From: Macrostomum hystrix
Lineage: Eukaryota; Animalia; Platyhelminthes
Assembly: GCA_950097015.1 (NCBI GenBank)
Contig: CATNEN010000001.1
Coordinates: 17,360,001-17,424,000 of the forward strand
Reading direction: 5' to 3'
Length of the DNA stretch: 64,000 bases
Part shown: positions 1 to 64,000 of the stretch, in pieces
How positions within the stretch are numbered: the first letter of the stretch is position 1
How the letters are laid out: each line of letters begins with the position of its first letter
Made by a program: the position numbers and the translations under genes
The notes under the pieces: model-generated
Databases searched by the model: none
Told to the model about the DNA's origin: nothing
The model's input: only the letters and a program-made list of their open reading frames with translations

Positions 1-1005
1 AGCTGGGACAGGGAGGACGAGAATCCCTTCTACCACAGGTGTGTGGGGTCTGTTCGCTTAGTGGATTTCAAATTTAACACAAACTAAAACCTCACACGTG
101 CCTTCTAAATCGGGCCGGATGTGCAGCTGACAGCACAGCCGCTGCTTTTGCGCAGCGCATCTGATGGCTGCATACGACTGTTCAGTCCGTGGACTGGTGG
201 GCGCCACACCCACCCTGAATTACTCCAGCTAATGCTGGTGCCCATTTAACAGCTTGCGTGGAGTCAGAAATCGAACCCCCGAGCTTCAAGTCGTGAGTCC
301 GGCCCTCTAATCACTAGGCTGCAGCCCCTCTAACCTTCTAACATCCTCAGGGGCGTCACCATGCTCAAGCTTGTCCTGAGCATTCGCGATGTCGCCTTCG
401 CCTGCGAGGTGCTCTTCTACAGCCTGCTGGCTCTGGACCGCCTGCTGGCCATTGCGCATCCGCTGAGCACCGCCTGGTCAGCTCGACGCGTTGGTACAGG
501 GACAGCCGTTGCTGTTGTCTCATTGGCAATGATTGAATTCGGCCTGCAGGTCTGGCAGTTGACCGCGGTGGCTGCAGCTGACAGAGCCGGAGACGAGCTG
601 CTCGTGTGCGACCTCCTGGTGAGAGTGGCTGCCAACAGTCTGATGGCAAAGTCTGGCGGGATGGTGAGCCTGTACCTGCTCTCGCTGGCTGCCTACCTGG
701 CCACGGCCTGCCTGCTGCTCAAGCGCTGCTGGAAGACTCATCGGGCTACTCAAGCAGCTCAGACTCAGCAGGACAAGATGCAGCTGGGCAAGCCGATGGC
801 CGCTCTCGTTGCTGGCAACCTGCTGCACTTTGTCAGCATCTTGCCGCTGGCCATTCACAGCAGCGGCCTCGCCCGGGTCAACTGGATCGCATTCTACCTG
901 TTCTTCTGCAACTGCGCCGTGATTCCCTGCCTCGCCATCGCATTCAATGCGGCCATGCGACAGCAGCTCTGCAGAATGCTGACGGCTTCTCGATGCAAAC
1001 GGTGA
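1..1005 (+). CDS. Orphan rhodopsin-like (class A) 7TM receptor, copy 1 (5' part lies outside the window)
   Basis: Exons 1-38 and 351-1005 (intron GT 39..AG 350; junction CAC AG|G GGC GTC ACC ATG). TM3 LLALDRLLAIAHP is a DRY variant, followed by hydrophobic TM4-TM7 and a degenerate NPxxY (NCAVIPCL). Close paralog of 4953-6108, with the same intron position. Confidence 0.8.
110..328 (-). mobile_element. tRNA-derived SINE (family A), internally deleted, in the GPCR intron
   Basis: The reverse complement matches the SINE at 3948-4249 (head ...gactcacgacttgaag..cgggggttcgatt, body cagtcc.cggactgaacag). Confidence 0.75.
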
Positions 1006-1034
1006 AATTGTTTCTTGAGAACAAGCCTAGCGTT

Positions 1035-1406
1035 ATAATAATAATAATAATAATTGCAGGAGGGCTGCGGGCAGTGGCACATCGTTTAGTGACACTAGAC
1101 CCGCAGCCAGCGAGGAAGCAATTCTGCCCATTTCGCTGACTCCTGAGCACACACGCACACAGATACCGTACGCAGGCATACGCTCGCACAGGTGTGTACA
1201 TCTGCCCTGACTTTCTCATCGTCAGGCAGTGTACATTATTTCACTGTGCCTTGGAGGTTGGCCCTCAAAGGCGTAAATTGCACCACAAGCCCCCAAGCCT
1301 TCTCTCGGCGGCTGCGCCCCAAATAAATGAGGCCTCGCCGTGGAATCGAACTTAGGGACCGTGGTGCGAGAGGCAAACGCGATAACCGATCTGCCACCGA
1401 CCCCCC
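1035..1406 (-). mobile_element. tRNA-derived SINE (family B) with (ATT)n tail
   Basis: On the minus strand the head carries A-box TGGCAGATCGG and B-box GTTCGATTCC, and the 3' end is an (ATT)n tail (aataataat on +). Related copies lie at about 22365-22595, 52400-52660 and 53545-53790. Confidence 0.75.
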
Positions 1407-2650
1407 AAGCGAAACATAATTGAGATGCTTTGAATAAATTCTTACCTACTTAACACGTACTAATATTAATCAACCGACTATAACATATTCCTTTTGCAAT
1501 CGGAATAGACTCCTGTCTGTCTAGACCTCTGTCTCTCATTATCGAGACGAAATAAAAGTACGAAAAGCCTCTTTTGAATGCACAAAGCTTTGAATGAATA
1601 GCCAAGGTAATTTTAAAAGTGTTGCGTAGTAACTATATAACTTTATTGTTGTAGCTTATAATGGCTGATCATATTACAGTCTCATAACAAAGGAATTCAG
1701 CTAGCAGTTCTTTGTTCCTAGCAACTGATCTAACCACAAGCTGTAGATGAGGCTCTAACTTGCGTGGAAAATGCAGTCACACATCCGAACTGTTTTGTAG
1801 CTAGGTGTCACTGATCTAAGGTGTTAGAAAAGCCACGCTGGGAGACAATCATTCTCTAGCTTGGCCTTCCCTAATCCCAAACTAGCAGTTGCCTCAGCTC
1901 TCACTGAAATTCATCCCTTCACCAAAAAGCTATTGATTTTGCTCATTACTCACCTGCGGGAGACAAGCTTAGCCTCTGGTGCGGCCTGTTGCTAAGCAAC
2001 TATTGACTCCACCCGGTTACCAAGATGTTTTATCATATCTGAACTATCAGCTCAAAATTGCCTGACATCTAGAGTTAGAGTTCTGAGTAAGTGTCACCAA
2101 ATGATGTGCCAAATATCGTTATTATAGAATTCTGAAAACTAAAAAGGTTCTTACTTTGCTTAAACAAACCTCAATAGATATCTAAATTAAGCAGTAAATA
2201 CAATTGCTATGTGTAAATGCTAACATTTAGGGCGTTTAGCACGCCGCAAAAGATGGTCCCACACTCAGTTAATTATCGTCACATTATCTGTTTGCCTCTT
2301 CAGTCCACAACTGAAAAGTCCTGGAAGCAACTGAAAAAGTAACCCAAAAACGTTTAATCCGGAGCAAAGTTAGAAAACGATTAAGATCAAAGAGAACGAA
2401 CAATGTCAACGGAAAAATTGTTCTGAATGCACAGCTCTGCTCTTTACTACTGACGTTAGTAGTCTGTCTATAGCCAATAGGAAAAATGTAGCTAGTCTCA
2501 GAGCCTCCGTTGAAGCCAGTTTAAAGACAACGACACAGGAGACACAAGAAGTAGACAGCAAACTTGTGATTTTTTATTCAAGACATGCTTACTACATGGA
2601 TAGTTAACTATCTATTAGTTCAACAGAACAGTCGATATTTCAGGCTCTAT

Positions 2651-3560
2651 CATGAATGAGGGGAAATAGAAGGAAACAATGGACTCAAACTCCCCAAACA
2701 GATCACAATGGCCTAGACAAAACTGCAGCTGCAATACGACTGGAATCTGAGCTAGCCTGAACTGTTCTTCAACTTCTACTCGACGGTGGCAGTCGTTGAC
2801 ATCGTTGGAAACTTGGCCATCTTGGCAGTCATCAGACGTCACCCCGAAGTGATTCAGCGTCGAACCTACCGCTCTATTCGATGAAACAACTTCCAGAATC
2901 ACAAAACATTGACATTGTCGAGATATTCAACAATTCGCGTCGGGTTGTGTGGAGGCTGAAACCTCAAATATAGGCATATGTTTCTGCTCACAAAAATTCG
3001 TCATGTAATCACGTCGGCTAACTTTGTTGACTATTTTTTAGCGGCAAAATGGGCCGGGACAGATGTGGCTCGAGAATGAAGGGAGCAGTTTGGAATACAT
3101 TTATACCTCGCGGGTCAGAGAGTAACCAAAATAGGACAGCGGACCGTATTGAGAGATGCGGCCATTGAACAATCCCTGACCGATTTACAATGAAGGATAA
3201 AGATTGAATTTCAAATCAATCGCCGCCCTCAGGCATCACGATGCGCAAGCTTGTCGTCGGCATACACGACGTTGCCTTCGCCAGAGAGATGTTTTTCTAT
3301 GCCCTCTTGAGATTGTCCAACAAGCCTGGAACCACACTCCGCTGTTGTCAGCGGTCAAAAGCGTCGACCAACAATCTTGCGGTGAAGTCTTGCTTGACTT
3401 TTTGTTCCTACCTGATCTCGCTTGGCGCCTACCTGGCCACCACCTGCCTGCTGGTCAAGCTGCGCTGGAAGCGACACCGAGCTACACAAGCAGCTCATGC
3501 TCAGCAGGACAATGTGCAGCCGGGCAAGCCAATGGTCGCCCTGATTGTCGGCAACAGCTA
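2651..3560 (+). pseudogene. Decayed paralog of the orphan GPCR
   Basis: About 2728-2875 reads LQYDWNLS*PELFFNFYSTVAVVDIVGNLAILAVIRRHPEVIQRRTYR (exon-1 homolog with a stop, then truncated). 3241-3560 reads MRKLVVGIHDVAFARE...LKLRWKRHRATQAA...GKPMVALIVGN with an internal deletion and truncation. Confidence 0.8.
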
Positions 3561-3947
3561 TTTAAGATCGCACCTGAGAGAATTGTTGACCAGCCGCTCT
3601 GTAGCTCGTAGATTGACGAGACAAAATCCAATTATGGCGAATTCTTAGAATTAGTACTAATGAATTTGAACAATTTCACTCAGGACAAAATGTACTTTTC
3701 CGAACACTGGACAAATATCTGCTACTAAAAATGCAAATACTTGTATTTCAAGCTGCTACAACGCGGAAACGAAAGCATTTAACGCTGTTATATCTATCAA
3801 ATGCAAACATACGAGCTCGTAGCGCAGTTTACGAACAGCATTTTATTCGTAGCGAAATAAAAAACTATTATTATAGTTTGACGGCTTAAAGTCAACTAAC
3901 TATCTCGTGATTTCTATGCTGATTTACTCATTCCATTGTGTGGAAGA

Positions 3948-4249
3948 GGATGTAGCCTTGTGGTTAAAGAGTCAGACTCACGACTTGAAGGTCGGGGGTT
4001 CGATTCCCGACTCCACTGAAACAAATTGTGTCCTTTAGCATGTCACTTAACTCTGCATTGCTTCAGTTCACCCAGCTGTTAAATGGGTACCAGCATTAGC
4101 TGGGGTAATTGAAGGTGGGTGTGACGTCCCCCCAGTCCATGGACTGAACAGCCGTACGCAGCCTTCAGATGCGCCGCGCAATAACTGCGGCTCTGTTGTC
4201 GGCTGCACATCTGGCTCAATCGGGAATAATCTGTTGTTTAATATTATTT
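3948..4249 (+). mobile_element. Full-length tRNA-derived SINE (family A, CORE-like central domain) with 12-bp TSD
   Basis: A-box tagccttgtggtt and B-box ggttcgattcc. The central tgtgtcctttagcatgtcacttaactct...cagctgttaaatggg resembles the MIR/CORE-SINE core. Direct repeat TTGTGTGGAAGA at 3936-3947 and 4250-4261. Confidence 0.8.
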
Positions 4250-4952
4250 TTGTGTGGAAGAAGATGACAATGCGGATGATCGTGTGGTCAGGATAAAAGG
4301 ATTTCACACACGAGCGGTGCAAGATGGACGAAGTATTATCCATCAGCCATTGTCGCAGAAACAGTCGAACAGCTTTGACTTCGGATTTGACTCGCTTAGA
4401 CTCTTGTGCATCTGAAAATCTTTCTGTCTGTCAGTAACCCATTTTTACCATAGACAAAACACTATTTGCCATGGCGCGTCGAACTTCTCAATGATGGTTG
4501 GCGAACCTAAACGACCATAGTTGTCGAATTTCAATTGAACGAGTGTTAATCTATCTTGCATGCCTGCAACGGGGTGAGTGGTCTGAAGCCTTTGCCTCTC
4601 GCATGTACAGCTGTACACACCTGTGTGTGTGTCCACCTACATTATCTGTGATTAGTCAGCGAAATAGGTGAAATTTCCTCCTCGCTGGCTGCGGGTTTAA
4701 TGTCATGAAATGGTGCATTTATCCAGACTGTCTGTCTCATTCAAGTGTCTGTCATTCCTGTGTGTCTGTCTGCCCAACACACTTTGGGTTTTAAATCTTA
4801 AACTGCTCCGATTAAAAACCAATGGAACCAATCAGAATAGTTTTGGCCAAAAGCCTTCCCTTAAACTTATTTTAAAATTCTGAGCGAATTGTCTGCTAAG
4901 CCAGACAAGAAGTGCGATGCATAACGGTGATTACAGGTATCAAGTAACAATC

Positions 4953-6108
4953 ATGACCTCATGGAAAACCAACGACAGCTTGAACTCAAGCTTCTGGGAC
5001 AACTCCAGCCGATCGTCAGGATCAACCTGCCCGGACCTTCAACAGCACTGGGACTGGACCCTCAGCCAGCCAGCCGTGTTCTTCGTATTCTACGGCTCTG
5101 TGGCAGCAATCGCCATCGTTGGAAACTCGGCCATCCTCGCCGTCACGCGCCGTCGTCCAGAAGTGATTCAACGCCGGACCTACCGTCTGCTGACGCAGGT
5201 TCTGTCCGCATGCGAGCTGGTGCTGGCCTGCGACCTGATCGCGCTGCTGTTCCGCATGGGGATCGGCTTCTGGAACAGGACGGCCTGCGAACTCCACAGC
5301 GGGGACATGCTCGTCAGCGAGGCCTGGAACAGCGAGGATGAGAATCCCTTCTACCACAGGTTCGGAGCTCCGTTGATTGCACAGCAGCTGTCACTGGACA
5401 ATAAGATTCTCCCCCCCAACGCCTTCCAGAGGTGTCACCATGCGAAAGCTTGTCCTCAGCGTCCGCGATGTCTTCATCGGCTGCGAGGTGTTCGTCTACG
5501 GCCTGCTGGCTCTGGACCGCGTGCTGGCCATCGCACATCCACTCAGCTCCGCCTGGTCGCCTCGTCTTGTTGGCTCAGTCGTTGGCGTTGTCTTCATCAC
5601 CATGGCAACAGTTGAGGTCATCCTGCAGGTCTGGCAGTTGACCGCGGTGGCTGCAGCTGACAGAGCCGGAGACGAGCTGCTCGTGTGCGACCTCCTGGTG
5701 AGAGTGGCGGCCAACAGTCTGATGGCGAAGTCCGGTGTCATGGTGAGCTTCTACCTGCTGTCGCTCGGTGCCTACCTGACCACCGCCTGCCTGCTGCTCA
5801 AGCTGCGCTGGAAGCGGCATCGCTCAGTTGTTGTACAGGTTGTCCAGTCGCAATTGCAGAAAAGACAGCAGCAGCAGCAGCAGCTGGGCAAGCCGATGGC
5901 AACCCTGATTGTGGGCAACCTGCTGCACTTTGTCAGCATCTTGCCGCTGGCCATTCACAGCAGCGGCCTCGCCCGGGTCGACTGGATCGCTTTCTATCTG
6001 TTCTTCTGCAACTGCGCCGTGATTCCCTGCCTTTCCATCGCATTCAATGCGGCCATGCGACAGCAGCTCTGGAGAATGCTGACGGCTGTGTCGCGCCGTT
6101 GTGATTGA
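4953..6108 (+). CDS. Orphan rhodopsin-like (class A) 7TM receptor, complete copy (about 361 aa)
   Basis: Exons 4953-5359 and 5430-6108 (70-bp GT-AG intron, frame preserved). N-terminal N-glycosylation sites (NDS, NSS, NSS), TM1 GN, TM3 LALDRVLAIAHP, seven hydrophobic segments, and AATAAA at 6237. Confidence 0.85.
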
Positions 6109-6619
6109 AAATTATTTTCTTATATTATTCACACCTCAAACCATCTACTCAATGTTAGCTGTGTAATCTCGCGGACTTATTCTCACAAAGCATTCTGGAA
6201 TGTCAACATTTTATTAAATGGAAAAATGCCACAGACAATAAACTTTGTTCAATGGGATTTTTGGTTGCAAATTTCTTATCTTGAACCATGGACTTCTATA
6301 GCTAGCACCTGGATGCACGTCTGTAACAAGACCGCAAATTGTGTTTGAAAATTGTGTTAGTCGCCATCCAAACAGTTTTTCAGTATTTGCACACGGCTTG
6401 ATTGACAGCCGTTTTTAGCATTCAATTTTCCTAGATATCAGTGGGCCGGCGGCGCAAGTCGCAGATGAGTTTTTGCCGGCACCTGAGCCAATGCAGTGTT
6501 TGCTGAGGCTGTTGTTAGTCTATGCTTGATCGGCAAGACTATGTAGACTGCAATTCTAACAAAAACTATTTGCTTTCTTTATCGGCCTTAAAAAAATGTG
6601 AATGTTATCAATAAGTTAA

Positions 6620-7095
6620 ATTCACTTGTCAGACAAATGAGATTCACCTGCCAGATACATATGAGATTCACCTGTCAGACAAATGAGATTCACCTGCCAG
6701 ATAAATATGAGATTCACCTGTCAGACAAATGACATTCACCAGTCAGACATTTGAGATTCACCTGTCAGACATTTGAGATTCACCTGTCAGACATTTGAGA
6801 TTCACCTGTCAGACAAATGAGATTCACCTGTCAGATGTATACAGAAGCATATGATGTTCACCTGTCAGATATTTGAGATTCACCTGTCAGATGTATACAG
6901 AAGCATATGATGTTCACCTGTCAGATATTTGAGATTCACCTGTCAGATGTATACAGAAGCATATGATGTTCACGTGTCAGACATTTGAGATTCACCTGTC
7001 AGATGTATACAGAAGCATATGATGTTCACCTGTCAGATATTTGAGATTCAACTGTCAGATGTATTCAGAAGTATATGGTATTCACCTGTCAGAAA
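6620..7095. repeat. Minisatellite, about 20-22 bp (gagattcacctgtcagacattt) with an approximately 50-bp higher-order unit
   Basis: Tandem copies are directly visible. Confidence 0.9.
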
Positions 7096-8718
7096 TATGT
7101 TGCAGGAAAAGTATTATAAATAAAAAATGTAAGTCAGCATGAAAAATTGGAACAGTACTGATTCTCGAGCTCACGGCTTAGACAAGATGAGTTCAGTACG
7201 CCCGTACTTGCACTTATTTAATGTTCCTTGCACTTCACATCGGTAAAAGACAGACACAATTAGAATCATTTGATAATTGGCTCCAGCAAGTACCCTGCCG
7301 TGAGAGCCATTCCAGGTGTTTTTAGTTTAATGTGAATTAATGTGACCGAGAGACACCAGCGCGGTGTGAGATCGGTGGTATTGAACAATAACTATGCTAA
7401 CAATAGCTGAATGATTGCTTTTGCCAATCCCATCTAACCCAGACATTCAGTTTGATGACTGAATCACGGAAAGAATGTGGAATCAGGAGAAAGAAATAGC
7501 TAAGAATTTACTGAATGTGGAATTAGTGACGAATTGAGACATCAGGCAATTCAGTGAATTGGGAACGCAGTGAATGAGGATTATACTCACCAGAATTCTA
7601 TTCCATCTTATAAAAGGACAACATAAGCTCTTGATATAATTCTGGTACCCATTTCATAGCTCAGTGAACAAAAGCATTCGTGAATTAAGTGTCCTGCTAG
7701 CGCTAATGAAGAACGAGGAGTAATGGGGGTATCGACCAACCCACTTGGATAAATCTCGGCACTTTCAGTGTTTTGTAATCCTTTGCTTTGAGATTGGGGA
7801 ATAAGATATTAGGTCTTTATAGTGTTAAACATGAGTATTGTATGTAAACGTAAAGTATTATATGAAACGTGATATAATTAACTTATAGGTCTAAAAATAA
7901 AATATAATGTGTTTATGTCCTCGCTAGAATGCGCGATCATGTTTCAGATTAAAATTCGTTTCGTGTCTTATTGTAGCCAAAAGTTTTTAAAAATCTTTAT
8001 TATGTACAGTTTTTTGTCTGCTTATATAGTTACTCAAATTTCGTTGAGAAACAATCACAACAAATTGTTTTAGTTAGTGCTAGTTTTATTGACTCCTTTT
8101 CGAATGTCCTGGTAACGTGTTCTGGGTTGCTGAACAACGAAGCGTTTATCATGTGCCGATTTTAAAAAAGGCTAGTGTAGTTGTAAAATTTGTGTTCTAA
8201 AGGCGGTGCACTGTTTCTCAATTACTTTCCGATGGGTAATTTTTCACGTCTTTATAATTTCAATGCTTTTTGTAGTTTGGTATCTTGGACCTAATAAGCA
8301 TTATAATAGCAATAAAATTCGTGAAAATGTAAGAGGAATTGTATATAAATTGTAAATTATATATACTTTTTACTGGTTGTTTTAGTAAAGATAAAATGAG
8401 TTCAAAAAGTCTAATAGTGTGTTGTTCTTTATGCAAGTTTCAGATTCTTCGTGTTTAAGATAGAATCCTAAAAAGTGTTTCACCATATTAGTATTTGTAA
8501 AAGTTTATGTAGTTATAATAGATAATAGAATAATTGTTGAATGCAATATTTTGCATTATATATGTTATTATCTCTATGTACAATTAAATATTTGATTATG
8601 CATCATTAGCGATGCATAATCATATAATAAGCAATCCTTTAAGTGCATGCATCTATGTTCATTTCATACTTAAGTGGTTCGATTTTTTCATTGCTGAATA
8701 TTATAAGGGGTGCTAGTT

Positions 8719-10390
8719 GGGATAGTGATCGTTTGGGCACTACTTTCTACAACACCATCTAAATTGCCTAAAGCAGCAGTTAGCTTAAAGAAAAACTACC
8801 AATGGTCTAGATGAGTGTTGACTTTTTTCTCTAGCACTTTTATTTGCTGAGTTATGGCCCCTCGAGTGTTGATATCCACGGAAATAAATTGCGATTTTCA
8901 CCAGCTGCTGAAAGATAAAAGTTTAAAGCCACTAGGATTGGAGGGTCAGGGGTCAAACGGGGACACAACCGTTGTTAAAAAATCTCAAGCAAAAAAAGAA
9001 TCAAATGTCATCGCAATCCTCCTCCTTCATTCCCTCAATGTACTCGCCCTTGAGGGCGATCACCTTTGCCCACTTCTTCGGGAGCTCGTTGATGGCCTGC
9101 CAATAGACGGAGCGGAATTCCTGCGAGCAAAGCACGCGCATCGCCTCGGCCTCCACTTGCGCGCGGTCGCTGCCAAGCACTCGACCCCGCATGAGCTGCT
9201 TGAATGCGCCGAATACTCTGTAGTCGCAGGGCGACATGTCTGGCGAGTAAGGTGCGTGGTCCAGCAATTCGAGCCCGATCTCCTTGAGCTTTGCGACGGT
9301 TGCCATGGCGGTATGTGGGCGAGCGTTGTCATGGAGAAGCGCACGACCGCTTCGCCACGTGCCGCGTCGATTCGCAATAACAGCCACCTTGAGGCGCTCA
9401 AGCTGTTCCTGGTAGTGCACTGAGTCTGGCAGAAAGTCGACCAGCAGGGGACCTTGGCCATCGAAGAAGAGAGAGATCATGATCTTCTTTGTCCACGTCT
9501 GCCGAGGCTTTGTTAGCGAGTTTGAGCCTCGCACACACAACTCAGCGTCTTTCTGCTTGCCAGCCGACTCAAAAAGGGCAGCCACGTCTCGTTGCACGTT
9601 ATGATCTTGTCAAGGAAAGGCTGACCCTCGAGAGTGTAGGCAGCTTGCAGCGCGTGCGCAACCTCGACCGTCGACTCTTCTGCTCTGGTGTGAGGATGCG
9701 GGGAATCCATCGACAGGAGAGGCGGGACAGCCCAAGATCGGTCTTGAGAATCTCGTGCACAAATGGATTTGAAAGGCCAACAGTAGCAGAAAGCCTGCAA
9801 AGTGAGCTCTTAGGCGCAGATTTTACAGCAGCTTCAACAGCGAGAACGCTTTGCAGACGGGCGCGGACCTGCGCCGGCGTGGAGCCAGATGGGCCAGGCG
9901 CGATGTCGTCAAGGGAGGTACGGCCCTCTTTGAACTCGCGAACCCACCGTCGGACAGTCGGTTCGCTTGGCACGGCCTCTCCATATGTCGCAACAAGCTC
10001 TGCGTGCATCTCAGCCGCATTTGTGCGTCCGCTGTCGATCCAGAAGCGAATGACACCACGCATTGCTGGTTTGAGGTCTTGCTTTGAAGCTGATGCCATC
10101 TTGTGTTTTTAGCAATATTTAGCCTGCTGAACGGTTAACTTGTGCCAACTGTTAAAATGATTTGCTTAAAGACTGATTAAGCAGAGGGATTGCAGGATTG
10201 ACTGAGATTTGATGCTGCAATTTGCGGCCTTAGACTGCGGCCTGTCTTCCGCAGCTAGTGAAATCGCAATTTATGCCCATAGAGATCACCGCGTGACGGG
10301 CCATAACTCAGCTAATAAAAGTGAGCTAACTGCTGCTTTAGGCAATTTAGAGGGTCTTGTAGAAAGTAGTGCCCAAACGATCACTATCCC
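8719..10390 (-). mobile_element. Tc1/mariner DD34D element, defective, with long imperfect TIRs
   Basis: TIR gggatagtgatcgtttgggcactactttctacaa... at 8719 and its inverse ending at 10390. The internal transposase is on the minus strand. The exact termini and TA TSD are ambiguous by a few bases. Confidence 0.92.
9001..10099 (-). pseudogene. Mariner transposase pseudogene (two frameshifts, first catalytic D changed to N)
   Basis: HTH TVRRWVREFKEG, WIPRIL (WVPHEL equivalent), IITCNETW (normally IxTxDExW), HDNARPH and YSPDMSPCDY with 34 residues between D2 and D3. The coding sequence is spread over three frames (ORFs 9599-10099, 9513-9800, 9001-9597). Confidence 0.9.
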
Positions 10391-12354
10391 ATAGCACATA
10401 GCCTTGAAGTCTTTAGGGGCTTGAGTTTGTTCGCAATTTTTGTCCAAAAAGCTCCATATCCATAACTTCCAGTAGCCATATCCATAGCTACAGCGGAACT
10501 CTAGTAAAGTTTACAGCTGAATTTTGTTTTATCCAACAAGCCCAGTAAGAGTTTGCTCTTAAAGTGAACTTGCAACATAACAATTCTGTACATCGGCCCC
10601 AAGACTCTCAGACAATGGCTAGTCTAAGTGTCATCTTTTGTTCAAGCATAGACATAGAATTCAACATAGCATCAATGGTTCTAGAATGTATGCCTTGTGG
10701 ACATTTACGTGGAGAAGTCATTAAAAGTCAATCTCGCCATAATGCTTATTCCATCAACTTTTAAAATGCTCCCACTTGTAGCTTATAATTTATACATGAG
10801 CCAGTTAGTAGCTTTATAGTATACTGTACGGTGAACAAGAAAGCTCATTCGATGATCACAGCATAAACTCCTATTTTAATGAAGGGCCGGGCTATTTTTT
10901 GTGGCATCGAGACCGAAAGAAAGTCAGAGAGAATAAAGTAGGAGACAAACCAATTTCTTTTCCAGCACTGTGTATACTAGAGCCTTTGCTTACCCAGCTA
11001 TTGAACAGAGAAGATAAACACACACCATACTGCGCTTATCATTTCACCCTTTGTTGCTTTGGTAACTAGCAGCAATGTACAATTAACCTATCCACTGCAT
11101 GTTGGTCCTCTGGTCCTAGCCAGAAAGTTGCCAAGCCAGAAACCCGCTTTTCTGGCTTGTGTTAGCCTCATCGACTGCGTGGCTACCTAGAATCAGGTAC
11201 GAACTGTTTCAGATTTTATCTCCGCACACCATTCAGTCATGACAATAAACATTTTTTCTTTTCGAATCACACAAGCATTGCATTCAACCAAGAACCAAGC
11301 ATCTGGAAGCCTCCCTGCCCCCTGTACCACATGGGGGCATTCGTTTCCCTCATTCCGTTAGCTTAGGTCCTATGCATTAAAGGTAGTCTGTTCAAAATAA
11401 CTCACCAAAATAGAAGAGGAAACAGATGCATAAATGAAAAACTTGGCAAAACGCAGCATATTAAATAGCAGAACGATGGTAGCACTCGTAGATTAGTTGC
11501 TGCTGGCAGCAGACTGGCTGGAAAGTTTGGCAATATTTCGCTTTTCTTAAAATTTCTTAAAGTAAAAAGAGAATGATGTAGAAGTAGACTAACAAGGTAC
11601 TAAGCAATATCAAGCTTTAAGTGTTTAGGTAATGCTTATTTTAATTTAAGCGTTTCAGATGTCACATTGGATATTGGTGACTGCAGCTTGCTCAAAATGT
11701 CATCGTGGGCCTGTATCCACACAAAAAAATCCTTCAGTTTTTCAACAAAAAAATTGACTTTAGTCAATGCACATTGAATCCACATTGATCCTCTTTGCTG
11801 ACAAACCATGGCTATGAACTAAACACGCGGGAAATTCGTTTGTTTAAAAAGGATTTAAAGGCCCGCAGTCGTATGTAACTCATGTTTAGTCAGGCAGTAA
11901 TTTAGGTGCAATTATGAGTGTTCTTGGCTTTTCTATAAGTTCTGCCCACTGCCAGTCCTGTCAAGGCTTGCACAGAAAGTTCTACTCTAATTTTAGAGTT
12001 AGTGCCAGTGGTATAATGCTAACAGTAGTAGCTATAGTGTTTTAGTAGCAAAGTGAAATTAATGTTTTTTATGATTGACCTAGCTATTGTGTAAATTTTT
12101 TGTGATATTTGTAAATTTTAGGCTGTAATTTTGACATAAAATATAAACACGGCTAGCTACGTAGGATAGTTTGTTATTGCGCGTATGCAAGTTGTTAAGA
12201 CAGACAACTTAAAGGTAGTTTATTGAAGGTAGGTAGAGATACATTGAATGTGGGAATCTCCAACTCCAGAATCAGATGCTGAGATAAAAATTACTTGTTT
12301 TAAAGCAAAAGAAAATCTTGGTTAACTCCCTGTTTTGTCTGTGGAATAAAAAGG

Positions 12355-12600
12355 CAGAATGTGTTTCCCAATCCGCCATTAACCTCCCAGACTTAGCACC
12401 TTGTGATTTCTGTCTCTTCCCGCTGCTGTCGGAGCATTTATCAGGCCAGAATTTCTAACAAATCTAGGTGCTGTCCAGGGCAACAATTAAGAGAGCTGGA
12501 CACAATGCCAAAAGTGGACTTCACTGACGCCTTTCACGAGTGGCTGCACAGGCTGCACTAGTGTTTCGAAAAGTAGGGATAATACATTAGGATTCAGAAC
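12355..12600 (+). mobile_element. Old mariner transposase 3' relic
   Basis: Translates as ...PDLAPCDFCLFPLLSEHLSGQNF...DAFHEWLHRLH*CFEK*G*YI, the mariner YSPDLAPxDF and C-terminal signature with stops. Confidence 0.7.
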
Positions 12601-12810
12601 AAACTTGTTTTGGCTTGCCACTTTATATTGAGCATTTTAGCTTAAATAACTTTCTAGAAAACCCGTACTTCTTTAAAATTCACACTTCGGGCATTACTCT
12701 GGAGTTTTTTCCAAGCAAAAATATTTTACTTAAGACCATTAATAAACACATGCATCGAAAAAAACACAATAAACTACTAAAAAAGTTTTTTCATTCTTTT
12801 TCAGCAAAAA

Positions 12811-15800
12811 ATGGATGACCAAATAGATGCCATCAGACAAGCAGCATCTACAAGTAAATTGAATATTGTGAAAGATCTGCCCATTGCTGCACCAGGCGTA
12901 AAAGATCAGGGCTGCTTGGAAGCAGTGGGTTCAGCTGCATCTGAGAAAAATTGGAAAAAGGTGAAACTTCTTTTGCAGACAGTCGCCGACCAAAAAGTGA
13001 GAGATCAGTGCTGCTTGGCGATCGCTAGCGATGCCGCATGTCAGATAAGTGGCGAAATAGTGAATATTATTTTGAAGACCGTCTCTGAACCAACTGTGAA
13101 AGATCAGTGCTGCTTGAAGGCAGTGGGTTCAGCTGCATCTAAGAAAAATTGGGAAATGGTGAAACTTCTTTTGCAGACAGTCGCCGACCAAAAAGTGAAA
13201 GATCAGTGCTGCTTGAAGGCAGTGGGTTCAGCTGCAACTAAGAAAAATTGGGAAATGGTGAAACTTCTTTTGCAGACAGTCGCCGACCAAAAAGTGAAAG
13301 ATCAGTGCTGCTTGAAGGCAGTGGGTTCAGCTGCAACTAAGAAAAATTGGGAAATGGTGAAACTTCTTTTGCAGACAGTCGCCGACCAAAAAGCGAGAGA
13401 TCAGTGCTGCTTGAAGGCAGTGTGGTCAGCTGCATCTGAGAAAAATTGGGGAATGGTGAAACTTCTTTTGCAGAAAGTCGCCGACCAAAAAGTGAGAGAT
13501 CAGTGCTGCTTGGAAGCAGTGGGTTCAGCTGCATCTGAGAAAAATTGGGGAATGGTGAAACTTCTTTTGCAGACAGTCGCCGACCAAAAAGTGAGAGATC
13601 AGTGCTGCTTGGCGATCGCTAGCGATGCCGCATGTCAGATAAGTGGCGAAATAGTGAATATTATTTTGAAGACCGTCTCTGAACCAACTGTGAAAGATCA
13701 GTGCTGCTTGAAGGCAGTGGGTTCAGCTGCATCTAAGAAAAATTGGGAAATGGTGAAACTTCTTTTGCAGACAGTCGCCGACCAAAAAGTGAAAGATCAG
13801 TGCTGCTTGAAGGCAGTGGGTTCAGCTGCAACTAAGAAAAATTGGGAAATGGTGAAACTTCTTTTGCAGACAGTCGCCGACCAAAAAGCGAGAGATCAGT
13901 GCTGCTTGAAGGCAGTGTGGTCAGCTGCATCTGAGAAAAATTGGGGAATGGTGAAACTTCTTTTGCAGAAAGTCGCCGACCAAAAAGTGAGAGATCAGTG
14001 CTGCTTGGAAGCAGTGGGTTCAGCTGCATCTGAGAAAAATTGGGGAATGGTGAAACTTCTTTTGCAGACAGTCACCGACCAAAAAGTGAGAGATCAGTGC
14101 TGCTTGAAGGCAGTGTGGTCAGCTGAATCTGAGAAAAATTGGAAAATGGTGAAACTTCTTTTGCAGACAGTCGCCGACCTAAAAGTGAGAGATCAGTGCT
14201 GCTTGGAAGTAGTGGGTTCAGCTGCATCTGAGAAAAATTGGGAAATGGTGAAACTTCTTTTGCAGACAGTCGCCGACCAAAAAGTGAGAGATCAGTGCTG
14301 CTTGGAGATCGCTAGCGATGCCGCATGTCAGGAAAGTGGCAAAATGGTGGAACTTATTTTGAAGACCGTCTCTGACCCAACTGTGAAAGATTAGTGCTGC
14401 TTGAGTGCAGTGGGTTATGCTGCAAGAAAGAAAAATTGGGAAATGGTGAAACTTCTTATGAAGACCGTCTCTGACCCAACTGTGAAAGATCAGTGCTGCT
14501 TGAATGCAGTGGGTTCAGCTGCAACAAAGAAAAATTGGGAAATGGTGAAACTTATTTTGCAGACAGTCGCCGACCAAAAAGTGAGAGATCAGTGCTGCTT
14601 GGAGATCGCTAGAAAGACCCAATATCAGAAAAGTGGCAAAATCGTGAATCTCATTTTGGAGACCGTCTCTGACCCAACTGTGAAAGATCAGTGCTGCTTG
14701 AAGACAGTGTGGTCAGCTGCAACTGAGAGAAAATGGGAAATGGTGAAACTTCTTTTGCAGACAGTCGCCGACCAAAAAGTGAGAGATCAGTGCTGCTTGG
14801 AGATCGCTAGCAAGGCCGCATGTCAGGAAAGTGGCGAAATGGTGGAACTTATTTTGAAGACCGTCTCTAACCCAACTGTGAGAGATCAGTGCTGCTTGGA
14901 GATCACTCGCTATGCCGCATGGCAGGAAAGTGGCGAAATGGTGGAACTTATTTTGAAGACAGTCGCCGACCAAAAAGTGAGAGATCAGTGCTGCTTGGAG
15001 ATCGCTAGAAAGGCCCAATATCAGAAAAGTGGCAAAATCGTGAATCTCATTTTGGAGACCGTCTCTGACCCAACTGTGAAAGCTCAGTGCTGCTTGAAGG
15101 CAGTGGATTCAGCTGCATCTGAGAAAAATTGGGAAATGGTGAAACGTCTTTTGCAGACAGTCGCCGACCAAAAAGTGAGAGATCAGTGCTGCTTGAAGAT
15201 CGTTTCCTGTGCCCCATATCAGGAAAGTGGCGAAATGGTGGAACTTATTTTAAAGACCGTCTCTGACCCAACTGTGAGAGATCAGTGCTGCTTGAATGCA
15301 GTGGGTTCAGCTGCAACAAAGAAAAATCTGGAAATGGTGAAACTTCTTTTGCAGACAGTCACCGACCAAAAAGTGAAAGATCAGTGCTGCTTGAAGATCG
15401 TTTCCTTTACCCTATATCAGATAAGTGGCGATATAATGGAACTTATTTTGAAGACCGTCTCTGACCCAACTGTGAAAGATCAGTGCTGCTTGAATGCAGT
15501 GGGTTCAGCTGCAACTAAGAAAAATTGGGAAATGGTGAAACTTCTTTTGCAGACAGTCGCCGACCAAAAAGTGAGAGATCAGTGCTGCTTGGAGATCGCT
15601 AGCAAGGCCGCATGTCAGGAAAGTGGCGAAATGGTGGAACTTATTTTGAAGACCGTCTCTGACCCAACTGAGAAAGATCAGTGCTGCTTGAAAGCAGTGG
15701 GTTCAGCTGCATCTGAGAAAAATTGGGAAATGGTGAAACTTCTTTTGCAGACAGTCGCCGACCAAAAAGTGAGAGATCAGTGCTGCTTGAAGATCGCTTT

Positions 15801-18800
15801 CTGGGCCCCATATCAGATAAGTGGCGAAATGGTGGAACTTATTTTGAAGACCGTCTCTGACCCAACTGAGAAAGATCAGTGCTGCTTGAAGGCAGTGGAT
15901 TCAGCTGCATCTGAGAAAAATTGGGAAATGGTGAATCTTCTTTTGCAGACAGTCGCCGACCAAAAAGTGAGAGATCAGTGCTGCTTTCAGGCATTTAAGC
16001 TAGCTGCATCGCAGAAAGTCCTAGGAATAATTAATTTACCTATATTTGACTGGTTTCTTCAGTCCAGCAGCATCCTTAACTTTTGTTCGTCGATGGCTAT
16101 TACTGGCTCGAACTCTGTTCTCACTCAGGCTCTGTCTATAATGCAGCCAGCTGAAATCACACATCTACTCTCTGTCTCAATCTCTCACCGTCATGTCGCA
16201 CTGGCTCTCACACTCCTCCATGACGAGCGATTCAGTAGAGAACATGTCGATCTGCCAGACAGCACCGGAGCCACTGCTCTCATGCATGCAGCTGATGGAG
16301 GTCATCACGAGCTCATTGAGAAACTGCTAAAACTCGGTGCGTCCGTGCGTGCAGAAGACTGTCAGGGCCGAACTGCTCTGACTCGGGCTTTTGAATTTGG
16401 TCACGTGCGAGCGGCCAAGATGCTGATGGATGGTGGAGCGGATGCGAACCATCGAGGCGGTCGTGGTCTGACGTGTGCGCAGCTGGCGGAGCAGTTGGGA
16501 CACTTGCAGCTGCTGCGTTTGTTGGAGTCCCACAGGCAGCCCCGTAGGTGAGTAAGATTTTATATTGAGAAAACTGAAATTGGGAACTTTCTCGATAGTT
16601 TTTAGAAGTCTGGATGTGTGCACATACTTATTCTCGAATATCGCCGAACTTACATATCCGAATGTATGATCTGTAAATTTACCGTGCTTCTAATCAATCG
16701 ATTCGTTTCTTGGGACATTAATTTGATTTCTAAACTTTTAGTCATAGAAATGTGACTAACAGTGTGTTCTGGCTTTGTTTGGTGAACAAGTCTTTGAACT
16801 GGGCTCACCCACGAGATTGCTATTCCCTGAACTAGGCATATCAACTAGACGTGCGATGTTTTGCTCTGAGACAAATTGCTTCCATGTGCTGAGATTCAAT
16901 CTCTAGTTCAGGACTTTAAGCTCCGACATTCAAATATAAATCTGTTGCATATACAATGTTCCTAAGTAATCCATGGCTAATAAATTGCCTTTTAGCTCGC
17001 CTGAAGATGACTTTCCAACGGTTAGCGATCCGTGAGTACTTTTTTTACTGTGACCTGACTAGCTTAGAGTCCAGCTCGTAATATTATGCATATGTTTTCC
17101 TTTTTCCATTTTCAAGGTATTCCTTCATTTGTAGAGGGGCGATAATCTACCCACAGGCACTTCTGTACTCAAAGCTATTCCTACTTTTATATGTTGCATG
17201 TCAGATTTATAGAAAGTATATCTATGCGTTCATAGTTGGTAAGTAACACAGATAATATATAACTGTGGTAAGTATATATAAGTGTGCTCATGCATATCAA
17301 GTTTCTTGCTATCAAAATACTATTTTACAAAATAATAACTTGATTTTATTTTTTGGCTATTTTTACTACTGATGGCTGGTCCTAAGAGTAGTGTGAGAGA
17401 AAATTAACTGAGTGACCAATCTAGTTATATATTATCTGTGGTAAGTAATGCACAAATTGATCACCTAATAAATCCGAATTGAACGCCGAGAACGGTTGAC
17501 GATTTTTACAGGTCGATCAGATTGTACTTCATCAGCATCGACATTGCCCTGACTAAAATTTGCAAATTTCATAGTATTTTTAACACCTTACTTTCCTTCT
17601 CCTTAATTGTAATTCTAAGAGGTAACATGCTTTTAAATTGGATCAACACTGTACTTTCAGGTCAGCAGACAATACACAGAATGATGAAGAACTTAGCAGA
17701 GAGCTTCACAAACTGCTCCTCAAGGCAGGATTCTCTGACAGTAGAGCCAAGTGCCAGCAGAGAATGGCTGACTGGCTCGAGGGCGTAGCTCAAGTCCTCA
17801 CTAAGGATGACAGGCGGATGACAGGCAGCTACGCAGAGGGCTGGGCCAACAGTCTGGTGCAAGTGAACGGCAGGACAGGAGCTGACTCGGACATTGACTG
17901 GACTGTGCTGCTTCAAGGGCAGCTCATGCATCTAGAGGACGGTTGTACAAAAAATAGAGATTGCAGAGATGTGTCAACGCTACCTGTCACGCAGGGTCAT
18001 GCAAAAGTGCCCGTGGGAGCCGGTAAGTTCAAATAAAAAATGATTTGCTTTTCTACTGAAAGCTGCCCATGTGATACTCTCACACAAAGTTCTAAATATA
18101 GTAGACTCACATAAAATAGACAGGTGGTGTGCATGAAAAGTGACCAAAGTTGTCTATATATAAATTACATCATATATATGTGAGTCAGTCAAAAAACAGA
18201 ATGGCTTAGCTGCCCTAAACCTCCTACCTAAGGTAGATGAAATTCTGCTTAGTATGGAAAGAAGTCAAATTGCACACGAGTGAATCAGGTACCAAAATGC
18301 TGCAACTGCTGATCGGTAAACATGGTTCCACATCTTATTTCAGGCAGCCAACCTGCAATTTCATGTTCCGCATGCGGTGTGCGGCCTGCACAGGACACTT
18401 GCCATGCAATCCAGTGCTGTTCTGCATTTTGTAGGGCAAATATAAAGAAGCTTATACGAATATATATATGGGAACCAGTCCACCTCGTGAGGGCAACCAG
18501 ACCAAAATCGACCAATGAGCTGAGAGTGAGTTTCAGCTTTCAGGAGAGAAAGATCATGAGGCGTCTCAATACGGTGCAAGGCCAATTGTTCACAGTCATA
18601 AAATTTATCTTTAAGAAGCACCTGCACCTACCATCCAATCTGAAGACTCATGGTCTAAAGACGTACAATGCCAAAACTCTGCTTTTCTTTATGCTGGACA
18701 CGCACGGACAAAAAAATAAGGAAATTTGGAAGCCGCAGAATCTTGTCTCACTACTGAAGGAGTCCCTTCGCAAGATGTTGAGCTTCATCGACTCAAGCAG

Positions 18801-19863
18801 CTCAAATGACGATTGCATGCCGCACTTCTTCATGCCGGATGCTCCGCTCTACTTCAAGAACGCTGGAATCGGAGGAGACTTTGACAACACAAAGGCGGAG
18901 GTTCGAATCCAGCTGAAACAGCTGATAAGTGACATCGGCGCAGTGGTTAACCAGATAAGGGGACTCGTGAGGCCTCTTCAGTCAGAAAAATTCTTCTTTC
19001 ATCCTTTCACTCTGCTGCCACTGGCATCGCCACCAGCTGTCACTGAAGTAAGGCAACGGACCGACAGTAAAAGCCACTTTTTTAAGTTCGCAGACGCATA
19101 TTGTGTAGTGCACCAGTGCTTAAGTAAGCTGCAGTCAAAGTCATTTGATACGGACACCTTCACGGGACATGTAGGTCTTATACGTGAGCTACCGTGGTGC
19201 AAATGCGCGTTCAAGTGCTTAACCGCCATTTCCTTCTTGAAGCTTAAAATCTTGGAAGAGGCTCGGAGTACTCTTATGGAGCTACGAGACCACAATGTCA
19301 AGATTGGATTCCGCCCTCAAGACTTAAAACTGAAAAGATACTACTTTGAATCTACAAGGATCCTACTACCTGAAGATTCAGACTGGGCGTGGAGGTTCTG
19401 CTTCCCCTGCGAAACTAAGCCTCAGTTCGCATTTCTTCCGGAGTTCACACAGAGCCTGTTTACAGCCAGACTGTCGCAGGCTAGCTCCTCCCACCTGTAC
19501 GTGAACTTCCGGTGCCTGAGCTGGAGTCTCCAAGCAGAGTATCTCGATAGATCACTGATTGACTTCAATGCGTGGCTCTCGGAGCTAGAAGAGGACCCGG
19601 ACTTGGAGGAGCTGCTCACTCTGGCTCACTACAGCGACAAACTTAACCACGTTGAGTTCAGCCTGCGACAGATGGAGATCGTCAGAGACGACAGACGCAT
19701 CGCCATGGAAACACAGGACGAGGAGAAGATTCGCTGGGTGAAGGAGAAGCTGGAAGGACTTCGAGCAGCAGCTGAGTCCTCAGCGATGGAGACGGAGACC
19801 GAGTCTGCCACGCCAACAGGCAAGAGGCGAGGCAGAAAGCGGAAGGCAGACGACCGATTGTGA
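12811..19863 (+). CDS. Ankyrin-repeat-array cGAS-like receptor (Mab-21/cGLR nucleotidyltransferase), about 1884 codons, one internal TAG at 14392-14394
   Basis: Exons 12811-16547, 16996-17031 (36-nt micro-exon), 17661-18022 and 18344-19863. All introns are GT-AG and phase-compatible, total 5655 nt. Contains 31 x 33-aa repeats, 3 canonical ANK repeats (TGATALMHAADGG, QGRTALTRAFEFG, RGLTCAQLAEQLG), NTase motif MTGSYAEG...DSDIDWTV, third Asp in QDTCHAIQC, Mab-21 motifs LRVSFSFQERKIM, KTYNAKTLLFF and CMPHFFMP, and a basic tail KRRGRKRK. A splice acceptor at 12804 means upstream exons or an outron are possible. Confidence 0.85.
12904..15972 (+). repeat. Coding tandem array of 31 x 99-bp units (33-aa ankyrin-register repeats, two subtypes)
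   Basis: Type A is DQCCLKAVGSAASKKNWEMVKLLLQTVADQKVK and type B is DQCCLEIASKAACQESGEMVELILKTVSDPTVK. There are no indels across the array. Confidence 0.95.
17661..19863 (+). CDS. cGAS/Mab-21-like NTase domain exons of the ANK-cGLR gene
   Basis: Exon 17661-18022 (GS...DxD motif) splices in phase 1 to exon 18344-19863 (Mab-21 lobe plus C-terminal helical region). Confidence 0.85.
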
Positions 19864-20467
19864 AGAGGCAGTCGGACTCGCTGCCGTGTGAATTTGATGT
19901 CTGTCGACTGTCTACAGTAGCTAACCAGTTACATACTGAAATTCACCAAATTCCCATGCAAATAAGCGAATAAAATGTGTACATTGCTTGTTTGTGTCTA
20001 ACTCTTTGGCGTTTTAGGAACAATATTCCTGCTTTTCACACATACCCAAATTTAGCAAAGCATTGGACAGAAGATAAGAGACTTGACAAGGCCGTAGAAA
20101 AGAACGAGTCACTTCAAGCATTTAGTTTGATTAATCTGCCATCGCTAGCTAAATCATTAAAGATACATTTTGTTGTGTGTCGTAACACACATTTTATATT
20201 CAAAGTTTAAGCGACCAGTTTCATTGCCTAAGTCAGTTACACGTTAGTTCACAGTTAGGCAGAAAAAAACTAATTAAGATTAGAAATATATATCTAGTAT
20301 CTAGCTTGTCAAGTCTTTTATCTCCAATGTCAAACCGACTTTGTGCAACTTCGACGATGTAAATTTTCCGCGTTGTAAAACATTGGGTTTACGAAATCTT
20401 GGTGCTAGAAATGAAGCACAAAGTTATACTTTATGATTTTATTGGTGTCATTTTCCACCTTTAAAAA

Positions 20468-21535
20468 TATCTGGCTGTTCTGAGCACAGTGAGTACTGTG
20501 TCTGTGTTTTCTGCTCTATTTATTCACATGCCATGTAGCCCAGTATCTGGCTGTTCTGAGCACAGTGAGTACTGTGTCTGTGTTTTGTGCTCTATTTATT
20601 CACATGCCATGTAGCCTAGTATCTGGCTGTTCTGAGCACAGTGAGTACTGTGTCTGTGTTTTGTGCTCTTTTTATTCACATGCCATGTAGCCTAGTATCT
20701 GGCTGTTCTGAGCACAGTGGGTACTGTGCTGTGTTTTGTGCTCTTTTTATTCACATGCTATGTAGCCTAGTATCTGGCTGTTCTGAGCACAGTGAGTACT
20801 GTGTCTGTGTTTTGTGCTCTATTTATTCACATGCCATGTAGCCTAGTATCTGGCTGTTCTGAGCACAGTGAGTACTGTGTCTGTGTTTTGTGCTCTTTTT
20901 ATTCACACGTCATGTAGCCCAGTATCTGGCTGTTCTGAGCACAGTGAGTACTGTGTTTGTGTTTTGTGCTCTTTTTATTCACATGCCATGTAGCCTAGTA
21001 TCTGGCTGTTCTGAGCACAGTGAGTACTGTGTTCGTGTTTTGTGCTCTATTTATTCACATGCCATGTAGCCTAGTATCTGGCTGTTCTGAGCACAGTGAG
21101 TACTGTGTCTGTGTTTTGTGCTCTATTTATTCACATGCCATGTAGCCCAGTATCTGGCTGTTCTGAGCACAGTGAGTACTGTGTCTGTGTTTTGTGCTCT
21201 ATTTATTCACATGCCATGTAGCCTAGTATCCGGCTGTTCTGAGCACAGTGAGTACTGTGTCTGTGTTTTGTGCTCTTTTTATTCACATGCCATGTAGCCT
21301 AGTATCTGGCTGTTCTGAGCACAGTGAGTACTGTGTTTGTGTTTTGTGCACTTTTTATTCACATGCCCAGTAGCCTAGTATCTGGCTTTTCTGAGCACAG
21401 TGAGTACTGTGTCTGTGTTTTGTGCTCTATTTATTCACATGCCATGTAGCCTAGTATCTGGCTGTTCTGAGCACAGTGAGTACTGTGTTCGTGTTTTGTG
21501 CTCTATTTATTCACATGCCATGTAGCCCAGTATCA
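20468..21535. repeat. 76-bp satellite, about 14 copies, each internally palindromic
   Basis: Unit tatctggctgttctgagcacagtgagtactgtgtctgtgttttgtgctctatttattcacatgccatgtagcctag; period measured at 20468, 20544 and 20620. Confidence 0.95.
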
Positions 21536-21871
21536 GGTATGTAGTATCATGAACTTATCAAAAAATATAAAGCTTTGTGGTTCTTAAAAATATGTTTTTC
21601 ATTTCGATAAACTTTTAACTTAAAAGGTGAGTTATATTTCTAGCATTTTTTGCATCAACGATTCGCACAATTGATGCGTTTATGAGTAAAGCAGGTATTC
21701 GATATTCTGTTTAGGAAATTCAAAATTGTACAGTAGAACTAGAAGCAATGAAAACAAAAGACTGTAGTTTGTAATACAAGCATATGAGATCTCAAGATAT
21801 CAATGCCCCTACCTATTCGTATACGTAATGTCTACAGTGTACATTAATTACCATTTACCAAAGACTACAAA

Positions 21872-22088
21872 GTAATCAGTGCCTACTGTAATCAGTGCCT
21901 ACTGTAATCAGTGCCTACTGTAATCAGTGCCTACTGTAATCAGTGCCTACTGTAATCAGTGCCTACTGTAATCAGTGCCTACTGTAATCAGTGCCTACTG
22001 TAATCAGTGCCTACTGTAATCAGTGCCTACTGTAATCAGTGCCTACTGTAATCAGTGCCTACTGTAATCAGTGCCTACTGTAATCAGT
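21872..22088. repeat. 16-bp minisatellite (gtaatcagtgcctact), about 13 copies
   Basis: Perfect tandem copies. Confidence 0.95.
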
Positions 22089-22364
22089 GGACATAAATAA
22101 AAATGTGATTCGAAAAAGGAAAACCAGTTTTCTCTGATTGCACACAATGCACCAGCAGTTTATAGTACAATAATGCAAATTGCTACTATCGCAATTGGAG
22201 TAGATGAAGTAAAACAGGTATAAACAGGCTTGGGATTTTACGGATTTTGCATCGGAGCTGGTGTCCAGTTGTTGTATATTAGATTTCCAATAGGTCGGGA
22301 GTTCGAATCTCATTCGATATGGGGTACAAATTTGTCTCTTTGAGAAAGATACTTTCTCAAGATT

Positions 22365-22595
22365 TACACCCTTGAGGGCCAACCTCCAAGGTACAGTGAG
22401 AGTGTACACTGCCTGACGATGAGAAAGTCAGGGCAGTTGTACACACCTGTGTGAGTGTGTGCTCAGGAGTCAGCGGAATGGACAGAATTGCCTCCTCGCT
22501 AGTTGCGGGTCTAGTGTCACCTAGTGTCACCAAATAATGTGCCATTCCCGGCAGCCCTCCTGCTACTATTATTATTATTATTATTATTATTATTG
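22365..22595 (+). mobile_element. 5'-truncated SINE family B with (ATT)n tail
   Basis: Reverse-complement match to 1035-1270, ending in tattattattattatt. Confidence 0.75.
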
Positions 22596-22639
22596 ATACT
22601 AATTTTACACAGCGCATTCAGTTAAGGTAAAAATTTAAG

Positions 22640-22735
22640 TGGGTGTAGCTGCCTCCCCAGTCCACGGACTGAACAGTTGGACACAGCTTTTGGTAGCGCC
22701 AGGCAATCGTTGCGGCTTCGCCACTAGCTGTACGA
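22640..22735 (+). mobile_element. 3' fragment related to SINE family A
   Basis: gtgggtgt...ccccagtccacggactgaacag...gcggct...gctgtac aligns with 4115-4210. Confidence 0.6.
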
Positions 22736-25147
22736 GACCTGACCCATCCACCAGTGAGAACACACATTGACTCATCTAAAATCATTCGAGACCTGACCCA
22801 TCCACCAGTGAGAACACACCTTGACTCATCTAAAATCATCAACTGACCCATCCACCAGTGAGAACACACCTTGACTCATCTAAAATCATTCGAGACCTGA
22901 CCCATCCACCAGTGAGAACACACACTGACTCATCTAAAATCATCAACTGACCCATCCACCAGTGAGAACACACATTGACTCATCTAAAATCATTCGAGAC
23001 CTGACCCATCCACCAGTGAGAACACACATTGACTCATCTAAAATCATTCGAGACCTGACCCATCCACCAGTGAGAACACACATTGACTCATCTAAAATCA
23101 TTCGAGACCTGACCCATCCACCAGTGAGAACACACCTTGACTCATCTAAAATCATTCGAGACCTGACCCATCCACCAGTGAGAACACACATTGACTCATC
23201 TAAAATCATTCGAGACCTGACCCATCCACCAGTGAGAACACACATTGACTCATCTAAAATCATTCGAGACCTGACCCATCCACCAGTGAGAACACACATT
23301 GACTCATCTAAAATCATCAACTGACCCATCCACCAGTGAGAACACACCTTGACTCATCTAAAATTAATTCGAGACCTGACCCATCCACCAGTGAGAACAC
23401 ACCTTGACTCATCTAGAATCATTCGAGACCTGACCCATCCACCAGTGAGAACACACCTTGACTCACCTAAAATCATCAACTGACCCATCCACCAGTGAGA
23501 ACACACCTTGACTCATCTAAAATTAATTCGAGACCTGACCCATCCACCAGTGAGAACACACTTTGACTCATCTAAAATTAATTCGAGACCTGACCCATCC
23601 ACCAGTGAGAACACACCTTGACTCATCTAAAATCATTCGAGACCTGACCCATCCACCAGTGAGAACACACATTGACTCATCTAGAATCATTCGAGACCTG
23701 ACCCATCCACCAGTGAGAACACACATTGACTCATCTAAAATCATTCGAGACCTGACCCATCCACCAGTGAGAACACACATTGACTCATCTAGAATCATTC
23801 GAGACCTGACCCATCCACCAGTGAGAACACACATTGACTCATCTAAAATCATTCGAGACCTGACCCATCCAGCAGTGAGAACACACATTGACTCATCTAG
23901 AATCATTCGAGACCTGACCCATCCACCAGTGAGAACACACATTGACTCATCTAAAATCATTCGAGACCTGACCCATCCACCAGTGAGAACACACCTTGAC
24001 TCATCTAAAATCATTCGAGACCTGACCCATCCACCAGTGAGAACACACATTGACTCATCTAGAATCATTCGAGACCTGACCCATCCACCAGTGAGAACAC
24101 ACATTGACTCATCTAAAATCATTCGAGACCTGACCCATCCACCAGTGAGAACACACATTGACTCATCTAAAATCATTCGAGACCTGACCCATCCACCAGT
24201 GAGAACACACCTTGACTCATCTAAAATCATTCGAGACCTGACCCATCCACCAGTGAGAACACACATTGACTCATCTAAAATCATTCGAGACCTGACCCAT
24301 CCACCAGTGAGAACACACATTGACTCATCTAAAATCATTCGAGACCTGACCCATCCACCAGTGAGAACACACCTTGACTCATCTAAAATCATTCGAGACC
24401 TGACCCATCCACCAGTGAGAACACACATTGACTCATCTAAAATCATCAACTGACCCATCCACCAGTGAGAACACACATTGACTCATCTAAAATCATTCGA
24501 GACCTGACCCATCCACCAGTGAGAACACACATTGACTCATCTAAAATCATTCGAGACCTGACCCATCCACCAGTGAGAACACACATTGACTCACCTAAAA
24601 TCATTCGAGACCTGACCCATCCACCAGTGAGAACACACCTTGACTCATCTAAAATCATTCGAGACCTGACCCATCCACCAGTGAGAACACACATTGACTC
24701 ACCTAAAATCATTCGAGACCTGACCCATCCACCAGTGAGAACACACATTGACTCATCTAAAATCATTCGAGACCTGACCCATCCACCAGTGAGAACACAC
24801 ATTGACTCATCTAAAATCATTCGAGACCTGACCCATCCACCAGTGAGAACACACATTGACTCATCTAAAATCATTCGAGACCTGACCCATTCACCAGTGA
24901 GAACACACATTGACTCATCTAAAATCATTCGAGACCTGACCCATTCACCAGTGAGAACACACCTTGACTCATCTAAAATCATTCGAGACCTGACCCATCC
25001 ACCAGTGAGAACACACATTGACTCATCTAAAATCATTCGAGACCTGACCCATCCACCAGTGAGCACACACATTGACTCATCTAAAATCATTCGAGACCTG
25101 ACCCATCCACCAGTGAGCACACACATTGACTCACCTAAAATCATTCG
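22733..25147. repeat. 54-bp satellite, about 45 copies (occasional shorter variant)
   Basis: Unit gagacctgacccatccaccagtgagaacacacattgactcatctaaaatcattc. Confidence 0.95.
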
Positions 25148-25273
25148 TTAAACAAAGGCACAACGAAAAAAGAAAAGAGTGAAAGAAAATAATCTAATTT
25201 ACAGCGAAGAAAACTGTCTAGACAAACCAAACCCGAATACAAGTGAAAAATGCATCTACAATGGCCAGAAGCT

Positions 25274-28200
25274 CTAAAGCTCATCTTTGCCAGCAGCAGC
25301 AGCAGCAGCAGCAGCCTGTTTGTCGAGTTGGTCAGTGAGGAACTGGCCGTACACCAGCCTGGGATCGGAGTCCAGGTGTTTGTGAAATGACACGGGCAGC
25401 TGAGCGGCCAGCAGTTGTGGGGCGTAATCAGAGCTCCGAGCCTGGTGCAGCAGGTGCGAGTGCAGCAGCGGCAGGCCTAGCGACCGCAGCCAGACGCCCA
25501 GGCTCATGTCGTCAGGCGACTCGGCCGAGCCGCAGCGGGTGACGCTTGTCGCGGCTGTCAGTTGGCGAAGGGCGGCCGCATTGAGCGCGAAGCCGCTGCC
25601 GCCAGTGGGATAGGCGTAGCCGCGAAGTCCGTCAGCGCTCAGGTAGCCGTACTTTTCACCTAAGATCAGCGGCTGCCGACCTGACTGGTGGCAGGCGAGG
25701 AGGCTGGCGAGGCGCGGCACGGACAGCAGCGTGTCGTCGTCGCAGATGACGAACCAGTCGAAGGCAGCCGGGCCGGTGGACTCGGAGCTGCTGGATTCAG
25801 GCGCACCATCGGGATAGGGATAACGAGCGCACTGACTGATTCTAGGGATTGAAATCCCACTAGGGAGTAACATTAGGGATCAAAGGGTTGTTCATCCCCA
25901 GTGACATGAAGGAATCCGTATCGCCAGTAGGATAATTATCCCAAATAGTATCAAGCATTAAATAGCATTAATATCCCTAAAAGTATCATGCCCACAATAT
26001 TAATAATAGGATCAAATTGGGGATTAATATCCCCGATAGGAACCATTCATAATTTACAAATGGCTTTCACTGAATTTGAGTTCTAGACTTACTTCTTCTC
26101 GCCGTCAGCGGCAGCTGGGGAGTCAAGCTGAGCAGCCAGAAGGTGCAAGATGCGGTTGAGCTTGTCGCAATGGCCCCGCTCGGTGTTGGGCACTCCGCAG
26201 GCCACCGTTGGGATTTCGGCATCCTCAACATCCGCGTAGTAGCGAATGTGAGACGCCAGTGGCGCCCAGGTGTCTTTCACCACCTGCAGCACCGTGTCAA
26301 AGTTGGCTTTGTGGGTCTTCACTGCGAACTGCGTGCGGGACAGCACGGCTGCCACCGAGGCGCTGGTTGGAGCCTGCAGCCAGGGAGGAAGCGCATTTTG
26401 GCTGGATTTGAACCACGATTCACAGAGCCTGTATAAGAACTTCTTAGTTTCTATGGAAACCAACTGGATCGCCACAACCTTCAAAGTTACATAGAAACCT
26501 ATTGAATGCTTTGCTCCGATGTTGCTAAGAAACCCGTTGAACTATTATAACACCCGAGTTTCTTACAAACCCGTTGAACTATTAGAACACCCGAGTTTCT
26601 TACAAACCCGTTGAACTATTAGAACACCCAAGTTCCTATGAAACCTTTAAGAAGCCATGAGAATATCTGAGTTGTTTAGAGAAACGTATTAAGAAACCGT
26701 TAGAAGATCTGAGTTTCTAAGAAACCTATTGAACTGATTAGAAAATCCGACTTTCTTAGAAACCATTTGAACAGTTACAACACCCGAGTTCCTATGAAAC
26801 TACCTTAGTAATTTTGAAGCCAAGTGAATATCTGACTTTTTAAGAAAACCGTTGACCCATTAGAACATCTGAGTATTTTAGAGAAACCTATTAAGAAACC
26901 GTTAGAAGATCTAAGTTTCTAAGAAACCTATTGAACCGATTAGAGAATCCGAGCTTCTTAGAAACCCATTGAACTATTAGAACATATAGTTTCTTAGAAA
27001 CCCATTGAACCATTAGAACATCCGACTTTCTTAGAAACCCGTTAAACTATTAGACCACCCGAGTTTTTGAAACCCGTTAAACCATTAGAACATTTGAGTT
27101 TTTAGAAACCCGTTGAACTACTAGAACAGATAGTTTCTTAGAAACCCGTTGAACTATTAGACCACCCGAGTTTTTGAAACCCGTTAAACCATTAGAACAT
27201 TTGAGTTTTTAGAAACCCGTTGAACTACTAGAACAGATAGTTTCTTAGAAACCCGTTGAACTATTAGAACTCCCGAGTTTTTGAAACATGTTAAACCATC
27301 AGATCATCCGAGTTTTTAGAACCCTTTGAACCATTAGAACATCCGAGTTTTTAGAAACGAACCATTAGAACATCTAAGTTTCTTAGAAACCCGTTGAACC
27401 ATTAGAACACCCGACTTTCTTAGAAAACCGTTGAACCATTAGAACACCCGAGTTCCTATGAAACCTATTAGGAAGCCATAAGAGTTTTTAAGAAAACAGT
27501 TGACGCATTAGAATATCTTTAGAGGAAACTTTACAGCTTTAGAGTTTTCTAGAGAAACCTTTACATCTTTTTTTGAGTTTTTTAGAGAAACTAATAAGGA
27601 TATCGTTAGAAGATCTGAGTTTCTAAGAAACTTATTGAACCATTAGAGAATCCGAGCTTCTTAGAAACCCGTTGAACCATTAGAACATCCGAGTTTCTTA
27701 GAAACCCTTTGAACCATTAGAGAATCCGAGCTTCTTAGAAACCCGTTGAACCATTAGAACATCCGAGTTTCTTAGAAACCCTTTGAACCATTAGAGAATC
27801 CGAGCTTCTTAGAAACCCGTTGAACCATTAGAACATCCGAGTTTCTTAGAAACCTGTTGAACAATTATAACACCCGAGTTTCTTAGAAACCCATTGAACT
27901 ATTGGAACACCGAAGTTTCTTAGAAACACGTTGTATTTTTTGTTTGTTCGATTTTGTTATGAACATACTGAAACATTTAATCGACCCAGTTTCTTAGAAA
28001 CCCACAGTACGCTAATACGCCCGTAGTTTCTAAGAAACAAAAACCCCTGAGACATTTCGAGTTGCTTAGAAGCCTACTGAACGATTATATCATCCAAGTT
28101 TCTTAGAAACCTGTTTTGAAATTATATCATCCGAATTAAAAAAACCGTTCGATTATCTGAATTTCTTATAAAATTGTTGGGCGAATTGGTTTTCTTAGAA

Positions 28201-31200
28201 TCCGGCTCACTGAACTCAGTGTGAGTAGCGCTTACACACTGCGGCAGCCTGAATGTCTCCGTGGCCCAGCTAACGCAGCTGTCGGTGATGTTCACAGCGC
28301 GAGGACACATGCCAGGCAGGGCTGTCAAGTTTGCCAGCTGCAGTTCCACTGTGATCAGAGATGCCAGCTGCAAGGGCCAACGTTTTAGAATACTTCGATA
28401 ACTCCAGAATGCAGCATTCTTAACTAAGCAACAGGAGAGCTCTGATTGGCTGGCTCACCTCGTAAGATGGATCGATGCGGAACTCGTACTCTTCCATTTT
28501 GGCCTTGTGCGCGTGAAAGTGAGCGGTGAGGCTGCAACGACAGGTGGGTTGAAGACGACTCTGCGATACTGAGGACCGGCTAAATTGTTGATACCCTAGA
28601 ATCTTAGATCCTTTAATATTCGAATCATATATCCTTTAAAAATGAATACCAGACAGTAAAATACTGAAATCCAAGGACGTTCAGAGCCCCACATCCTGGA
28701 ATCCCTTTTCCTTAAACCCTATAATCCCAAATCCTCAAATCCTGGAATCCTAGATTATGAAGTCCTGGACTTCTAGATCACTAAATTCTGTATTTCTAAG
28801 CCCTGAACCCTGGATTCGTATCCCTATTCTAACTAAGCTTCTCACCTGGCAACAAGCGTTTTGCTGATCGCGAATCCGCAATAGATAAACGGATACAGAT
28901 GCCGGGACTGGCTAAAGTGGTGCACAATATACAAACCTTCGTCCTGCAACGGACTGCCCAGGAACAATGGCTGAAATGCAACGGTTTATCAAATCAGTGG
29001 GCATTGATTATGCGATTGATAAACTACAAACTGCTCTGACTCACCTCACTGGCATTGTACTCAGACAGAATGATTAACAATTTCGACAGTTGCATTCTTG
29101 TCTCCTCGTGACAGAAGAAGACAAAATCGGCTTTGGATAAGCTTGTGTGATTTCTGCAGTTGGAAGGTTGTGGAACAACTGTTTTACTGCTTCTCTTAGC
29201 AATTAACTATGTTATAAAAACGGCCCATTTTAGGGCGCGTTTACAGAGCCTTCAGACAAGCACAACCAACATAAATAGCATTACCTGACTAGAATTGGAA
29301 GATAATAAAATGTTTCAACGTCTTTGTCAACCAACTCCTCTGCCAGAACAATGGATATCTGCAAAATAATGGTTATCAGACTTGGGGATATTGGTATCAC
29401 AGGATTAGGGATGTGAGGACCAAAGAAACCCACCTGGCTGTCATCTGCAGCCATCGGCAACATTCGCCGCTGATCCTCGATGTGTTTGCGCAACAGTTCG
29501 CAGCGCTCTCTATGATAGGCGGACTGCGGGCTCTGGCACATCAGCACGAACAGAACATGCGGCCTGCCAGATGAACCTGCTTCCGAGGCAGCCGCCCCGC
29601 TTGACTCGACCGGTTCTGCAGCGATATGATGAGCCTATGAAATACAATGTCCTCCTGTCCTGTCCGTGCTAATTTACAAACCTATTCACCAGGCTGTCAG
29701 CCACACCACAAACCAATTCACCAGCCCGTCACCCACACCACAAACCCATTCACCAGCCTGTCACCCACACCACAAACCCATTCACCAGCCTGTCTCCCAC
29801 ACCACAAACCCATTCACCAGCCTGTCACCCACACCACAAACCCATTCACCAGCCTGTCACCCACACCACAAACCAATTCATCAGGCTGTCACCCACACCA
29901 CAAACCCATTCATCAGGCTGTCACCCACACCACAAACCCATTCACCAGCCTGTCACCCACACCACAAACCCATTCACAAGCCTGTCAACCAAACAACAAA
30001 CCCATTCACCAGCCCGTCACCCAAACAACAAACCCATTCACCAGCCTGTCACCCACACAACAAAACCATTCACCAGCCTGTCTCCCACACCACAAACCCA
30101 TTCACCAGCCTGTCTCCCACACCACAAACCCATTCACCAGCCTGTCACCCAAACCACAAACCCATTCACCAGCCTGTCACCCACACCACAAACCCATTCA
30201 CCAGCCTGTCAACCACACCACAAACCCATTCACCAGCCTGTCTCCCACACCACAAACCCATTCACCAGCCTGTCTCCCACACCACAAACCCATTCACCAG
30301 CCTGTCACCCACAACACAAACCCATTCACCAGCCTGTCACCCACACCACAAACCCATTCATCAGGCTGTCACCCACACCACAAACCCATTCATCAGGCTG
30401 TCACCCACACCACAAACCCATTCACCAGCCTGTCACCCACACCACAAACCCATTCACAAGCCTGTCAACCAAACAACAAACCCATTCACCAGCCCGTCAC
30501 CCAAACAACAAACCCATTCACCAGCCTGTCACCCACACAACAAACCCATTCACCAGCCTGTCTCCCACACCACAAACCCATTCACCAGCCTGTCTCCCAC
30601 ACCACAAACCCATTCACCAGCCTGTCACCCACACCACAAACCCATTCACCAGCCTGTCACCCACACCACAAACCCATTCATCAGGCTGTCACCCACATCA
30701 CAAACCCATTCATCAGGCTGTCACCCACACCACAAACCCATTCACCAGCCTGTTACCCAAACAACAAACCCATTCACCAGCCTGTCACCCACACCACAAA
30801 CCCATTCACCAGCCTGTCACCCACACCACAAACCCATTCACCAGCCTATCACCCACACAACAAACCCATTCACCACGCTGTCACCCACATCACGAACCCA
30901 TTCACCAGGCTGTCACCCACACCACAAACCCATTCACCAGGCTGTCACCCACATCACACACCAATTTACCAGGATGTCACCCAAACAACAAACCCATTCA
31001 CCAACATGTCACCCACATCACAAACCCATTCACCATGTCACCCACATCACGAACCCATTCACCACGCTGTCACCCACATCACGAACCCATTCACCAGGCT
31101 GTCACCCACATCACGAACCTAGGAAAATGTTCGAGATCTCGTCTAACCTCTAAAACCCAGCCAAAGAGATTTAAGCGAGTCGAACTCACCAGCAGAGATA

Positions 31201-31283
31201 GGCTGTACAACAACAATAAGCAAGGCTGCTACCAGACCAAACATGTCTAGCCACAAAACTCCTTGCTGCTTGCTGATAATCAT
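25274..31283 (-). CDS. B3GLCT: Beta-1,3-glucosyltransferase (Fringe/GT31-like), 9 exons, C-terminal KDEL
   Basis: Predicted minus-strand exons: 31283 (or 31244)-31190, 29615-29434, 29358-29285, 29153-29045, 28970-28846, 28531-28459, 28367-28236, 26373-26093, 25841-25274. Motifs FVFFCHEETR, LFLGSPLQDE..IVHHF, FRIDPSYE, FAVKTHK..VKDTW, GVPNTERGHC, WFVICDDDT (DxD), LGEKYGY, TGGSG, PDDMSLG, SFHKH; N-terminal hydrophobic anchor. Confidence 0.88.
26445..28205. repeat. Degenerate satellite of about 37 bp filling a B3GLCT intron
   Basis: Unit approximately ccgagtttcttagaaacccgttgaaccattagaacat, with the internal palindrome gtttct-t-agaaac. Confidence 0.9.
29680..31120. repeat. 32-bp satellite, about 45 copies, filling B3GLCT intron 1
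   Basis: Unit cacaccacaaacccattcaccagcctgtcacc. Confidence 0.95.
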
Positions 31284-31520
31284 TTTACAGACAGGTGTAG
31301 CTGAAATGATTGAGTAATTAAGTCGATAAAACACTATTTTCCTAGACACATCTTTAAAAAACGCGATAAACAAAATGTTGCTTTCAATCTCATGATTTAT
31401 TAAAGTAAAGTCTCGCCATTTCATTTTAGTTGACATTAGAATTTAGTAGACAGCGACAAAAACAGGGCATCAGAAAATACTTGATAAGCAATTAATCGGC
31501 ACTATAGAGAGTCCAATATG

Positions 31521-33334
31521 TCAATCCTCAGCAGCTGCCTCATCGCCCAGATCTAAATCGTCCAGACTCTGAAACAGCGACTCGTCAACTTCAACAGTCT
31601 CTCCGCCTTCCTCCTGTAGAATCTGCAGGTCGGACAGATCGAATCGATTGTCAGCCAGGAACAACTCTTTGCCAGTTGGCTTTCTGGATGCGCTACTAGA
31701 GGAGGCCGACACTCCGCCTGTTTTGGCTTTAATAGCGGCCATTTCCGCTTCAAAGCGTTTCCGCCATTCGCCGAATGTTTCAGGTGTAACCGGAGTGCCA
31801 ATCACCTTGCGGCGTTCCTCCTCTTCCAGCTGGCGACGGCGCTGCTGTTCGGCCTGGCGGCGAGTCTCTTCTAGGCGCTCCGCCACGTCCTGATGGGGAT
31901 CGGGAAGCATTTTAGGCTGGGATCTTTAGAGGCTAACAGGGCGGCCTGACTAAACGCTTAGGTATTTATGGATGGCGATACCTAAAACAAAATGACAATA
32001 CCAAAAAAATTGCGATAACTAAAAACTGAGTGGCGATACCTAATACAGAATCGCGATTCCTAATAAAGAATGGCGATACCTAATAAAGAATGGCGATACC
32101 AAATACAGAATGGCGATACCTAATTAAGAATGGCGATACCTAATACAGAACGGCGATTCCTAATACAGAATGACGATACCAAAGAAAAAATGGCGATAAC
32201 TAAAAACTGAGTGGCATACCTAATACAGAATGGCGATACCTAATTTACAGAATGGCGATACCTAATTTACAGAATGGCGATACCTAATAAAGAATGGCGA
32301 TACCTAATACAGAATGGCGATACCAAATACAGAATGGCGATACCTAATAAAGAATGGTGATACCTAATAAAGAATGGCGATACCTAATAAAGAATGGCGA
32401 TACCTAATAAAGAATGGCGATACCTAATTAAGAATGGGGATACCTAATACAGAATGGCGATACCTAATACAGAATGGCGATACTTAATAAAGAATGGCGA
32501 TACCTAATAAAGAATGGCGATACCTAATAAAGAATGGCGATACCTAATACAGAATGGCGATATCTAATACAGAATGGCGATACCTAATAATGAATGGCGA
32601 TACCTAATACAGAATGGCGATACCTAATTAAGAATGGCGATGCCGATTAAAGAATGGCGATACCAAATAAAGAATGCCGATACCGAATAAAGAATGGCGA
32701 TACTGAATAAAGAATGGCGATACCGAATAAAGAATGGCGATACCGAATATAGAATAGCGATCCCTAAAAACAGAGTGGCGATACCGAATACAGAATGGCA
32801 GTAACAAATACAGAATGGCGATACCCAACATCGATACCTTCATTAGAATGGCAAGATGCATTTTAGAAGTTAATCGAATGTAGTGACATTTCTTGATAGG
32901 AGATAGAAATAGCAAATAAGTGGCAAGTTATCAGCACAGACCTGCAGAGCCTCTTGTACAGCGCTGACAACGGAGAAGATCATAACGCAGCCGAGGCTCT
33001 CCTGACAAGTGGCCTCCATCAACTGTCCCAAAGATTCCAAATCTTTATCAGTGAGGTTTTGAGAATCCAGCACGGCAAAGCTAGGCGCCTCATTCGGATA
33101 TCCCGGAGTGTATTCAAAGTGCAGACAGCAGGCGGCCGTCTCCATGGCTCCACCGGGACCTGTGGGCACTTCACGAGAACGAATATCGATTTCAAACGAA
33201 GCTAAACTGGTCGGCTTGCCCGAGGCGCCAACTGTTACGTCATCATCGGCTAGTAGACGAAAATCGTCGGCATAGATGGACTCCAGAGCTTCTAATTCGG
33301 ATGCTCGCTCCTCAGCTAGCGCTGAACTGTCCAT
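31521..33334 (-). CDS. RWDD1: RWD domain-containing protein 1 (Gir2/DFRP2 family), 2 exons
   Basis: Exons 33334-32942 and 31889-31521 (phase 0). ELEALESIY...YTPGYPNEAP...LGCVMIFSVVS forms the RWD domain, followed by a coiled coil, GTPVTPETFGEWRKRF, PTGKELF and the acidic VDESLF tail. Confidence 0.9.
31970..32830. repeat. 20-bp minisatellite filling the RWDD1 intron
   Basis: Unit agaatggcgatacctaata(c/a). Confidence 0.95.
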
Positions 33335-34890
33335 GCTTTCAAACACTGTTAATTAGCTAGCCTTGAGACTAATCTTGTAGCTACCTGCAATTGGTGATAG
33401 ACTAGCAGACTTTACACTCTTATTTTATAACCACATAAATAATGATAGATTCTATAATATTATGGTTAGTTTCTGGTCTCTATATGGTCTCAAAGGTGAA
33501 CTATAAAGCTTGTAGCTCTACAAAGTCTATCTTAAGGTAAGGTACTTTCTGATCTTCTTTACTTGCATATTGCTAGGTTAACCCACTTTGTTTTAGCTTT
33601 TTAATTGTTGTCAATAACTTTTAAAACTAGCAATAACCACATATGATAACTTCAATTAATTATATATATACACTATAGTAACTCAATATTACAAAATATA
33701 AATTCAGTTTAACTATACTGAGGCACCTATATTGCTATTTGGTATCAGGTAGGTACTTAGGTATAAGTGATGCATGTTTACATTTTTCCTGGTGAATTTA
33801 GCATAGTAGGTAAAGGATTACTTTAAGTAGACTTCCACTACATACATAGCATGATATGACTATAACATGATCCTAACCTTAAATATGAGTATTTTTTATT
33901 AGTAACGAGAACAAAATTTTCCTATTTTATCCCTGCTATAACAAATTTATTCATACCATGTATCACATTGCTATTATTAGGCATATGCAATTATTAAAAG
34001 GGGTATAAATGATTAACATGAGTTATCTACTATAACTAGAAAAAAATTCTATCTAGTACCACTAGGTGAAAAAAATGATGGCACGGCATATGGCAAAAGG
34101 CAACCAGTGTCTCCCTTAGAAAGTAACCAACATAGGCCCTACCCATTTTAGATGCAAAATAATATTCCCTTTTAGAAGATAACATTCAAATTAAGTAGTC
34201 AATTAATACCTCTAGCAATCAACCAATATCTATACATACCAGCTATGCTAGCAGGCTACACAATAAATGCACCTAGTAGTCTATAAATAAATATTCCCTA
34301 GCAATCCTAGAAAAAATTACTAAAAAATTTTTGTCTAAGCAGGAAAAATAGCTTTTGACATAAAAATTTATCTAAACTTTGGTTTAGGCTTTGCTAACTT
34401 TTCATTTCAGTATATATACCAAGACTATGTACTTAAAAATTGGGGTATCAGGCCAATTAGTATTAAAAACATAAACCATAATGTCCTCTGTTAGCAACAT
34501 TCCTTAAACACTAATGGCAACGCCCACAATCAACAGAAAAACTAACCCCAAAAAACTAATGTGCCATTTTGCAGATAACCAATGTATCCCATTCCCAACA
34601 GGCGATGCAACTAATTTCTTTGCCTCCATTTTCTGTGCCACTGCTTGGCTAAGGTCTAGTGGTTTGCTTTTTTATTTTTTCTTTGAACATAGCCATGATT
34701 GCTGAATAATAATCAAGGCTTTTACACAGAATTAAACAAATTTTGAGGCTAGGCATTTAGTATATAATGATAAGCTAAGTACTTTAAATCTAGAAAAACA
34801 AGAGATACTAGAGACTAATGTAATTATAATATTATAAAATGATAAAATAATTAAGGTGATAATAGGCCTAGCTTATTTTAAACCACGACT

Positions 34891-36211
34891 GGGTCATTCT
34901 CAAATTAATGCTCGGAAATAGTGTGTTGTAAAAAAAGTTTTTGACAATTGCAAAAAACTTTATTTATTCTAATCTGTGTCTCTAGTAGAGTGCAAAATAG
35001 AAACCAGAACCACAAAATAACATTAATATGGACCAGCATTTACATTTGTTTATTGCCTTCAAAAACACCGTAAATTATTTTGCTTTCTGACGTACATTTT
35101 GCTATTAGATAAGGTCATACAAAAAGTGCATATTTTTTTTTAGTTTTCGTATATTAAACATAGTTGTCTTATTTTAGAAAAATCTTTTATTATTGTTTTT
35201 TGTTATATCTAATAAAATTAACATAGTTAATGTAAATTTTTTCTGAAAAAATTCAAAATTTTCCAAGGTCCAGAAGCTTCGAACAATTTGAATGTATACA
35301 TATAGCACAATTTTTATTTAATTGGCCGTCAAGGAAATTCTTGTAATAAAATGAAGCAATGATGATATGAAATTCAGAGGTGCGTGTCTTGTCAATAAAA
35401 ATTCACATTTTTACACTATTTTGGCATTTCTTATGTCATGAAATCTCCTTTCCAGACACAAAAAATGTTACAATAAGCAAATTATGGTGTATCTTTCATT
35501 TTCTATAATAATTAGAAATATTCAAAACACGTAGATTTATTCCTTAGGAAGGTGGCATCATATCTGTAATATTTCCATGTATTAAGGTACCAGTATATGC
35601 GAGAAATCTTTTTTCTTGACAGTGTTGTTGTGCATAAGCATTCGAGTCGATTTTTATATTTTTTATGTTTGCTGTTTTTAAATACAATTAGTATATTGCT
35701 AATAATTACGCATTAATTCAGATACAGTATCGTGATATAAATATTTATAAGAGAATGCGAATTGCTTCTGTCTTTTTATTTTATTCGCTTTCAAAAATGG
35801 AGCTTCAATACCTCACAGAATTTATTTACCTTTTAGTTTTCAAATGAAATACTTCGAAAAAAGCTGAGTCACAGCACTTAGTGGCATAAATTTAATAGTC
35901 ATTTTAGCTTAGATTACTTTTAAATTCATTAGATGGGAGTAGTACTTAATATTTTATCATAATTAAGCTTGCAGTCGTGAACTTTTATGGCAAATGCGCA
36001 TGCGCGGAAAATTTAAAACTTCGCAAAAAATTTATTTGTGATTTTAAACAACGTAAGAATGCAGTAAAAACGCTATTTTTTCATTTTTTCAAATGTTTAG
36101 AAAACTTTCAAAAGTATTGAATCCTCGCAGCACACTTTAAAACGATAAAAATAGTGAAAAAAATATTTTTTTTGTTAATGCCTTCTCGGTACATAATTTT
36201 GAGAATGACCC
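34891..36211. mobile_element. Non-autonomous AT-rich DNA transposon (1321 bp) with TIRs and a 4-bp TSD (Sola2-like?)
   Basis: gggtcattctcaaa-tta.tg at 34891 and its inverse ending at 36211; GACT at 34887-34890 and 36212-36215; no ORF. Confidence 0.7.
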
Positions 36212-37856
36212 GACTAGGACTATTTTTAGACTAAATTCAAATTTATTCAATGCCTAGAAAGGTAGAAACTTCGAAGTAGTACCACACAGACAGCATTTCA
36301 CTGTTTATCTTTATACTTTTATTGCTTTTAAACACTTCAGCCAATCACACCTGTGAGTATATAACGACTTTAAATTAATTCTCGCGTTAATGCTCAACGT
36401 CACATTGTTACTCGTGCTTTAGTGATTCCGCTTGACAAACTGTAAAACAAAACAGCACCACTTACTAGGTGAAAAGTTTTAATGACCTGCGCGCGTGCTG
36501 CTTTCTACACTAAATAAAAGGCAATCGTTTTAAACGATACAGAAAAAGTTTTCTATATGTATTGAAGTTTGACTAGTAAAAAATGTCTGACCAAAGCTTT
36601 GTCTGATTTGATCCACTCAGAAGTCTCTGTTGCAGTTTTACCACTTTCTGCGAAAGTAGGCCCACTGAATGTGTTTTCTCCGTTACTGCTCACAAACTTT
36701 ACAATGTGCACTATATGCAAATACTTCGCATTGTTTATGTGGTTAAAGTTTAAAAAGCAGTTAGTAACAGTACATTAATTAGTTATTAATAGACTGACTC
36801 TTTAGTATTTTTCAGGAATCGAGATGTAGGACCTAAGAATATTTTAGTTGCAATTCTCAGCTACTGATAGCCATCGGCACCTACTAACTAGATATACCAT
36901 AATCGTGCTGAGGTATAGACTTCATTGGCTTTTCCCAGCTATAAAAACATTTAAATTTTTCTGTTTAATGCAAAAATTATTCTTTAATACTTAACAATGT
37001 GAAATTTTCTGATGTAATATTTCGTAGGGCCTAATCGATTCTTCTGTATTAGCTACCTTATTTGCTTTTGGCCTGTTATAACAGGCACAGTTGTATAAAG
37101 AAACGTATATATATATATATACTTATTTTGCCTAAGTTTTTTAGTACTAACACTTAGATATAAAAAAGCTTTTACACAATTTTGATGATAAAAACAAAAC
37201 CCTACAATTTGTTTGCAGTATGCAGCATTCATTTTTACTAGTCAGTAAATGTTTCTTAACATAGTTTCATTTAACTTTAATATAGTTAATTAATTTGGTT
37301 TCATTTAAGTTTCATTTCATTTAACATAGTTTATAGAATTGTATTTTTATGCCTATGTAATCATAGCTTTGAAAATGGATGAATTCACAGCATTTCTTAG
37401 ATATATCCACAAAGTTTTCTTGTATTTCTTTCAGTTTTCACAAAAGCTGTCTGGGTCTTTGCAAAAATTGTGGATTTTTTATGATTGTGATTGAAAGAAA
37501 AAGAAAACTTTGTTTGTTTGATATTTAAAGGATTTTTGTATAATATTCCTATTTCTTTTTAATACAATGCATTCAATATATGTATTCTTTACATTATTTG
37601 TCATAAAATTGTTTGTGATCAGTTTTGGTCTGTAGTCCTGAATTCATTTTACATAATTATTTAATGCAATACTGCAGTAAATAAGAGCATTTATTGATGA
37701 GCTATATCATTTAATTTTCAGCTTTAGCAAACCTGTGCAGTTTTAGAATCAGCTTGTCCAAAAACCTTCCAAAGGCACATTTTACCAATTTAATTATTGG
37801 CTGCCTTGTCTGAGCCAATATAGCAAATTGGAGATCTGATAGGCATCAGCCAAAGG

Positions 37857-40800
37857 ATGAAACGCACCTATGATGCCATCTCTGATCTGCAGTATCTGCA
37901 GTTCCCCATTACCCGCACTATTGGCAATGGCAGCAGTGGCAGTGGTCACGCAGGCCCGAATGATGAGCCGCCAGCTGTTCTGAACTCAATCGAGGTCTCA
38001 ACTTCACATGACCTATCCCAGCATCATCACATCCAGCAGCATCATCTGCAGCATCTGGTTGTGAAGCCAACATCAATTAGTGTTAGCTTAGCTGGGTCTT
38101 CCAGTGCGAGTCACGGCGTTAACTCCGCCTCCACAAAATTCGTTGCCACGCCCGCGCCATCGCATTCGCTCTACCTGACTGGATTCGGCGGAGGCAGTCA
38201 CGTGATGCATCACCAGCAGCAAATGCTGGCCTCTCCGCCAATCATTGACGATGATGTGATCACTGTGCCAAGCGCCCTGCTCAGTGGAGAAGATCTGGAC
38301 CCGCCGCCTGCCAACACTCCCCTACTGCCTGACAGAGAGGACTTCAACACGCACCTCATCAATCACTATCCGCCAACGAGCCGGTCAATTGGCGGCGAAA
38401 TTCGTCAGGAGTTCGCCGATCGAATCATCAACTTTCTGAAGGATCCGCGAACGGAGCCGGAATCAACATTCAGATTGTTTGTTAGAAAGAAGCAGTTCCG
38501 AATTCTGCAGGTTCGCGCTGCTTAATAAGTTTCTACCCCCCTTTCTTCCTCAAGTTTCTACCCCTGTCTACCCTAGAGTCCTTCCTAAAGTTTCTACCCC
38601 ATGTCTACCCTAGAGTCCTTCCTAAAGTTTCAACCCCATGTCTACCCTAGAGTCCTTCCTGAAGTTTCTACCCCTGTCTACCCTAGAGTCCTTCCTAAAG
38701 TTTCTACCCCCTGTCTACCCTAGAGTTCTCCCTAAAGTTTCTACCCCGTGTCCTTACCTTTTTGTTTTCAAATCAGATGCCTAATATTGTATTACATGTA
38801 TATTTTCCTCACACCAGGTGCCCAACACAGATGGCAGCATGCGAGAGATTCTGGTCTGCGCTCGCAAAGAAGGAGACTGTAATGTGTTCAAACGCGTGGC
38901 CACAGTGGAACGCTTCTACGATATTCTGAGCGCGTATCACATTCAGGATGGCATCCACTGCGGCATTAAAAAGACTCAGACTTCACTAGGCGAGCAGTAT
39001 CACAAGATTCCAAGGTTGGTTGAGTTCAGGGAATCAGTTGACAAGCATTTACCTCGGCTATTTATTCACTTTATATCGCATTCATCTTACCTTCTTGATG
39101 ATTGACAAAATATCCCATTTTGGGATTACGAATGAGAAGATCCGTATTGTTTTCAAATTAAAAAATCCTAGGTCGGTGATTGAGCTGTTCCTAAAGCTGT
39201 GTCCAGTGTGCTCAAAGCGACTCCAGTCTTATCGAATGTTCACAAACAGTCTGAAGGAGGAGGGACTCTATAACAAGCACAGGCAGAGCGCGCTGAAAGC
39301 TATCGAGCAGAGAGAGCAAGCCTACCTGACCAGCATCTCAGAGGATGCCTGCATCGGAGGTGAGTGCAAATCTTTGAGCACGTCTCAAATTATTTTAGTT
39401 TATATTTGAAAAATGTTTTCAATATTTAAATGTTCACCATTTGAGGATCTAAAGATTCAGAATTTGAGGATTTATAGATTCAGGATTCAAGGATTTAAAA
39501 CTTTTAAGATTGGGGATCTAAGCATTTAAGAATGTTAAGATTGGGGAATTGAGGATTTAGGAATCTTAAGATTTGGGATTAGAGGATTTAATGGGATTTG
39601 AGGATTTAAGAATATTAAGATTGGGGATTTGAGGATTTAAGAATTTTAAGATTGGTGATTTGGAGATTAAAGAATATTAAGATTGGGGATTTGAGGATTC
39701 AGGAATCTTAAGATTGGGGATTTGAGGATTTAAGAATATTAAGATTGTGGATTTGAGGATTTAAGAGTCTTAAGATTGGGGATTTGAGGATTTAAGAATA
39801 TTAAGATTGGGGATTTGATGATTTAAGAATATTAAGATTGGGGATTTGAGGATTTAAGAATGTTAAGATTGGGGATTTGGGGATTAAATAATATTAAGAT
39901 TGGGGATTTGAGGATTCAGGAATCTTAAGATTGGGGATTTGAGGATTTAAGAGTCTTAAGATTGGGGATTTGAGGATTTAATCTGAATATTAAGATTGGG
40001 GATTTGAGGATTTAAGAGTCTTAAGATTGGGGATTTGAGGATTTAAGAATATTAAGATTGGGGATTTGATGATTTAAGAATATTAAGATTGGGGATTTGA
40101 GGATTTAAGAATGTTAAGATTGGGGATTTTGGGATTAAATAATATTAAGATTGGGGATTTGAGGATTCAGGAATCTTAAGATTGGGGATTTGAGGATTTA
40201 AGAGTCTTAAGATTGGGGATTTGAGGATTTAAGAATATTAAGATTGGGGATTTGAGGATTTAAGAGTCTTAAGATTGGGGATTTGAGGATTTAAGAATAT
40301 TAAGATTGGGGATTTGAGGATTTAAGATTGGGGATTTGAGGATTTAAGAGCATTAATCTGTGTAACTGAGAGCACCATGGCACTGCGCCGTCTGCCCCAA
40401 CTCAGCCGATCCCATCAGCCAGACCGGCCTACCAGATTTTCCCGTCCCAGGCGGGGCATCCGTCGTGGCTGCCGTCACCGCGGCCTCTGCGGCTGGGACT
40501 GCTGCTTCTGGCGGCAAAAGTGCTCTGAAGCCGGTCATCAGTAAGATTAGCGGCAATTCGGCTGCTGCTGCTGATGCTGCCAGTGCCTCGGCTGCAGCTG
40601 CTGATTCCAACGGCCTGTCATCGGAGACTTTGAAAACTCTGGCCGTTGCCAACCTGTATCCAACCGACATTCTTCAGCACCTGTGCGGCCTTCAGTCCTG
40701 CATTGTGCTGGATTTGGAGGAGGATATGCTGAAGGCCAGTCAGCCAACTGCTGTGTCCGCCACCCACTGGACTGTGTCCGGTGGACAGATTGCTGTCAGC

Positions 40801-43704
40801 GTGTTCGGATACAATCCCAAGGTCAGCGCCTAGCAGATTTGGATCTAAAAACTTCCTGTTCTTCTGAAGCATTTGGATCATAGACATCCAGAGTTCTTTC
40901 GGGTGGGATTGGTCCGTAGACATATAGTCTTTCTGAGGTATTAAACCATAGACATCTAGCCCTTCTGAGGTATTGGACCATAGACATCCAGTGCTTCTGA
41001 GGTATTGGACCATAGACATCCAGTTCTTCAAGGGATTGGACCAGAGACCTTGAGGATTTGGACCATAGTCAGCCAATCCTTCTGGGGGATTAGACCATAG
41101 ACATCAGTTACTTTTGAGTGTCAACAATCCTTTAATCCAGTTATTTTGCTACAAAATCCTCCAGGTTGATGGAGTGCTGTACGTAGGCTCCTATCCGCTC
41201 ATTGCCGAAACGGACATTGTGAGTTTTCTGCGCCTCATCCCTGGCCTGGAGTCGGCCATGGGGATGCCGCTAACGCTGAGCCTAACAGAGGAGGAGCTGC
41301 AGGCAATGTCCTACGTTGAGTACCAGCAGGACAACATTTTGGTTGTGCCCTGCTTTGTCTCGGCACTCAGCTTCGCAGTGAATCGATCACTCAGAGAGTA
41401 CGCGCCCTTTGTTGGCGAACGAGTTCAACAATTCTTGCTGAGCGGCGTTCCGGAACCAGACAAGGCATTCCAGCCTGGCCTAACTCAACAGTTCTGCCGC
41501 TTGTCAGTCTACATGGGCCAGATGAATGCTCACGGTGCACTGAACACACAGGAGATGGTGATTGTGCATCACTACCTGCAGCTTGTCACCTCCTATACTC
41601 AGGAGCTCACCCAGCTGGGCAGTGCTCATGATTTCCTGCCGCTGGCTTCAACCATCTCGCTGCTGAAAGATTTGGAGAATCTGTTAGCTTCCAGTCCGTA
41701 CGCTGAGCAGCCGCTGTTCCGTGTGCTCACGGAGACCCTATTAGTATCGCTGCGAGACGTCTATCTGAAGAATCGCAGGCTGAGAACACTGCTCAGCCTG
41801 TGCGCTGTGCTGCATCCTAAATTTAAAGATAGCGGCGAGCGTCACTTTGATCAGATGGAAGTTGACGACCTGATTGAATACCTGTGCCAGCAGAATCACC
41901 TGGCCTTCTGCGAGACACGCCAAGTACTCATTGACGATCAGTGCATGACTGTGCTAGTTAAACGGCCCGTGGCTGAGATCTATGCCAAGGTTAAAGAACA
42001 GCTTAACAGGGCGCTGATTACCTATAGGGAGCAGGTAAGAATAGTTATTGTTCATAATTTCATTTAATTATTCCTTTAGTTTCTAAAATTTAGTATTATT
42101 AAATAGCCAGCTTCGTTAACAGTAACACTACTAACGGGGGGGGGATTCTCACCCCTGACAATTATTTTACTGCACCCGATCGGAGCAACTCAAGAACGCG
42201 GGCCAAGTTTTTGTTGCGCATCTTCTTAAAAAAGAATCAAGTCGCCAGCTCTTCAGACTGTCTAGATATTCAATGGTTCTGGCCGTACACCGCTATCCAT
42301 GAATTAGCACTGCGCCTCAGTGCGGCCTTGCCTGATGCCTTCAAAATTGATCAGTCATGTCACCCGAATGTGCCTGCATCATCATGTGGAAATAGGCCAC
42401 TATGGACACCCTGACGCGAATTTTTCCTATTTCACTGATCAAGCCAAAATATTAAACGCAGCTCAACCACAGTACACCATGGCCTAGTCTGTCAACCAAG
42501 CAGTGACCAGCCGACTCTGTTTGCATTCGGGCGCTGTCAAAACATTTTCAGAGGGGTGGAAATTCCCCCCCCCTTGGTATACATGGCTTGGTAGCCCTAC
42601 TGTTAACATGAATTAGATCAGGGGTAGGCAATCTTATTTGCTGGCGGGCCAAAGAGAGAACCTAAAAGACGACAGCGGGCCGCATTGACTGTATAAATAT
42701 GAGATAGGGGAGAGATGAAACACGGGAGAGATGAGACACGGGAGAGATTAGACACGGCAGAGATGAGACACAGGAAAGATGGGACACGAGAGAGATGAGA
42801 CACGGGAGTGATAAGACAGGGGAGAGATTAGACACGGGGGAGATTAGACACGGGAGAGATTAGACGCGGGAGAGATTAGACACCGGAGAGATGAGACACA
42901 GGAAAGATGGGACACGAGAGAGATGAGACACGGGAGAGATAAGACAGGGGAGAGATTAGACAGGGGAGAGATTAGACGCGGGAGAGATTAGACACCGGAG
43001 AGATGAGACACAGGAAAGATGGGACACGAGAGAGATGAGACACGGGAGAGATAAGACAGGGGAGAGATTAGACACGGGAGAGATGAGACACGGGAGAGAT
43101 TAGACACGGGAGAGATTAGACACGAGATAGATGAAACAGGACACTGCAGATGTCAGAAAGGGCAACGGGCCGGATTCGGGAGCTTCGAGGGCCGCATCTG
43201 GCCCGCGGGCCGGAGTTTGCCGACCCCTGAATTAGATAGTCCTTTTTAACGAGTTATAATTTAACTTCCGTTATTTTTTTTCGTTGCTTTTGGTTGCTTA
43301 ATTTCGTTAACTTTTAAAGTTCCGTTACTCAAAGTTTTAAAATACTTGAAATAGTCGTAGTTTATTTTTACTTAATATTTACTTAATTTATATTCCGTTA
43401 ATCGCGAACTATAAAAGCGTTAGTTAAAGTCGTTAATCGTTAGTAAATGTGAAAATCAATCGCGCCTCCATTCAAGGTGTGCTCATGGCGCACCTTCTGG
43501 GAGCACAAGAGCACCACTATTCCGCATCTGTGGCGCTTCCTGCAGCACCTTCTAGTCCTGCCTGTCACTGCCGCTCCGCCAAGCAAGCTGCTCACTACAA
43601 AGTTTCAGCGCCGACTGTCAGCACTGCAGCCTGAGCAGCTGCACGCCCAGCTGAGACTGCACTTTAACTCCAAGCCTAGCGGTGCGGGTCCGGCCTTGAC
43701 CTGA
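37857..43704 (+). CDS. NOL4-like H2C2 zinc-binding domain fused to a degenerate hAT transposase-like region (domesticated), 6 exons
   Basis: Exons 37857-38510, 38818-39014, 39172-39359, 40406-40821, 41165-42034 and 43477-43704, all GT-AG and phase-consistent. NOL4-type FRLFVRKKQF...KRVATVERFYDIL..YH....HCGIKKT...Y..IPR..IELFLKLCPVC. hAT-like ATHW, PCFVSALSFAV, AVLHPKFK and C-terminal FW......PHLWRF..HLLVLPVTAA...RR..LQP..L. Confidence 0.75.
38527..38750. repeat. Intronic minisatellite, about 35 bp
   Basis: Unit approximately aagtttctacccctgtctaccctagagtccttcct. Confidence 0.85.
39440..40350. repeat. Intronic minisatellite, about 31 bp
   Basis: Unit approximately ttaagattggggatttgaggatttaagaata. 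Confidence 0.9.
40840..41105. repeat. Degenerate intronic minisatellite, about 32 bp
   Basis: Recurrent ttggaccatagacatccagt.cttctgagg. Confidence 0.75.
42120..42602. mobile_element. Non-autonomous interspersed element (family C) with short imperfect TIR CAGTA...TACTG and TTAA flanks
   Basis: TTAA at 42116-42119 and 42603-42606; homologous copies at about 56600-57175 and 58710-59089. Confidence 0.65.
42619..43229. mobile_element. hAT (Charlie-type) MITE carrying a 16-bp minisatellite
   Basis: TIRs CAGGGGTAGGCAA and TTTGCCGACCCCTG, subterminal GGCCCGCGGGCC, perfect 8-bp TSD AATTAGAT at 42611-42618 and 43230-43237; internal (gagacacgggagagat)n. Confidence 0.92.
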
Positions 43705-43839
43705 TTGACTGCATCTGCGGTTTTAGGTGATCATTGCTCTGCGTTTGCTGCCATGAAAAACTGATAGAATTCAGCTCAGCTATGATACAGATTCCCATCA
43801 TACGATCCTCAAGACAAATTAGCTGTCCTCCCAGCTTCT

Positions 43840-44963
43840 TGATAATCCATTCTCCCGGATCCTCCAGATAGATAATCCATTCTCCCAGATCCTCCAGATT
43901 GATAATCCATTCTCCCAGATCTTCAAGATTGATAATCCATTCTCCCAGATCCTCAAGATTGATAATCCATTCTCCCGGATCCTCAAGATTGATAATCCAC
44001 TCTCCCGGATCCTCAAGATTGATAATCCATTCTCCCAGATCCTCAAGATTGATAATCCATTCTCCCGGATCCTCAAGATTGATAATCCATTCTCCCAGAT
44101 CCTCAAGATTGATAATCCATTCTCCCAGATCCTCCAGATTAATAATCCATTCTCCCGCATCCTCCATATTGATAATCCATTCTCCCACATCTTCAATATT
44201 GATAATCCATTCTCCCAGATCCTCCAGATTGATAATCCATTGTCCCAGATCCTCAACATTGATAATCCATTCTCCCAGATCTTCAAAATGGATAATCCAT
44301 TCTCCCGGATCCTCAACATTGATAATCCATTCTCCCAGATCTTCAAGATTGATAATCCATTCTCCCAGATCCTCAAGATTGATCATCCATTCTCCCAGAT
44401 CCTCCAGATTAATAATCCATTCTCCCAGATCCTCAAGATTGATAATCCATTCTACCAGATCCTCCAGATTGATAATCCATTCTCCCAGATCCTCAAGATT
44501 GATAATTCATTCTCCCAGATTCTCAAGATTGATAATCCACTCTCCCGGATCCTCAAGATTGATAATCCATTCTCCCAGATCCTCAAGATTGATAATCCAT
44601 TCTCCCAGATCCTCCAGATTAATAATTCATTCTCCCAGATCCTCAAGATTGATAATCCATTCTACCAGATCCTCCAGATTGATAATCCATTCTCCCAGAT
44701 CCTCAAGATTGATAATTCATTCTCCCAGATTCTCAAGATTGATAATCCACTCTCCCGGATCCTCAAGATTGATAATCCATTCTCCCAGATCCTCAAGATT
44801 GATAATCCACTTGCCCAGATCATTAAGGTTGATAATCCATTCTCTCAGATCCTCAAGGTTGATAATCCATTCTCCCAGATCATTAAGATTGATAATCCAT
44901 TCTCCCAGATCCTCAAGGTTGATAATCCACTTGCCCAGATCATTAAGATTGATAATCCATTCT
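43840..44963. repeat. 30-bp satellite, about 37 copies
   Basis: Unit gataatccattctcccagatcctcaagatt. Confidence 0.95.
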
Positions 44964-45556
44964 GCGGAGTTAAAATGCTGAGTTAATCTTCAACACTGGC
45001 ATTAGCAATGTGTGCTGTTGGAGTTTATTTTTCTTGCGAATCTTTCAGTTTTGTCATTAAGTTTCGCGTATTATTTGTTAATACACTCGTACATTTATGT
45101 GTATATAATTCTAGTTGCATTCGGCCATGCATTTTGTAATGCCCGGAGTTTGGTCTTCATCTGCTTTGCAATTTTATTTCTGGCTTAATCTAGTTTGGGT
45201 CAAGTGAATTGGCTGTTGTTAAAACATGGTAGGGATGCTATAAGTATTTGGCAGTTTAAAAATAGTTTTTTAAAAGATACAATTTGTGTCTCCGAAGTTA
45301 ATCTGTGCTTTCGCACTGTGTTGTTAATCAGTTAATATGTTAGTGTTGATCTTTCTAAGGATTTCCATCGTTCTTTATATTTGCTGCTTCACATTTAATC
45401 ACAAAAATATACTCTGTTTAAAGGCAAAAGTGTTTGCATTTTTTAAAACATGATACAGTTTTGCAAGCCTTTTTAACAATAATTATAATAATTATTTAGT
45501 ACACTTGCCCTTAACTGGGCCAGATGTGTAGCCGACAGCACAGCCGAAACTCAACT

Positions 45557-46023
45557 TCCCCAACATTGACACTCCACTGTACTCAAATCCCCAACATTGA
45601 CACTCCACTGTACTCAAATTCCCAACATTGACACTCCACTGTACTCAAACTCCCCAACATTGACACTCCACTGTACTCAAACTCCCCAACATTGACACTC
45701 CACTGTACTCAAATTCCCAACATTGACACTCCACTGTACTCAAACTCCCCAACATTGACACTCCACTGTACTCAAATTCCCAACATTGACACTCCACTGT
45801 ACTCAAATCCCCAACATTGACACTCCACTGTACTCAAATCCCCAACATTGACACTCCACTGTACTCAAATCCCCAACATTGACACTCAACTGTACTCAAA
45901 TCCCCAACATTGACACTCCACTGTACTCAAATCCCCAACATTGACACTCCACTGTACTCAAATCCCCAACATTGACACTCCACTGTACTCAAATCCCCAA
46001 CATTGACACTCCACTGTACTCAA
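45557..46023. repeat. Minisatellite of 31-32 bp, about 15 copies
   Basis: Unit ccccaacattgacactccactgtactcaaat. Confidence 0.95.
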
Positions 46024-46572
46024 GTCGTCAACTATCGATGCTGTATTGAAACTTCATGGACTTACATAGGTGGAAACAAGTGACAAGTGTTTCCTAGTCC
46101 CACGAATTCTATTATTAATTTATTTTTATATTCAAGCAACATCAATTTTTGAGCTTGTAATCAAATGGCTCTATTTTTGATATCTGTTACTGCAAATAAA
46201 CTTTATCGTTTTTTTACAAACGACTCTACTAACTTAGTAGCATAGGAAGGGCAGGCGACACGGATTAACAGTGACGATGGATTTAGATTAGAAGCGGAAT
46301 AAAATAAATTGAACATCACACATCGAGTCATGAGAAAGTTAATGTAGTAGTGCAGGCACATGCAACGTGTATTTTTCAGAGACCATTTTAGGATAATTGC
46401 CTTAGAATGAAACTAATACATCAGAGTCATTGTCGACTAGCAATTGCACTACCAATAAGCACTACTCACAGTAGTAGATTAAAAGCTTCCGTCGGTGCTG
46501 ATATTATCGTTGAAGCGAGTTTTTTATAAAAATTGACGCCCAGACGGGGTTCCTCACGATGCACACAGTCAG

Positions 46573-49500
46573 CTACAGATCGGTTACTCCCGGATTTCCG
46601 GTGGCACCGTATTCGTCCATGCTGGCAGTCCCAGCTGCCATCATGCGTCTGTGCCGTCTCCTGTTGAAGAAGCCGCTCTGCTGTTGCTCATCTTCAGCCT
46701 GCGGTGGCTGCTGCGGCTGCGGCTGCTGCATTCCAGGTTGCTGCGGCTGCTGCTGCTGCTGTTGCTGCTGAGCCGTTCGTGACGTCATCCTCGACGTGTT
46801 GACACCTTTATCATCGCGCTCCACCGTGTCAGTGGCTGACTGCTGGTCTGCCAGCTCCTTCGAAGGCGTCTGAGTCTCAGCGCTGACCGTCTCGACGGGA
46901 GCGGGGGCCGCAGCGGCGGGACGGCTCTGCGCGGCGCCGAAGTGGCCCACGTCGCGCGTTGGCGTGAAATCGACCAAAAGGCAGGACTCACGCAGGAAAT
47001 CGACCGGGTCAGTCTGCACCTCGACACTTTCCGTGTCATCACCTGCGCCCACTGTGTCCATGCTGCTCGTGAGGGAGGAGAAGCTGGATGGGGTTCAGGG
47101 AGACTGCTTAGGATGAGCCAGTGAACAGTTCCGGATTTTCATAATGACATCACCAAGCTCGCCTAATACCTTATAAACGTTTCGATCCACTCTTAGCCTC
47201 ACCCACTCACTCCCAAGCTCACCTACTCACTCCCAAGCTCACCTACTCACTCCCAAGCTCACCTACTCACTCCCAAGCTCACCCACTCACTCCCAAGCTC
47301 ACCTACTCACTCCCAAGCTCACCTACTCACTCCCAAGCTCACCCACTCACTCCCAAGCTCACCCACTCACTCCCATGCTCACCCACTCACTCCCAAGCTC
47401 ACCTACTCACTCCCAAGCTCACCTACTCACTCCCAAGCTCACCTACTCACTCCCAAGCTCACCTACTCACTCCCAAGCTCACCTACTCACTCCCAAGCTC
47501 ACCTACTCACTCCCAAGCTCACTGCTGGACTGACTAAGTTCTCACCTTGAGTTAGAGATGATGCAGCTGCGAAATTTGCTCGCATTCGGCTTGTCCATAT
47601 CCTGTATGGAGCCTAACTCGATGTGGCCAGGCAGAAACCGGATCTCCTTGCTCATTGTCTTGGGCAAGTCCAGCTCCATGGCTATAGACAGCGAGGACAG
47701 CTTCTCCTGGACCTCCTTCTTGAGCAGCAGCAGCTCAATGTCCTTGCCCTGCAGCACTATCTCAGTGAGTGCGCATGTGCTCTTCAGTGTGCTCAGGGCA
47801 GACTGGAGGTCCGCCTTGCGGCCAATGACCTCCATGGTCTGCTTGCCGTACAGGTTGTGAATCTCTTCCACCAGCTGTTTCTCGCGTTGGCGAATCTGAT
47901 AATTGAGGGTTGTGCAGCTGTGCAACTAATTGGAATTTAATTGGGGATTTTTTGGTTCTTGCCACAAGGTCTCAAATATCTTACGTCTCAAAACCACAGG
48001 ATCTCAAAACCACAGGATCTCAAAACCACAGGATCTCAAAACCACAGGATCTCAAAACCACAGGATCTCAAAACTACAGGATCTCAAAGCCACAGGATCT
48101 CAATACCACAATATCTCAAAACCACAGGATCTCAAAACCACAGGATCTCAAAGCCACAGGATCTCAAAACTACAGGATCTCATAACCACAGGATCTCAAA
48201 ACTACAGGATCTCAAAGCCACAGGATCTCAAAACTACAGGATCTCATAACCACAGGATCTCAAAACCACAGGATCTCATAACCACAGGATCTCAAAACCA
48301 CAGGATCTCAAAACCACAGGATCTCAAAACCACAGGATCTCAAAATCACAGGATCTCAAAACCACAGGATCTCAAAGTTCCAGGATCTCAATACCACAAT
48401 ATCTCAAAACCACAGGATCTCAAAGCCACATGATCTCAAAGCCACAGGATCTCAAAGCCACAGGATCTCAAAACTACAGGATCTCAAAGCCACAGGATCT
48501 CAAAGCCACAGGATCTCAAAGCCACAGGATCTCAAAGCCACAGGATCTCAAAACTACAGGATCTCAAAACCACAGGATCTCAAAGCCAAAGGATCTCAAA
48601 ACCATAGGATCTCAAAACTACAGGATCTCAAAGCCACAGGATCTCAAAACTACAGGATCTCATAACCACAGGATCTCAAAGTTCCAGGATCTCAATACCA
48701 CAATATCTCAAAACCACAGGATCTCAAAGCCACATGATCTCAAAGCCACAGGATCTCAAAGCCACAGGATCTCAAAACTACAGGATCTCAAAGCCACAGG
48801 ATCTCAAAGCCACAGGATCTCAAAACTACAGGATCTCATAACCACAGGATCTCAAAACCACAGGATCTCAAAGCCACAGGATCTCAAAACTACAGGATCT
48901 CATAACCACAGGATCTCAAAACCACAGGATCTCAAAGCCACAGGATCTCAAAACTACAGGATCTCATAACCACAGGATCTCAAAACCACAGGATCTCATA
49001 ACCACAGGATCTCAAAACCACAGGATCTCAAAACCACAGGATCTCAAAACCACAGGATCTCAAAGCCACAGGATCTCAAAACCACAGGATCTCAAAGCCA
49101 CAGGATCTCAAAACTACAGGATCTCATAACCACAGGATCTCAAAACCACAGGATCTCAAAGCCACAGGATCTCAAAACTACAGGATCTCATAACCACAGG
49201 ATCTCATAACCACAGGATCTCAAAACTACAGGATCTCAAAGCCACAGGATCTCAAAACTACAGGATCTCATAACCACAGGATCTCAAAACCACAGGATCT
49301 CAAAACCACAGGATCTCAAAACCACAGGATCTCAAAATCACAGGATCTCAAAACCACAGGATCTCAAAGTTCCAGGATCTCAATACCACAATATCTCAAA
49401 ACCACAGGATCTCAAAGCCACAGGATCTCAAAGCCACAGGATCTCAAAGCCACAGGATCTCAAAACTACAGGATCTCAAAGCCACAGGATCTCAAAGCCA

Positions 49501-52153
49501 CAGGATCTCAGCCACAGGATCTCAAAGCCACAGGATCTCAAAACTACAGGATCTCAAAACCACAGGATCTCAAAGCCACAGGATCTCAAAACCACAGGAT
49601 CTCAAAACTACAGGATCTCAAAGCCACAGGATCTCAAAACTACAGGATCTCATAACCACAGGATCTCAAAACCACAGGATCTCAAAGCCACAGGATCTCA
49701 AAACTACAGGATCTCATAACCACAGGATCTCAAAACCACAGGATCTCAAAGCCACAGGATCTCAAAACTACAGGATCTCATAACCACAGGATCTCAAAAC
49801 CACAGGATCTCAAAGCCACAGGATCTCAAAACTACAGGATCTCATAACCACAGGATCTCAAAACCACAGGATCTCATAACCACAGGAGCTCAAAACCACA
49901 GGATCTCAAAATCACAGGATCTCAAAACCACAGGATCTCAAAGTTCCAGGATCTCAATACTACAATATCTCAAAACCACAGGATCTCAAAACCACAGGAT
50001 CTCAAAGCCACAGGATCTCAAAACCACAGGATCTCAAAACCACAGGATCTCAAAGCCACAGGATCTCAAAACTACAGGATCTCATAACCACAGGATCTCA
50101 TAACCACAGGATCTCAAAACTACAGGATCTCAAAGCCACAGGATCTCAAAACTACAGGATCTCATAACCACAGGATCTCAAAACTACAGGATCTCAAAGC
50201 CACAGGATCTCAAAACTACAGGATCTCATAACCACAGGATCTCATAACCACAGGATCTCAAAACTACAGGATCTCAAAGCCACAGGATCTCAAAACTACA
50301 GGATCTCATAACCACAGGATCTCAAAACTACAGGATCTCATAACCACAGGATCTCAAAACCACAGGATCTCAAAGCCACAGGATCTCAAAACTACAGGAT
50401 CTCATAACCACAGGATCTCAAAACCACAGGATCTCATAACCACAGGAGCTCAAAACCACAGGATCTCAAAATCACAGGATCTCAAAACCACAGGATCTCA
50501 AAGTTCCAGGATCTCAATACTACAATATCTCAAAACCACAGGATCTCAAAACCACAGGATCTCAAAGCCACAGGATCTCAAAACCACAGGATCTCAAAAC
50601 CACAGGATCTCAAAGCCACAGGATCTCAAAACTACAGGATCTCATAACCACAGGATCTCATAACCACAGGATCTCAAAACTACAGGATCTCAAAGCCACA
50701 GGATCTCAAAACTACAGGATCTCATAACCACAGGATCTCAAAACCACAGGATCTCAAAGCCACAGGATCTCAAAACTACAGGATCTCATAACCACAGGAT
50801 CTCATAACCACAGGATCTCAAAACTACAGGATCTCAAAGCCACAGGATCTCAAAACTACAGGATCTCATAACCACAGGATCTCAAAACTACAGGATCTCA
50901 TAACCACAGGATCTCAAAACCACAGGATCTCAAAACCACAGGATCTCAAAACCACAGGATCTCAAAACCACAGGATCTCAAAACTACAGGATCTCATAAC
51001 CACAGGATCTCAAAACCACAGGATCTCAAAACCACAGGATCTCAAAGCCACAGGATCTCAAAACTACAGGATCTCATAACCACAGGATCTCAAAACCACA
51101 GGATCTCAAAACCACAGGATCTCAAAACCACAGGATCTCAAAGCCACAGGATCTCAAAACTACAGGATCTCATAACCACAGGATCTCAAAACTACAGGAT
51201 CTCAAAGCCACAGGATCTCAAAACCACAGGATCTCATAACCACAGGATCTCAAAACCACAGGATCTCAAAACCACAGGATCTCAAAATCACAGGATCTCT
51301 AAAAAACAGGTTCTCAAGACCCAAGATTTTAAATTCCCAGGATCTTAAAGTCCAGCATCCCAGGATGTTGAAGTCCAAATGTCGTACTCACATCCGCAAT
51401 GAACTCGATAGCCAGCTCCCGGATCTTCTGCTCGGCCTCAGTTATCTGGCGCTCAGTGCTGGCCACTCGCTCCACATACTTCTCGTAGACTTCAATCTTG
51501 CCCTTGCAGTCGGCAAGGATGCCTTCGATGTCGGATTTGTACTTGACGACAGCTTCGCTGAAGTTGGACACCTCGTGGTCCTTGTGCTCGTTGAAGGTGC
51601 AGATGATGCAGATGCAGGCTTGGCAGGGCTCGCAGTAGAACCGCACAACCTCATCTTCGTGCTCCTTGCAGATGACATCCTTCTCCGTTTCGACGTCAAA
51701 AATCGAATGATCGCGCGTGACCTTGGTCTCTTTGTGCTGTTCGACGCACGCGGCGCAGAGCAGCTTGTTGCAGTCCAGGCACTTGCTAGCTGCGTCGCGC
51801 AGCTTCTTGGACACCGTCTTGCAGATGTCACAGTTGGGCGTGGTGGCCGCCTTCTGCCGGTCCATCGTGTCCGACAGATTCGAAATGAGAAAGTTGTCAG
51901 GCAGCTTCTTGGCTCCTCCCACCGGCAGCTGTGTCCGCTTGCGGCAGAGCGGGCAGGTGAACTCGCGGTAGTCCGAGTACTTCTTGTAGGCCGCCTCCGA
52001 TGCGATGTGGTTCTCGATGCAGACTTCGCAGAAGGTGTGCAGGCAAGCCAGACATTTCGGCGTCTTGAACGACTCCATGCAGATTTTGCAGACGAGAAAC
52101 TCGTCGTGAATCTCTTGGACCAGCTTGCCAGCGGAGCCGACCGCGGCTGACAT
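46573..52153 (-). CDS. Tripartite motif (RING, B-box1, B-box2, coiled coil) E3 ligase, TRIM2/3/45/56-like, with a low-complexity C-terminus
   Basis: Exons 52153 (frame open to 52297)-51392, 47895-47546 and 47083-46573, phase-consistent. RING CKIC...CLHTFCEVC...CPLC, B-box1 CDIC...CLDC...C..C...H....H, B-box2 CKEH...FYCEPC...CIIC...H..H, then a coiled coil. Confidence 0.88.
47197..47522. repeat. 20-bp minisatellite in TRIM intron 2
   Basis: Unit ctcacctactcactcccaag, about 16 copies. Confidence 0.95.
47986..51300. repeat. 16-bp satellite (about 200 copies) filling TRIM intron 1
   Basis: Unit caggatctcaaaacca with variants (aagcca, aaacta, taacca) arranged in higher-order blocks. Confidence 0.95.
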
Positions 52154-52306
52154 GATGGGCGATGGGCTGAAGCGGGAGCCGCCACTGGTAGACGGTTTCG
52201 CAAGGGAGCTGGGCTGATCCACCACACTCTTGGAGCGCACCTTCTCTTCGCCTGTGGAGTCTGAGTTCGATTGTATGGCTTGGTACAGCAACAGCAATTG
52301 TAGGCC

Positions 52307-52660
52307 CTAGACCCATTCTGCCCATTCTCCTGAGCACTCACACAAGTGTGTACATCTGCCCTGACTATCTCATTGTACACTCCCACTGTGTCATAGTGTT
52401 TGGGGTGGTGAGTGGCAGAGCGGTTAACGCGTTTCGCCTCTCGCACCAAGGTCCCTGAGCTCGATTCCGCGGCGAGACCACATTCATTTGTGTCCTGGGA
52501 GGCTTGTCGTGCAATTTACAGCGAAAACTGACTGACGCTGAGAAATTCAGGGCACTTGTGAGTGTGTGAGTGTGTGCCTGCGTACAGTATCTGTGTGAGT
52601 GTGTGCTCAACTGCCTCCTCGCTGGCTGCGGGTCTAGTGTTACCAAATGATGTAGTGCCT
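52307..52660. mobile_element. Two SINE family B pieces in opposite orientation
   Basis: 52307-52390 matches 1096-1250 in the same orientation. 52402-52660 is a plus-strand copy with head gtggcagagcggttaacgcg...gagctcgattcc. Confidence 0.7.
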
Positions 52661-53544
52661 ACAGCTTTTCCATAAATGTCTATATTTTAGGAAGGTTAGA
52701 ATTAAAAGATCTTGAATTTTGTAATAAAAGTTGTTTTAAAATTGTACTTTAAACTCACTTTGATTTCTGAACGCGAACCGACTAGAAATGCTGGACATTC
52801 TTTAAAATAGGCTAGTCTGAGATGCCAATGCAGTTAATCATTGATAGCCTAACGAAATTATTCAATAGAATATTGTTGCTGATTAAGCAATAAAAGTCCT
52901 GGTCGGGAAGGTTGAAAAACGTTCTTACTGAAAGCGCCTTTTTTATAACCGCATCTGGCAGCCCGGCCTCTTTAAACACTGCCGAACACAAGCCCTGTTT
53001 TTGTTCCCACAATACTGCACACCCACAGTTCCCAGAATCGCCCGCACATCCCTTCCCACGCACACAAGCGGCTTGCAGTCACCTCCCACCAACCCCCTCC
53101 CCACCGACTTTCATGATCCCTGACCGGCGAAGTGCCCGGCGGTTTCCGAAGCTCGCCAAAACGGCTTCCCTAATCGAAGATTTGTACTCGCGGGTGACGG
53201 GGAGGTTCAGCTTCAGCGGAATGTGCAACAATTTGCTGCGCTTTTTCGGGAATAAGATCCCAACGGTATGGGGAGGTGTGCAGCGATGCCGTTTTTACGA
53301 AGACGAACCAATGGGCCATCGAAGCTGAAATCCCGAAGACTAGGTCAGACAGCAAACTGTGGGCATAGAAACACTGACAGTAGGATGGAACACAGGGTGC
53401 GCTGAAGGTATAGAGCCTTTGGCATGACGTGTCAAAGGCAAACTAGTTTACTTACATGCTTCTGCCCTATGCGGTTGCCAAAATAGGAAAACTAAAGTGG
53501 ATTATTGTAGCTTTGAATGGCACTCAGTGCATGTTGGTTAGTGA

Positions 53545-53790
53545 TGCTGTCGGAGACAATGTTCTTAATGCCTTCGCCTCTCGCACCGAGTTCCCTGAGC
53601 TCGATTCCGCGGCGAGGCCACATTTATTTGGGGTGCAGCCGCGGAGAGAAGGCTTGGGGGCTTGTCGTGCAATTGACGCCAATTGAGGGCCAACCTCCAA
53701 GGCACAGTGAGAGTGTACACTGCCTGGGGATAAGAAAGTCAGGGCAGGTGTACACACCTGTGTGAGTGTGTGCTCAGTGTGTCACCAACT
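53545..53790 (+). mobile_element. SINE family B copy
   Basis: ttcgcctctcgcacc.agttccctgagctcgattccgcggcgaggcc...ttgagggccaacctccaaggcacagtg matches the other copies. Confidence 0.75.
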
Positions 53791-54594
53791 GATGTCGTCA
53801 GTCTAGCATGTAGTATTACTGAACATCGAAATTATATTTTCACATGAATTGTGACATTCTACTCTAAGTAGCACCCTAACAATGTCAGCCATAACCAACT
53901 CAACATATTTTATCAACTGTTTCTCTGATATCTATAAAGCCATTCGTGCTAATTTCGATCGATTGCGGATCTGAGCAGGGGAAACGCGAGAGTTGAGTTC
54001 CCCCCCAGTGCCGACAAAGCCGAGTGCTCAATTTCCTCTATTTTGGCTTGTTCCTAGCCAGAATTGGTGTTGCGTAGAAATGATTTTACCACTTACATAA
54101 ACTGGAGTACTGGAGTTGTGTAAGCATGCTCAAATTATTTTGCTACAGTAATTTGTGTTGTGAAATCAACTGACTGTGATTTCACATGTACTAGCTAGAA
54201 AATTGTCAAAACTTAGCCAGAATTCCTTAGTATTACGCCATTCATTCATATTGAGATGGTTTCATTCATCGTGCAATGCTGTAATTTCAATATAATAGAT
54301 TATGACAAGCAAGATTTAAAAAAACTGTGCAATAAAACAAATTTCACGAATTGATACATTAAAAATCTAATATTTATTTTTAAAACTTTGTGATAGTCGA
54401 CTTTGGAATCAGTTTAACACATAAGACCACAAAAACAAAAAACTCGAAATATTTTTTGTTAATACCGTGTCAGATGCCTCGAGAACAAAAAGATTATTGA
54501 CACATTAAAAAATATTTATGTACTTTGTCTAAACTGAGTGATTTTATCTGGATAATTGTAAGTGCATAAAAATAGTTTTTTCCTGTTAGACAAG

Positions 54595-55262
54595 ACAGGA
54601 TTGAGTTGTGTCTAACAGGATTGAGTCGTGTCTAACAGGATTGAGTCGTGTCTAACAGGATTAAGTCGTGTCTAACAGAATTGACTTGTATCTAACAGGA
54701 TTAACTTGTATCTAACAGGATTGACTTGTATCTAACAGGATTGACTTGTATCTAACAGGATTGACTTGTATCTAACAGGATTGACTTGTATCTAACAGGA
54801 TTGACTTTTATCTAACAGGATTGAGTTGTGTCTAACAGGATTGACTTGTATCTAACAGGATTGACTTGTATCTAACAGGATTGAATTGTATCTAACAGGA
54901 TTGACTTGTATCTAACAGGATTGAGTCGTGTCTAACAGGATTGAGTCGTGTCTAACAGGATTGAGTCGTGTCTAACAGGATTGAGTCGTGTCTAACAGGA
55001 TTGAGTCGTGTCTAACAGGATTGAGTCGTGTCTAACAGGATTGATTCGTGTCTAACAGGATTGAGTCGTGTCTAACAGGATTGAGTCGTGTCTAACAGGA
55101 TTGAGTCGTGTCTAACAGGATTAAGTCGTGTCTAACAGGATTGAGTCGTGTCTAACAGGATTGAGTCGTGTCTAACAGGATTGAGTCGTGTCTAACAGGA
55201 TTGAGTCGTGTCTAACAGGATTGAGTCGTGTCTAACAGGATTGAGTCGTGTCTAGCAGGATT
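54595..55262. repeat. 20-bp minisatellite with two variant blocks
   Basis: Units caggattgagtcgtgtctaa and caggattgacttgtatctaa. Confidence 0.95.
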
Positions 55263-55425
55263 AGATCTTGTATAGGCAAGTTGCAGTTGCCATATGAATA
55301 ATTAAGGTTGTGAGAGTTTACGAGTTACTTGTGAGACGCATAGAATGCTCAGAAATGTTACAAATGAACAAGTCCTCGGTTGCCGTGCAAGTCTCTGCTC
55401 GGTGAGCTCGGCTTGACGGGGTGTT

Positions 55426-56537
55426 CTAGCCTCGACACGTGAGCAGCTTCTTGAAAGCCAGCCGAAAGTCCTTGTTGAAGATGGTGTACAGTATGGGGTT
55501 CAAGCCGCTGTTGGCATAGCCCAGCCAGATCGCGAGCTCCTGGACCACCTCGACCACCTTGGACGCGGTGTCCTTGTCTCCAATGTCGCTGGGGGCTGGG
55601 GCGCTGGCTCCGTCGCTGGTGAGGCCGCGAATGAGGTACATCAGCGTGAACGGCATCCAGCAAACAATGAAGATCACAATGATGATCAGCATGCGGTGCG
55701 TGGCCCTCTGCTCCCGTTGATCAGCTCGCTGAATCTGCTGCTGCTGCTGATGCTGCTGGCTTTTTGACTGCTGCTGGCTGTGGTGCTGCTGATGCTTGCG
55801 AGACTGGAACAGCTGCTGCACCGACATTCGCTTCTTCCGCAGCGACCTGGAAGCTTCGTCGCAGACAGACTCGTTGCCGCAGTCATCCTTGGTTGTGATC
55901 GTGACCTCCTTGTCAACGCAGCTGCTAGTAGGGTGTAGTGCCACCGTGGTTGAGTCTTCGCCATTGTTTGTCGTGTGCTCAACTGGATTATTTTCATTGT
56001 CCTGCTGTTGCTGCTGCTGTTGCTGCTGCTGTTGCTCAGCTTTTCTCCTCTGCGAGGCCGCCACGCGCCCAATGCTGAGTCGTTTCTTCTGGTTCTGGCG
56101 CAGCACTCGAGCCCTGCGCTGGAGCACAATGAAGATGCGCGAGTACAGAATGATCATGACAATCAGGGGCAGGATGAAGCTCCCAGTGGCTGAATAGAGC
56201 ACGTAGTTCTTCTCTTTGAACAGGTCACACTGCACAATGTCGCTGGTATTGTCTGCCCGGACCAGGGATTTCTTGAACTTCTCCAGGGGGTTGATGAACC
56301 GCTTGCCGTCCCAGCCGACCAGTGGCGGCAGGCAGATGAGAGCACTCAGCAGCCAGATGAACAGCGAGTAGAAGCCAAAACGGCGCACCTTCCGCTGCTC
56401 CCGGTACCAGATTGGGAACACGGTGGCCGTGAAGCGATCGAAGGCAATCACGACCAGGCTCCAGATGGAGGCGGTGCAGTACAGGACGTCCAGGCTGAGC
56501 CACACGTTGCACACGGCGATGCCGAACACCCAGTGAC
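55426..56537 (-). CDS. Biogenic amine GPCR (octopamine/tyramine/alpha-adrenergic-like), last exon (ECL1 to C-terminus)
   Basis: Acceptor tttccatttag|G at 56537. WVFG..VCNVWLSLDVLYCTASIWSL..IAFDRF (Asp3.32), TM5 YSATGSFILP, long Q-rich ICL3, TM6 FIVCWMPF, TM7 WLGYANSGLNPILY. The TM1-2 exon(s) were not located. Confidence 0.9.
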
Positions 56538-56599
56538 CTAAATGGAAACGCTTCGAGGCATGAAAATACATGAAAACCATTTGCGCGTCAACTAACAGA

Positions 56600-57175
56600 A
56601 GAACTACCCCCTGACAATTATTTTGCTGCACCCGAACAGAGCAAGGCAAGCACACGAAACTCATCTTCTAAAAGATGAGGTGCGCATCTTCTGAAACAAG
56701 AATCAAGTCGCCAGCTCTTCAGACCGTCGAGATATTCAATGGTTCTGGCCGAAGGTCAGATTGTTCCAGTGTAAGAGCCAGTGTATTTCATACACCCCTA
56801 TTCACGAATTAGCACTGCGCCTCAGTGCGGCCTTGCCAGGCCTTCAAAGTTTATCAGCATGTCACCCGAATGTGCCTGCATCATCTCCGTCTTCGGTGGT
56901 CACCAAGCTTTGTCTAGACGGACTACTGGACCTTGAAGCTACAACAGGTTAAAATAGGCTGCTATGGACACCTGTGACGCGAATTTCGCCGATTTCACTG
57001 ATCAAGCCAAATATTAGGCGCAGCTCAACCACAGACACCATCGCCTAGTCTGTCAACCAATCAGTCACCACCCAACGCTGTTAGCATTCGGGCGCTGGCA
57101 AAAAATTTCATGGGGGGAGGAGGTATCCATCCTTGGTATAAAAACGGGCGGCAAAATGGCTTGGCAGTCCTACTG
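56600..57175. mobile_element. Family C interspersed element, copy 2 (in the amine GPCR intron)
   Basis: High similarity to 42150-42602; ends in gcagtcctactg. Confidence 0.7.
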
Positions 57176-58709
57176 TTGAAGTATGCTGAATGTTCCGCTT
57201 TGATGGCTCCGCTGCAACTTGTAGCAAAATGGCACAACAGTCTGACACTAGATTAGACTCACAACCCGGATCTCATGTTGCGTTTTTCATGATTAGAAAT
57301 TCCTCCCATGCGTCACAATGTGCGTCACAGCCTCGTGAAATGTAACACATTTCGGCGAAATTTCAGCTAATTAATTTTTTGTCAGAAGTCAGAAGACTAA
57401 TTAGCCTGCGAGTTCAGACTCCGAGCCTGATTCGTGTTTCATATTTCGAATTCAAATGAGCCGTCGTGGATTTTATTGACACTGGGCCCGTGACAGGAAG
57501 AGAATATGGAATCGATGATAAGGTTACATGACATGTTCTCACAAACTGAAGGATGGGTCGACAATCACCATTACGACAATCATAATCTTAATGAAAAGCT
57601 TGCGTTCCCCCAGATTAAATATGTTCCATGAATTCAAGTCAGCTTGCACTTTTACTCTGGACTGGGATCTCAATCACAGTTGTCGCGCAGAAGAATGCTG
57701 TTTTCCCGCTGACTTCGTTTTCGCTTGCGTGACGGACAGAGAAAGAATTATTCTAGAGAAAAAGAACCCTGATTTGAAATCTCGCACTGGACATGCGAAA
57801 GTTGTCATAGGGCCAGCGTATTTTGCATAATCGAATCCGGAATTGTGGCCTCGAGAGTACTTTTCAGGTCAAAAGATTTTATCCTTTCGCTGCACGGTCA
57901 GAAACAACAATAATTAATGAGAAATGCTTTCAGTTTTAGCAAAAATGCTAATTCTTTTTACAGTTTAAAATCAGTTTAAAGTGTCGGTAGATAAACAGTC
58001 GATTCCTCGAAATTCCTAGAAATTACATTGTTACATTAAAGGACACAAATGCATGCGATGCTACTCTGTTTTGCCCTGCTCAAGATACTTGCGCCCTTCA
58101 ATTTACCTCGCTCAATGATCCTATCCTGAGGCAGACTGTGTGTGCAAACTTAATACAAAAGACTAGTTACTTTCAGTACGAGCAGCAGCAGCAGCAGCAG
58201 CAGCAGCTAGGCTTTGAGCTCATCGAAAGTAAAAAATGGGGGTGGGTGTAACAAATTGCCTGCGCCTAGGCCAGTCAATGTCTCCTCTGTCTCAATGGCT
58301 TTGCCTCAAATGCTATGACAAAAGGGAAGAGAAGGGGAGGTGGATAAAGGAGTGCTCAGGAGTGTTCTCAGCGCATCTGCTTCGCAATTTTCCCCTCGCG
58401 ACAGTTGAAAGAGCCGGGATAGGATCGGATGGAAGAATTTCTGTTTCGCAATAATTCCGCCTCAGGAGGACAATTTCTGTGCTCAGGTGTGCTCAGGAAA
58501 AGACTAGAGATACAGCGAACTTGTTTAGCCGCTGCAAATTCGGAGCAATTATTCTCGGCAATGCTGCCATACTCGAACTGAAAACTGTTTTTTCCCGGCG
58601 AATAAAAGTCCTGCTGAAATGGGCAGCTGACAGCCCTCAGGCTGCTTATTGGCTAATATTGTTCTGGAAAAAATTGAAACGAGTATGAGGCTTACATCAC
58701 AAAGCGATA

Positions 58710-59089
58710 TTGTTCATACCCATTATACACGAGTTAGCACTGTGCCTCAGTGCGGCCTTGCCTGGCCTTCAAAGTTTATCAGCATGTCACCCGAATGTGC
58801 CTGCATCATCTCCGTCTTCGGTGGTCACCTACCTTTATCTAGACCGACTACTGGACCTTGAAGGGCTACAACAGGTGAAAATAGGCTACTATGGACACCG
58901 TGACGCGAATTTCTCGAATTTCACTGATCAAGCCAAAATATTAGGCGCAGCTCAACCACAGACACCATCGCCTAGTCTGTCAACCAATCAGTCACCACCC
59001 AACGCTGTTAGCATTCGGGCGCTGCCAAAATATTTTACAGGCCCCCCTGGTATAAAAACGGGTGGCAAAATGACTTGATAGTCCTACTG
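58710..59089. mobile_element. Family C interspersed element, copy 3 (truncated)
   Basis: Near-identical to 56790-57175; ends in gatagtcctactg. Confidence 0.7.
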
Positions 59090-59892
59090 AGAGTTCGATT
59101 TTCCCGGCTATTTAAAAACGTCATTTAATTGAGTTCACCGATTTGTTCTCAGAGCTGCATCCCGAGTCCCGGCGCAGTCGGCTCGTCTCCATCAATCGAC
59201 TCGGCCAGCGGGAGTGGCCGAGGTGAAAATAGCTAATCGAAACCCAGCTATTGCTAAAGCTCAATGATCCGTGCTCAGCTGTAGTGTTTGAGTCTACTCC
59301 AAGGTCTGACCCATCGGCTTTTGAGATCGATACCTACTAGGTCCAGTCTAGAGAGAGAAAGTGTCCGCGTGATGTGCCTGCTATGACTGCGATAATCAAT
59401 CACTATGTTGGTTGCAGCGGAAGAGATACAGAAGTTAATTGACCCTGTCTGGCTTGCCCTGCTAACAGTTGAACAATGTCCTTCATGCACAAGTGTCCAA
59501 GTGGTTGATTTCTATTCGATTCCATTAAGCTAAAAGTCTTTTCAGCGTAGTCCACGCTTTTGTCACATAAATAAAAGTCAGCTCGATATTTGTTAAGCAA
59601 AGACATAATTCTGTACATGCCAACCGAGTTTTATCGACATTCCATCGCCAGAAATTACTGAAACGTACTGGACGTAAATACCCCTCTAATCTTATGAGAT
59701 TGCCTAACCTCTATTTGTCGCTAAAACACTCGTAGTTAGTCTCAATTGAGAACAGAAATACTTCAGATGGATGGCTTGCCTGATTGCACTTGTTAATTTA
59801 CTATCTCGGCCCATTAGGCATTGGAATGGTCAAGTCAATAAAATAGGCACATCTTTTCCACTAAACTATTCTGCTTATAATTTTCCAACTCA

Positions 59893-60503
59893 CACACAAG
59901 TACTCAGATCATGTTGACGGCTGTGACAGACAAGTACTCAGATCATGTTGACAGCTGTGACAGACAAGTACTCAGATCATGTTGACAGCTGTGACACACA
60001 AGTACTCAGATCATGTTGACGGCTGTGACATACAAGTACTCAGATCATGTTGACAGCTGTGACAGACAAGCCTTCAGATCATCATGACGGATGTGACAGA
60101 CAAGCCTTCAGATCATCATGACGGATGTGACAGACAAGCCTTCAGATCATCATGACGGGTGACAGACAAGCCTTCAGATCATCATGACGGATGTGACAGA
60201 CAAGCCTTCAGATCATCATGACGGATGTGACAGACAAGCCTTCAGATCATCATGACGGATGTGACAGACAAGCCTTCAGATCATCATGACGGATGTGACA
60301 GACAAGCCTTCAGATCATCATGACGGATGTGACAGACAAGCCTTCAGATCATCATGACGGATGTGACAGACAAGCCTTCAGATCATCATGACGGATGTGA
60401 CAGACAAGCCTTCAGATCATCATGACGGATGTGACAGACAAGCCTTCAGATCATCATGACGGATGTGACAGACAAGCCTTCAGATCATCATGACGGATGT
60501 GAC
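59893..60503. repeat. 34-bp minisatellite with two sequential variants
   Basis: acaagtactcagatcatgttgacagctgtgacag (about 5 copies), then acaagccttcagatcatcatgacggatgtgacag (about 13 copies). Confidence 0.95.
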
Positions 60504-61433
60504 GGCCTGATCTCTTAGTGACATTACAAGCTTAGTTGTCTTGGAAGCGACTAATTGAAAATATGCGTTTATCCCAGACACACAATGTCCCAACCGTTGA
60601 AAAAATTATATTTTTTTTTTGTCGTCTTTGGTCAGACAGAAAGTACTAAGACAAGATGCGTCCGCATACAAGCGGGAAGCAACAGATATTATTTTTTAGT
60701 CCCATGAAAACTCGTCAAGCGAAAACACTCCCTAGCTGCATTGACTGCTCGCCTTGGGGGTCAGCTCAGGCTGGTTGCGCTTAGAGACCTCAAGCATGGC
60801 CCACAGCTGGTCGCTGATCGATTGCAGTTGATTTGTATGCAGCCTCGCATCTTCGCCACCTCGTTGCTACACACAACCGACAATTTGAGATGAATGCAGC
60901 AGACAAGTGATAAATTTGGTGTGTCTGTGTGAGCAGCCCTGTTGCCTTTAGGGATTTCGCCCTGAGCGAACGGAACCAGCGAATGAATGACTGCTCATTT
61001 TTCCTTTCGGGGCTCTAGAAAATTTCCTTGCTATTCATTTTCCGGGGTTAGGTGCAGCAATCAGTGACCAGCCGTGTGTGAAATGTAACCCCAGAAACAG
61101 ATGTCCGCTTCAGCTAAGACCCCTTTTGTGCTCCCTCCCCAAATCCCCAAAATCATCGTTTCTCTCTTTGCTTTGACATCTGAATCGGAGGCTATAAAGG
61201 TCTCAACTGACCCTCATTCACTGGCTTTAGTTGTGAATACGATCGCTTTGCTATTATTCATAAGAGTACAATTGGGACTAGAAAAACCTGTTTGGGTCTG
61301 TTTGGCATAATGCCAAAGCACTGTTTTGGAGCTACGGATTGACACAATGTCCAACATTCGTTGAAATCTTAAGCATGAAAGACTCACAAGAGGAGGTAAT
61401 AGTCCCAGTGATAAAAAATTTCTTACTTTAGCA

Positions 61434-62017
61434 CAGGGGTCGGCAAAGTTATTAGGTAGCGGGCCAAAGAGAGAATCGTAAAAGACGACAGCAGGCCACA
61501 TTGACTGTAGAAATTAAAAATAGGGGTGATGAGGCACAGGAGGGATGAGACACGGGAGATGAGACACGGGAGATGAGACACGGGAGAGATGAGACACGGG
61601 TGAGATGAGACACGGGAGAGATGAGACACGGGAGAGATGAGACACGGGAGAGATGAGACACGGGAGAGATGAGACACGGGAGAGATCAGGCACGGGAGAG
61701 ATGAGACACGGGAGAGATGAGACACGGGAGAGATGAGACACGGGAGAGATGAGACACGGGAGAGATGAGACACGGGAGAGATGAGACACGGGAGAGATGA
61801 GACACGGGAGAGATGAGACACGGGAGAGATGAGACACGGGAGAGATGAGACATGGGAGAGATGAGACACGGGAGAGATGAGACACGGGAGAGATGAGACA
61901 CGGGAGAGATGAGACATGGGAGAGATGAGACACGGGAGAGATGAGACACGGGAGAGATGAGACATGGGAGAGATGAGACACGGGAGAGATGAGACACGGG
62001 AGAGATGAGACACGGGA
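61434..62017. mobile_element. Second copy of the hAT MITE (left end only) with an expanded, homogeneous 16-bp array
   Basis: CAGGGGTCGGCAAAG...gcgggccaaagagagaa...aaaagacgacagc.ggcc.cattgactgta matches 42619-42695, followed by (gagacacgggagagat)n. No right TIR was seen. Confidence 0.8.
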
Positions 62018-62774
62018 GTTTCCATTGCCATTACACTTAATTTGCCATTGTAGAACTGAATGCCAATAAATAGCTATTTTTTGCTGGAGTGAAGCCCTGC
62101 CCACCCACACACACCAGTGCGAACCCAATATATTGAAGTCAGGCGGTTTCACTATTCTCAACTCCACTTGAAGTTCCCCTATATCCCCCCAATGTGAATC
62201 TCCCGGGAATCGCTCCGACCTAAACCCCTCATCGCTCAATTCGGAACAGCCAGCCAAAGCTTCCTTCTCCTTCTTCTTCTTTCGTTTGAATCCCAGATTA
62301 CTAGGGATCAGGGCTTGATTCCTTTAATCAAAGCCGATGGCTAATAGCGGGTTAAAGCCTCGACCTGCTGGCCGAAATGAGTTCGGGCGCACAGCGGCAA
62401 GTGTTATGCAAATTTGAGACAAAGAGATGAGGAACCGCGGCCGACCCGCAATGTCCGAATAGGGAACAGGCGGGATGGGAGATGGGAGATGGCGAGTCAG
62501 CCGAGTGTCCACTCCGAGTTGGCAAACAGATCGAAAGGAACACCACTTATTTTTCAAGTTACTTCTTTTGCCAAGCCGCGCCCACCCATCGATCGATCTG
62601 GTCCGAAGTGGCAAGTGGGAGGAGCTATTTTTAGCGCCGCATGGGGATTTCTAAATCCGGGTGGGGATCTGTGGCATCCCCCCGCCTCCCACATACAGGA
62701 AATAAATATGGTGCCACTGTTTTACTGCTCGATTGGCGGGAAAGTTAACTCTTTGTAATTATTCAAAATTACAT

Positions 62775-63370
62775 TCATCCCATAATCCCATAATCACATT
62801 TTCAATCCCATAATCCCATTTTCAATTCCATAATCCCATTCCCAATCCCATAATCCCATTCTAAATTGCATAATCCCATTCCCAATCCCATAATCCTATT
62901 CTAAATCCCATTACCCCATTCTAAATCCCATTATTCCATTCTAAATCCCATAACCCCATTCTCGATCCCATAATCCTATTCTAAATCCCATAATCCCATT
63001 CCCAACATAATCCCATTCTCAATCCCATAATCCCATTCTCAATCCTATAATCCCATTCTAAATCTTATAATCCCATTCTAAATCCCATAATCCCATTCTC
63101 AATCTCATAATCCCATTCTAAATTCCATAATCCCATTCTAAATCCCATTATTCCATTCTAAATCCCATAACCCCATTCTAAATCCCATAATCCCATTCTC
63201 AATCCTATAATCCCATTCTAAATCCCATAATCCCATTTTAAATCCCTATAATCCCATTCTCAATATCAAAATCCCATTTTCAGTCCCATAATCGCATTCC
63301 AAATCTAATAATCCCAATCGAAATCCCTAAACGCCAGTTGAAATCCCATAATCCCATTATTAATCTTAAA
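62775..63370. repeat. Degenerate minisatellite, about 20 bp
   Basis: Unit approximately aatcccataatcccattcta. Confidence 0.9.
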
Positions 63371-63744
63371 ATCACATTCAAAGCTCAACTATCCCTCTTC
63401 GAATCCTAACAACTCGTTCTATATTTGAGAATAATTTTCTAAATTCAGTGTCCCTTCTCGCACGCTAAATTCAACTTTAATTCTGAAATCGCAGATTTAA
63501 TTGTCGTGAAGAATAAAATTCGCAGCAATTTCTTGAATTCTTCACCGATTCATTGAAACTCCATTGGCGCATGGCACAATTTCCTGTAATTTTAAGCATC
63601 ATTCTTTCAGTTTAGTTGTCATAAAGGGCAGAGCTCAATAAATAGATAAATCAACTTACTTCCTGTTCATTGCTTTTTCAAAGAATAAGAAATTTAACAA
63701 CCTATCTTTTAGAACTTGTCACATTGAAAAAGATACTCTACTTG

Positions 63745-64000
63745 TCACTCACCAATTCATTCGGTCTGTCACTCACCAGTTCACTCTGTCAGTCACTCAC
63801 CAGTTCATTCTTTCAGTCACTCACCAGTTCATTCTGTCAGTCACTCACCAGTTCATTCTGTCAGTCACTCACCAGTTCATTCTGTCAGTCACTCACCAGT
63901 TCACTCTGTCAGTCACTCACCAGTTCATTCGGTCAGTCACTCACCAGTTCATTCGGTCAGTCATTCACCAGTTCATTCTGTCAGTCACTCACCAGTTCAC
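63745..64000. repeat. 24-bp minisatellite running off the window end
   Basis: Unit tcactcaccagttcattctgtcag. Confidence 0.9.

Follow-up and report, generated by a model that had tools for sequence, protein, structure and literature searches.

The window (the whole 64,000-nucleotide stretch of DNA that was analyzed) carries one copy of a lineage-specific gene family encoding proteins in which an ankyrin array is joined to a cGAS-like receptor (cGLR) of the Mab-21 fold. Taken as a whole, the evidence is best explained by a spliced ankyrin-array cGLR gene that belongs to a family of at least 86 loci, that is itself disabled or null, and whose intact relatives would work by the mechanism proposed below; we put the probability of this overall reading at about 0.7.

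A transcribed four-exon gene

At this locus, on the forward strand, a Macrostomum-type flatworm has a gene of four exons that is transcribed and correctly spliced. Exon 1 (12811 to 16547) has its ATG at 12811, preceded at a distance of 6 nt by ttttcag, which resembles a splice acceptor; the exon encodes an N-terminal cap, a 32-unit array, a linker, and three canonical ankyrin repeats, and ends at AG/GTGAGT in phase 2. It is followed by a 36-nt micro-exon (exon 2, 16996 to 17031, SPEDDFPTVSD) that runs from phase 2 to phase 2, by exon 3 (17661 to 18022), which encodes the N-lobe of a nucleotidyltransferase (NTase), and by exon 4 (18344 to 19863), which supplies the third catalytic Asp, a Mab-21_C lobe (approximately 18619 to 18849), and a C-terminal domain of 300 amino acids before the TGA stop codon at 19861 to 19863. 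An AATAAA at 19969 to 19974 on the same strand, about 105 nt past the stop, is a likely polyadenylation signal, judged from its sequence.

All three introns run from GT to AG and are phase compatible (16547/16996, 17031/17661, and 18022/18344), and each of these junctions, which had been predicted from the sequence before any transcript was consulted, was found in intron-skipping contigs from public runs. Among the runs compared, X1 is DNA, and X2, X3, and X4 supply the intron-skipping contigs. The 16547/16996 joint, at the end of exon 1, and the 17031/17661 joint both occur in one X2 contig, so that the link between exons 1, 2, and 3 is based on a single low-depth contig from a single run; the 18022/18344 joint is present in X2, X3, and X4. 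The introns are almost without coverage in X2 to X4, and none of the three joints is found in the DNA run X1. Splicing of the ankyrin exon to the enzyme exons is thus supported. The M. lignano proteins P0001, P0002, P0004, and P0005 are also collinear with the window over the exon 3/4 junction. The four open reading frames of the ORF track do not correspond to the four exons: ORFs 1 and 2 both lie within exon 1, where they are separate because of an in-frame TAG between them, and the 36-nt exon 2 is absent from the track.

A recently shuffled ankyrin array

Tandem Repeats Finder (TRF) identified a tandem array at 12901 to 16017 (period 99, 31.5 copies, score 3234) with a superperiod of 198. 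When the results of TRF, Pfam ankyrin families, a unit table, entropy, and an identity matrix were combined, the array resolved into 32 in-phase ankyrin-like "DQCC" units (12901 to 16068, forward strand) with a period of exactly 33 amino acids throughout. The earlier description of a 33-residue tandem array followed by three canonical ankyrin repeats is therefore correct in outline, but the number of units is 32 rather than 31. Leaving out the degenerate last unit, 20 units are of one subtype (A-type, KAVGSAASEKNWEMVKLLLQTVADQKV) and 11 of another (B-type, EIASDAACQESGEMVELILKTVSDPTV), and in the 3' half of the array the two alternate in an ABAB pattern. The units are 33-residue helix-turn-helix elements that match ankyrin profiles: Pfam Ank, Ank_2, and Ank_4 match the array and the three canonical repeats with E values from 4e-28 to 2e-37, and a segment consisting of the array only (12811 to 14391) matches Ank (E 4.3e-28) and Ank_2 (E 2e-27). 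By our reading, the unit can be aligned in register with the consensus of designed ankyrins (DARPins; EMVKLLLQTVADQKVKD versus EVVKLLLEAGADVNAKD). The signature residues TPLH and glycine are absent from the unit. The three canonical repeats (STGATALMHAADGGHHELIEKLL..., 16240 to 16545, forward strand) were recognized by Pfam, which in the ORF starting at 14401 places Ank at residues 623 to 653 and Ank_2 at residues 614 to 684, and M. lignano proteins are 56 to 70% identical to them.

The identity matrix revealed a recent block duplication at 13000 to 14088 on the forward strand, in which units 1, 2, 4, 5, and 6 equal units 7, 8, 9, 10, and 11 at 99 to 100% nucleotide identity. Because a block of units has been duplicated at this level of identity, we consider the array to have been recently shuffled, in line with the sequence-only reading. 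Amino acid variability among the units clusters in one region of the repeat unit. In B-type units, pN at positions 7 to 16 is 0.314 versus a pS of 0.017, and the ratio is about 1 elsewhere; in A-type units variability has no such focus. The DQCC beta-turn tips are invariant across the units.

A premature stop codon within the array

The continuous reading frame that had been assumed for the giant fusion does not exist in this copy. An in-frame TAG at 14392 to 14394 (forward strand), overlooked in the sequence-only reading, occupies the position of a Gln codon in other units, and this CAG-to-TAG change cuts the frame after 527 codons, leaving the copy without an intact coding sequence. The affected unit reads KD(stop)CC in place of the KDQCC of 30 other units; it has index 15 and is the most divergent of the array, with at most 86% identity to any other unit. 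Contig record 17 of X3 covers 14360 to 14488 with no differences from the window and therefore carries the TAG. This contig is RNA derived and comes from an independent 2020 study, and since it contains the exact stop codon, we rejected an assembly error as the source of the TAG. There is likewise no sign that TAG has been reassigned: the gene itself terminates in TGA, and other units have Gln at this position. None of the contigs of the public runs contains an alternative joint that would remove the TAG. Because RNA-derived sequence carries the premature stop too, this copy cannot encode the 1,884-codon fusion as it stands; within a birth-and-death family, it is most likely a recently disabled member or a null allele.

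Two alternatives would preserve a product from this copy. The full-length gene may be functional, with the TAG representing one polymorphic allele, or being read through or edited, so that a receptor of about 1,883 amino acids is made. Splicing of the transcript is still correct, the frame 3' of the TAG is open with its catalytic residues kept, and no contig of the DNA run X1 covers 14391 to 14581, a gap that could reflect a heterozygous bubble. The exact TAG in the X3 contig, the use of TGA as the gene's own terminator with nothing hinting at reassignment, and the persistence of the TAG through every joint seen nevertheless make this unlikely. Alternatively, translation could start at the first AUG after the stop (14443) to give a shorter receptor of about 1,340 amino acids (16 units, three ankyrin repeats, and the enzyme), with the 527-codon array either a product of its own or a long ORF upstream of the receptor. 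Between 14401 and 16551 the ORF is open, and it runs on through the spliced exons, and some paralogues have similarly short first-exon frames. Against this, reinitiation beyond a 527-codon ORF is inefficient in eukaryotes, and a stop codon so far 5' of three exon junctions would normally be expected to trigger nonsense-mediated decay; we regard such a shorter receptor as quite improbable. A disabled or null copy remains our preferred reading. What this copy chiefly records is birth-and-death turnover: a giant, recently shuffled array and a fresh nonsense mutation in a gene that is still transcribed and spliced.

A cGAS/Mab-21-like enzyme domain

Downstream of the array, the NTase signature is present as originally described. 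Exon 3 carries GSYAEG (GS, 17824 to 17829) and DSDID (DID, 17890 to 17898, with the aspartates at 17890 to 17892 and 17896 to 17898), and exon 4 carries the third Asp in QDTCHAI (18394 to 18396). The GS, DxD, and third D align with columns that are at least 90% conserved in bona fide Mab-21 proteins, so that by alignment the active site is complete (G-S, [DE]-h-[DE], and a third acidic residue on a neighboring strand). The same residues are kept in all 28 to 29 paralogues from the same genome that are readable across each motif. The proposed match to Mab-21 in Pfam was borne out for one half of the domain: Mab-21_C (PF20266) scored 27.2 bits against a cutoff of 24.1 (E 4.5e-6), but PF03281, which represents the NTase half, gave nothing at E ≤ 1 when exon 3 was searched alone. 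A phmmer search with exon 4 reached proteins bearing both PF03281 and PF20266. Searches of PDB sequences with exon 3 alone and with exon 4 alone returned chance matches only, and a PDB search with a profile of alignment A1 was swamped by ankyrin proteins and was uninformative about the enzyme.

To assess the fold, a structure was predicted for P0005, an M. lignano homologue 57 to 59% identical to exons 3 and 4 of the window. The model (pLDDT 87.7, pTM 0.81) has the bilobed cGAS/Mab-21 architecture of an NTase core and a helical C-lobe. As anticipated, Foldseek returned cGAS as its top matches (E 4e-7), and VIA-align gave a Z score of 21.1 against human cGAS (root mean square deviation [rmsd], 3.4 Å over 264 residues) and of 20.0 against oyster Cv-cGLR1. 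In the model the catalytic residues lie on beta1-GS, beta2 (175 to 181), and the strand at 234 to 243. The bilobed NTase and Mab-21_C fold is thus held in common with human and mouse cGAS and Cv-cGLR1 (PDB 7ftr, 4k9b, and 8gjw; Z 20 to 21), as are the GS, [DE]h[DE], and D catalytic residues, at a sequence identity of 14 to 19%. The flatworm family is set apart from these proteins by 8 inserted residues between GS and DxD, by the ankyrin array at its N terminus, and by the 300-residue C-terminal domain. Together, these data support the assignment of the enzyme as cGAS/Mab-21-like, with its catalytic residues in place.

The family-specific C-terminal domain (18961 to 19860, forward strand) is predicted to consist of a helical repeat, beta-hairpins, and a long terminal helix (pLDDT 84.1, pTM 0.83). 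Comparison of this model with known structures yielded only generic helical-repeat matches (Foldseek E ≥ 0.1; VIA-align wide Z ≤ 8.5), and an ESM Atlas search with the C-terminal 300 amino acids gave scores of about 0.8, which are noise. The modeled domain therefore has no specific structural match; we do not claim a new fold.

A large family of paralogues

Matches to exon 4 place at least 86 paralogous loci in the genome. The family is large and clustered, and some of its copies are broken. From locus to locus, the open frame of the first exon measures between 112 amino acids and 1,810 (the latter near C1:13.854 Mb), suggesting that unit number varies widely among paralogues, although as a proxy for array length these frames do not separate short arrays from arrays cut by a stop codon. 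The suggested census of paralogues thus provided a count of loci, but array lengths only through the first-exon frames. The large, near-identical but hypervariable array had been considered the unusual feature; the window array is not the longest in the genome.

Relationship to known cGLRs and repeat-based receptors

Fusions of ankyrin repeats to cGLRs are already known, including M. lignano members of the family described here, and the novelty of the locus had been overestimated in this respect. Li et al. 2023 (PMC9980059) list the M. lignano proteins PAA68676.1, PAA86972.1, and PAA45980.1 with Ank_2 (Table S2) and cloned five M. lignano relatives (Table S3, nos. 89 to 93) as enzyme domains without their arrays. 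Their main text mentions neither Macrostomum nor the structure or variability of the arrays, so none of the cloned M. lignano relatives is presented there as active. Numbers 92 and 93 have GSYAEGWANSLVQVNGRTAADSDIDW, CGVRPAQDTCHAI, LRVSFSFQE, KTYHAKTLLF, and MPHFFMPDAPLYFK in common with the window, and P0001 resembles it in having DQCC units, three ankyrin repeats, the enzyme, and the C-terminal domain. The M. lignano proteins come from another species and are only 57 to 68% identical to the window, P0001 has about 9 units versus 32, and the window copy differs from the catalogued M. lignano proteins in its premature stop. What is still undescribed is the giant two-subtype array with its helix-1 variability and the 300-residue C-terminal domain without a fold match.

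The ankyrin-cGLR in Fig. 4C of Li et al. 2023 likewise has an ankyrin module attached to its cGLR core, and cGLRs have radiated in its genome too; this likeness is by description, the lineage is independent, and giant near-identical arrays were not reported there. As in the leucine-rich repeats of NLR and VLR receptors and the ankyrin, WD, and TPR arrays of fungal HET/STAND proteins, the window array consists of tandem near-identical repeats with variability at few positions. It further resembles repeat-based innate receptors in its recent unit duplication and its membership in a large, clustered family with broken copies. The output module is a nucleotidyltransferase in place of NACHT or NB-ARC.

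Possible function of the array

From N to C terminus, an intact protein of this kind would comprise 32 noncanonical 33-residue DQCC units, a linker, three canonical ankyrin repeats, a micro-exon linker, the NTase, and the helical C-terminal domain. We propose that the ankyrin solenoid offers a surface for binding a protein or ligand, and that this surface would differ between units and between paralogues in its inner-helix residues and in the number of units. Intact members would be inactive until a ligand is bound; the enzyme would then synthesize an oligonucleotide second messenger, cyclic or linear, which might be read by the divergent STING-like proteins of the genome.

The array may in this way determine ligand specificity. 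We tentatively suggest, without considering it probable, that the DQCC arrays are germline-diversified recognition modules (about 3 to about 50 units, with the B-type inner helix under diversifying selection and with gain and loss of units) and that some 90 genes, together with the STING-like proteins, make up a repertoire of repeat-based receptors whose output is a cyclic nucleotide. An alternative to which we give similar, limited weight is that the array does not serve as a variable sensor of ligands: the basic core may sense nucleic acid as cGAS does, with the array serving in scaffolding, localization, autoinhibition, or oligomerization, or the proteins may be nonenzymatic scaffolds like Mab21L. 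With a net charge of about +11 (exon 3, -4.3; Mab-21 part of exon 4, +15), the enzyme core could bind nucleic acid by itself; Li et al. tie basic surfaces to nucleic acid sensing (PMC9980059). In addition, the beta-turn tips, the usual ligand contacts in ankyrin proteins, are the invariant DQCC residues, and A-type units show no focused variability. The excess of pN over pS at positions 7 to 16 of B-type units and the wide differences in unit number among paralogues nevertheless argue for a variable sensor, and the fact that GS, DxD, and D are strictly conserved in all paralogues readable across them argues against a nonenzymatic role.

Were the proposed recognition function correct, the family would be the equivalent, among cGLRs, of the NLR and VLR repeat receptors, in a phylum whose cGLR-STING signaling is reported to have been lost for the most part; the genome nevertheless contains its 86 or more loci of one ankyrin-cGLR family, with conserved active sites and very different array lengths. 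It would also offer a tractable example of how ligands other than nucleic acids are coupled to a cGAS-type enzyme. As a laboratory model, Macrostomum lignano allows transgenesis and RNAi.

STING-like candidates

STING-like genes exist in the same genome, but the match is weak. A cluster at C2:8.97-9.10 Mb encodes such STING-like proteins. A search of the genome with the PF15009 profile gave one match (C2:9104529-9104996) at 25.6 bits, below the cutoff of 27, and we treat this STING-like locus as a weak candidate. The candidate ORF without its first 16 residues matched nothing in Pfam, and a word-based protein homology search with the candidate found no homologues. When it was compared with PDB sequences, the only proteins matched were STING proteins, with weak E values of 0.15 and 0.51. 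About 14 loci in the genome are related to this STING_LBD-like candidate.

Gene structure and transcription

The gene occupies 12811-19863 on the forward strand of the window, which is eukaryotic DNA, and it is assembled from four exons (12811-16547, 16996-17031, 17661-18022, and 18344-19863) separated by introns with canonical, phase-compatible ends: donor CGTAG/GTGAGT at 16547 and acceptor TTTTAG/C at 16996 for intron 1, donor CC/GTGAGT at 17031 and acceptor TTTCAG/G at 17661 for intron 2, and donor CCG/GTAAGT at 18022 and acceptor TTTCAG/G at 18344 for intron 3. These junctions had been predicted in the sequence-only reading, and all three are borne out by intron-skipping contigs from X2 to X4, public runs of one 2020 study. 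The GT..AG joints 16547/16996 and 17031/17661 are present in X2 contigs, and 18022/18344, likewise GT..AG, is present in X2, X3, and X4. The introns are skipped by the X2 to X4 contigs and are nearly uncovered in these runs, whereas contigs of the public DNA run X1 extend through the introns and show none of the three joints; X2 to X4 are therefore read as RNA derived, the kind of run being without record and judged from intron skipping. A single low-depth contig, thin but exact evidence, joins the ankyrin exon to those of the enzyme by way of the 36-nt microexon. The matches to exons 3 and 4 abut in four Macrostomum lignano proteins (P0001, P0002, P0004, and P0005); in P0001, residues 545 to 663 match exon 3 and the exon 4 match starts at 663. 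An acceptor-like ttttcag lies six bases upstream of the ATG, and an AATAAA lies approximately 105 nt downstream of the TGA that is the gene's own terminator. Thus, three independent lines (collinearity in M. lignano, intron-skipping contigs, and sequence signals) support the gene model; the gene is real, has this architecture, and is expressed.

The polypyrimidine tract and CAG at 12791-12810, 6 nt 5' of the start ATG, may be where a spliced leader is trans-spliced or where an intron in the 5' untranslated region ends. In intron 2, word depth in the DNA run reaches 1,394 at 17256-17446, against about 80, and in one DNA contig 17268-17424 (155 bases, with TA..TA ends) is replaced by 14 other letters; this segment resembles either a high-copy element or a polymorphic indel.

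A nonsense codon in the ankyrin exon

Four ORFs on the forward strand lie across the gene (12811-14394, 14401-16551, 17638-18036, and 18322-19863), as the sequence-only reading had noted, but the split between the first two, which share one frame, is a real TAG at 14392-14394 that it overlooked. This sole in-frame stop gives KD-stop-CC in place of the KDQCC of other array units and represents a single C-to-T change in the Gln codon that they have there. The unit that bears it is the most divergent of the array, with at most 86% identity to any other. A 129-nt contig (X3 record 17) maps to 14360-14488 with no differences from the window, and the TAG is therefore present in a transcript; the study that produced this contig is not the one from which the assembly probably derives. 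No joint that would remove the TAG was found among the intron-skipping contigs of the public runs. The exons have a combined length of 5,652 nt (1,884 codons), but translation from 12811 ends after 527 codons; the nonsense codon breaks the window's copy. The simplest interpretation is that a gene still undergoing transcription and splicing has recently acquired a nonsense mutation, which is either fixed or a null allele. The TAG is seen in the assembly and in the X3 contig; no X1 contig spans it.

A two-subtype ankyrin array

A 99-bp period at 12903-16017 (31.5 copies) and a 198-bp superperiod were detected with Tandem Repeats Finder, and translation yields 32 units, all in phase and each exactly 33 residues long. 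The architecture and period described from sequence, 33-residue repeats followed by three canonical ankyrin repeats, therefore stand, with a unit count of 32 rather than 31. Pfam ankyrin families match both array halves and the three canonical repeats at the array end (Ank, E values of 4.3e-28 and 1.3e-32, and Ank_2, E values of 2e-27 and 2.1e-37, in the first two ORFs). Leaving out the degenerate last unit, 20 units are of A type and 11 are of B type, alternating as ABAB in the 3' half, and the subtypes are old, because pS between them is 0.38. Units 1, 2, 4, 5, and 6 are 99 to 100% identical in nucleotide sequence to units 7, 8, 9, 10, and 11; this block was duplicated recently, with the gain or loss of one unit.

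Residues D2, Q3, C4, C5, and L6 are near invariant across units and are kept in M. lignano, and variability is concentrated at positions 7 to 16, by our reading helix 1 in the ankyrin register. In B-type units, pN is 0.314 and pS 0.017 at positions 7 to 16, against 0.083 and 0.079 elsewhere; comparison of pN and pS by region gave no such focused variability in A-type units. This segment was picked after the data had been viewed and pairwise unit comparisons are nonindependent, and the B-type pattern is therefore suggestive of diversifying selection and not a selection test. The D-Q-C-C-L motif sits at the ankyrin beta-turn tip in every unit and is kept between species (12901-16068; P0001 residues 60 to 320), placing about two cysteines per unit along the solenoid edge, which suggests a possible metal-binding or redox-sensitive ladder. 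The same kind of DQCC unit occurs in P0001, which has only about 9 of them, compared with the 32 of the window.

A cGAS-like enzyme domain

With exons searched one by one, the last ORF matched Mab-21_C (PF20266) with a score of 27.2 bits (Pfam cutoff, 24.1). A phmmer search of 1.84 billion representatives with exon 4 found 150 proteins, the best all from M. lignano (57 to 68% identity); the weaker matches contain PF03281 as well as PF20266, which identifies them as bona fide Mab-21 proteins. The fold was predicted on the homologue P0005 (709 amino acids; 47-row alignment; pLDDT 87.7, pTM 0.81). Foldseek placed cGAS first (E value of 4e-7), and VIA-align matched residues 110 to 424 to human cGAS 7ftr (Z score of 21.1, root mean square deviation of 3.4 Å over 264 residues) and the model to oyster Cv-cGLR1 8gjw (Z score of 20.0). 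Together with the PF20266 match, the homologue model supports the cGAS/Mab-21 fold proposed for the C-terminal region.

The proposed pol-beta-type nucleotidyltransferase signature also aligns as expected. When the family is aligned with bona fide Mab-21 proteins, five columns are at least 90% conserved (S42, G46, D63, D65, and D121, in the numbering of protein P0026), and GSYAEG, SDIDW, and PAQDTCHAI of the window occupy exactly these columns; in the P0005 model, the residues are predicted to lie on beta1-GS, strand 175-181, and strand 234-243. Between GS and DxD, proteins of the flatworm family carry an insert of 8 residues. GS[YF]AEGW...DSD[IM]DW is kept in every one of the 29 paralogue loci that exon 3 matches (L002 to L030 except L019), and RPAxDxC is kept in all 28 whose exon 4 match reaches the start (L002 to L029), a pattern that points to purifying selection at the active site. 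The cGAS-like assignment is thus well supported. Predicted net charge at pH 7 is -4.3 for exon 3 and +15 for the Mab-21 part of exon 4, and this basic enzyme core may therefore itself bind nucleic acid. In two paralogues on contig C1 (L013:902-1348 and L020:904-1350, at 3.366 and 3.381 Mb), exon 3 has an internal tandem duplication of GSYAEGW...VNGRT, so that the GS loop occurs twice ahead of the DSDID strand.

The last 300 residues (18961-19860), conserved across the family, are confidently predicted to fold into a helical repeat that also has beta-hairpins and ends in a long helix (pLDDT 84.1, pTM 0.83). This model had no specific structural match by Foldseek (E values of 0.1 or more) or wide VIA-align (Z scores of 8.5 or less), and an Atlas search with these residues returned noise only.

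An expanded family

The 220-Mb genome contains at least 86 exon 4 matches, a lower bound drawn from 188 candidates. Most have open frames, and many lie in tandem clusters on C1 (12.71 to 12.82, 4.28 to 4.33, and 3.35 to 3.38 Mb). Among the exon 4 matches listed, the nearest paralogue is just 67 to 70% identical, and the window's copy is therefore a divergent singleton. The unique linker-plus-ankyrin part of exon 1 has 57 genome matches at E values of 1e-10 or less, within stop-free frames of 112 to 1,810 amino acids; first exons therefore differ enormously, and the window's array is not the longest. A short frame may mark either a short array or another broken copy. At 17829-18019, 18784-18974, and 19357-19738, the family's most conserved segments, the DNA run has a word depth 9 to 25 times that of the flanks, consistent with 31-mers common to many paralogues.

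Approximately 13% of cGAS-like receptors (cGLRs) have extra domains, ankyrin repeats included, and bivalves have up to more than 200 cGLRs (Li et al. 2023, PMC9980059). The supplement of that study lists M. lignano PAA68676.1, PAA86972.1, and PAA45980.1 with Ank_2 domains (Table S2) and five M. lignano enzyme domains cloned for its screen (Table S3), of which numbers 92 and 93 are near-orthologues of the window's enzyme; its main text makes no mention of Macrostomum. No discussion of flatworm cGLR arrays was found in the literature searched. The ankyrin-cGLR architecture, which the sequence-only reading had allowed might be known, is thus of a known kind, but the giant two-subtype DQCC array with its helix-1 variability remains undescribed, as do the C-terminal domain and the family size in M. 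hystrix.

M. lignano P0006 (1,099 amino acids) has Mab-21_C at about 204 to 269, ankyrin repeats at 603 to 737, and a caspase domain at 872 to 1094 (Peptidase_C14, E value of 2.7e-25); it could be a real cGLR-ankyrin-caspase fusion or a merged gene model. The only full PF03281 match in the M. hystrix genome (128.7 bits; C24:4853213-4853761) is a canonical Mab-21 gene, probably the developmental Mab21L orthologue and separate from the expanded family.

STING-like candidates

STING_LBD (PF15009) has one match in the genome, at C2:9104529-9104996 (25.6 bits, below the cutoff of 27). A word-based search found no homologues of this candidate, and its only PDB sequence matches are two STING proteins (E values of 0.15 and 0.51). 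About 14 loci share the weak STING_LBD-like exon (FAWNFAFTFLRLILPKL...), in a cluster at C2:8967303-9104996 (8.97 to 9.10 Mb) and at C39:4228060-4254083, C39:19157985-19158599, C38:7495215-7495862, and C7:13141615-13142538. They are 33 to 45% identical among themselves, and the query has 91% identity to two adjacent matches.
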